A stretch of 64,000 nt of DNA from Kudoa neothunni (taxonomy: Eukaryota; Animalia; Cnidaria). The translations under genes and the position numbers were made by a program. The stretch lies in assembly GCA_964304625.1 (NCBI GenBank), contig OZ199838.1:13865002-13929001 (forward strand), in the 5' to 3' direction. Shown here piece after piece: positions 1 through 64,000 of the stretch (its first letter is position 1; the number at the start of each line of letters is the position of its first letter). Under the pieces are notes generated by a model. It saw nothing but the letters and a program-made list of their open reading frames with translations. It was not told where the DNA came from and did not search any database.

Positions 1-304
1 TATGATAAGTAGAATGAATCATATTAGAGTCAATATTAGTCATGCATTATTTAAAGCTCAATCGGATGAGTAAATAAGGAGGAAATTTTTGACGCCTTTC
101 GCTTAACTTGGTTTAATTTCGCGATATCTGTCATACTCTTTATATCTATATTGAATTTGTTCACAAAAATTGACTAATTAAATGAAATGTATGCTATGCA
201 CTTTATTATCACTTATATCGCCTCACGCTTGTGTATCTAACGAAATGCTTTCAAACATCTTTTAACGAAATAACAGATAAAAAATAAAATTTAATCATCA
301 AAAC

Positions 305-873
305 CAGGGGATCTCAACCCGGAATAAATTTTCAATGACATGGGATAAATTAAGTGACATTAAAGTCGGATATAGGAAATTTTTACATAATGCGGTTTGT
401 GAAATACTTAAGGATTTCTAAGGAACTATATTATTTAGAGCCACTAAACTCAATAAGAAGTTGCCACGAATACTTCAAATGTTTTTAATAAATGGTATTT
501 AACAACCATTAATAAAGCCATTATCAATTTCTTTTTTATCTCGTCTCCCTTTTAGAGATGTAGCCTAATAATAAAAATACTTAAAGTGGCTATTTTCACA
601 GTAAATAATATTCGGGCATCAATAATTTAATTAAGCTAAGTCTAAAAAATAAATCTGTAGACAGTATGTGAACAAAAGTTGATGCGATTAAAAAATGTCA
701 TTATGCAAGGGTACGTGTCCTTTAGGACCAGAATGTGCTCCTCGTATAGCCTCTGCTATAGCTAAGTGAGTAAAAACCTTGTGGTAAATAAGAATTCGGA
801 TTCTATGTTAGGGAGTAAATTTGATTTTTCACCAAGCCGAAGGGAAATTTAAAAAAACGGTTGAGAACCCCTG
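305..873. mobile_element. Non-autonomous hAT (Buster/Charlie-type) MITE
   Basis: TIRs CAGGGGATCTCAACC (305) / GGTTGAGAACCCCTG (873); degenerate 8-bp TSD ATCAAAAC / ATCTAGAG (NTCTAGAN-type target). Confidence 0.7.
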
Positions 874-1829
874 ATCTAGAGAATACAGTAAGAATCCAAT
901 TTCATGTAATTGAGTGCGTAATTATTTCAGAAAAAATTGACTTTTAATAATGATTAAGTTGTGTTTAAAAAGGCCAGTTAACTATATATTAATTTTTAAA
1001 AGATAATTAAAACTCGAGAAGCGTGTTAACAGCACAAAAATATTTTTCAATGATCTATGAAATACTTCCCCTGTTTCTATCGATAGAATAAGGCAGTTTC
1101 GTCTACACTGTAAATAAAATTTTCAGAGTATCTTTTAAAAAATGTTCTGATTTAATTGGTCTACTCTGAAATAGTTTCGGGCGTAACATCAACAGATTAA
1201 TTGATAAAATTTTACTTTTAAATGTTGGACCTTATTTTAAAATAGCGAACCTTCCACAAATTTCAGATGAAGGTAAACCTTTTTCTTCGGCAAATTAATT
1301 TCTCTTGATGATTACAAAAACATTTATAAGTTTTGATTATTTTATTTTTCATCTCTAGGATGCCATTAGGATTCGAGATAATAGATATTTTAAAACGTGA
1401 TATAGTGGCAGTTTTTGGGTTATTAGATTGGAGACTTTCATAATAATAAGTAATATTGTACTGCTCAGCAATAGGAATAGTTATAGAAGTATTTTGGCAT
1501 TAAATATTGACTTAACTAAATAATAAACGAGAAGTAACTGAAAAAGTGATGAAATTGTCGATCACGTGACTTTTAGTTCCATTATTTAATAACTTTTATA
1601 AAAATTCGAATTGAAATATTATAAGAAACATATATAAAAAATGGCCAATAAATATTATCACTAAAAAGATTTTTAAAAGTGCATGAACATAATTGAATTA
1701 TGTATCGCTTTTAAAGACAAAACGCGAAAAGTTTTATACCCAACAAATATGAAAATAACTGTAATTTCATTAAATAGAATATTTAAAATTAATATACTTT
1801 AAAAAATGTTGAGTTTAATTCTTTTCATG

Positions 1830-2140
1830 AATTAACCGAAAGTACTAGTGTAATTTTTCAGGAATGGTTTTTGAGAGATTTTTTAGTACAAAATGATTTT
1901 GGCTCCTAACGGCGCGGAAAAGATCGTACTAATTTGTAGTGAAACAGGAAAATAATTTCGAGACAAATCAATAACTATGAAAATATGGCGTGAAAAAATA
2001 TTTAAATAACAAGATTAAATTAGTAGAGAATTCAGGTTAAAATTTGGCTTACTCTACTATAGGATTTCCCGACTAATACAAATATCACATGTTTCCAACA
2101 GACTGTTATTCGCGATTTTAATCAGAGAAATTTGATTAAA
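1830..2140 (+). pseudogene. Highly degraded pogo/Tigger DDE_1 transposase fragment
   Basis: Broken frames give IFQEWFLRDF and a QTVIRDF stretch resembling DDE_1 motifs IFxEWF and DQGVIxxF; many stops. Confidence 0.3.
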
Positions 2141-2291
2141 AAGATTTTTCGGAGAATCACCCAAAAAATATTATGGGCCCATATTTAATGTATATGTAAA
2201 CTTTTTAATTGATGTGTAAAAATTGTTAAACTAAATAAAATAAAAGATTCCGTTGACGAATGCAAAAATTAGCATTTATACATATCCAAAA

Positions 2292-5200
2292 TTAAATAGA
2301 GCTTGACTCTATTGATTTGGGAAATTTTTGATGAAGGCTTATTTTCAGAAAAATACATAAATTGAAAATTTTACTTGTTAACTTCGTAGAACTTTTTCAC
2401 ATTTGAAAAAGAAGTTCCTTTCATGATTGGTACAAGTCCTGTGGCCAATAAAGGGAAGCAACCCGCAAAACAACACATTTTATCAGTCAGAGGCAACCTA
2501 AAACAAAAGCGCTATTATAATTTGCACACTCAGTAAATTTTGATTACCAAGAACCCAATTGGTCGTTATACAAGTAAGTTGTGTAGTCATTCAATGTGAT
2601 AACTGGCTGTTTGGTTTCCGTGTGAATATCAACAGATTTAATACATCCAAAACTATTGTCTACGTGAAAAAAATTAATAGATTTCGCGCTATTATAAAAA
2701 AATTATTAAAAACCTTTAATATGATCCATTGGAACGTAAATATTATTATGAAGTATTTTCTGAGAAGATACATCCCTTTCAAAATTTATTTATCACATTT
2801 AGTAGTGTCAATATTACCACACTAAAATCTGGCCGAATGTGGTCACAGCAGAAATATACATTTGAGAAGATAAAAATAACCCAATAACAGTGTCTGAGAT
2901 GATTATCTGAGGAAAAATACGCCATCCGGAATAATTGAGCACATGCAGTCTGTTATCTTCTGTGGTGCAAACGATCATTTTCCTGTGAGAGCATACAAAT
3001 AAGAATTATATTATTAATATAGCTTATCCTGAAATAGATATTTCAGGATAAACTATAGGAATAGCATGTAATTACTCGCAGTACTTAATAAAAACAACTC
3101 TTCCCGATAATGAGTAACACCAGCATGGCTGGTTATTCTTCAAACAACGTAATTCATAGGTTTTCCAACCTAATTTTTTGATAAAAACACCGCCATATTA
3201 GATCAATAATAAACTTGGATTCTTTGATTCGTTTTTAATTGAAATATTATACATAACTTGATCGATATCGATAGTGAACTCATGAGAATTGGCTATGGGT
3301 GGTGTATTCACCTTGATAGAACTACCGAACGATCTTCTCGAAAAGACGCCAATAACGGTGGTGGAATCCGGTGGAGTATCGCAATTATTTGTCTGTCTCA
3401 TCAAGCGAGAAACATTAGTGGATTTATTACTTCTTTCAGGGAATGATTCGGCGTCTTCAAAATGAACAGCTTTCCTAAAAATATTCACAATAATACAAAT
3501 GCTTATTGCTGATCGTTAACTGGTCAGTGAGTGTACCTTTTGGACTTTTTAGGCTGAATGACAGTGCTATTTTCATTATCTCTACTTATCGAAGGGCTGT
3601 CTTCGATAGGAGCAGCAATAAGAATGGGTGTAATCCGTCTTCGCCCATCCTTCAGAATGGTTTCTTTCTGTTGATGAACAACCACGTCATTTGTTTCTAC
3701 AGAAGGATTCGTATCCGTAGGTTTAGATGTTACTTCAACATCTTGCTGTAATTGTCGGCTATTGTCTTCATCAACAGGGCTAACTTCGGCCCTGTCATTA
3801 CTGGTCTCAAAGCCATTCGACGATTCCATAAGCACGCCATTGGTGTGATTGATATCGAGGAAATCTGCGCTCATTGGAATATTGGGTATTTGATAGGCAG
3901 TCTTAATGCTCAGACCGTAATGTCTTTTGTGGTAGTCGGTTATTTCGCTAGCATTCAAAGGATACTGCCCTAAATCTTTCGCCGGATCGAATGTAACAAA
4001 TGACAGATTTCCTTCAACGCAAGACACCAACAAAATATTTCCTGTTGAATCCCTACGATTTAAAAAGATAAAGAGTTTTCGTCGATCCACACTCCAATAT
4101 ATACCAACTCATGTCTGCTATAGCAGATATGAACAAATTGTGCACAACAACGAATGGCCTTTTTTGCGGAAATTTCTAAATAAAATCGTCACATAAAATA
4201 TCGCTTTCTAATTCTTCAGCGGGCTGTCATTGGTGATTCGCACCTTTTAAACTATTTATTGGATTATTTTTTGAACGTAACAAATTTTATAAACTTAAAT
4301 CTATTAAAATGTACAGATACTTTTTCCACTTTTGTGTTTGATCAGTTAATGTTTTAATCATTAACAATAAATGCATCATTGTTTTACAGAAAACTTATCT
4401 CCACACATTAATCAGCTAACGATTATTAAAATTTGATATACATAACTATAATTAAAATAAAATAAATAAATAAAAAATATTTAGTAATGTACATTAATCT
4501 CATGCCATTCAAATTAAAAATTAAAGTCAGCGTTTATTAATTAAATGAATGATGAAAAATACGAAAAAAAGTACCATTTATACATATATTTCATGTATAA
4601 CGTTCAATATACGCGTTAATTTTAGGTATCGATTTTAAATGACCCGGCACTAATGAATAATTCGACGTGGACGAGACATTTAAATTTTTAAATAATAATC
4701 CGTTATTACTGAAATTAAAATCTGACTGTAATATTCAAATAGTTCTAATTCATTTGATTAATTTCTAAAACTGTATACTCCACCCCAGTTATCAACCATT
4801 CGCGGTACGTCCCTTGCATACGCTCATATTAAAAATTCAAACATAACCATAATGTTACTACATTTAAAACGTTATTAAAATATTTATTTGACGCATTTTA
4901 AAAGTAACGATATCATTTTAAATATATTTTTAAAAAATATAAAACAGAAGAAGCGGCAGTCAATATATGGAAAGGTACCTCATATGAGGCGAGGTTATAC
5001 GATACTTAACCCGTCAAAAAATTATGGGAATTTCGAGTTCAATGTTCGCGGTTGATAACGAGAGTATCCATTTAGTTAGCGAGTCGGATGATTGAAGATT
5101 ATTCACGCATTAAATATTGTCTTTCTCCAAATTAATTCTCAGTAATCATAAAACAGTTTATTATAATAAAATACAGTTCTAAGTAAATAAGAAGAGTGAT

Positions 5201-7456
5201 ATATCTGTAAAATTCCGCGAAAATAAAAAATACTTAAGGGGTTAAATTAGAACTTTCACTCGAACTTTATTTACCTATGAAATTGAAGGAGGCCATTATA
5301 TACTTCGTTCAATATTCTTGATTAATTTATCTGCTCTAATTTGTAAAACCGGCCGAATTTCTTCGTTTACAATTAATCAGGATTAATTTTTGCAAAGATA
5401 AGCTTTAATTGAAAAACTTAAAAAAAATAAATCATATTCTTTCAATGTTATGGTAATTTAGGTTTTCCTTGGTTTAATAATTACATAATATCCACTAAAA
5501 GATAAGTTATTAATTATCAGCAGATTAGAGTTGTTATATTATGTGTGTGAGCACACAACTCATACACTATAAGTTTGCTTTAGTAGTTAAACCTCCTACT
5601 AAAAGGAAATGGCGATAAAATATTCGTATCACTAAAAATCTAAGGTACTAAAGTTTATTACATGCATCTGCGCTAGAAGATGAGGATTAAACATACTAAG
5701 ACCATTCACCTTCCTGCATTACTCTCGCGGTCAACTCCATGCCCGTGGTGTTAGAAAAAAAGTTACCCACAAAGATAAAGTACCATCTCTACTTCCCAAT
5801 GCACATACAACACTCTAAACACACAAATTATTGACAATTGAACCAAAACAATCTAACAAAAATACAATATCATCATCGTCGCTAGAAGTGTCGTTCTTTT
5901 TGTAGATATTGGGGTTGAAAGCCTGAATAAGATATAACAACAGTTGGCTAATCAAACAAATCATTTACCACAGATGAAATTGCAGCACGATGGCCGACAC
6001 AATCTTTGTTACTGACCCAACTGCCTCGTTCGATAATTTTTGCAACTGGGGCGGTGTTGTTGGCCGCATGAGCACTCACAATAAATTGCCCATCACTTGA
6101 CCATGCAAGGCGCAAGAACTGGGTCAGAGATGTGGCTTTCTTGAAAGGTTTCTTTATTACAGCAGTTGGTGAAACCGTGCTGGTATTATCACCAACAAAA
6201 TTCAACGTAGACCAAATCATCAAGGTTTTATCATCCGACTGTCATGAGATGATTCATATAAAAAGTCAAAAACTATGTTTAAATCACCTGCGACGCTAAA
6301 AATTCCCCTACTGGATCCCACGCCAAGCCTTTCACAAAACTTTGGTGCCCAACCAACTTTCTTATCATATCTATAAATACACACTAACTAAAACAAACGC
6401 CACTACAAACCCTTACTTGGAAAGTTGGTCACATCCCATATACAAATGAGATTATCAATACTAGCTGATGCTAGAAATTTTCTACAGTTCGACCATGCAA
6501 TATCCAATATATCTAAGGTAGGTTCAGTTGATGATCTGTCAACATCATCAATCGTTAAATCTACCTCCGGTATGGCCTTGAAGAGTGTGCATGGATTTCC
6601 ACATTTCGCGATTTTTCAATGCTTTTTCGTTGGTATAGGTTTTCATCCTTCGATCGAATTCAATCAAAGATATAAACATTAAACTTAATTCACTTTTTTC
6701 GGCACCATATTATAACATTGCAGTCGTCGCCACCAGATGCTAAAAGTTGCCCATTTTTCGACCAACGAACACAGTTCACACATCCTACAATTTTTATTTT
6801 ACATGTGCACACAGATTTTAATGGTTTGTCGCTCTTACCAGTATGTTCCTCCAACTCGGCGACTTTTGCATGAGAGGCGTACTTCTCAAAACTTCCGCCG
6901 TCCAGTACGATCCTTCGCACACTGCCCAGATCCCAGATGCATATCTTACCTGAAGCATCGCCTAAAGAATATCATAATTTGAATTTTTGTTTTTTTCGAA
7001 GTTTTATATGGTTCTACGGCGGTAAATACCAATGTTCTGATGTGACACGCATGCGGAAGTTGATTAGAACTTTTTATTTACAATCAAAATTATTAATGCA
7101 CCAACGGTATATCGGTGCGACTGGAAAATGATTAAATTTTAGCGATTAATATTTACGAACGAACAACTACTACAGCGAATACATCAGTATAACATTCGCC
7201 AACATGGAGTTATGTTTAATCAGTGGGAAAAATGAAACCAAAATCCAATACAACATTCTCAAATATTAAATTCACTCATTACCTCTTCCAGCGGTAGCTA
7301 TTCTCGCTCCTGTAGGATCAATATCAAGGGATAATATTTGGTCGCCTAAATTTGGATCAAAGTTAGCATGCAATCAAAATGCAGTAATTAAATTTGATAT
7401 GAAAAATTAGTATTTATACCATCATGATGCATCCACTCTGGTTTTAATAGTCTCAT
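2292..7456 (-). CDS. HIRA: HIRA histone H3.3 chaperone (WD40 repeats, ASF1-binding B domain, Hira domain); about 19 exons
   Basis: Manual splicing at GT-AG introns gives [100 protein letters not shown] and B domain QKETILKDGRRRITP. ATG at 7456; last exon/stop (2292) is less certain. Confidence 0.93.
4775..5066. mobile_element. Putative Tc1/mariner-type MITE inside the long HIRA intron
   Basis: Imperfect inverted termini TACTC..GTTATCAACC / GGTTGATAACGAGAGTA. Confidence 0.35.
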
Positions 7457-9879
7457 CGTCATGTGAAACACAACAACCTACCTCACACCTACCAACCGAC
7501 TGTGCTAAATCCGAACAGCTGGCGGCGTTATTTCAACTCGATTTCCATTGATCGAAATAATCGATTTGTAAGAGATAATAATGGATGAGAAATGCTCAAA
7601 TTTACGTTTTATGTAGCTTAAATTAATTTTTTTGAGTACGAAAAATTTAAGTAAGCTAGCTTTGTTGTAGGCGAAATTATTTCAATTTTATTTCCACTAT
7701 GCAAAATTCCGAACTTTTTCTCCCTAATCTCAGATTTGAGTGTGCGACTGTAAGCGCATGACAACCTTGTTGTGATCGAGTGCAGCTTATGTTGTTCATT
7801 TGTGTTGCTCCCTGTTTGTAACGTTGTGCATTTAAGTCACCACCATATGGTTAATATAATAAAAATCATATTTGTAATGAATTAGTAAAACATTTCCACG
7901 TTCATAGTTTTTCTAGAAACAATTAATGCATATTGATTGATTAGTTTATTTATTTATTTATAAGTCACGATTATTTTACTCTTTATTATAACTAAGTTCC
8001 CAGCTTATTGTAGTTCTTTAACATGTAATACACGAGAATATGAAAAAAGTTTCATTTAAACAGTTGAGGTAAAATGAATTTTTGCTGTGAGCCCGAACTA
8101 ATAAATACAATATGCAATTTAAGATAAAGTGTTGTTTCCGATGTAAAATTTTCTTTCCTGTCTCGATCTTTAATTAATTTTATGTATTGATTATATGAAC
8201 TGAGAGAATTTCAGTGACTTCCCAATGTAAGTAAATTGATGGGAACAAGTATCTGTTTTTGTCTACCTGGGTAAGCTCCTATTCGTACATGAAATAGTGT
8301 TCTCACCCACGATCTGCTTGGGCTAATCAATTATGTATCAAGCTTAGCCCATTTGTGATTACAATCGCACAAAGTTGTAATTTTTTAAATAATTTTAGGT
8401 TCTAACAAAAAAAAAACAGTTTAAAATTTTGAATTATTGATAATAAATCAATTATAAATTAAAGATGAATTTTGAACGTGGCTGTTTGCATGTGAAATAA
8501 TATTCGGGTATCATTAGTTTTTAGGATATTTAATCATTTTTATACCTAAGAGCGAAGCGGTGGGTCAGAAATAATTATGAAAAATTATAAAAAAAATCTC
8601 TGCTTTGTATTCATCATCAATTTGATCAAGAAAGTGGCTATTGACACGATCATAATGTCCAGGTGGGTATAGTTTTGACTGTATTTAATTATTTTTGGCC
8701 CCTAGGAGCGGTAGCGAAAAGACAAAAATAAGTAAATACAGTAGACTCTAAAAAAATAAACTTTTTAGATCAACTATAAATAGGAGTTAACGGGTATAAA
8801 TATGAGCACCGCGCAAACGTAGTTGTCATTTTGGATTAAAAACTTCCGTATCAATATCGAATGCCATTGATCAATCATAATGTAACACAAGGTCTGAACT
8901 GAGATTCGAACATGGGTCATTTGCATTAAAAGACGGTGATGCCACACATCTCGATAAATAAAACAAATTGACATGAAGGAATTAAATTCATCGTTCCTAT
9001 AAACAACATTTCAATGATAACTACATTATTAATAAGATAGTGTGATTCGTTCACAGTGGATTTTTGTAGGCAATATTAAGAGAAATTTTCTTATCAAAAT
9101 CCAGCAATGCATTATTTTTTGGAATAAACTATTTTATTCCTTTTAAAATGTTGGCTAAACTACGGTACCACAGTATCTGTGTACGATCTTCGGGCGGTGT
9201 CGCATACAAAATCGGAAATAAATCTTAAGTCGATCACATTCGGATTCACGTGGAATCTCTATGTTGTTGTGTCTGCAATTTTAACAAATTCTAAATCGTT
9301 AACTGTTCACTGATTTTTTTTATTTGTACCTGTTAGTAAAAGTTTGTGAATGTTCTATCTTGTGATTTCGGATTTTAAAAACAGAACTTTCTGATTTATT
9401 CCATTCAAAATAAAAAAAAAGGTGTTGCAATTTAACAGTAGTATTCCATGGTATGGTTTTTAGTTTATAAATTTTTTTGGATATTTTATTCATGAGTAAA
9501 AAAATGTTATAACAATATTTGTTCCAAAATTTAAACATGAAAAGTTTTAATTTATTTGATTAAGTTATCTTTTTATTTATATACATTTAGTAACTAAAAC
9601 CCAAAATATTCAATGATTTTGTTTTTAATTAAAATTAACTTTAAAGTAGGCAATCGTTTCACGAATCAAAATGTACAACTCTAACCATTCTAAGTCATAT
9701 CAATTATGGATTTAGCGAGTCAAAAGCATTTTTGTATTATCTCAGTAATATAGAATAGCGTAAAATCTAAAAATAAACATTTATTACTTAGTTTTGGAAT
9801 ATATAATGTAATATGACGTCATATTTTAATATCTACCTTATATATTTCTGTGTGGTTGAGTATTTCGAACGTTTTAAAC

Positions 9880-10140
9880 TAATATAATTAATTTGCAGCT
9901 GTTAGAAAACTTGAATTAAACGTTAAAACTAAAAAACCGAAAAAATAAACCTATAAATACAATCATACTCCATAGAAATGTAACAACATATAAATGTGCG
10001 CATGCGTACAAAGATATAACTTAAATAACCGGTCATTTATTCAAAATTTAATCGATGAATTTTCCTCATATTTTGTCATTCAATGCTGAATTTTATTCGG
10101 AAGGTGAAAATTTTTCGGCTATTTAGAAGGCATTTAAAAA
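9880..10140 (+). repeat. Dispersed repeat copy 1 (old TE end), related to 51365-51665
   Basis: Shared colinear blocks CCTATAAATACAATCA, TGCGCATGCG, CCTCATATTTTGTCA..CAATGCTG; diverged between blocks. Confidence 0.7.
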
Positions 10141-11838
10141 AAGATTATTACAACTATTTTGGGATTTATGTACTTTACCATCATTTATTGTTTGCAGATA
10201 AATAATATACTCCGATTTGAAAAATATTCAATATTTAAAAAGTTACCGTTTTAATAAATATATTAATAGTTTAATTCTTTTTATATAATAGATTAGTCTT
10301 GAATAATTTCATTGGATTTCTTAAAAATAAAAATCTCCTAATAACAATATTACTCTTGGATTTTAAGACAGGGTTAAATTTAATAATAAATTAAATAAAT
10401 GCGCAATATCTATCGAAGAACTTCATACGGGGTTTGAATTTTGGTAGGAAACAACTACAAATATATGAATTATAACTTAAGAGAATTATGAGAAAGAATT
10501 GGTTTTATAAAATGAAAATATAATGACACACAACGAAAAGTTCGCAATAACCAATGCTGACCGTAAATTCTTATTATGTGAGATTTGATCAAAGATAATT
10601 TCATCTAAAGTTATTTATCATTCACTATATCTATGATCCGAAAATTTTACATGTACCAAACACTTCGAACCATGCCATCTTGAATGTGGTAACGCAATTC
10701 GAATAATGATCCTATAAGGAACACTTGAATCAAAGTATCAATTCTTATGGACATTTTGAATTATCCTCGGATCCTCAAGTTTGTTACAGGGTTCAAATTT
10801 GAAATCGCTGCTTAAGGGTTTAATAAAGCCGCTTATAGGCGTGTTATAAAATAACGTGAATAAAAAATGAAACAGTGAAATTTCAAAATAAATGGAATCA
10901 TTTCATTTCAGATAATATTCAATAAAAATAAATTTTCTGATTCTTGAAACATCCCAAAAAATTCACATATTTTTACAATAAAACGTAATATTGCTAGAAT
11001 TTGTATATTGTGTTATTTCTAGATATATATTAAAGCTTTTCCCGTTAAATTGTTGTCTAAGACTTTTATATCTGATATATTTAATGAATATCAAATAACT
11101 TAATAGTAGTTCCATTAATGATATTTTTACGTTATATAACTAAAGCAACCATAAAATTGAACTTTTCGATTCGTCGAGATTATTTAAAATAAAGAGGGTT
11201 ATGATATTATTGATGAGGGTCAAAAATTATATGTAACATAATGCTCCAGGTCACTATCTATTAAGGGTATTAGATGTGAAAATCTGTAATATCGTCCTCC
11301 TTAATTATTAACTGGTATAACTACAAATATAAACGTTACTAATAATAAATAATCCCAATACAATATCTGATCGATACTATATTAATTTATAATAATGTTA
11401 TTACTATTATCGCTTCATCGATGCTCTTTCTTAATTAAATTAATCCATATTAACTAAAATTCGAAAAAAATAGTGTTTTTTAATTTTATAATCATAATAA
11501 TTAAAAATAATTCAATTTATAAATATTAATTGTTGAATTTAATGGGGCATATTAATAAATTAGTAAATTTCTCGTGGATTTGTTGATAATAATGTTAGAT
11601 TACGGATAATCGGAGTTCCGTACAGGTACAAAATTACGTGTCTGAATCATACTGGTGCATTTTATAAAGAAGTAATACCTATAACATAACCTATTTAAAT
11701 TACTCATATTTTATTATGGGATTAACACTATGTAGTAAAAATAACAGGTTGTACCGATAATCCAAACCGTTTAACTGTGCCACAGCTAGTTTAATCGATA
11801 TTAATTTGACTGAATTCGAGTGAAAATTATTTTGAAAT

Positions 11839-12670
11839 ATGAACGACATTGAAATAATGGAATATTACAACAAGAAGGTGATATTGGTATGTTATAATTT
11901 TTTTTAAATGTATTGATTATTTTCATAATCTAAACGAAAAACATTTTTCCAGCTCAGAGATGAGGTGGAGTGTGTTATGAACGAAATAAGCTTATTAGAA
12001 GCTGCCATCAATGAACTTGAAACAATTTTAGAGGATAGTTTAGAACGTGAATCCCAAGTAATCGATTGATGAGGCTTCGATTTATGACTAGATCCATCTG
12101 TTAGAAAAGAATAACGTCGGAGATTGCTGCAATGGCTAAACAAAGAGCACTGTAACTGTTTCTAATTTATATATATATTATTAATACTTGTATATTAATA
12201 TGATAGGAGATGTAATCTACTTTCTTGGATTTTTGATCAGTATAAGGACTTCATTATCGATATGAAAGAAATTATAGAAGATGTGACTAAAACATGTGAT
12301 CACAGGTTTTATTGATTTAATTTTAGAACCAAGGAAATGACATACACATAGAGGTCATTGAATTGTTTGAATCATATTACGATCCGTCTATCGAATATTA
12401 CAGAAAATTTAGTCTGGTAATTTTACACGTGGACCTCTAATATGCTTCTATATCAAATTTGTTTAATGGATTCCATTAGGCTGATAATCAAATTTTAACC
12501 TGTTATGATTATAAAGATCTCGTTTTCAATAAGACTTTTGGGTTGATCGATTCGGTGGTCGGCAATAAGGATGAGCTAAAAAAAACTCTGTAATTTTATT
12601 TAAATGATTTCTTCCTCATTTTTTTGTTAGAAAAAGTATAGTTAATAGGGAAGACGCTAATGCTTGTTGA
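11839..12670 (+). CDS. Orphan 168-aa protein with acidic N-terminal coiled coil; 7 exons
   Basis: Exons 11839-11877, 11953-12057, 12105-12151, 12207-12282, 12327-12416, 12480-12589, 12631-12670 join in frame at GT-AG introns: MNDIEIMEYYNKKLRDEVECVMNEISLLEAAINELETILEDSLERESQKRITSEIAAMAKQRAL...NREDANAC*. Confidence 0.75.
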
Positions 12671-15258
12671 TAATTTTACGTTCTAACCACTAAATTTCAT
12701 ACTGTTTCCTATTAATATTCCTTTTTGGTATTTTTCTTTTTTCTTCGCGTAAATATCAGGAAAAAAAATTAAAATAATAAATATTATAAGAGTACGAATT
12801 AAAAAAACTGAGTTTATCATTTCCTATGAGTATTTTAATATAAACATACATGTTTATTTTTGTTTAAATCGAGGTTGACGACTCAAGATCTAATAGAATA
12901 TTTCAGAAAAGTATAGTTCTATTCAGTTTTCGATGATTATCCATAGGCGGGTTGAAACGCTGTTATTCACCGCCTTGATGAGCTCCAATCTATATCTTGT
13001 TTGGTCTGTGCCTTAGATAAGGTGCAAAATTTTTTTCCCTATATGAAACAGATCTAGCTCCCACCAAAGAAGAAGTTATAAATTGCATCATAATAATTAT
13101 GATTCTATAGTTTTTGGTTGGACAAATTATTAATCCTCTATCAGATGAAAAAACAACCACCCTCCAGGGGGCTTTGGGGTAAAAAGAACACAAGAATTTT
13201 TTTCTTTTAATAGATTCAGAGAATTATTATAAAGTTACGAGAGAAATGTGCGAATATTAGGCCTAAGGAATATTGAGAAAACAATCAATTACTACATACT
13301 TAATCCTTGTTGGTCTGCTTCGGTAAGATTAGGTATTACTTCGTAATAACACGTGATTAGAACTTATGGTATGTTTTGTCTCATTTGAAATAACGGCAAA
13401 CAAAAATCTTAATGAAAAATAAAATATAACTTCTAATCAAGACACTCTATGCGGTAAAAATGCAAAATAGTGACCGTATTCAAAAACAGCCACAGAGAAT
13501 CCAGTCGATCATGATGAATAATTTATTTTTGTTTATTTTTTAGTTTTGATTCAACATGAATTTACGTTTAATATTATCTTTCAGATATATATGATAGTTG
13601 TTGTAATCTATTTTTTATCTCCTAGTCCCTCGTGAACATTTTTACAGGCCATAACATTCAATTGAGTAAAGCATCCTTTACGAATTCTAAAATTTAAGTG
13701 TGACAAATGATCTGTGTACGTTGTCACAACTTCTCCTTAGCGGCTACCTATTATTAAATACAGAAATTTATAAGAATGAGAATTTCATATTTAGTACAAA
13801 CATTAGATAATCAGCTGTAGCATATTTTTAAGGTCAGTATCAAAAATAAATTATTTGACGAAATTCAGGCATTTTTACTATAAACTTTTTAATAAATATC
13901 ACAATTCAATTTTATAATTGTAGGATTAATTATCGATCTAACAATAATCTTTCACCGGTGAATGCTGCCATTGTTCTGCAATTTTAATTTAAAATTATTA
14001 AAAGCTTATTTATTGGGAGATATTTTTCGTTAGTGGAATTAGTAACATGGATAATTTTGTTTGATAAGATATAATCAATATTCCACATAAAACTTTGTAT
14101 TATTATATTTATTAAAATAATTTAGAAGAATAGACGAAATTTTAAGTATCTCAGATAATTATTAAATATTCTATGAACAAATTAAAGTCCTTTGGAGGTC
14201 TAGAAAACCCCAAGCCCGTTAGAGGGTTAAACATCTAAGATATTTATGTGGCAACAACCTATAAATTGAATAACATAATGATTATTAAAGGATTCAAAAT
14301 GAAATGAACTTGAAACTCTTGATAGATATAACTCACACTCTAATTTAAGGAGAATCACTTTTTGCGTGTAGTTCGCTGTGCAAACCTAATCGTTATTGGA
14401 ATAATGCTGGTCTAAATGTATTTGTGGAGTTAACACTTATTAAATTTATTTTTCGTTAAATCAAGGTTAAACTCTCCTATTTTACTAATGAAAAATGAAT
14501 AAATTTATTTAAATCATTAGCTGAATTTTTTAAATGTAAAAATTTTTGTTGGGTACTAAGAATAAAGCTCAAAGCTAAAATGATAAAAAATTCTAAAATA
14601 GAGTAACACTGTTGTTATTTTCGTACACCTCCATGATTTTTCTGAACCTCTTGTGCTCTGGTGTAAAGGAAGCAATGAGGCACGATATTTGGACACAAAT
14701 TTAAAAGTTCCTTTAAATGATTCTTATAATGAAGTCTGGTCAGAGGGGAAACATTAACATTTTTGTGCCAAATTTTTTCAGTTTAAATAAAGTGCATCGC
14801 ATACGTATTTGGTAAAAACTCTTCTCATATGTATCAAAACCACGCAAAAATTGTACGCTATTTTTAAGATTAAACTTAATTTATTCTCCATCTGATTTGT
14901 AAACATTGGCTCGATATAATCAATACTCTTTCATATTCAAAAATATTTAAAGCTGGAAATTTTAAAAAGAGATAAAACGAATTTAATTTTAATATATGTA
15001 TTTTTCCCTAGAGTAGATATATAATTATAACTTATAATAATGATTTAATAGACAGTACATAACAATAATCACTGTATACATTTTTAAATTAATTTCCCCT
15101 TTTTAAAATGTTTATATGAATAATTAAATTGAAAGATTTACCTATATTTAATTATGCAAATGCAGTAGCAGTACAGGTCCGACCTTGCGCATCGATGTTT
15201 TGTGAATTATTAACATTCTTTTGAGTGTGGAGTATACATGGAATAATTAAAGAAAGTA

Positions 15259-17074
15259 CAGTGGGTGACGGGTATTTGACACCTTTAGAATATCTAACGA
15301 AATAAAATAACGTGGAAGACAACAACTTTAAAAGAAGGTTGTAAATACATTTTAAAACTTATATTATTCAATTTAAAAAAATAAATATGTTTTCACTCGG
15401 GTTAGATATTAAATCGCGTACAATACTTCACTTTTGTAAAATATGGCTGATAAAAGGTGCAAAAAGTGATATCATCAGATTTTTTGAAAAGCAACAACCT
15501 AGAAATGCTATAAGTCAAACTGTGAAGCATTTTAAACTTGCTTCAATATCGACCCTAAATGGAATTTTAGCAAAAAAATCACAAATTTTCAATATTTATG
15601 AGAGTGGCTCAATTAAAAAAATAGATAAACTCTAAAAAAGGAGATAATGATGAAATCGGCAAAGAATTCTGCAAAGGTTCGAAATGTGTCAGTTATGGAC
15701 GGTTTCGCGGATTTAAAAATAGATTTAATCTCAGAAGATTTAACTTCATGGAGATTCTAGTACCGTGAGCGATGAAGTTGTGTCTGACTGGAAATCTCAA
15801 TTAGAATCTATAATGAAGAACGACGACAAAAATAAAATCTTTAACTTGGATGAAACTGCTTTATTCTACCAACAACATCCAAATAAAAACTTAAAATTTT
15901 TTGTTTCTGTACATTGATACCGTTTAGTTTATACTAAGTTAATTAATATTGAGACGAATGTTTATCATTCATTACTAACTCATTTTTAATGTTAATATTT
16001 CAACTTTTAAAGTTTAGTTCTGTGATAAGTCTATTTTTTAGATTTCTAGAAGGAATGATATTTTATAGATTCTATTTAGGAAGAAGTTATATTTCGTCAA
16101 ACGAGCCAAATCCCAAATGCACTAAACGGTCCAAAAAACGAATAACGCTATTACTTGGGGCCTCCTTAACACGAGAAAAGCTTGAGCCAATAGTCGTGGG
16201 CCATCATAGTCAACCAAGATGTTTTAAAAATTTAAAACGAAAACCGATCCCTTATTACTCAAATAAAAATGCCTGGATGATCACTGAAATATTTACTCAA
16301 TATTTAATCCAACAGAATCAAACATTCAAAAACAAAAATTTGAAAGTTTTATGTTTGGTGGACAATGCAAACTGTTACCCTTCATTAAGTCTTTCCAACA
16401 TTACGTTAATGTTTTTCCCAAAAAACACAACCTCTGTACTCCGACCGATGGATCAGGGTGTAATCAATTCGTTCAAGTCGATTTATAAGAAAAATTTGAT
16501 TGAAAAATATACATTTCACGTCAAAAATAACTTAGATATAAAGTCTATCGATATTTTGGATGCCTTGGTATTGATAAAGAAATCTTGGGAAAATGTCAGG
16601 CCGCAGACAATATCAAATTGTTTTCGAATGGCTGGCTTTATTTTCGAGAATAATAATACTGAAATTCCCCCTGTTCCATCCGAAGAATTAATCAATGTTG
16701 ACCAGACTTGCAATGAGTTAATGTAAAAATAGTCATTTGATGAAGAAGACGAAATTGAAAATATACCACATGATTCAACAGAGGCATCAAAATGTTTTGA
16801 ATACCTATAAGGCTATTTTAAACTATGCGGTTCTGATGTTTGGGGTTCACTTTATCGACTTGAAATGGAACTTTATAAGACATCGGAAAAAGTACGATTC
16901 AAACAAAAATATTAGATTAATTTAGTGATTCTAAGCATATTTTGAATTATTAATAAACACTTGTTTTAATAATGGATGTGAGCGCGTCGTTAGATGCCAA
17001 GTAGCCAACACTGCGGGTTATTTGACACTTTCCCCTCGGTCCCGTAGGGATTACGTAATTCCCGTCATCCACTG
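15259..17074 (+). mobile_element. Tigger/pogo DNA transposon with disrupted transposase
   Basis: TA-CAGTGGGTGACGGG ... CCCGTCATCCACTG termini; fragments IFNLDETALFY, SKKRITLLLG, NKNAWM, LVDNA, PKNTTSVLRPMDQGVINSFK, TISNCF; stops and frameshifts in the N-terminal part. Confidence 0.9.
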
Positions 17075-18317
17075 TGTTGAATTCTCAGATCCAGAGCATA
17101 AATGTATTTACCTGGTAAAAAGAATCATAACTATCTTTCTCTGTCCTAAAAAGCAGTATACATTAATTTAATTGAAGTATATATGGATTATTTTTGAAAG
17201 TTTTGGGGCTTTCATAAAATAATTTTTCATAATCCGTCCTTAAAAATGAAGAAAATATAAAATATTTTTAAAAAAATATGGCGATTAGGATGGGAGAAAA
17301 TATTTAGAAATATAAAAGCCTTCTATTTGTTACAGCATAGGCAATTTTCAATCTTATTATGAAGCATACAAGTTAAAATTAGAATGATACAAAATAATTT
17401 TGACTCCGCGAATATTGCAAAAGTTATTTTAAAAAATTCAATCTATCGAAGAATAATTATTTACGCATATGTGCTAGTGGATGCACATGTAGGGGAAAAT
17501 GATTGTATAAATACCGATATGACCAGGGGGTGCTGCAATTACACAGCTCCTTTATACGAGCCGCTACTGGTCATTATTATCTACCATTTTCTCTTGTCCG
17601 TTAATTCTAAGTTCGTGGAGGAGCATATGTACCGAATCTTGATTTGTTTAACAGAATAAAAACCCCGCCACAACATACGCTCATTTATTTATTTTACGGG
17701 TGCAACATAAGTTCATTTGACGCACGCATGATTATGATATTTTCGATTAACTGGAATTTTGCCAGCCTCACATTTTCCGTATAATTGGGGTTTCACTGTA
17801 TACGTTACAAAATTGATTATTATTCATCGAACTGTCATTGCGGCTAATGTGGAATACATAAATATTTGAATTAATGCATATACATCATTGATTGATACAA
17901 CAAACAACAATCCTTTATTGGAAACCACATGAATCCAGTATGAGAGGGAGCATAAATCGTGGATGCTAATTGATAGCTAGATTATTCATTACTTTAATCT
18001 AGTTGGAAGTTGTAATATTAGAAATATTCAGTTCACAGCCAGTAATTAAAATTAAGGTTCAAATAATTATGTTGCACTTGATTAATCTTTATTCAACTAT
18101 CGATTATTACGGGTGACTGAAATTAATAGATTTTTTTATTACGATTATCACAAAATTTCACCACGGGAACTGTGGTTTACTGTATTAATTTTTGACTCTA
18201 AGATTGATTAAAAATAAGTCTATGAGTAATAACCTAAAATTTGATTCAATGTGTTGAATATTGAATATTCTGTACAAAAGTTAATAATTTTAACTGCATA
18301 TTTAGCGTAATGGATAA

Positions 18318-18519
18318 TGTCATAATCCGAGAATCACGATCCCTCACAATAAAGAGGGAAGTCGTCCCCGGGTGGGCGACCCGGTGGAGACCGACGCGGG
18401 GCCCACGCTACACAGATATACATAGACACGACTAAACGGGGAGGAATACCATCACTACCTTTAGTCTATTTTATTCCAGTTCTCTTTCTTTTTCGCGGCC
18501 TTAATCCCAAACTATAACA
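18318..18519 (-). mobile_element. Solo LTR, 202 bp
   Basis: TGTCATA...TATAACA termini, perfect 5-bp TSD GATAA (18313-18317 / 18520-18524), GC-rich interior, AATAAA on the minus strand; orientation tentative. Confidence 0.8.
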
Positions 18520-18907
18520 GATAATAATCTAATTTCACTTTACTGATTATTTTTTGGCGGCGTTTCAATAACAATAAGTTAGAATTACATCTTCGAACAT
18601 TTATCATTCGTTTGAATAAAAATCGTAAATTTCTTATGATGAAATCATCCGAAGTATCACTATTTAGAATGCGTCAAAGAAAACAAATACAACTGGATTG
18701 ATTTGTGGTAATTAAGATATGAACTTATCATAGTTGATTAGTATTGAAAGTAAATGAAATATTTTATCACGATTTAAATTAAATAAACAATTAAAACCAC
18801 ATAAGAAATTATTAACGGGATTACGATGTCTGATTAGAGCTGTTGGTATGCTTACGAAGATATTTTTCACACATAAATCTGGCATTCAGGTTGTCGATTA
18901 ATAATTA

Positions 18908-20128
18908 ATGGAAGGATTTATTTGTCCGTTATGTCTGCAAAATTTTGTTAATTCCAACATGCTTGAGTCGCATTTTGAAACCTGTCAAGTTGATCAACAA
19001 CAGGAACCACATTTAAATGCGGCTCTTTCGGAATTGGACAATGTGTATCCGATGGAAAATCACGAAATAAATGACAGATTTCAACTGTTGGGTGCGTATT
19101 AAGATCAAAATCAAGAGTTAGTTATTTTCTAGGAGTGATACGGAGTGATTACTCCAGATTCAAGAAATTAAGGAACGAACGAATTGTGGAGCGGTCAGTA
19201 AGACTGAATCGAACGGTATTAAGAATTTGTAAAGTAACAAATATGTGTTCATTTTCATTCCTCGCTATCTGAACGTTGTTAGTATTATAGCTCGGGAACA
19301 AAATACTGCTACGTGAAACCTAATGACAGTAGATTTGATCGCGAATGCTCTCATATTTGAGTCAATATGTGTAGTGGATATAATCATGGGACAAGTTTAT
19401 CGAGCACCAGAAGAATCGATGAAACAGGCTACTCTTTGTAACATTTGTTTTGCATCGTTTGGAGTCTTGAAGAAGAAATACGAATGTATCGCATGTGACA
19501 ATGTGGTTTGTAAACAGTGTCGAAAATCCCTTCGACTCGGTAAGATTAAACAGAGAGGTTGGAATATAGTTTGATAAAGATGAGAAAAGCTTGCTCAATT
19601 TGAAATCGATTGATCAATCTCTCGAGCACGTAGTTATGAGTGACGTTAACAAACTTAAGCCTACATTGTGCAAAGAATGTGATCGATTATATCAAAAGTA
19701 ACCGAATACCATTTTCTTTATCCAGCTTGGGTGGTTTTTTATGACTGAAAAAATTAAGATCTCAAAGTTGCTCTGAATACAATCCGGAAAAGGTGGAACA
19801 AATATTGTTGAACACATTCCAAGTGAGTAAGAATTATTTAAATGTAATAAGATAGTTCTAGAAAGTGAAAGTGTTGCTATCGGTGAGTCCCACAAAAAAA
19901 TTAACTGCTGAAGAACTTTGTCAGTTTAAAGATCTGTGGTATTCAATTGTGGCCCTCTTCGGTGTTTAATTTTATTTTTGTAGTGTTTTTCTATTAAAGG
20001 CCACCAAAAGCACCACTATTTGTAATAATCCAACCTATATAAGTTTATTCACCAACATGTATCGAGCTGCACTCAATAAGATGGAACTGTTAAAATTTGC
20101 GTTGGCCAAAAACACTTCAGGATGTTAA
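18908..20128 (+). CDS. RBSN: Rabenosyn-5 (ZFYVE20/Vac1)-like protein, truncated, degenerate FYVE finger
   Basis: N-terminal MEGFICPLCLQNF..LESHFE zinc finger, GVIRSDYSRFKKLRNERI segment, then FYVE-type cysteine pairs CNIC..CIAC..CKQC..CKEC; about 8 short exons; stop 20126-20128 (3' exon boundaries partly ambiguous). Confidence 0.75.
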
Positions 20129-21815
20129 ATATCCCGAATGGATTTATTATTTTTATGTTCATATCAACTTTCTCGTTGTCGATCAACTAAATATCAATTG
20201 TTCATCAGTAGCGTTTAGTTTGATTAATTATAATTAAACTACAATTATATATTCTAGGTAAGTCAGCCCAATATGTTATCAGCCGTGCCTAATGTAAAAC
20301 TGTAAACATGGTGTTAGTCACGACTTGCAATATTTTTAGTCTTAAGTACGTCCGAATGTGGGTGTGTTGATGAGAGAATATTTATTTTGGTTTTAGTATC
20401 CTCATCAATAATTTTATTAGATTGAACTTTATTAGATTATTATTTATTTATTAGGTTATATCATGAATTTACGAATACTACTGTTTAAAATTAGTCAAAT
20501 TGGTTATCATTTTCCATCTAGCGTTACCTGCTGTTATTGTTGCACAGCAGTCTCCTAAGCTAAAAACGTTAAATAGGATTATTTTTTTCAGAATTAAGAT
20601 CGATTTAATTGGGTTGTTTTTGGATCAATTTATTATGATATTCAATTAATGGGATGCTGCGTAGTAATCGAAATGATCCTAATATTCGACCAGCAAACAT
20701 TCAATTTAATCCTCTATAAATAATTTTCAAACGTAATCCTACATCAGAAAATAATCTAAATCACCACATAATATTTTCCCTTACACTAAATCTTTAATCT
20801 TATACCTTGTCATTAGTGTTTAAATTGAGATAAGCTGAATAAGACTGTCCAGCATTATTTCACATTATAAATCAAATAATTAATGCTAATAAGGCTAATT
20901 ACCAAAAATCTCAAGGGAATACTTTTTATCTAAGATAAAATTAGAAATTTTACACCAAATATAAAAATTACATGGATAATATTCGATTTATAATTAATAT
21001 ATTTTACGGAATAATTATTAATCCATGGAATAAATTATTAATGATTGAAGTTTTACGATGAATAAAAAAATAATTTTTTTATATTTTATATGAATGCAAA
21101 GAACTAAAATCTAATCCAAAAATGTTCAATCTCTGAGAATTTAATTAAAAAATGGACCTATTAGAATTTCTCTTCAAGATTACGTTAACGATCTAGCTTG
21201 CATCGAAAGTTCTTATATGATAGATTTGATTAAAATGTTAACATTATTATGCTTTTGATTTGTAAGATTGACTTACCAACCTCAAAAGTTCCATATGTTA
21301 ACAGCTACATGTGATACTTCAAGCTGGTTGTCGGTGGTCTCACTGAATAATAGCCTAAGTTCGTCTATCAAATAAAGACCTCACGATTAGGGATATATTT
21401 TCGTTAGGTTTGGAGCAAGTGAATACATCGTCACAGCAACATATCATGTTGTTATGAGTTGTTAACAATAGTTAAAGGATGTGGTTCTATTATGTATTGA
21501 GTGAGAATAGATTGATAAAAAAAATCGTAACTATTTAAATGAACCCACTAATCCACTTAATGTATGCTAATTGAAATAACGAATTCTACTACTTCTATCC
21601 AAGTGACCAAAATAACACAGCCTCTACTCACTAACCAACCCCAATAGTTTTAATTTCTAGCCTGTTGATTGCGTTGGTTGGGTTTGAGTGTAATCGATAA
21701 TTCCCACTGGAAACGATAGTGACCTGTGTTGCTTTCTTATGTAAATTAAACACAGATAATCGTATTAGATTTGATTTGTTAATGCATCCTAAAGATCCAT
21801 CATTGCACAACAGTT

Positions 21816-24617
<2,802 letters not shown>

Positions 24618-25661
24618 TTTTGTAAATCCGACATCACTCGATTACCCTGAAAAAACCAAAATATTTCTATCGACGTTTCTTCCCACCTTGTTTTAATATT
24701 AGGTATGTCTTGTATTACTGTTGAGTGACACAGCTGACATTAATCATTTAGATTACTGCCTACGTTATTTATTGATATTTTTATTGTTTAGTTTTTTAAT
24801 TTTCTTTATTTGGATATCATTTTTTGTAATTTACGGATTAGTTACAAGTTCTGCGTGGCTGGCACCTTTGAGAAAACTATTTCCAACTATTGAAATATTG
24901 CTTTCTATTAATGCATTGTCAATTAATTCATCCTTAATTTTGTCACTGTATAATTAACATCTACGTCATTATTTTCGATGTTTACAGCAAGTCTCATTTC
25001 TAATTAAGCCAAAAACCTTTTAATATATTTTTATTGTGACATATTACAAGCCAATTCATGCATTATAATTTCCTGTTACTTTTAATCATGCTTGTGGGGA
25101 AAAAATTTTTTATTCACAATTTTTAATGCCCTCAAACTAAATATTGAATTAATTAAAGTTTTTTTCTTCAATCAATCAATGGGTTATTTTTAATGCAAAC
25201 AATATTAATTAATGAAAATTTTCAATTCATTCAAATAAATCATAAATAATTATAATAAATGAGTTTATATTATTAGTTTTAAAAAAATTGGACTAAAACC
25301 CAACTATTTTATAGTAATAATATATAACGTACAATAAAAATAAAATTATTTGAAGAACCATTGTTTGTCTTATTCTTCTAAACAAAAATAAAAGAGAAAG
25401 TCAAAAATTCCATTCAATCATAGAGAAAATGGCTTCGGTTTTTAGTGAGTTAATACGAACCCGTATTTGAAACTTATTTAATTTTGGATAACTAACATGC
25501 CGCTTAAGGACGACTTTTTCAAGGTTTACACAAAGTCAATCTTCGGCTCTAATACAATCTCTAATAAAATTCCTATACACCTTTAAAAAATTTAATATTT
25601 TAAAAATAAACAATAGTTTTACACGTGGGTAAAATCATGTTGTATATCATATATCTATATA

Positions 25662-25807
25662 CAGTCAAACCTCGATTATCCGGAAGATTTGGGGCCGGCG
25701 ATTATTTTTTTGGATAACGATAACAAGGTTCCGGTTAATTCAACATAAACAATGTCTTGCGCACGGGGTTTTTTTAAAATTTCTTCCGGATAATCGAGGT
25801 TCGAAAG
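25662..25807. mobile_element. Tigger/pogo-type MITE
   Basis: TA-CAGTCAAACCTCGATTATCCGGAAG ... CTTCCGGATAATCGAGGTTCGAAAG-TA. Confidence 0.7.
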
Positions 25808-26162
25808 TAAGCATAAAATACAAATTTCGGAATTGCCCCAAGATTGTGTGTTCCAAGAAACGATGAGATTTCAAACAAGATATGGGACTATTAAAAGTCT
25901 AATCTATTAGGAATAATAGAATTCGTGTCCGAATTGAGATGGTTAAGATTTCAACAAAATAGAACAATTTTTATTTTTATTTTTTTAGCGTTTTAAGTTT
26001 TCATGTAAATCAACTTTCGGATGACCGAGAGGATTAGAGCCACCTGGGGCGGAGGTTTAGGCGAAAAATCTGTATATAGATGTTACATTGAAAATTTTAT
26101 TCCCTGAATTAGATGTTCCCAACACCCCCGTGTAGCCGGGTATTACGGCAAGTGTATATATA

Positions 26163-27187
26163 GAGTCGAACCCCGTTTATCCGAAAATCGCGCTATCCGA
26201 GCGATTTTTTAAAATTTATTTGAAAATGATGTAGGTTCTAAATAAAAAAATTTCGTTTCACCAAATTTTCAACAACCGCGATCCGAAGCAACTTTTTGTT
26301 GGAATTTTCGGATAAAAATTCCATGGTGTCTGGATTAGGGTTCTGTTAAAATATCACCTACATTTATTTTTTGGATGCATATGTTCGATTAATAGAAATA
26401 GCGTAACGTAGATAATATAGTATTTTATGTTCAAGATGCAACCATATTCATGACGAACGAATAAATTTTGGGTAAAGACAAACTCTCTTATATCATTCCA
26501 GGAGTAATAAAATATAAAAATGAAATTTATTTGATTGTTTAATCACAAACTAGCAGTGACTTAATAAGACCAATTTATCCACGGAATTGACTCAATTCAA
26601 CAATGTCCATACATCAATTTTTTCCCATAACACTTCCATTATTAAGTCTTATTGAATCTTAACAATCATTAATCAACATTAAATTATTGGAATATGACAT
26701 ATTTTAATTAATGAGGAAATTCTAAATATCGTTATGGAGAATTCTGCGAAAATAATCCTCATTTTTACTTTATTATTCTTATCAGCATTATTAGTACAGC
26801 TCACAATATCCAAATACGGAAGAAATTTTAAAAAAATTAATACTAATAATCCATTTTTTAGAATCTAGAATGTATCATTCTAATATGGCGTAGCGGCGTT
26901 AAGGTCGCACATATCGGTAGTAGGTGTGCGCCGACCACATTGGATCTAAGAACTACTGTGCCTTAAACTAATGTTTTCACATTGTATTAACTAGTATAAC
27001 TAATACACCGTAGATTTTTCTTTAAAAATATAAAACAAACATTGAATAATGAAAAATAATATATGCAACGACCCCCAATTTTTTTCCGCCGCACATGCGC
27101 ATTTATCGAACTTCGTTTATTCGAAATTTCAATATCCGAAAGGAAAATGCCAAGTCTCAACATTTTGGGATAAACGGGGTTAGACTG
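26163..27187. mobile_element. Tigger/pogo-derived non-autonomous element
   Basis: 26-bp TIRs GAGTCGAACCCCGTTTATCCGAAAAT / ATTTTGGGATAAACGGGGTTAGACTG, TA on both sides. Confidence 0.8.
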
Positions 27188-27429
27188 TATATCAACTATT
27201 CTACAGGTTATTCTTCATAGTAAGAATAGCCCTGGCCTTTCCCAATACGGTAGGCAACCGATACTACATATTTTTGAAAAATCTTTAATTTTAACCTAGT
27301 TGTTGCATAAAAGCGAATAAAATATTCATTTACTTATATCAATGAAATTTTATTACTAAATTAATTAAAATAAACCACAAACTTGCCAGTCACCGTGCAA
27401 CATGATTGGCGAGTAGTTCCCTCCATTTT

Positions 27430-28560
27430 AGGACTTATTGGTGGTTTTCTGTAAAAAGTTAGAACTATCGAAGGCATGTATAATATTACAAAGTATTATT
27501 CCAGTTTTCCCTCTAAAAGATGTCACCACTTTTTTTAAGATATTCGCCTTCTTAAATGGAATTTTGAAGTATAAATTTAGAATAATTCCAGTTTTGGGGG
27601 GAAGCCTGGCCGTAAAGCCAAAAAACATCAAATTCGACAAAAAATATCTCTTGACCAAAATGTTAATAATTTAATGTGCGTAATGAAATAAAAAATAGCG
27701 AATTAAGTTCCTCCGAAAAAATGAATAAAAGGAAGTAGTTAACAAGTGACGAAAATATTTATGAGTGTGACACATGGATGATTCGGAGATTCCACGAATG
27801 GATTAAACAAAAAAATATATTGTCATGACAGACCAACTGACAGTTACCTATATATTGCTACTAAATAGTTTAGTTAGCTTAAATGATTTTGCAAAAGTTA
27901 CGTGAGAAATTTTATATACAACCTGCATTAAATTACCTTATGCTTTCATAAAAGCAGGTTAATTAATATATTTGTTAAAAAATTTTTTTGTGAAAGAATA
28001 CGTATTGTTTATTCTATTGAAAGCACTTGGTGAGGTAAATAAAGTCAAAAAAACCTAATATTTTTTTCTTTGAGCTTCTCTATCAGGGAAGCGTAAACTT
28101 TTAATAATTGGTCCAAATAACCCATTGTATTTTAAAAACGTAAGAAAACTTCCTTGTTTATATGAATCCAATAAAAGTGCACGAATGATGACGGGAGGAT
28201 TTTGTTTGAGATTCTTAATACAGTTAAATTATACTTTTTAAGTAAAAATAAGAAATTAATGATATCTTAGTTAATTTTAGCCTCCGCTTTAGAAAATGGA
28301 CTTAGTAACAAAAGTTTAATTTTTATTGATTAATTCAACCAGTATTTTACAATCTCTTGGTCAAGAAATCAGCTATTCATTCGAATTTGCTTATAAAACA
28401 AAGATGATAACGGTTTTTTTCGTGTAACGAAGTTGATGTAGATCTGAACTCTTTGAATATTTTAGAAGCTATGGTACTAATTAATAAAAAATTACATTGA
28501 AACGCATAAAAGAAACCAGGGTGATCAATTGTTTTCTTCAAGCGGGGTATTCTGAGTTGG
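27430..28560 (+). pseudogene. Degraded Tigger/pogo transposase
   Basis: Fragments IIPVLGGSLAVK (CENP-B-type HTH), LIIGPNNPLYFKNVRKLPCLYESNKSARM, LNILEAMVLI, VINCFLQAG; multiple stops. Confidence 0.7.
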
Positions 28561-29899
28561 AATTCAACTAAAATGGTGAATGTCTAAGGTACTCTGAGAA
28601 TATCAAATCATATAAAGCTTATGAGAATCCGCTTCCTTCAAAAATTGAGGATAAAATTCAAAAGGTGGTCGATGAAAATATTAAAAAAAAACAATGAAAA
28701 CGATTGTACTTCTAGTTCAATGAATTAAATACATATATCAGAAAGTGTTTGAATCATTAATTTGATTTATGATTAAAATTGTTTGTTTTGTGGTCAATAT
28801 CCAACCAATTTCCAAAAAAATTTAGAAAATTTAATTAAATGAAATCGATAATTCATTTAATGTAATTTCCATGGAAAAAGATAAATACAAAATAATATGA
28901 GAAAAGTGATTTAACAAATACTTTTCCATAAAAAGGGAAGAAATACAACTTCTTAAAAGTTTTTCTTGAATAAGATGATCTTAAGACTAAATTTAGGAAT
29001 AAGTTTTATATAACAACTATTGTAATTCCTGCAACATCAATGCATATCATCACTTGTAACCGATAGTAAGCAATTTTATTCGTGATCTCATGGAATGATG
29101 TATTATGGGTTATTTAATGTATACTCCACATATATAGAATAGTTTTTACGATAAATACTGAATGAAGATAGTGTAATTATCCTACTGCATTATTTATGGG
29201 AGTTTTTCCGATAAAAATATTAAAAACTGGAATCTATTCTTTTACGTAAATTCTGGTAGAAACAGGAAAACTACCAGATTAGGGGCTACAGTTTACCGCG
29301 TCCACGGCAATCGGAGGTTTCCGTTTCCGAAATGTAATGAAGGAGAACACGGATAAAAGATTCTAAATTTTGTTTAAACATTCAAAATCCTAGGATTAAT
29401 TTTTGTTCATTTTTCAGATGATATTTTATTATTTGTTTTCTTCTGAAACAACACTGAAATATAGAGTGATATCATATCTTTGTTTTGTTTGTGACACTAC
29501 TTTCGTTTAAATGCTCTCGAAACTTCCAATTCTGTTCGTGTCAACTCCACTAACACTCAAAAATTCATTTTTCTTTAGTACAATGTCATGCTTATATCTA
29601 ATTTTACATAAAGTCTCGATGTTTGGTCCTTCATCCATCTGAATTATTGATCCTTTCGTGAGCAGGAGGGGTTTGGAAAATCGAGTCGAGTGTCGAGTCT
29701 GGTTGAAATCCGGTAAAAACCCTCCAAATCTCAAATTCAAACAGAAAAAATTATTCAGAATCAAGTTGATAACCAGCTTTTTGTGGTGAAAGGACCAATC
29801 AATCCCATAAATGTCTTTTGTTTTTCCATCTATATTGGGACTCGTAAAGGAACTCATTGGCGTCATCCATACTGACGATTCCACCATTATTTACTTAGG

Positions 29900-30075
29900 T
29901 TGTTCTATTTCATAGCAAGATTTTGTATTTAATTGCATTCCATGTCCCTCCAACTGTTGGTATCTCCGCTTGTTACACTCTCTACATATTCTACATCGTG
30001 ATTTACTGTCAGATTGCAATAAAGATTATGGAGATTCTCATATACATTGAAAAAATCACAAATTATTTTTCAGAG
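29900..30075 (-). pseudogene. Merlin/ISXO2-like transposase C-terminal remnant
   Basis: Frameshifted ICDFFNVYENL..LTVNHDVEYV...DTN / GGTWNAIK matches the family pattern SD..xY..L...H.TVNHS..FV....HTN.IEG.W..xK. Confidence 0.55.
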
Positions 30076-30601
30076 AATATGTTTCCCGTATTCCGCGGTT
30101 CAAACAGCTTTAGAAACTCCAACGTAGATTTAAAAATAATTCGATTCACAAGAACGCCCTTGTAAGCTTTTATTTCCACGTTGATTAATGTTTCTCATTT
30201 ACCCCCATAATTAATTAATTAATCAATCAATCCAAATTTGTTTTTGTTTGATGTCACAACTGAAAAAAGATTTCATGTAAAAATATCAAAAAACGAGTCG
30301 ACTAATTTAGAGACCCTGGTTGTAGCTTATGTTGTCACTCTAGATTGTTGGCTATAACGCAGTGGTGCACGAACTTTTGGAGCCTCGAGCGAATCTTAAT
30401 CCTCGAAAATTTCCCGGGGCCAAAAAATTTAAAACTAAACTTATAGCTCACATTTTGGATAAATTTACGAATCTTGAGACTCAAAAAAATATTCTAAATA
30501 TTCCATAAATAATAAATTAACTAAAGGTTTTAAATTGGAGAACGACTCTTCAAACTGATGAATTAACCCACAACGGGTCCAATGTTTAGATTTTATTTAT
30601 A

Positions 30602-30604
<3 letters not shown>

Positions 30605-30637
<33 letters not shown>
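30605..30637. repeat. (TA)n microsatellite
   Basis: About 16 TA units. Confidence 0.95.
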
Positions 30638-30645
<8 letters not shown>

Positions 30646-30831
30646 TAAATCATTAATAATTAACACTGGTGTAATGGATTTTTGAAATATTAAATATTTA
30701 ATGAATTACAATTGAATTAGTAATTGGCCGAAAAAGCAACGAAAAACTACCGACGTGCGATTTTCCAATAGCAGGTTTGTGTTTGCTGTATACAAAAAAC
30801 GGCTGGTTTAAAGTGAAATAATTGTAAATAA

Positions 30832-32567
30832 TTATGCCTTATGACATTTTATTGAACATTTTATATGCATATAACATTGGCAATTCGTACATAAATGTAT
30901 TATAGTTTTTTTACAAACTATACATCTACGTTTCTTTTTTACAGGATGGGTATTAAGCAAGGGTTTTTTGCACAATGATGACGCTTGGAGTTTGGATAGG
31001 GGCGATGTTCTGGTAAGTTTTTCGTGGTCACTAATGCTACTTAAACATGTTACGATATTTCGAATATGGTTTAACAATTTTATTTTTCCATCATTTGTAT
31101 AGGTAACCAATTTATATGAGTTAACCACAGCCAGGGATAACATATTGGTAAACAGGGGTCAGTATCATTTTTTAGATTTTATATTTACTCTGTAACATGA
31201 AACTGAAGCATCGACGACATCGACTCCTCCCATGTATTTATTATACATATAATATATGTAAGGTTGAGGAACGTTGTCGTATCTTTTTTTAGATTGGAAA
31301 TATCGTCGGATCTGTTGGACAGGTTCGGCATTTAGTGCATTACTCATTAGAACTACAGGTTTTGTGTCTCTCCAATATAGACAATTAATGCCAAATTCTT
31401 TATCCCTAAATGTTTCGAAGAAACCTCTCGATTTTTTTTCCATCACTTTATTTGTTGTAAGCGGGCATTTGGAGGTACGATCGGTTCTCACGGTGCCGGT
31501 TGCTTTGAGGGATCTTTTCTTCAGTTCAACGAACAATTTATAGGATGTGAAAAAATTGTCCATATAAATATGAGCGTTTAGTTTATCCTTAAGATCGTCC
31601 GCAAAATTCAGCACAACACTGCCACCGAGGCCAAAATATTTATCATATTTCGCCGACTTGCCTGTATAAACGTCAAAGCTATACACAAAACCATCCGCAG
31701 AGGCCAACATCCATTGCTTAAAACCAAATCGAATTGGTTTTCCTCTCATAAACATTTTGCATGAGTGGTGACCGGTATACGGAACCATCTGTTCATCAAC
31801 ACAAACGTTATTATGGAAAATACCAAATTTCTTAAAATTTGCGTTCAGTTTTTTTATTATTGGTGTAAGTTTGAAAAGTTTATCTTCAGGATCTAAATTG
31901 GCGTTATCATTCAAATGAATATATGATTTTATAGTCTTGAAGCGTTTATAGGACATGCATTTTCTGATAATATCAGCTCCAGAGTCCATTGCAGATCCCC
32001 AATACATATGCTGCTAGGATAATTTATTATATCCAGACAGTAGCGAAATACCAATGAATGATTTTAGTTCCTTTAACGATAAGTGGAAAGAATGGTCATT
32101 CTTCTGGCGAGCGTACAGATTACATTGTTTAGCAATGTGCATCAATGAACTTTCATCAAAAAATTCATAAAACGCTTCAAGTGAATCGTATTTTTCTTGC
32201 GAAATGTTTGCTGGCAATTCATTTTTGTTTTGTGAAAAAACATTAGTTTCCGCATCGGTTGATAAATTTGATGAAGAATTTTTTCGCGCTTGGCCATGGA
32301 ATTCTCAACAGTCTGACCATCATCTAATGTTGAAAATATCTCAACTTCCCCGCAAACTTGGGGGACATTCCTGATATCAACATTGTCGGAATCTAGGCCG
32401 ACAAAACTTTCTTCTTGGTTCGTTAAAATATCAACTGTTTCAGGAGGTAACGTTACAATCTCGATGCAACTAATTTCATCATTATTATCAATTTTATCAA
32501 CTGCGTCGATCAAATTCCTGTACCTCATCTCTCAGATAACAAATGTAGGATTATTAGGATTTAGCAT
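30832..32567 (-). pseudogene. piggyBac transposase pseudogene
   Basis: CVDEQMVPY, KPIRFGFK, YMDNFFTS, YNKYMGGVD and C-terminal RRCIVC..CTNC..HIKC, split over four ORFs. Confidence 0.93.
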
Positions 32568-32933
32568 GCTGGTTGTTCTTCGTTGCTTTTTCGGCCTCGC
32601 ATTACTTCCGTTATAACTTATCTTAGATAAGTCTGTAATTCTTAAGTTAAATTTATATCATACAACTAAATATAATTTTTCCAAATTTACAAAAATACTC
32701 TTCAAAGAGACTAATATCATAAATTTTTCGTTGCATTATGACCTAAGTACATGGTATGAGCTATTTATTATCATATCTTTACAAATACATTATTAACTAT
32801 AATTATACTGTAGTAATAAATTAGAAATGAATTCAATAATTGATATTAAAAAAATAATAAAATTTAAAAACAATGAAAGTTTTTATGGCGGTTATATGCG
32901 AGAGCCGAAAAAGCAACGAAAACCCGCTATGAG

Positions 32934-34830
32934 TTAGTGTGATGGATGCTGTTGTAATTCATACACAAGTTTAGAAATGTCGGGATCAATATTTGAAGTC
33001 GACAGGCGTAAAATTATTTCTAAATGACTATCCGTTAGCGTTAAGTATTTGTTTATGTATTCACAAACTTCGCGAAAGTTTGAACACTTCCGCTAATCTG
33101 AACGCGGTCCATTTTTAATCTGTGTTTTTCTCTGCACTGCCTGCTTACAAAATACATAACAGTTAGTTGACTGCGTATGTCCCTATTATTTAGTTTCATC
33201 AGTGAAAAAGCTTGTTCACAACAATATGTTCTGTCAAATATGCTTGTATGAATAAGTGTATTTTCTCTAACACTTTGAAATGAATTCGGTAGTGATTTGT
33301 AAAAATCCAGCAAACTATCTTCTCGATAAGCGGCATGCATTTCATCGGATGATTGGAGATCGGTAAGTTCAAGCTGATAGCCTGCTGGCAAACCAGCCAC
33401 TGAAACATCGAACGGATCAGCAAATAGTTTCACGAGCAATCTCGATTGATCCAAGTCTTCAAATTGTAAATTGAAGCAGCGAATCAAAATCTCTATTTTT
33501 CTATATGGTTTTTAGTGTCAATTTCCTTATTGTTAGCTATATGATACTGAAATGTTGGAAAATGTACAAAGCTCCGTAACGCTGCTTGCTGTCTAAAGAG
33601 CTCCAGTTATTTTCTAAATGACCAGATAAGATTTGCGAGATGACACACCAACTGATTTTTCCCAGCAACTTTAAATTTAAATCATTTAAATGTTGGGTTA
33701 TATCAAAAAGAAAAGCTTAATCAGGTTGGATCAGTCATGGAAACGATTTCTTCATCCTTGTTGTGTATTTTGAGGCATGGAACGATCTCTTCAATTATGT
33801 CCCAGAATCTCTTAAGCATTTTCCCTCGACTTAACCTACGTACCTCGCAATAATAATCAAGGTCGCCATAATCAGAATTCGTTTCTTCAAGAAGGTTTTG
33901 AAATTAACGATGGTTAAGTTTTCGTGATTTTGTGAAGTTAATTGCTTTAATCACTTAAGTCATTAATGACTGGAAACCGAGCTTTTTACTGAAAAAGTTT
34001 TGCTGGTGAATAATGCGATGAAACTTCAGAAACTGCTTACATTGGTTTCCTCGATGTTTCATTAAAAACGCTAAAAGTCCATTGGTCTCGCTTATCATGG
34101 TTGGTGCACCATATGTTTTTACGCTTACGAGTTGCGAAAAATTCAATGAAACACCGTCACACAATTGCAACATTTCTTCAAAAACATTTTTCGCAGTAGT
34201 TCTACCCTTCATGGAGCCCATTCCAATAAGCTCCTCAGTAATCTCAAACGACTTTGAAACACCACGAACAAAAACAAGCAATTGTGCAGTTGAACCAATG
34301 TCAGTTGACTCATCTAACGCCAAAGAGAAGTAAGCAAAGTTTTCTACTTTACCCATAAGCTGTCTTTTTACTTCAGGCGAAAGGGATGAAATTCTTCGTT
34401 GAACTGTCATAAGATTCAAAGTCACCATTTGAAGCTAACTTCTCAGCCGCATTAATCATGCATTTCCTAACAAAGTCGACATCACTAAAAGCTCTCCAAG
34501 ATTTTGTTATCAACAGCGATATATTATGGCTGACCTCATATACTATCGTATGTCTGCTGACTGCTTGATAAATTTTGCTTGTCGTCGAATAAGGGGCTCC
34601 ACCGACTGTTTAATTCTAGCGCTTCTTTTCTCGCCAACAAAGTTTTCAAAGTCTTTATGGACGACCTCATAATGTCTTTTGATATTTGATAACTTTACTA
34701 CATCCACTGAGGAATGACATACCAAACAAATAGTATTCGTCCCCCGTTGAATAAAACAGTATTTTTCTGTCCAGGCGTCATTAAATTTTCTATTCTCATC
34801 ATCAACTTTTCTTTTTCGAATTTTATTCAT
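32934..34830 (-). pseudogene. hAT transposase pseudogene
   Basis: BED finger ICLVC..NIKRHYEVVH, FSLALDESTDI, CEQAFSLMK..RSQLT continuing after the LTR as LTDSHLE...DPDISKLV..QQHPSH*; stops and frameshifts. Confidence 0.92.
33039..33161. mobile_element. Short solo LTR (123 bp) inserted in the hAT transposase
   Basis: CGTTAAG...CATAACA termini, perfect 5-bp TSD GTTAG (33034-33038 / 33162-33166); removing it rejoins the hAT C-terminus. Confidence 0.75.
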
Positions 34831-36833
34831 TTTAGTCTAGCAATAAAAGAAAAAAACTAAATTAAATATGAGGTATAACTTGGATGAGAAAAATAGTTGT
34901 GTGCGTATGTGTGAAGTCCAGTTTGAATTGCCCTGTAATATGTGCTTATTATCAGCTCTAACAGGTGTTTTTCTTTTATATCAAAGTCTATTTATTTTGC
35001 TTATAAAAACTTTTCGAAAACTGATTTTTACTCACAATATAAAATACTATATTATTTCGCATCGTTTATAAAACGTACTTTAATTGTTAATCTTATTCAA
35101 CTGAACATAAACTTGGGGTCAGCATGATCAGGTGAATTTTTCAATCACATTTCAGCCCTGTACCTATATGATTCTCTTCTCCTTCACACACACTCGAGAA
35201 GAAATAGTTAAAATTGGTACTGAACTTAGAATTAAAAAATTTTCTATATCACGTGGTGAAGTGGTTAATAGCAATAAATTTTTTTGCCTATTTAGAGAAT
35301 TTTTTTGACTTTTCGTTCTTAAAGATTCGCATGTAATAAAAAACTCCAGTCAATGTTTTTAGTAGCTTTATTAGGTGTTCTCGACAGATTCAATATCTAG
35401 ATAAACCAATTAAAGGTAAATAATCTAATACTTTTTTCATTTTATTTAAAGTATACCATTAATCTGAACTTAATTAGAGTTAATCGCTGCCCGGTGTTTG
35501 TGTACCCCTGCTACAACGCAACACAACCAATCTAGTACATCAGTAATAGATACCGTCGCTATTTTCTAGTTAATAATTAATATTCGTTAGCACATCATTA
35601 TGCGTCACATAGATTAATTATATTCCCTTTTCCGGTTTTCGTTGTTCTAGACATTGATTGACCATTTATCTCCATTTTTATGAGTATAAAAATTTTTAGC
35701 AATTTTGTCACCTTTAATAATTAGATTAAGACATAAAATTAAACTTTTGATTTTTTTCATAAATTTCATTGGCTTTGGTATCATCAGTTGACATTAATCC
35801 GCGCTCAAAATCGTACATCATTGAAGATTTACTTTGCCAACTCGCATCGTTCAGTGCCGGGAATCTAATTTTGAATTTTTTTCCCTGTTCATTTAACAAA
35901 ATTTCATTTTCAATTTGAGATGTACAAAAATATGTAATTATGAAATAAATTCAATTACTTTTGCAAGAAAAATTGTCAGACTCATTGACCTCGAAAGAGG
36001 GAGAATATAAGTATTATTTATAAAAGACTTATTTATAGTATTATAACCTTCATTACCTCGTTCTTAGAAAATAAATGAGTTTTTAGGAAATTAGCTAAAA
36101 ATATGAATGAAAATTTGGCTAAAATACGAACGAATGCTGAGTGGGATCATATTGGCTTCAAAAACGCTCAGAAGGTTAATGTCTTTTATTTAGTCTGGAA
36201 CCTCCAACAAGAACAAAATGACAAAAGTTCGTCTTATGAAAACTATTGCTTTAGATTTCCACAATTAATAACAGATAGTCTCTAAGTAAAAATTTCGATA
36301 ATTTAACAAAATCATAGTTGTCATGATTAAATTTTGAAATACATAAAGGGTGCTTTATTCAGTTGATTGGCACGGTCTTTAAATTTGATTTTAAGTGTAT
36401 ACGAGATAAACCAAATAATATAAAAACTAATATTTATATCAAATAGGATATTAGATTTAAAAACTTTGTAAATAAAAACCAATTAATAAAATTATCAGCC
36501 TAGTTTGTTTTGTTCGTCGTGACCGATATTGATTGTGGCCACAATTTTGTAATTTCATCGTTAAAACTTCATAAGATAGAAATCTAAAAATATTTCACCT
36601 TACACGTTAGTAACGCTCATTTATTAAATAAACTTTTCAAACAAAGCGAGAAATTATTTTCATTTAACACTATACAAAATTTAAACAGAAACGATATTTC
36701 TGTGTTAACATCAAAATAAAATAAAATTATAACGCCAAAAATGAGTTTATTTTGATGATTAGAACGTAAGTTGACAATAGTCGATCACGCTGGTAGTCAT
36801 TTCACGCAGGCGCGAAATTACCCACGCAGTTTC

Positions 36834-38120
36834 ATGCAGTACAACCAAAAAAATTCTAAATTGACAAAGTCACTGGATGAAATTATTAGAGACCAATCTA
36901 CTCTACCTATAGAAATACACTCCAAAAATATTAAAAATCGTATATCATACCAAAATGAAAATTCTAAACAAGCTTCCAATGCTGGTTGGATTCCAAAAAT
37001 AAACTCTGCAAAACATCATCCAATGCATGATTTAAGCAGCCAGTTATCAAACAGATCTTTTCAATCGAATGAGGGTTGTTCGGCAGACGGGAATGGGACA
37101 ATCGAGACAACTACCTCAGATCTTAGGCATCTCATTTCTAATAGAAGACAACGCACCCCCCGAAGAATAAAATTCTATTCTAACAAATTCCATCCATATC
37201 AAAATAGCTCCAAGGTATTTTCGCAATTTCTTCCGCTACAACCAAATCATTTTTGATATCTAGTTTCACCGCTACGGCATCCACAATGTTCAACCCTTTT
37301 CTATGAACTATGGTAGGCACGATTTTCAATACAACGGAAATCCCAATCAAGCGAACCAAGTTGGCATGGCATCGGTCGCATTAAGTGAGGCGGCCGCTCT
37401 TTTACATGAATCTTTTAACGGCCTTAGTCATTTGGCCAAAGTTATTCTTGAATCAAATGTAAAATTACGTTCAAGTATCACCAACGCAGATAGCCATCAA
37501 TATTCAAGAAATAGATGCAAGTCTCCCACCAATTTTCGTCATCAATATAATAGCGTTGTTCCTAATGATAATAATGACAGCCAGCATCAACGGTTAGATA
37601 ATTCGTTGAACAATTGCCGCAGTTTTTATTCACAACACCCATATTACGTGAACAAGCGGAACATGAATAGATCTAATGATGACAGTGGCGTGTTATCGTC
37701 GCAACCGAAGATCAACAACGAAAATATACCCAACATTTTGAGTAGTACGAATGCAAATATAGCTAGTTCCCCTGTAAAAAGTCTCCAACTACCTCCAACT
37801 ATCAATAGCAATGATGTTTTTGTCAACAAACCTTTAGGATGTACTCAACATGGTTTCGGTATTCTACTTGAACACAGTTCAACGTGCCAAATATCTGTCC
37901 ATGATATTACAGTAAATTGTTAGTTTCGATTTCTTAATTAATATTGTAAATTTAGGATCTTCTTAGCCCAATTGGTGCCATAACTCACATTGAAAAATTG
38001 GATAGATCAACCATGTTGGTATATTTCGAAAAAGAACAGGATGCACATTATGCTGTGTGTCAGTACAATCAAAAATATCTCGACGGATCTCCGTTATCCT
38101 TAGCTCTTATCCAAAAATAA
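36834..38120 (+). CDS. POLDIP3: POLDIP3 (SKAR)/ALYREF-like protein: N-terminal UAP56-binding motif, disordered middle, C-terminal RRM; about 397 aa
   Basis: Exons 36834-37214, 37264-37911, 37956-38120 in frame; LTKSLDEII motif; RRM ISVHDITDLLSPIGAI...VYFEKEQDAHYAVCQYNQKYLDGSPL. Start codon tentative. Confidence 0.65.
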
Positions 38121-38410
38121 CTCAACATATTGTGTATTTATTGATGCTATTATTTTATGGCCCACTATCTGGATTCGTATTCTTGTTAAAATACAAGAAA
38201 TTTTTATGTATTTTCGGACAATTTAACCTTAGAAAGCTCAGTGGGCCCCTTTTGGTCAAAAATTTAATTATTTGCTTATAAAATTATGGGGATATTCTAT
38301 ATAACAAAATTAATGTTACGTAAATTATATCATAAATTTTATGTAATTATATTTACAGGATTCAACAAAAAATTTTCATCCTTTGTATGTTTTTTATCTG
38401 ATTTTTCATA

Positions 38411-39426
38411 TAGTTACAAAAAGGCTTAGTGGGCCCGTTTTTGATACATGTATAAATTGTTGAAATAAAGCGATTTAATTATTTTTTTATAGGTTATTTA
38501 ACTAAAAAGGATAAAAAATATTCTTCATTCTAATTTCAAGAATCCATACACTCAAAATATCCTTGGAGAGCGATTTTTGTAATATTTAGCTATTCATTGA
38601 ATCTTTTAATTCTTTATCGTAAATTAAAATTAATTTGAAAGAAACAAAACTTTAATTTATTTAAAACTTTTTATTCAAATCATAATATACAATATTGATA
38701 ACGAGACCCAAATAGGCACGATGTAATGTTAGTTGTCGAATGTTTAAAAAGGAGATTAAGTTTGGTGCTCAACATTATTAGTTATTATCATAATTTTTCA
38801 AGTAACAACATAGGCTACAACAAATATTTTTACAGAAAAATTCAACATAATAAAAACTACGACGACGTAATATTTATGCAGTAAGGCCATAAAGCTGTTT
38901 CCATGGAATCATGGTCGCTATCCAACAACAGGTTATCATCTTTGTTGGTCCACAACTTCCATATATTATGATCACATTCTTTGAAATACGATTTAACGCT
39001 GAAATATGTTTTGGAATGAAAGGTATCGAAATTAAACGTATTATTCCCAACCATTGCAAATCTCGTGGTGTAAAAAACTTAACTTCCTTTTTAACCAGTC
39101 GACAACTAACATTACACCGTGCCTATTTGGGTCTCGTTATCAATATTGTATATTATGATTTGAATAAAAAGTTTTAAATAAATTAAAGTTTTGTTTCTTT
39201 CAAATTAATTTTAATTTACGATAAAGAATTAAAAGATTCAATGAATAGCTAAATATTACAAAAATTGCTCTCCAAGGATATTTTGAGTGTATGGATTCTT
39301 GAAATTAGAATGAAGAATATTTTTTATCCTTTTTAGTTAAATAACCTATAAAAAAATAATTAAATCGCTTTATTTCAACAATTTATACATGTATCAAAAA
39401 CGGGCCCACTAAGCCTTTTGTAACTA
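38411..39426. repeat. Long inverted repeat: arms ~38411-38763 and ~39077-39426, spacer ~310 bp
   Basis: Outer ~310 bp of the arms differ at only a few positions; the innermost ~35 bp are more diverged. Confidence 0.97.
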
Positions 39427-41264
39427 ATTTTGGTGAACTTGATTGAGTTAATGTTGTTTGATAGTTGGTCATTAAAATTCTTTTAATAATTTGCAGAGCA
39501 ATATAAATAAAAATTAGCAGCTTTAACGACCTCCAAGTGAGCCCAAAACTTGATAAAAGCACCAGATTTAAGCTGGCCCTTAATTTTTGTGGCATCGATT
39601 TAAGGTGTCTTATTATAGGTCTTCACATGTCGAAGGTAACATAATGTCAGAAATCGTCAATTTTCGATGGTTCTTGTTGTTACAAGAATAAACTGTGGAC
39701 AAGAACATTAAATGGAAACTTAAGATCCAATTTCGCGGTAAAATAGATCACACGTATTACTTTAAATATTAAATATCTAATTTTTCGCGCTTTTCAAAAT
39801 CTTTGTGTAAATTTTCCACACATTAACATTCTAATATAATAGATTCTTAGCTATTTATATATCTCTTATTCGTGCTAAAATTTTTGCGAAAATAGAAATT
39901 TAAAAATGTAGTAACATCATCTATGCATAATAATAATAATAATAATAAAACAGAGGTGGTCAAACTTATTGATCCGGAGGTCGCATGGAGATAATATGTC
40001 AAGACAAAGGGCCACAACATTCCAAAATAACCTTTTATACTCACATTAGAATGCAAATAGAACTATAATTTTTTATATTAAATTATTTTCAAATCGATTA
40101 TATGACATCACTTAGAAAAATGTATTTTACGTAATCTAAAGAAAAATGAAAATGATTACTCAAAATACATAAGCCACTGTAACTTAATTAAAAGTTAACA
40201 CAATTAAGCATATATGATGTATTTCTACGAGGAGAGCTAATATAAATTATTGGTAGTGGCTATATCTCGGGTACCTGATAATCCAATCACGCTCAGTCTA
40301 TATCTTAGAGAATATATATGTCTCTAAAACTACTACACATATTTTATTCATATATTTTATATTATCTGATATTTATTTAACTTAATTTTCTGTATGGTAT
40401 GGAAAAAATTGAAGAACAATAATTTTCTATTGTAGTCGAATCTCGCACCTTCAAGCCCACAGTTCACACCCTTAGGGATGCGGGAACCACTGCCATACAG
40501 TGTTTAAACGTTTGGGATATTGAGCGACAGCACATTTGATAGTTTAACGTTACACGATTACAAAATTACCTAGTAAACATTGTCGCACATTCGCACATTG
40601 TTAGAAAATTTAAACGTTATTTCAAAATGTATCTTGAACAATGAAGTAATTAATTGTGAGTGTTCGTGCCAAAACATTGCAATAATACGACGAGAAATTT
40701 AAATTTAATACCTAAAGACGTAATTATTGAATTGGAAAAAGGTTAAGAACTATAATAGATACGATTCGATTTCTTGTTGTACTTTAAAGTAGTGTTTTTC
40801 TCGACCTTAGGTTTTTTGACCGTCCATCCTTGGGGTCTTTTAAACTCCACTGCCAGCCCTAATATAAAGCTTTTCGAATGAAATAAATCATATTCCATGC
40901 ATAAAAATGTTGGAACTCTTCTTTTATCACTCCAACCCGAGAGGATACAATAGGTGCTAAATTACTTCTAAGCAATAATTTAATAATTTATATCAAACAA
41001 TCTAAAAAGGGACTATGCTTTTTTACCAAAATGTTTAAAAATATTTGATAATTAAACTTGAATATTGATGAACTCATGATGGTTAAATTACGAAAAATTT
41101 CTTCTTCAAATTTTCCCAAAACATATGGAAAATTAAGTTAAATAAGTATCAGATAATGCGCAAAATATGAATAAAATATGTGCAGTAGTTTTAGAGATAT
41201 TCATTCCCTGAGATATAGCTACCTCATAAATTATTTATACATTTTTTTACTATTCTTCAATTTA

Positions 41265-44200
41265 TCCATATATAATCCTTTGTCTGTCAATGTGTGTTTG
41301 CAGCAGTACGCATGTGCCACGGAGAAACTCTTTTTAAATACAGTTTTTAGTTTGCATTTGAACAGATGATACCGTTAAAAAGAATATTTCATTTACTTAT
41401 AAGTATAAATATAATCAATATTGGTATCACAAGTAAGGAATTTTCTGGTTGTCAACTCAAAAAGCAGACAAAAAGTGCCTGGATAATATTGATGTTTGTT
41501 TACTTCAGAATGATACTCAATTAAAATGAATTTTCACTCAACTTGTATAAAGAGAATCTGCCGATTATGGTGTATAATGCTTTAAAAATGTTACATATGC
41601 CTGTTTGGAGTAGTTTTAAGACAAATAAAACTATTATCGTCACATTTACAAGAGTTTTTGCATTTCCTTTCAAATTTGAAGCATTATGGATACATTTTAA
41701 GAAAAAAGATTTATGATCATTTTAAATGAAACACATAATTTGAGATTATAGATTGTTGCCATCAATTAATAATTGGGTAGTTCAATAAGCATCCTAAAAA
41801 CGATCTAAGATGTGTGTAGAGTTTTCAAATAATTAAATTTTTGTGATAACTTCTTAATGAAAATTATACTCTATTGGAATTCCTGAGATGTGAAAATTTC
41901 TTTTTATCAAATATATCGATTGAGATTGAAATTATATTCATCTTTTCGATAAGTTTTTACTCATTTCTTTGTTTTCCCAAAATTTCTTGAAAAACAGCTA
42001 GCATAACTAATTCGACAAGTTTCTATATTTGATGAGATAATTTTTTAAATACTGTTTAAGTTCTTAGTAACCTAATTATTCCTTATCCCCGGACCTTAAG
42101 GTTAATATTCAAATCAATATATAATTTTCTTTTCGCTAAAAACAGTTCATTATATACGATATAAAAGCTGCATGAAAATATGCGTCACCGCACTCTATAC
42201 GTAATTTAAGAATTTATATTCTCGATTACTTTTGCACAAAATACAGTCCCCTCTCACTATGTGCCATGTAAATTAATAAGAAATTATTGGTCTATTAGAT
42301 CTAACCGATATTTTCACTTAGTTTTCGTTAATCTAAGAATCGTTCAATAAAAAGAAATTTTTTAGGGCAATCAAACAGTACGTTTATTTTTAAAAGGATG
42401 CACTCCTTCGAGAAAACCAGTTGATATTCAAGAATTAGTGGAATTTTCCAAACCAAAAACATCTTTACATTTTAGATTTAATCGTATTTTGATATTAAAT
42501 TTGCATACTTTGGAATCATTATGTATTTTTGTTAAAATAATGAATACGTAAGTTACCACTCACCGATTTTTAAAATATCATTGGCATCATTATAAAATTG
42601 CAAAGAAGGAGCAACAATTAATATTTATATTTCGTAGGCATCTTAGATTGATATTATTTTTTTTATCGTTTGTAGACTAATCGTAAATTTTATCACTAGA
42701 AGGATTAATTTTTATCGCAAAATTTTGAAAAGAACTTAAAGTCCTACAGTGGTTGACGGATTCTACGTAGTACCGATTTTACGCACTTTTATGTAGACAT
42801 CCATTTGTGTAAAAATTATACAAACCAAATGATAGATAGTTTATTCATTAATATTTCTTCGAACTCTTATTTAAAAAAATTTTTTTGGATTAATAGAAAA
42901 ATCAAATAAAAGAGTAATCATTTTATTAGGTGTTTCCATGACTGGTGAAAAGCTTGGTCCACTTGTAATAGGGCATTTTTGTAAACCTCGATGTTTTAGA
43001 AATGTGCCTAATTTGCCAGTCGCTTACGAACATTCAAAAAAAGCTTGGATGAATGGAGCCATCTTTAGGAGATATATGTTAAAATTGAATAATTTTTCAG
43101 GAGTGAAGACAAAAAAGTACTCTTATTCGTTGACAATGCAAGTTGCCTTATTCATTCCGACATAAGTAATATCACTATCGAGTATCTACCCAAGAATAGT
43201 ACGAGTGTGTTGCAGCCCCTTGATCAAGGGATTATTCGTTCCTTTAAGGTTTCGTACATTTCAAACTTGATACAAAGGAATATTGCGTATGTTGAAGCCG
43301 AAATGACTCCTAACCCTCCAGACCTTCTAGATGCTCTGATGATGATAAAAAAGGCTTGGCATGATGTTAATCAACGGACTGTCATTAATTGTTTTGAAAA
43401 AGCTGGTTTTATCAAACAAGATACAAATATTTTAAATGAAGTCAACATCACTCAAACAAATGAATGGGTAAAGCCTGATTGTCTTTGGAAATCGACTAAA
43501 TAATGAATGAGGAAGATCAGGAACAAACTAAAGCTGATTTCGAACAATATTCTGACGAACTGGATAATAAATCAGATGAGGAGTTCCAACTCGAAGTCGA
43601 AGACAGTGTCACTTCAAAATGCTCACTAGAGTGTATAAATAAATTGAAAACCTATTTTAGAAATAATAGACTTGAACATTATGGACTTCTTTTGAATATT
43701 GAAGAAAATGTTGTTGGAAACATAAATAAAAATTTAATTCTAACTAAAATAACAAACTTCTTCCCCAAAACATCGGATAAATCGTAGTATAATTTTTTTA
43801 TTTTGTGTATTCTTGGAGATAATAAATGTGGTTTAAATGAGTATTTTCGAAAGTATATTTAAAGAGTGAGGCCAATTAAATTATTACAATTTCGTCGCGA
43901 ATATTCGAATGATTTCCGCCCACACTCAGTAATATTTGGAATTTTTAAATTAGGTCTTCATGAGATAGTTACGATAATGCATTGAAATGCACAGAATTTA
44001 TGTATAAGCATAGAAAAAAAAAAATCAAATATATGAATGAAAATAAATGCACGCATGCGCACAAACATACGTAAAATCCGTCAATCACTGTATTTAAGTT
44101 GCTTAGGGATTTTGTTTAATAAATGAATGAACTTTAATCGTTAATTACATCGCCCATAAAATTTAGGTGATTTTATTTTTGATCAATAATTTGTAAAATA

Positions 44201-44467
44201 AACTTAAAAATACTCATTAATTTCCTTCAATATCTCTATTTACATTTGAATGGAAAATGTTGGCATAATTTTGTTTATCTAGATCATCACATTGCAAAAA
44301 TAATGACAAGCTTTAAAATGCATCAATTAAAATAGGAAAATAAAATTTACAGACTCTAACGTGCTAATTAAATTAACTTAGTCGTAGAATTTCTCCATTC
44401 AGAAATAAAACTAAAAATTTAAATTTTCCATCCGATAATGCCAGGCAAAGTTGAGCACTAGCGCTAG
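41265..44467 (+). mobile_element. Non-autonomous Helitron copy 1 (interrupted by a Tigger element)
   Basis: A|TCCATATATAA start, 3' GCCAGGCAAAGTTGAGC degenerate hairpin then CTAG|T; no TSD; homologous to 58276-60179. Confidence 0.75.
42747..44090 (+). mobile_element. Internally deleted Tigger/pogo element
   Basis: TA-CAGTGGTTGACGGATTCTACGTA / TACGTAAAATCCGTCAATCACTG-TA; GEKLGPLVIG, KKAWMN, LQPLDQGIIRSFK, VINCFEKAG; empty site at ~59804 in Helitron copy 2. Confidence 0.93.
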
Positions 44468-46589
44468 TTTATGATAAATGTTATTTACTAATTTATTTAA
44501 ATGACATTTATTCCTGAAAGCATCAGGATGAAACAGAGAAAAATAAATTCAAATTAATATTTGCATCAGAGTTAATACAATAAAAAAGTGTCTAAATATT
44601 TTTAAATTTTAAATATTTTCTATGCATTGAAACAATGCGTTCTCATACTCCTGGTTGGAATGCTATAATATTAATTTATGGGGTCACTAATAATAGCCAT
44701 TTTACTATTATGGTGGAAACTACGAGTGCTGCCATTTCTAATGGTGTTATGAGGATCAACGATAGAAAAAGCAATCCTTAAATTATTAGGAATGAATTGT
44801 TTAATCCGAGAGAGAGAGAGGAAAAAATGTTGTAAGATTCACTTACTATGAAGGTGTTATTTTCGATGAAAAATAACAATTCTCTATTAAATTATGATTT
44901 GTGTGTTGTAACTGGACATGATGGATAACGAAATCACATCTATTTTAAATTTTATGTAACCTAGTTAGAATTTCATCGAACAATGTCGCAATGTCGCAGT
45001 AGAATTATAATATAAACATTTTGATGCATATATGTTAACCGAATCTTGGTCAGATAAATCTGCGCAAATTAATAAAAAAAATTAAAAAATTTCAAGATTT
45101 TTCGAAAGAAAATCGATGCATAATTAGGAGTCACACTTTAATCCTAGTTATTGTATTGTACCAAGATATTTTATTGATTTGTAATACTGAATTCCCATGA
45201 CAGCCGCAAAACATTGTGACTGCATAATAACTTACAGCTTCATCGGAAATATTAATATCTGTTAGTGATTCATCGAATCTCGCAGAATGAAATAACCATA
45301 ATATCATCAATAAGAATAACAAACTTATTTTGTCTTATTCTGTGACACGATCATTATATATTTTTGTAATATTAAACATCAAAAGGATTATTTTTTAATT
45401 TTGATCTCTTCATTATTAACATCTAATGATAGCTTAAATGATTTAGATTGAATAAGACATGAAGATTGTTTTTGTGTATTTGTTGGATTAACGATTTTTA
45501 CTATGTACCACTCGACACACCATGGTTGCCTCCGCTATTCCAAACATAGTATTAAAATTTTATCGAATAGAAAAACAAAATATACTTACCTCTAATCGCT
45601 AAGAGGTCGTTACATTACAATATGATAAATGTTTACTTTAATGTAATAAATACGGATTACTTCATCTGTCAATAAAGGGATTAATCCGGAACATTTTAAA
45701 ACACTGTTATTTATGAAAATCTTTATTCACACCTTGTAAAAATAAAATTAAAGAATATTTTTATCGAATGTAATTCAGCTTTAACGTAAATTAGCCAGGA
45801 AATATTTTTAAATATATATGGAGATCACAATTTGGAGATTGCCCATGAAAAATGTTGTTATAGAAATTAATCCAACTTATATTAGTAAACATAAAAGTAA
45901 ATATCAATCATTCTTTTTAGATTAGAATATTCGCGATGATGAAAACAAATGGTAATGGGACATAAAGATCATCGGATGTAATCCCTAGTGCCTTTAACAA
46001 CTAGGCGTATGTGGTAATAACCCCCGTTATTTGCGTGGTTCCAAAGGGATTGTTTTTTAATAGAAAAGATATACACTCTAATTAGTCTATCATTAGAAGA
46101 AATGCACTGTTCCGTCCTCCAATTTAGAGCGTGGTTTATCCTGTAATCCTAGAGTGGACAACGTGGATCAAAAAGATGGATTACACGAGAACTTATCAGT
46201 TAATTCAAAACCACTTAAAACATTTTTACAAAGGTTTAAGTCGTTGATAACGACAAAATGCATTTTACCAATCTTAAAATATTAATTTTAAAACAACCAT
46301 AGTAATTTTTTATGCCAATTAGGCGTATGCACAGAAATATTTGGTTGATATGAGGGCGTATTGGGCTAAGAGGTAAACGATATTTAATGGAAGAGATTAT
46401 GGGTGGAGTTTTCTAGAACGATCTTAGTTTTACTAATCTAGATAAATTGGTGCATTAGCCAAGTATAAGTGCGCAGTCAATTGATAGTTTGGCGTTGTGC
46501 AACAACATTAATCAATAGGTGGGTTGTAACATTAAGATCCATATGTTATTTTGTTTCTATTCACTTTCTGTTTTTAATTTAGATACAAT

Positions 46590-48324
46590 ATGAGTTCAAC
46601 ATTTAAACTAAGAAACCCTAATCTCAAAGAAACTGACGATCATTTGCTCAGTTCTATCGACTACCATTTCAACAAGATTGTTGAAGTTGGCAATGAGGTT
46701 GATGGCGAAAAATCCGATACATCAGTTCAGTCGCACCTAAGCTATGAAAGAACCTATGAGGTTGTTCCAACCTCTCTAAAATTGCAGTTTAAAACCCAAA
46801 AACGAATACCAAAAGTAGGTGTTATGATGGTTGGAGTCGGTGGCAATAATGGAACCACCTTCACTGGTGTTGTATTGGCCAATCGACACAATCTTAAATG
46901 GGAAACAAAGCGTGGCACATTATCACCAAACTACTATGGAAGTTTGATCAAAAGTAGTACTATCCCTTTGGGTAGTATTCCAACACCTGACGAGAGTGAC
47001 ACTGTTCGTGAATTATGCGTACCTATGTGCGATTTGGTGCCAATTCTTGACCCAAACTCAATCGAAATCGATGGATGGGATATCAGCTCACTTAACATGG
47101 GAGATGCTATGAAGAGAGCTCAAGTGTTCGATGTAGATCTTCAAGAGAAACTCTATCCACTCATGAAAGATTTTACACCACGGAAGTCCATTTTTAATGT
47201 GGATTTCGTCGCATCCAATCAACAAGACCGTGCAGACAACATCCTAAGAGGTTCCTGGAAACAACAAATTGAAGCTATAAGAGCTGATATCAGAGATTTC
47301 AAACAGAAGAAACAACTCGATAAGTAATGACCACTCGTTGTTTTTATGACATTAGTGACAATGTTGATGGATTAATGTGCTGTGTGTTAGAATTATTGTC
47401 TTGTGGACTGCTAGCACAGAACGATTCTCCGAGGTGATTGTTGGAGTGAATGATACTATTGAGAACTTGATGAAAGCTGTTTCCATGGACGATCCCAAGC
47501 GAGTTGCTCCTTCAACGTTGTTCGGTATTGCCAGTGTACTTGAAGGATGCAGTTTTATCAACGGTTCGCCCCAAAACACACTTGTTCCAGGATTGGTGGA
47601 GTTGGCCGCACAAAATAATGTCCACCTTGCTGGAGACGACTTCAAAACTGGTCAAACTAAAATCAAATCCTCACTTGTTGAATTTTTGATTAATTCTGGC
47701 ATTAAACCTGTTTCGATCGTCAGCTACAACCATCTTGGTAATAATGATGGTCGCAATCTCAATGCACCCCCGCAATTCAAATCCAAAGAAATCACCAAAA
47801 GTGGAGTGATCGAAGACATGATCTCAACCAACAATGTGCTTTATGCACCAGGTGAAAAACCCGATCATTGCATTGTGATCAAGTATGTGCCTTACGTGGG
47901 TGACAGTAAACGCGCCATGGATGAGTATACCAGCGAAATCTGCATGCATGGTCTCAACACACTCGTCATTCATAACACCTGTGAAGATTCACTCCTGGCT
48001 GCCACAGTTATGCTTGATTTGGTGTTGCTCTGTGAATATCTCGAACGTGTCACCATTGGAGTTCAATCTGTTTCCATGTCTGCTCAACAGGCTGAAAGTG
48101 TGGGACTGAAAGATGCCACCGAATTCTCAGGATTCGACACTATCTTTTCGCCTCTATCCGTTCTTTTGAAATCCCCATGTACATCGGCTGGAGAGCCATC
48201 CATTAATGCCTTCTCCCGACAGCGCAACGCTGTTGAAAATCTTTTCCGTGCTTGTGTTGGACTAACTCCAAACAACCATATGCTTTTAGAGCATAGAGTT
48301 CCAAATATGCGACAATTTCTTTAG
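46590..48324 (+). CDS. INO1: Myo-inositol-1-phosphate synthase, 555 aa; exons 46590-47323 and 47391-48324
   Basis: [77 protein letters not shown]; one 67-nt GT-AG intron. Confidence 0.98.
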
Positions 48325-48959
48325 GTTGTGCACGCCTTTTATCTCGCGAGTTACTATCCTAACTAGTCACTACTTAATTAACACAACTATTTAGTTGTTA
48401 CCATTCTGTCGTGTAGCTACGAGTTATTTTGAGAGTTTGCTTTATTTTCTCTTCTTTTCTTGTGCCGTTTTGTCATATCTATGTTAGTTGGCTTGCTGCG
48501 CTGTACGAATTATTAAGGCATTAATTAAAAGGCGTTAATTATTATTGATCCATTCTAGCTCCGAATGTTTAGTGAAACATTCAGTTAATTAAAATAAACT
48601 TCCGAACAACTGGAAAATTAGAATAGTGTTTTTGTCGTCTTCTTTAACTTTCGACGAAAAATGAGGCAGATCTCGATTTCTGTCCCAAATGAATTTTGCC
48701 AACATTATAGAGTACCAATGGAGCATCATAACTCCTCTCGTGTTTTTGCAATATTTTATCTTTATGAAAGCTTTCGGAAGAACGAATCAAAATTTTTTTT
48801 GCCATATATCAAAAAAGTTAATGTACATATACCTTTTAAACAAAATGATTCAAATGTCGATAAATGTCACTTTTAAAAATTTTATGAATTCCTATTGACT
48901 AAATAATGAATAAAAACGAAACACTATACCGCGATGCGCGTGCGCGATATTGATATAAG

Positions 48960-51025
48960 CAGAAGGCCCTAAAGTTTTTAGCACTTGCACCAACGCACGA
49001 AAATATTACACTTCTGCACAACAGGGTCCAATGTGTCCTGTACGTGAAATGAGATTTTATGTTTTTTAGTGTTTTATAAATATTCTAGAAACTTACAAAA
49101 ATTTATTTTTAAGCTTTTCTTAAATAAATAATATAATGATTTACATCCAACCTGCAATAATATGAAGAAGAAAACAACGTCATTACTAAAACAATGATAA
49201 TATTGAAGAACTCATCCAAATCATTGTATTTATAATTAACACAGATAATTAGTTACAAATGTAACAGAGAACAGAATAATGTGGTTTGTGCACGTTTTTG
49301 CCGCATTTAGAGCAGATTGCCTTTGTTTTTACATGCCTCCAATATGGGCAAAAATGGCATTTTTTCTTGCCACCCACCTATCTTACTTCGGCGATAGTGC
49401 AAGCGGAAGATCAATTTTTTCGCTAGCGTACTTTTCAACAATCTCATCGATTAAATTCTGTAAATATTAACGTCTTTTTCAGTTCTTGTATTTTAGTTTA
49501 AATTCTTTGTATTTATCTAAGTACACAATCATTAAGTTGTAGTTGTAACCAGCGATGTCAAGGATATCGTAAAATATTGTGAGTGGCCATCTGAGAGTTC
49601 TCCTTCTCATAGTGTCAAATCTTCTGAAATTTATGTAATCCTTTTGATTGCATCATTAATGGAAAACGTAATGCACAACTATTTGTTATACGAGGTCAAC
49701 AAAAGATTAACCTGTTACGGTTCTTAATCATTATTTTTTTACAAATATTTACAAATGCCCATAATTTGATTCATTGTAAAATTTAATAATATAACTAAAA
49801 TTACAAAACGCAGAACAAAATATAGAATAATTTAGTCTTTAAGTGCACGGAAAGAAATAAGAAAAACTAATTTTTTTTGATGTTTTTAAGTAAACATAGT
49901 AATGTTAAGATTGGCTTATACAACATATATATTTTATTTTAGAGTTTGAATTCGCTTTGAGCTACTAGTTGTTTAATTATTCAACAGGGTTGTTTTTTAT
50001 TTACATAGAAATAAAAAATCATACACAAGTTAGTGGATGGTATAAACGAAATAAAAAATATAAAACAAATTTAAGAGCAGCTTGACAGATTTATGTATTT
50101 CTGACAGTGATGAGAATGCTACAATTTATGAAATAATCATGAATAGGGTCATTGGACCTTGGGTTTACGCACAAGTGTTAACTGACGAGCCAAATTTTTG
50201 ACTTTGATAAGCTTCGAGGGCTGGACTAAAAAATTTTTTTGGGAAACAAGTTTTAAAATGAAACTAAAATAACATAAATATAAAGAAAAGAATTTGTACT
50301 TGAATTCGAAACATGAAAGTGATTTCTGTAGCAGAATTTAGTATATTTCAGTTTTGAGACCTCCAATGGGATTGCGAACCATCCATTGTCTACTGTATAA
50401 TTCGAAAAGATCGCAAAGTTGGTTATATTTATGGTTGTTATTAAGAATTTCAATTTCTCCCTAGCATAAGATTCCTAGTTTATTTATTTGATCATATGAA
50501 AAGTTGTGTGGATGCCAATAAGGTATTCACTTGTCAAGTTGAAAATTTTTGAATATTTCTATATTAACCACAATTTGGAGATAAATACATAATTTTGTAA
50601 ACTACTGTATATGATGCTAGAAAATATCTAAGGAACTGCGATTATTGCCCCATCATTTTAAATTTCTAGTATCAAATCAAGTAAACTCAACCAGATTAAA
50701 AATTTGAGCTAATTAATTTAATTTATTACGTTTAAATTATTAGAAGCATAGGAATCATACAAATATTAAAACATGTCTTATCGATTTGTACGTTTTACAT
50801 TCATAATCTTGCTATATTAGTGAATCGATTTTCTCCTTTGTTTCAATTGGAATAAAATAAAATAATGGAATTAAATGAGGATTTTAAATCAACACTCATC
50901 TACTAAAGTAATGCATTGATAGTCTTCAAGTAAGTCAACACAAATTCGTGTGCACAAGAGCATTCGAATGTTGGAGGACACCGCGGGCCGGATTTGGCCC
51001 GTGAGCCGTACTTTGGTAAGTCCTG
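48960..51025. mobile_element. Non-autonomous hAT element with nested piggyBac remnant
   Basis: CAG...CTG termini flanked by ATATAAG(C) on both sides; Buster/Charlie-like subterminal GGGCCGGATTTGGCCC..GCCGTACTTTG at ~50984-51015. Confidence 0.65.
49009..50177 (-). mobile_element. Internally deleted piggyBac (CACT-type ends)
   Basis: CACTTCTG..GGTCCAATG / CATTGGACC..CACAAGTG-TTAA; minus strand encodes RRRTLRWPLTIFYDILDIAG and cysteine-rich KKKCHFCP..ICSKCGKNVHKPH..CYIC*. Confidence 0.8.
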
Positions 51026-51364
51026 ATATAAGCATGCCGCTCTCTCCTGAATAAAACGCTAGCTCCTCATATTCTGATGATTCTTATACTAATTATTCAA
51101 AATATGATGAATCCTTAGCATTTTGGCTAGTTCTGCGTTGTAGTTAGCATCTAAAAACATACGTGAAAATTGTTCATCATTTTTCCTAATTTCGTATTGT
51201 AGAGAGCATTAAAAACATATGATATCATTTTTCGATAGTTTGCTAAGTTTAGTGTGTTAGAAAGATTTTAAAAATATATATGATAATTGTTTTCCCAAAT
51301 AAGCACAGTTTGTCATCATTTTGTGTTTTTCTGATCAGTATTACACTGCGTTGTTTAAAATAGG

Positions 51365-51665
51365 ATAAATTAATTTGAAGCAGTTAAAAATTTTTTAATT
51401 AAATGTTCAAACCAAAAAACTTCGGATATATACCTATAAATACAATCACATTCCAAAGAAAACTAACAATCTGACTGCGCATGCGCACTACAACTTTAAT
51501 AATTGACCATTTCTTCCAAAATTTCCACGATTAATTCTCCTCATATTTTGTCAGGCAATGCTGGTTCTTACATGAGATAATTTTATCAAATAAAATCGTA
51601 GGATAAAAATCTACCCCATTTTTATTTGGAGGGTGTACAATTTTCAACTACTTAGACGGTTAAAC
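51365..51665 (+). repeat. Dispersed repeat copy 2 (related to 9880-10140), with ~50-bp extra segment
   Basis: Same colinear blocks as copy 1; perfect TGCGCATGCGCA at 51476-51487. Confidence 0.7.
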
Positions 51666-51849
51666 GTAAAGTTGATTTTGTATTATTATTGGAATCCTCA
51701 GTATTGGCTGATAACGGATTTTTTGCGTTCGTGTGTGCGCAATTAATTTTTTCATAAGTAATAAGTATATTAAATATTTTGTAGATGATTCAGGAAAAAT
51801 TTATTCACCATAAAATTTAAATATTATATAATTCAAGTAATGCAAATTA

Positions 51850-53908
51850 CAACAAAGTCTCGATATAGGGAGGTTTTTTGGGGATTAGCAAGATCATACG
51901 CAATATCGCAGCGCTTCCCAACTAAAACTGGACTCGCACCCCCATTTTTTGACAAAACGAAATTCGCACCTCTTTGCATACGATAAGGTGTAACTGACTT
52001 AAAATTTATCAAAAATTATTTTCAATTTTGATCGGATCTCGCACCACCCGAAACCATAGTTCGCACCCCCTAAGATGCGGGCACCCCCAGTTGGGAGCCC
52101 CTGCGATATCGATGAACGCGCATGCGTGTTGTTGTGTTTTTTCACAGAATAAATAATCAATTTTTTAACATTGTTCCAGGCCGTATAATTTTATATAGGG
52201 CGTTCATATAGGATAGGCATGAAATAGTGAAAATGAGTTTTCAACCATAAATGGTTATCCAATTGCATTTATGACTGCTTTTAGGTCACATTTCGTATGT
52301 ATTTGATTTTCCGAATAAAAATCAATATCAATGCTGCACTTTGTTGATCCGGGGGGCATTTATATAAGGTTTACTTTACGTTTCTTCGTGTATAACTTCG
52401 ACTTGCTTCAATTCAGCAATCTCATTCACGTTGTTATGTATCGATAAATTAAAAATGAACTAATTGTATTACATACCATCAATTATTTCCTTTTCTGTAT
52501 GACTAATGTTTACGCTATATTTGTCATAATTTATGTTTAAAAATGTTTTCTTGTATTAATCGAACAGTTTCTGAATATCGGATATTTCTTGAAACAATTT
52601 TCACTATTTGAGCTTGTCACCATTTCCCACGCCGCCTTTAATGTATGAAGACATTCGAATATAGTATCTTTGAGAATTTTCGTATGATCATTGAATACAT
52701 ACTGACTAACGAGTGATTTTCTACATTTAGACTTCAAATCATGTATTATCTCAAAATCTATTGATTTGGTTACACAAGTATTGTTAGGAAGAAAGCACAT
52801 TTCGATATAATTAAATCAATTCATTAATTGAGGATGAGATTTACATTGATCAAAAATAAGATAAATTTTTTGTGTATTCGTCAAACTGTCTATAAATGTT
52901 TATAAGAATTTCAAAGAATAAAGCTGCTGACATCTAGCCATTCTTTGGAAAAGATAATTTACTGGGAAGTTATTGACATCGTAAAAACGAGATGACCTTG
53001 TCAATTTTCCTGTGAACTATAGATGGAATTTCTCGTCGTGAGCGAAGCAATTACCAAGAAGGTGACTCTCTTTTTCGCGAAATTCATTCCTTTCAAATCA
53101 ATTCCACATTTTAGTAGTATTTGTTCATTGCCACAATTTTTCGTAGATTAGGGTAATCTTGTCCAAATTAGTAATTTCTACACGTTTTACGACCGTAAAC
53201 CCACAGAAACCTTTTAGATCCATTCAAATACAGTATTTGTATCGGCGCGTCGAACCTCACTATGCAATATAATGTTCTTCAAACAGTAATTAGTCTTGAA
53301 ATTTGTAAGAAAAAATAATTAATTTTTTTAGGTCTTTGACTACTGTTTGTAGCTTATTTGTTGATTAGAACCCCACATATATTTTTATTTTTCTTTCGTT
53401 GGCCACAATCCGATTGTGAGGACAGCTTTCAAGCTCTCTATATTTTCTATACAGTAATTCTTATGCAATCAATGGAAATATTTTAATTAATTGTATCTGC
53501 CTCCCTTGAGAATATCCCATCAAGAGATGAATAAACTGTACGGCTCAATATCGCTCGGGTAATATTAGCTACTTGGCAAATTAAATTCTTGATAGTCATA
53601 GGTTTAACTCATTGTATTAATTGAATAAACTTGTAATATTGAATAATTTTTATTTTTTTTCATTTATATTTGGTTGACACCTACACATTTCAAATTTTCC
53701 AACGCATCATCAGGCGGAATAAATGGATTATTTCCTGATAAAAGCCACGCAATAGCGAGGCCCTCTATTCTCGATGATCCCAACTTTTTAAATGAAATTA
53801 GCAGCCTATATGAGACTTATTGCAGTTTAAATTTAGTTTTATCGAGTTTCTTGAATTTTCAGAATAATAATGAATAATGGAAAACCACGCAATATCGAGA
53901 CCTTATTG
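51850..53908 (-). mobile_element. Old Tigger/pogo element with decayed transposase
   Basis: TA-CAACAAAGTCTCGATATAGGGAGGTTTT / AAAACCACGCAATATCGAGACCTTATTG-TA; FLPNNTCV..IDFEIIHDLK, LKAAWEMV..ENCFKK. Confidence 0.85.
51909..52103. mobile_element. hAT MITE nested in the Tigger end
   Basis: TIRs CAGCGCTTCCCAACT / AGTTGGGAGCCCCTG; 8-bp TSD CAATATCG / CGATATCG; internal CGCACC repeats. A related right end lies at ~40440-40492. Confidence 0.8.
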
Positions 53909-55001
53909 TATATGGGAAGAAACCCCTTGATTATATCACCTAAATGGTCGAATAAGGTGTAAATTATTCTCATTATTGTTTTTTACTACTAAAATACCAT
54001 TCAATTTATTCATTTAAATAAACAATACTTTATGTGATAAGATAATTCATATTTTCAATCATTTTGCTCTTTTTATAATTATTAGTTTTTTATATGTGAA
54101 ATATTTTGGTAGGCAAAAAAAATGATAAAACTGTCTATTATCATAAAATTAACTTGATAAATATAGGTCGCATAAGTCAATTTCGAATTTTATGGGTTAC
54201 AAATTAGTAAAATTAAATTTTGAATGCTCTTATTGTTTAATTTATTACAATAAATTCAATAAAATCCTCAATATTATAATTTTGATATTTACGTGGTTTC
54301 AAATATAGTGAAACGGTTTTTTGAATTGTTTAAAAAGAGATTATTGATATGCTTAGTAATTATAAAATTTTGATCGTTTTAATTTATATTGTAGAATGTT
54401 TTTGTACGAATTAGAAACAGTTCAAATGAGCTTTTAGTTAAAAGATTATTCTGTAATCAACCTGAGATAATTGAATCTAAAAAATATTAAAATCTATTTA
54501 TTGCTATTTACACAACAACCGTATTTAAAAATATTTTAAACTGATAAAAATTTATGAAATCACAAAGGATTTTTATTATTGAACTTTGATGACTCCTCGA
54601 GGATAAATTTGACATTATATGGATGATAAAAATATTTGATAATCGCAAAATGTTTACTTTAGAAATGAGATTCCAAATTAAATATTTAAAGTCTATTATT
54701 ATTTAAAAATTATTTTACCAAACAAATATCATGGAATTATTAGCTTGTCGAGAATGATACACAGACCTCAAATGGACCAATAAGAGGGAGAAATTGAGAA
54801 ATTTTCTTTTGGAGATTAAATTTCTAATATCAAACAATATATTTTTTAGTTTATAAAAATTATATAGACATAATGTGAAATATTGGCCTGATGTTTTACT
54901 TAAAAGTAGCGTTGTATTCGGTTAAACAAGAGGATACGATAAACATATATTAGATGGAAGACAATGTTGCCGAAAAGAAGAGGCTAGATTTACGGTGAGA
55001 T

Positions 55002-57298
55002 TTAATGTCTAAAATAATAGATAGCAGACAAAACAGAGCCACCTAAAATAATTGCCGCTATCCAGAGAAATAGACGATTCAGCATCTTTTTGGAAAAGGT
55101 AGATACGAAATTTGGTAGGGACTTTGCTTTAGGATGAAATGATTGGAAAGCGTTATTATGGTAGCTTTGGTTAGGCACTTGAATCTTCGGTGAGCATAGT
55201 TTTGGATTGTTCGCACACTAAAGTTGGTGTGATAATATTTACCATTCGAGATAAGCCTTACCAAACATGGACAACTATTAAAACACGGACATAACTCCTT
55301 TAATGCTAATTTATATCTGATTTTATCCAGAATTCGGGCTTTTGAATCTTCCAAAATAACTATAATAACCAAAGTTAGATTAACTATATTCAATAGGCAT
55401 CAAATACTGTCGCAAAAAATGTGCTGGTCACTATCAATAGGATCTTTGAAATAGAGATAAAATTCTTTCGGTTCTCGAGTTTCTGCAAACACTACAATTT
55501 GTTGTGTACGCTGGGTTTTGTCGAGAAAATCCTCACAGTCTTTAATCACTAACTATTATGACAATTTAAACAATCATGATCGAAAAAATAAATCTTTTAT
55601 AACAAACTTACATAATATAATGCTGGCTTTTCCCCTTTGTTACTAACAATGATTGTAAGTGGGTTGCCATGAACGCCATTTGATTTCTTTTGGGCCACGA
55701 AAATTGAGTCAATTTTTCCCAATGTACTATAGAACGTAACCATCATCTATAATTGGACATAAAATGAATAACCGGTATGAAGTAAGTGTAACGTTGCCAG
55801 CCGGAATTTTCAGTGATAAAAGAACAGAGATAGACTCATCGAGAAGGAAACTTATTTTATCTTGCCCAAAATGTGACACATTGCCAAATGCACTAATTAT
55901 ATTTTTTGGTGGCAGGCCAGAGTTAATAAGTTTCTAAAAAATTATTATTATTATTATTATTATCATCATTTTATCCAAAAAGATACTTGATCATTTTCGA
56001 CAAGATGGCGAATTTGGTTGTTCAAGCAACTATCCGAAAAGTCAATTAAGCTAATAGGAAAGTATGCCTACTATGATTTTTGCTGTCTACATCCATACAT
56101 ATTGCCAGGAAGACCCTGTTTTATGAAAGCCTTGTGGCTTGTCCCAATTTTGTCGCAGAGTTCACCCCTTAAATCAACTTTGGATTTATCAATAATCATC
56201 AGTTGGGTTTTCTAGTCAGTATTAAAAATATTATCCCAAATTGAACCACCTTGACAAATGGAAACTGTGAAGGGGTTAACAGAAATTTTGAGGAAAATTT
56301 ATCAGTTTGGAACAACGGCATAAGTGAACCCAAAATTTCCCCCTTAAACTAACATTTTTTACTTCCTTTCAAAAAATGAAACAAAATTTACACCATGCAA
56401 GTTTGAGATTGGTTTTTTCGGTGAGAGAATTGTCTTATACATCAATGAATTTGAGGTTAAAATAGAGTCATTTGATTTTTTGTATATCTCAAGTCGAATA
56501 GTATAGTTGAAATCGAATTCGCCAAACTCATATACATTGTACCTAAATCAAGATAAATTAGCTCTAATTAAAAAAATAACATAAACATTATATTCGAAAA
56601 GACAAGACAGTGGTAAGAAGCACTGTTATCTTTGAATGAACCGCACGTTAGTTCACCCCTGCTGTAGGGTTGTTCACCGAAAAAATCGCTCCTCAATCTA
56701 TCTTTGGAGGTGCACCAACAGCAAAAATACTACAATCCTAATTATAAATTGCTTACACACAAAATATATACCTGAGAAGGATTGGTGCAGTAATAGCTCA
56801 AATTTTTATATGGATAAATGCAAGCTTTGGCGGGGCTGAGCGTTGCTTTCGTGCCCAATTGAATAATATTTTCCTGGACATATTCATCAATTTGACTCTA
56901 TAATTTGTTGAAATATGCGTTCGAAGTTCTTATTTTTTAGTGATACTTTTGTATCTTTTATGACATAGTTTAATGTGGGTTGAGAAAGCTGAAGTCTAAT
57001 TTGAAGAGGTTGGTCTAAGTTGAGGGGGTGTTTCTCTTCGCTCATTGTCCATACCAAATCATAAAATATATTTTGTGATTCAAGCGACTGTGGAATATCT
57101 TAAAAGAGTCAATAAAGTTTTAAAAATTTTCGAGTTGCTTGATAAAGCAAACAACAATGATATTCGTGGAACACATTCGGTATTTCTGCTATTACAACTG
57201 ATGAGAGTATTTTTGTGTAAGATATTTATATTTGATCCTCTTATCGAATTCAGCCACAAAATTAATACTCCACCTAGTGAAAATAAAAGCATTAACAT
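55002..57298 (-). CDS. HAP2: HAP2/GCS1 class II gamete membrane fusogen, 582 aa, 13 exons
   Basis: Exons 57298-57139, 57098-56947, 56897-56772, 56729-56587, 56542-56392, 56348-56250, 56211-56072, 56029-55987, 55933-55773, 55726-55612, 55552-55408, 55359-55262, 55217-55002 (1749 nt, all phases compatible). Signal peptide; SQYFCCWC; SRGELTC; SYHCLVF..YNVYEFG; MIIDKSKVDLRGELCDKIGTSHKAF..GC..YCLNNQ; domain III VSNKGE..KDC..FCDIILED; C-terminal TM helix. Confidence 0.9.
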
Positions 57299-58275
57299 TT
57301 TATTAACAATTCTACTTAACTTCTGGATACCAAAGGCATTTCTAAGACATTACTATGGCAAAACCACCAATTTAATTTAACCCCAACATAAAGTCTTTAT
57401 TTATGAATCTACCACAAACGAAAAGATACATTCATTCTTTTATAATAGCCACTACTTATTAATTAAAAACAACTTGAATAATAAAGTAATTGTTAAATCT
57501 TTTTCAAATAAAATATTAATTTTAATTTTGTCACCATATCGAATATTTATTTGTCGACTTTAATCAAATATCTTTCTGTTAGATATGACCTGCATTGCTG
57601 TAATGAATTTTTGCTCGAATCTTCGGACCGCCTTATAACCGACTAAAGACATTACCCCTTTTAAGATTTATTATATCACAAACTTTTTAAATGAATATAA
57701 GCAAAAACAACAGTAATTATTTGGTAAATAAATGATGTTTTTCATTAAATATTTTTAAACGACCTTGTATATTATATGAATAAAGTTTACCGAGGGAATT
57801 ATATTTTTTCTTCACGTTGTTATTTGCTTTTTATTTAAGAATTAAAGATATATCTTTACATAAATTTATTTCTTATACACTTTTTATAATTTAAAATTGA
57901 AATAAATCAATTGTTTCATCGTTAAATGCAATATATGTGATATTATAATCAGGCAATATTTTTCATCCCCTTTCAGTTTAATAGTTTATCGCTGATACGA
58001 AAGTCCCCTATATACTAATTTTTAAAAAATTAAAAAAAGGAATCCGCAATAAGAAAATTGTTCAAAATGCTAATTAATTGTTTGAAAATTATTGAAATTG
58101 TAAAATTTTATAATATACATACTTTTTGGTAAATTTATTTCTAGATATATAGCCACATCCAACTATTTATCTATGTACACGGATGCGCGAAACTGCATAA
58201 AGTTATTAAGTGATTAATTTTAAGCATTTATCGTCACCCTCCTAAGGAACTATTTAAATATGTTACCTACTGTAA

Positions 58276-60179
58276 TCTATTGTATATATAAAGTTCTTAT
58301 TGCTGTCAATGTGTGTTTGCAACAGTACGCATGTGCCACGGAGAAACTTTTTTAAAACATAGCTTTTAGATTTCATTTGAATGGATGATACCATTAAGAA
58401 AAATCACTCATTTACTCAGAAGTATAAATATAATCAATATTGGTATCAGAAGTAAGAAATTCTTTGGTTGTCAACTCAAAAAGCAGACTAAAAAGGGCCT
58501 GAATAATATTGATGTTTGTTTACTTCAGAATGATACTCAATTAAAATGAATTTTCATTCAACTTGTACAAAGAGAATCTGCCGATTATGGTGTATAATGC
58601 TTTAAAAGTGTTACATATGCCTGTTTGGAGTAATTTTAAGACAAATAAAACTATTATCGTCACATTTACAAGAGTTTTTGCATTTCCCTTCAAATTTGAA
58701 GCGTAACCAAATTATTCAGGATGTATTTTCATTTTTCAAGCATTATAGATACATTTTAAGAAAAAAGATTTATGATCATTTTAAATGAAACACATAATTT
58801 GAGATTATAGATTGTTGCCATCAATTAATAATTGGGTAGTTCTATAAGCATCCTAAAAACGATCTAAGATGTGTGTAGAGTTTTCAAATAATTAAATTTT
58901 TGTGATAACTTCTTAATGAAAATTATACTCTATTGGAATTCCTGAGATATGAAAATTTCTTTTTATCAAATATATCGATTGAGATTGAAATTATATTCAT
59001 CTTTTCGATAAGTTTTTACTCATTTCTTTGTTTTCCCAAAATTTCTTGAAAAACAGCTAGCATAACTAATTCGACAAGTTTCTATATTTGATGAGATAAT
59101 TTTTTAAATACTGTTTAAGTTCTTAGTAACCTAATTATTCCTTATCCCCAGACCTTAAGGTTAATATTCAAATCAATATATAATTTTCTTTTCGCTAAAA
59201 ACAGTTCATTATATACGATATAAAAGCTGCATGAAAATATGCGTCACCGCACTCTATACGTAATTTAAGAATTTATATTCACGATTACTTTTGCACAAAA
59301 TACAGTCCCCTCTCACTATGTGCCATGTAAATTGATAAGAAATTATTGGTCTATTAGATCTAACCGATATATTCACTTAGTTTTCGTTAATCTAAGAATC
59401 GTTCAATAAAAAGAAATTTTTTAGGGCAATCAAACAGTACGTTTATTTTTAAAAGGATGCACTCCTTCGAGAAAACCAGTTGATATTCAAGAATTAGTGG
59501 AATTTTCCAAACCAAAAACATCTTTACATTTTAGATTTAATCGTATTTTGATATTAAATTTGCATACTTTGGAATCATTATGTATTTTTGTTAAAATAAT
59601 GAATACGTAAGTTACCACTCACCGATTTTTAAAATATCATTGGCATCATTATAAAATTGCAAAGAAGGAGTAACAATTAATATTTATATTTCGGAGGCAT
59701 CTTAGATGGATATTATTTTTTTTATCGTTTGTAGACTAATCATAAATTTTATCACTAGAAGGATTAATTTTTATCGCAAAATTTTGAGAAGAACTTAAAG
59801 TCCTATTAAGTTACTTAGTGAATTTGTTTAATAAATGAATGAACTTTAATCGTTAATTAAATTGTTCATAAAATTAAGGTCAATATACTTTTGGTCAATA
59901 ATTTGTAAAATAAACTTAAAAATACTCACAAATTTCCTTCAATACCTCTAATTATATTTGAATTGAAAATGTGTGCATACTTTTGTTTAACTAAATCATC
60001 ACATTGCAAAGATAGTGACAAGCTTTGAAATGCATAAATTAAAATAGAAAAATAAAATTTACAGAGTTTAACGTGCTAGTTAGATTATATCTACCGTAGA
60101 ATTTCTCCATTCGAAAATAAAACAAAAAGTTAACATTTTCCATGAAATAATGCCAGTCAAAGTTGGACATTAGCGCTGG
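58276..60179 (+). mobile_element. Non-autonomous Helitron copy 2 (~1.9 kb, uninterrupted)
   Basis: A|TCTATTGTATATATAAAG start; GCCAGTCAAAGTTGGAC then CTGG|T end (CTRR); homologous to copy 1. Confidence 0.75.
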
Positions 60180-61129
60180 TAACAAATATAATAGCTTAAC
60201 CCCCTGAATTATTGTTACAATTGAACACTTCTTTTGTCAGTTTTCTCCAAAAAAACACAAAATAACAAGACTCTCGCCCATAAATATTTAAATTTAGACT
60301 TTATTTAGATAATGATAAAATAACAAAAATTTCACAAAAAATTTATCAATAAAAGAATAATGATAAAAAATTAGGAAGTACACATAGTCTCATCCTGACT
60401 CCACATAAACTAGCTCTCACACACGTCACAAAGATAAACCAACTTTATCAATCTTTCTAATATTTAAAAAGATAATACGTTTTTTTGGGGACAAAGACTC
60501 GAATGCGTAATAACCCTGCACTACTTAATACCCATATTTAGCGCCTGCGCATATAAGGAAAATTGAGTGGGCGCGCGACCACTTTTCTGTTTTTTATTTA
60601 TTCTCTCGTTTCACTAATAATAACTTTATTAGCGAGATGTGAAAAATTTTCGTGATTATTTTTTTATTGCTCACAGAGTATTTCGAAAATAAATAAGATA
60701 GTTTAAGATAGAATTATTTTTTCAACAGGAAATTTATTTTATTTTTTAAAAGGAAAAATTTAACTTTGTAATGTGTTCCAGCAGTTCGGTAAGATGGATC
60801 TTGAATAACTTCTTTATTTCTTTTAGATTTTCTATTTAATTTGTTCATTTTTAGAATAACTCTCGAAGCTAACTCATGGAACTATCCACGAACGACAGTT
60901 ATAGGATTATTGTCTTTCATGTCGTCCTTTATGCCGTTGGCTAATTTATTTCTCTATTATATTGCACTATCTGGACAGCTCGATATATCTTGTTATTGAA
61001 AGTTCGATCCATTCATTCTTCTATCGAGTAGTTGGAATTTTTTATGAGTTTTGCAATGAAATCTCAAATCACTTGAAATAAAGTCTGCAAATATTTTTGA
61101 TTTTATGATACAATTGTATTCAATGAGGT

Positions 61130-61620
61130 GATTGATTTAAAGCCGGAGCGCCTAACGATGTTCGCTTTAAAGTCGTTCTCAGTTCCTAGTTTTTCCGATT
61201 ATTTAATAATCTACACGTTTTCTTCAAGTAAACGATGATTTTTCCAATTTTCTTACTGCGTACTAACCGTGCCAATGTAAACAAACAACAGATTTCAGGT
61301 TCGTAAAACCATGAAATGAGCAATAAGCATGCACTCTTATTTTTCCCAACGAAAAAATTATTTCTTAACTCCATACTTATATTTATCGACATATTTTACA
61401 TTTTACTCTTATCACACGATTTATATCTATTGTTAATTGGTATATTTTGAATTTTCGACATTGTTTCTAAATGTGCGCAATAACCATGCTACGTAATAAC
61501 TCTGCGCTATTGTACATAATTTTTTTAAAATATAACATTTTAGGCGAACTAAATCTCGAGAGTTAATGACCATTATCATAGATGAGAAAATTATCCAAAT
61601 ATTAAAATAGGGCAACACGA
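61130..61620 (-). pseudogene. Probable Merlin/ISXO2-like transposase N-terminal remnant
   Basis: LRNNFFVG..CLLLISWFYE....IIVYLKKTC resembles SIR.NSFF....ILL.IY.W..E...W..YLREVC; heavily decayed. Confidence 0.4.
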
Positions 61621-61740
61621 TAAAAACCTCAATGATTACAACAAAAATGTATTACACCAAAAGTGAATTAACAATGAAAGTTTTCATACTGCTTACACGA
61701 GCCCTCTTGAAACGTTAAGTGAACCTAACGATACTTATTC

Positions 61741-64000
61741 TTATTGGTCAGGAGAGTTGTTTTGTGTTGGAGCCTCTGCGTTGCTGTCATGAGCAGATTG
61801 CTGTAAAGCGTATCGAAGCAAATCGGCAGATGCACTAAAAGAGATAAATAATTCTTAAAACAAAAAGCTGTTTAAAAACCTTTCAACAAAATCCAAATTA
61901 GCCATCACTGTCATTTGATTAGGATCATCGCTATTACGGGTGGATCCATTTTCGAATCTTCGGTTGTTTGGTGAGTAGATGATTGGAGCAGACAATTCAG
62001 TCGCTGTATTGGGTGTACTTTGTTGAGTAGCGATACTAAAGCAACAACAATGAGATTGCTGCGAATCTTTTAATCTTTTAATTTCGTCGTTCTGTTCAAC
62101 AACAGTGCTACGTAGTTTGATTAGTTGTGAATTGATAGTATCAATTTGAGAGTTTAATTCATGTAGCGAATCACTGACAGTGTTGAGAAATGGTGAAACA
62201 AGATTCTTCAACTTGAAGAATTGTTGATGGAAATGCTCCATTGTTTGGTCCCCATTAGTCATTGCTCCAACAGCTGACGTGTTAGCATTGCTAGTTCTAC
62301 TTTTGGTGGTAGTAGTGATATCAGTGTGGCTCGGATTGAGACTTATATAGGAAGAATCATTTGATGTAATATTTCCAAGATGACCGTGGATAGGGGGGGT
62401 TTGATGTAAAGGAGAATTTTTATCGGTAAAACTATCAAAATTTTGATCTGGAATGGATTTGGTGGTGGTATTGTCAGCATCAACACTAATCAACACATGG
62501 TGATCCTTAATGTGCTGGATCAGTTGATGAATGTACTGAAATATCGTTTCATCTTTCTTTTTGGAACAATCATTCCAACAGCAAACATAAGCCACTTCGC
62601 TATTGTCCATATTCTCAATGATGTTTGCTGATGAACGTTTAGGCGAAAATCGATGAATTTTCATAATATGATCCAACGTTTGATCGTTGGTTTGAAAATG
62701 GGTGTTACAATTATCCCATTTACAAATGCAGCTGAGAGTGTCCACCTGTGGCTCATAAGTGGTTGAATGAACCTGACGTTTGGCGGGAACTGAATAAGAG
62801 TTTGAATTACCAGTTGTATCAGCAGATGAGGTATATTGAGAAGATTTTGGGGTGGATATTGATAGAATTGATTTTCTATGGGTGGATGAACGACGTTTTT
62901 TGTTGCCAGTAGCGCTAAGTGTGGAATCATCATTTCTAACTTCCGAGTTAGGTACACTTGCTCGCTTTTCGTTAATCTTGAGAACCTCTTTAAGCAGAAA
63001 AGGTGAGGGTACTTTGTAGATTTTGTCTGTGTCTTCTGATTTCAAAGAAATGCACTCATCATAAATCATATGAGGATGTGAATGGATTTTATTTCGAAAG
63101 GGTTTGCTCTTACGTATTTGGTTAGTTTGTAGGTTGTATGATGATTCGCACAGAAAAACGTCAGATGCATTATGCAAGATTGGATATCGAGAGTAGTAAT
63201 AATTGGGGTGGATTACAAAACAATTCGAATAGATACAATCAATATTTTGTATCACTTCCATGTTAGTTTTGAACACTTCGTTAGGGTAGAACATTCGAAA
63301 AGCTGTGTGTTTGAAATCGTCAGGAAAATACAAAATAATAGCTTTGAACATGTATTGGCCCTGCTTGTCCTTCCAAATGTCGATAATTTTGCCAACAGTG
63401 AGTTCATCTTCTTTATCGTAGAGATAGACATATTGATCTTTGCGATAGAAGGTGTCATTCCAAGCAACTTGAAGGTAATGAACTAGGCCATCATCACTCG
63501 TCAATCCTGTTGTGATATCTTTAATTGAACGAGCATTGTTAATCGTAAGAGAATTTTTCAAGTTAGAGACATCGTAGGTATGTATATTTTGAGATTTTCG
63601 GTTGGTGGCTTCTAACGTAACGCAGCGATTGAAACGATCGGCAGATTTAATTGCTTGATCATGAGTAGGATCTTGGTTAGTCGACGATTTTGAAAAATTT
63701 TCAATAACTGGTGCAGGAGGATTCACAAAAAACTGATGGATGAAAAAGTATTCGTCCGATTCATAGCTGTAAAAATGATCGTAAAATGACACATCGGTGT
63801 AGGTATTAGGCAGAAGCATGTGGAATGGAGAGTAAAAGATATTATCAACTTTTGATTCAATTTCAGTCACTGGATAAATCACGAGATGATCAGTCACAAT
63901 CAACTCCTAGTTTACTAATCAAAACACCACAAAGAACACGCTTATAAACATACCGACTTAAAATAGTTGCGGGTGTATTTTCGAGGTAAATCCACATAGT
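61741..64000 (-). CDS. PBRM1: Polybromo-1 (BAF180)-like, 3' part: end of BAH1, BAH2, two C2H2-like fingers, coiled coil; 5' end outside window
   Basis: Exons >64000-63954, 63906-61880, 61834-61741; BAH2 YVYL..VGKIIDIWKD..MFYPNEVFKT..DVFLCES; CKWDNC..HIMKIH and CCWNDC..HIKDHH as in invertebrate polybromo. Confidence 0.82.

Follow-up and report, generated by a model that had tools for sequence, protein, structure and literature searches.

A predicted intact HAP2/GCS1 gene under purifying selection, one of three paralogues in the myxozoan Kudoa neothunni

Introduction

HAP2 is an ancient protein that fuses gamete membranes. Some protists carry more than one HAP2-family gene (HAP2 and HAP2p in Plasmodium, HapA and MrhA in Dictyostelium), with hints that their roles are divided; in animals, no somatic function of HAP2 is known to us. 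Structures have been solved for HAP2/GCS1 of Chlamydomonas reinhardtii, Arabidopsis thaliana, Trypanosoma cruzi and others (PDB 5mf1, 5ow3, 5ow4, 7s0k). The invariant Arg at the tip of domain II is R185 in Chlamydomonas HAP2, and the fusion loops of HAP2 proteins vary widely (PMC6089408); in Arabidopsis, the C-terminal domain of HAP2 is required (PMC2841615). Among free-living cnidarians, HAP2 is present in Hydra, Nematostella and Acropora, and its expression in Hydra is confined to spermatogenic cells (PMC2766252).

The DNA analysed here (the window) is a stretch of 64,000 nucleotides from contig OZ199838.1 of Kudoa neothunni. Kudoa is a parasite of tuna muscle and a relative of the jellyfish, and its sexual stage has never been seen. 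The initial annotation of the window, made from the sequence alone, had proposed a HAP2/GCS1 gamete fusogen in a 'divergent, probably parasitic animal', a description that fits this species (Myxozoa, Cnidaria). The life cycle, the sexual stage and the definitive host of Kudoa are unknown, an annelid definitive host being only assumed (PMC11907682). Outcrossing and meiosis are poorly documented in myxozoans, and only ∼5,300 genes are predicted in the K. neothunni genome (PMC12239612). No report of HAP2 in Myxozoa was found in the searchable literature.

Results

Structure of the gene

The gene, hereafter paralogue A, lies on the minus strand from 57298 to 55002. It has 13 exons of 43–216 nt and 12 GT-AG introns of 38–59 nt, and the spliced frame contains a single stop, the terminal one (Table 1). 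The in-frame splicing of 13 exons reported previously was therefore reproduced; the product is 577 aa long, and the five additional residues of the 582 aa first given were not recovered. The list of open reading frames of at least 60 aa shows, as had been noted, just two pieces of the gene on the minus strand (57080-57298 and 55079-55393). The gene is intact, as claimed, but 'hidden' only in that such a list misses a normal intron-rich gene.

Table 1. Features of paralogue A, with positions in the window. L006 is an orthologue fragment from a related species; P0005 and P0006 are reference HAP2 proteins.
Feature	Position	Strand	Length	Content
Exon 1	57089..57298	-	210 nt	aa 1-70; start ATG at 57298; signal-peptide-like segment aa 1-21 (57298-57236); N-terminal cysteine pair C35/C42
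Intron 1	57034..57088	-	55 nt	GTCGCT...GAAGAG; least certain junction; sole non-TAG acceptor; beyond L006
Exon 2	56947..57033	-	87 nt	aa 71-99; PLQIRLQLSQPTLNY block aligns with reference HAP2s and paralogue C
Exon 3	56772..56897	-	126 nt	aa 100-141; candidate salt-bridge Glu (E104 or E108); C125, C136; terminal SQ
Exon 4	56587..56729	-	143 nt	YFCCWC; candidate fusion loop SDFFGEQPYSRGELTC (56690-56643) with Arg165; SYHCL
Exon 5	56392..56542	-	151 nt	weak PF10699 match, positions 157-206; boundaries confirmed by exon/intron conservation contrast with L006
Exon 6	56250..56348	-	99 nt	boundaries confirmed with L006; GEILGSLMPLFQTDKFSSKFLLTP block aligns with reference HAP2s
Exon 7	56072..56211	-	140 nt	core HAP2 motif GELCDKIGTSHKAF (56166-56125); C313
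Exon 8	55987..56029	-	43 nt	contains CLNNQIRHLVENDQ; weak PF10699 match, positions 291-306
(ATT)n microsatellite	55941..55974	.		11.7 copies, within intron 8
Exon 9	55793..55933	-	141 nt	end of domain II/I and linker; gapless junctions against P0005 and P0006; outside L006
Exon 10	55612..55746	-	135 nt	domain III, first part
Exon 11	55408..55552	-	145 nt	domain III; C431 and C472, both aligned with P0005 cysteines
Exon 12	55262..55359	-	98 nt	end of domain III (IILEDSKARILD); start of Cys-rich stem
Exon 13	55002..55217	-	216 nt	stem; transmembrane segment aa 555-575 (55073-55011); two-residue tail (RH); TAA stop at 55004-55002

For exons 1-2 and 9-13, boundaries were placed by alignment with homologues and paralogues and by splice consensus only. 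Each exon junction is gapless in alignment to reference HAP2s. The splice signals of intron 1 are atypical (GTCGCT...GAG), and this intron was chosen because no other choice keeps both homologous flanks in frame: the alternatives 57174-57099 and 57172-57088 lose a block for which both the paralogues and other HAP2s have a homologous counterpart. The part of exon 1 that follows C42 (VPRISLLFALSSNSK...) aligns without gaps with four reference HAP2s, and its similarity extends to paralogue C and to the orthologue of B. An intron 7 at 56098-56051, which leads to a 568-aa model, was rejected since it would excise the conserved MYGC...C motif; the L006 alignment gives 56071-56030. The exon 8 acceptor is likewise confirmed by L006, conservation restarting exactly at GGATAG/TTG. 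A naive minimum-intron gene finder placed 3 of the 12 introns wrongly, and its model of paralogue B was unreliable.

An open frame assembled from many small exons might arise by chance through flexible GT-AG threading, or survive in a decaying pseudogene. At least 12 GT-AG introns are required to thread the locus. In-frame paths were also obtained in 18 of 30 shuffles, always with more introns (15-20), while the remaining 12 of 30 gave no path at all; the antisense strand needs 16. Taken alone, the open spliced frame is thus only moderately unusual, and the weight is carried by homology and cross-species conservation. RNA support was not obtained for positions 54600-57700: three RNA runs and one RNA contig set filed under the same species label, in which the presence of the parasite was not established, gave no aligned reads; this, too, would suit a chance frame or a pseudogene.

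Family identity

The exons were scanned one by one against the Pfam profile HAP2-GCS1 (PF10699; curated cut-off, 27.4 bits). Exon 7 alone scored 33.7 bits (E 2e-8), and exons 4 (profile positions 116-161), 5 and 8 gave weak matches in the correct order along the profile. The six-frame match at the locus reached 46.3 bits (E 2.3e-11), in agreement with the family assignment originally made. Exons 1-3, 6 and 9-13 gave no HAP2 match when scanned singly, which, with queries this short, does not count against homology. The top PDB sequence matches of exon 7 were HAP2 chains (5ow4, 7s0k, 5mf1); in the same exon-by-exon search, the short queries of exons 4 and 9 returned nothing and that of exon 10 only a chance RRM match. 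When a script-built joined model was compared by local phmmer with two strong members of PF10699, aa 43-347 matched P0006 (itself 293 bits against the profile) at 45 bits and aa 138-366 matched P0005 (340 bits) at 43 bits. Domain III (aa 368-479) aligned locally with P0005 414-529 with a score of 82, a value that none of 500 shuffles reached (42.8 ± 7.3; z = 5.4).

All the HAP2 motifs named in the initial annotation are present: SQYFCCWC at aa 140-147, SRGELTC at aa 164-170, SYHCL at aa 179-183, and GELCDKIGTSHKAF...YGCRQQKSYCLNNQ at aa 288-324, although the pattern given for the last (G..CDKIG.S..AF..C...CL..Q) compresses the real spacing. R165, within SRGELTC, falls in the alignment column of the invariant fusion-loop Arg in all four references and is kept in L006 and in paralogues B and C. 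The multiple alignment pairs E104 with the salt-bridge Glu (E126 in Chlamydomonas HAP2), whereas comparison with paralogue C favours E108; a Glu is conserved in L006. In the same alignment, a Cys occupies nine of the ten columns in which three or four of the references have one. The exception is G114, which replaces a canonical Cys and has an extra cysteine, C136, close by. Both cysteines of the CL..Q region and both aligned cysteines of domain III are kept; the first domain III disulfide pair of P0005 has no counterpart here, and the AHCLR of other HAP2s is replaced by YHCLV.

Paralogue A therefore shares with the HAP2s of solved structure the PF10699 profile, SQ.FCC.C, the fusion-loop Arg, C(D/N)KIG..S..AF, C-x6-CL..Q, the domain III cysteines and the type I layout. 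It is very divergent from them, with only ∼45 bits against individual references, and its domain II loop has a sequence of its own (SKDRLRSDFFGEQPY). Judged by its sequence, it is a genuine intact member of the HAP2/GCS1 family of class II-type membrane fusogens. Since free-living cnidarians have HAP2, it adds a new but expected member to a known family and does not represent a novel kind of gene; specialists would expect HAP2 in a cnidarian, so the surprise is modest. Kudoa and the free-living cnidarians belong to the same phylum, which makes vertical inheritance the simplest origin.

Membrane topology

In a Kyte-Doolittle analysis with 19-residue windows, aa 1-2 and aa 551-557 were the only positions above 1.6, and the highest peak was at aa 555. 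The protein thus has two hydrophobic segments only, one at the N-terminus and one at aa 555-575, with five N-x-S/T sequons between them. This fits the type I topology previously proposed, with a predicted signal peptide, a large ectodomain and a single C-terminal anchor. The ectodomain aligns with HAP2 domains I-II-III and would be followed by a Cys-rich stem and a near-tailless anchor: the predicted cytoplasmic tail is two residues long, compared with the long regulatory tails of HAP2s of solved structure. A GPI anchor was considered, since the hydrophobic segment stops two residues before the stop codon, and was set aside because no candidate omega site with a small omega+2 residue was found and a 21-residue segment can span the membrane.

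Selection

L006, a scaffold of 929 bp that comes from a related species, spans exons 3-8 of paralogue A and allowed 229 codons to be compared. For exon 1, a search of database proteins for an orthologue gave no match. Amino acid identity is 78.6%, with no stop and no exonic indel. Nucleotide identity is 78% in the exons and ∼50% in the introns; exon 3, for example, is 84% identical without indels, and the introns on both its sides have diverged. GT...TAG is retained at all five introns common to the two sequences. With pN 0.11 and pS 0.62, dN/dS is ∼0.09. Indel-free conserved exons, diverged introns and this low ratio indicate that paralogue A is under purifying selection, and confirm five intron boundaries; neutral evolution, which the first reading had named as a possible refutation, is not what is seen. 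Together with the ordered PF10699 matches, one of them above the cut-off, the gapless junctions with reference HAP2s, and the 12 introns of the real strand (the controls required 15-20 or could not be threaded), these values make a pseudogene or a chance frame highly improbable.

Between the two species, the fusion loop (SDFFGEQ.YSRGELTCGSF) differs by one residue. This bears on the idea that paralogue A keeps the HAP2 scaffold without fusing membranes, and acts instead in surface adhesion, in recognition or as a regulatory partner of another paralogue. Such a role would be in keeping with a fusion-loop exon that is the most derived of the three paralogues (10.6 PF10699 bits for exon 4, against 25.3 for paralogue C), with the loss of one canonical cysteine and of the AHCLR motif, and with the near absence of a cytoplasmic tail. 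Paralogue A nonetheless retains both the aromatic loop and the invariant Arg, which are near-invariant between species; the membrane anchor is kept, selection is strong over the domain II tip, and wide variation is known among the fusion loops of HAP2s (PMC6089408). We consider a non-fusing scaffold very unlikely.

Three paralogues in one genome

Three divergent HAP2 loci, all matching PF10699, lie on one chromosome of K. neothunni; paralogue B is at 15.608 Mb and paralogue C at 6.366 Mb. Each combines a signal-peptide-like start with a hydrophobic anchor at the C-terminus; the N-terminal Cys pair and the motifs FCC.C, R-G-x-x-x-C and C(N/D)KIG are common to all three, and intron positions around the equivalent of exon 7 appear to be shared. 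Over the best-conserved exons, identity to paralogue A is 26-29% for B and 41-42% for C (exon 4, 41%, E 1e-7). Unlike A, paralogue B is intronless over the region of A exons 3-5, and it seems to have one long intron. Its loop between CC.C and the Arg is much shorter than that of A: the fusion-loop regions of A and C are long and contain FF, while those of B and of its orthologue are very short. This orthologue (L005) comes from another Kudoa-like species, and synteny around it is conserved. Paralogue B shares 45% identity with L005 but only 26-29% with A, so the A/B split is older than the species split. Exon 7 of A is 88% identical at the amino acid level to P0007. A representative search with a 207-aa exon of paralogue B returned six matches.

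The multiple HAP2-family genes of Plasmodium and Dictyostelium are duplicates in protists, whereas here three copies occur in an animal whose gene set is strongly reduced, a situation for which no description was found in the searchable literature. In free-living cnidarians the expected role of HAP2, in male-type gametes, is the same as that expected in Kudoa, which differs in having three paralogues. Three old copies are kept under selection in this small gene set, and their differing domain II tips could reflect divided labour, for instance one copy per gamete type, or the co-option of at least one of them for the somatic, plasmodial or cell-in-cell fusions peculiar to myxozoans, a view that we hold to be quite unlikely. 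If such co-option were true, HAP2 would for the first time be known to act outside gametes in an animal. The near-tailless anchor of paralogue A could be part of such a specialisation.

For paralogue A in particular, co-option would mean that it is a working fusogen that has been recruited or subfunctionalised for non-gametic fusion, while another paralogue serves the gametes. Myxozoans offer candidate processes in plasmodium formation, sporoplasm or nuclear-cycle events and cell-in-cell stages. The retention of three divergent loci in so small a gene set (PMC12239612), the differences among their fusion-loop regions and the age of the A/B split all speak for it; against it stand the lack of any known somatic use in animals and the purely spermatogenic expression in Hydra (PMC2766252). 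On balance this is an unlikely account of the gene.

Discussion

The best explanation of these results, and a reasonably probable one, is that paralogue A is a genuine intact HAP2/GCS1 gene under purifying selection, one of three old paralogues, and that it works by the gamete-fusion mechanism of its family. On that model, the protein would be located on the gamete surface, in the sexual stage presumed to occur in the annelid host. The aromatic loop SDFFGEQPY, just before Arg165, would insert into the partner membrane, after which HAP2 trimers would form and fold back, causing the two membranes to merge. The stage of expression, trimerisation, fusogenic activity and any division of roles among the three paralogues are what we infer by analogy with described HAP2s; given the three copies, a gamete role for copy A specifically is uncertain.

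The K. neothunni genome also contains the meiosis genes Mnd1 and Hop2, which fits retained sex. Spo11 (PF04406) was not found in a six-frame search of the genome, a result that is uninformative given so short a domain and such intron-rich genes. Intact HAP2 genes maintained by purifying selection, along with these two meiosis genes, provide genomic evidence that sexual-type membrane fusion is still in use in this parasite. HAP2 transcripts could serve as probes for where and when sex occurs, in candidate polychaetes, environmental metatranscriptomes and fish-stage material, and the three-copy family could show how fusion loops diversify.

Two minor observations were made in the course of this work. 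A 682-aa ORF with a BAH domain had no homologues at E <= 1e-10. The K. neothunni assembly contains a single (TAAACC)n telomere array, which agrees with the published description.

Gene structure of paralogue A

The frame of the HAP2 gene under study (paralogue A) opens with an ATG at 57298 on the minus strand, followed by a hydrophobic, signal-peptide-like segment, and closes with a TAA at 55004-55002, preceded by a 21-residue hydrophobic segment. A dynamic-programming search showed that joining this start to this stop without an in-frame stop codon requires at least 12 GT-AG introns. The final model has 13 exons amounting to 1734 nt (see the table) and encodes 577 amino acids plus the stop. 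The 582 amino acids claimed in the initial annotation were thus not reproduced; the exon size range it gave, 43-216 nt, was identical in the final model. The introns are 38-59 nt long, the published intron length for Kudoa neothunni being 49 bp (PMC12239612). The exons have a GC content of 35.5%, the introns 13-36% and the window 27-34%; the published genomic, exonic and intronic values are 30.4, 36.8 and 26%, respectively (PMC12239612).

All 12 introns have GT...AG borders and 11 end in TAG, a bias that suggests an extended acceptor signal in the very short introns of Kudoa. A TAG end was also seen at the five orthologous introns (5/5) of L006, a 929-bp scaffold of a related species (A introns within window 55218-57034). 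The weakest junction is that of intron 1 (GTCGCT...GAG), the position of which was chosen because no alternative retains both homologous flanks. An (ATT)n microsatellite, 11.7 copies long, takes up most of intron 8. As chance controls, the antisense strand of the locus needed 16 introns, while among 30 shuffles 18 needed 15-20 introns and 12 yielded no path. The open spliced frame, taken alone, is therefore suggestive but not decisive.

Coordinates of the features analysed (window coordinates unless a contig of the K. neothunni assembly, G000, is named)
Feature	Position	Strand	Remarks
Exon 1	57298-57089	-	
Exon 2	57033-56947	-	
Exon 3	56897-56772	-	
Exon 4	56729-56587	-	surrounding stretch: PF10699 positions 116-161, weak match
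Exon 5	56542-56392	-	PF10699 positions 157-206, weak match
Exon 6	56348-56250	-	
Exon 7	56211-56072	-	PF10699 positions 253-283, 33.7 bits, E 2e-8, above cut-off
Exon 8	56029-55987	-	43 nt; PF10699 positions 291-306, weak match
Exon 9	55933-55793	-	
Exon 10	55746-55612	-	
Exon 11	55552-55408	-	
Exon 12	55359-55262	-	
Exon 13	55217-55002	-	
(ATT)n microsatellite	55941-55974		
Paralogue A	57298-55002	-	gene under study
Paralogue B	G000:C1:15608255-15609270	+	207-aa single exon, 58.7 bits on PF10699
Paralogue C	G000:C1:6366594-6366749	-	exons 25-35 bits on PF10699
Mnd1 match	G000:C1:16980977-16981069	-	36.1 bits, over cut-off
Hop2/TBPIP match	G000:C1:8785873-8785956	-	36.3 bits, over cut-off
(TAAACC)n array	G000:C2:12039536-12040069		
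myo-Inositol-1-phosphate synthase	46590-48324	+	two long exons; PF07994, PF01658; E down to 8e-57
piggyBac-type transposase ORF	31165-32007	-	DDE_Tnp_1_7, E 2e-55
pogo/Tigger-type transposase ORF	15989-16726	+	DDE_1, E 3e-34
BAH-domain ORF	61855-63903	-	682 aa, single ORF, 49 bits
HIRA B motif ORF	3524-4090	-	36.6 bits

Membership of the HAP2 family

Single exons or stop-free stretches of A were used as queries against Pfam and PDB, the joined protein being compared in local scripts only. The matches to the Pfam HAP2-GCS1 profile (PF10699; 515 positions, cut-off 27.4 bits) fall in the correct order along the profile, and exon 7 alone exceeds the cut-off, so that the HAP2 identity put forward in the initial annotation held in the profile search. 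In the PDB sequence search, the top-scoring matches to exon 7 were solved HAP2 chains (5ow4, 7s0k and 5mf1). The remaining exons, queried singly, gave no Pfam or PDB match, as expected of queries of only 45-70 residues. A six-frame PF10699 search of the assembly (40,260,978 bases in 4 contigs) recovered window 55987-56550 with 46.3 bits (E 2.3e-11); the reference HAP2 proteins P0003 to P0006 score 128-340 bits.

In local comparisons the joined model aligned with P0006 over aa 43-347 (45 bits) and with P0005 over aa 138-366 (43 bits). Its domain III region (aa 368-479, against P0005 414-529) scored 82, a value reached by none of 500 shuffles (42.8 +/- 7.3). A MAFFT alignment with the references placed no gap at any of the 12 junctions. 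A has a cysteine in nine of the ten columns where three or four references have one; the missing column holds G114, and an additional cysteine, C136, lies close by. The two cysteines of the CL..Q region and two of domain III are retained. Of the domain III disulfides of P0005, the first is absent from A, and AHCLR is replaced by YHCLV. R165 is aligned under the invariant fusion-loop Arg. HAP2 has a conserved Glu salt bridge (PMC6089408), for which the candidate residue in A is E104 according to the alignment or E108 according to the comparison with paralogue C. In the hydropathy profile, hydrophobic segments occur at the N- and C-terminus only; the anchor comprises aa 555-575, and the tail beyond it is just Arg-His.

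Conservation and constraint in a related species

Using exon 7 as the query, a word search returned one 42-aa ORF (P0007; 88% identical), which sits on L006, from an ENA metagenome assembly. Aligned to window 56000-56960, this scaffold showed a clean exon/intron mosaic: identity in exons 3 to 8 is 78% across 689 nt with no indels, whereas introns 3-7 are 50% identical and contain indels, with GT...TAG retained. The alignment, which leaves exons 1-2 and 9-13 uncovered, confirms the boundaries of introns 3-7 and the 43-nt exon 8. No stop occurs in the 229 codons compared, and amino acid identity is 78.6%; pN was 0.11 and pS 0.62, giving a dN/dS of ∼0.09. Because dS (1.3) nears saturation, this is a rough value, but the contrast as such is beyond doubt. 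In the loop SDFFGEQ.YSRGELTCGSF a single residue differs between the two species. For the 40% of the gene that the scaffold covers, these values rule out neutral evolution, which the initial annotation had named as grounds for refutation. The possibility that A is a pseudogene is essentially excluded by the same comparison, given the absence of stops and exonic indels and the low dN/dS.

Three HAP2 paralogues

The PF10699 search found three loci, all on chromosome C1. In the best-conserved exons A is 41-42% identical to C (two exons) and 26-29% to B, C being its closest paralogue. In both A and C, FCC.C and the conserved Arg are separated by a long loop that carries paired Phe residues; in B (CCRCPSVRGKSTC) and in its orthologue this loop is very short. 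B has a signal-peptide-like start, a C-terminal TM segment and a 12-residue tail, and seems to be interrupted by a single long intron (about 0.7 kb). Its orthologue (P0001, on Logan contig L005; 19% GC) is 45% identical, with conserved neighbours; since this exceeds the identity of B to A, the A/B duplication predates that species split.

The published assembly (40.2 Mb, scaffold N50 12.0 Mb, three chromosome-scale scaffolds) has (TAAACC)n at one chromosome end (PMC12239612); the single array found here agrees with that single telomere. Overall the assembly agrees very well with the published one, which makes the bearer of paralogue A a myxozoan, and thus a parasitic cnidarian.

Proposed function

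HAP2 is expected in a cnidarian, and A is therefore an additional member of a known family; the points of note are the three-copy family and the near-absent cytoplasmic tail of A. In the literature searched, no publication linking HAP2/GCS1 with Myxozoa was found, the words co-occurring in two generic reviews only.

By homology, A is predicted to be a class II-type fusogen; a rival reading is that it is a non-fusogenic HAP2 derivative. If A is a fusogen, nonpolar residues at the tip of domain II in its ectodomain, probably F157, F158 and Y163, beside the R165 scaffold, would enter the opposing membrane. The protein would assemble into trimers, and domain III and the stem would fold back, bringing anchor and loops together. 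In Hydra, HAP2 expression is confined to spermatogenic cells (PMC2766252), which would make gamete fusion in the sexual phase the simplest reading of the role of A; the rival to this is co-option for non-gametic fusion. The sexual phase of Kudoa has never been observed and an annelid is presumed to be its site (PMC11907682); the HAP2 genes could be used as probes for this missing stage. Two meiosis-associated genes, Mnd1 and Hop2/TBPIP, gave matches in the assembly; the Spo11 N-terminal domain (TP6A_N) was not detected in the six-frame search, which says little.

Other genes in the window

A search of 5.8 billion proteins gave no homologue of the 682-aa BAH-domain ORF at E <= 1e-10, a result that illustrates the rapid divergence of this lineage. 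The two transposase ORFs are transposon remains or domesticated copies; the K. neothunni genome is reported to contain ∼45% repeats. The ORF with the HIRA B motif probably represents one exon of a gene for a HIRA-like histone chaperone. The myo-inositol-1-phosphate synthase gene, a housekeeping gene, is well conserved and could aid phylogenetic placement.
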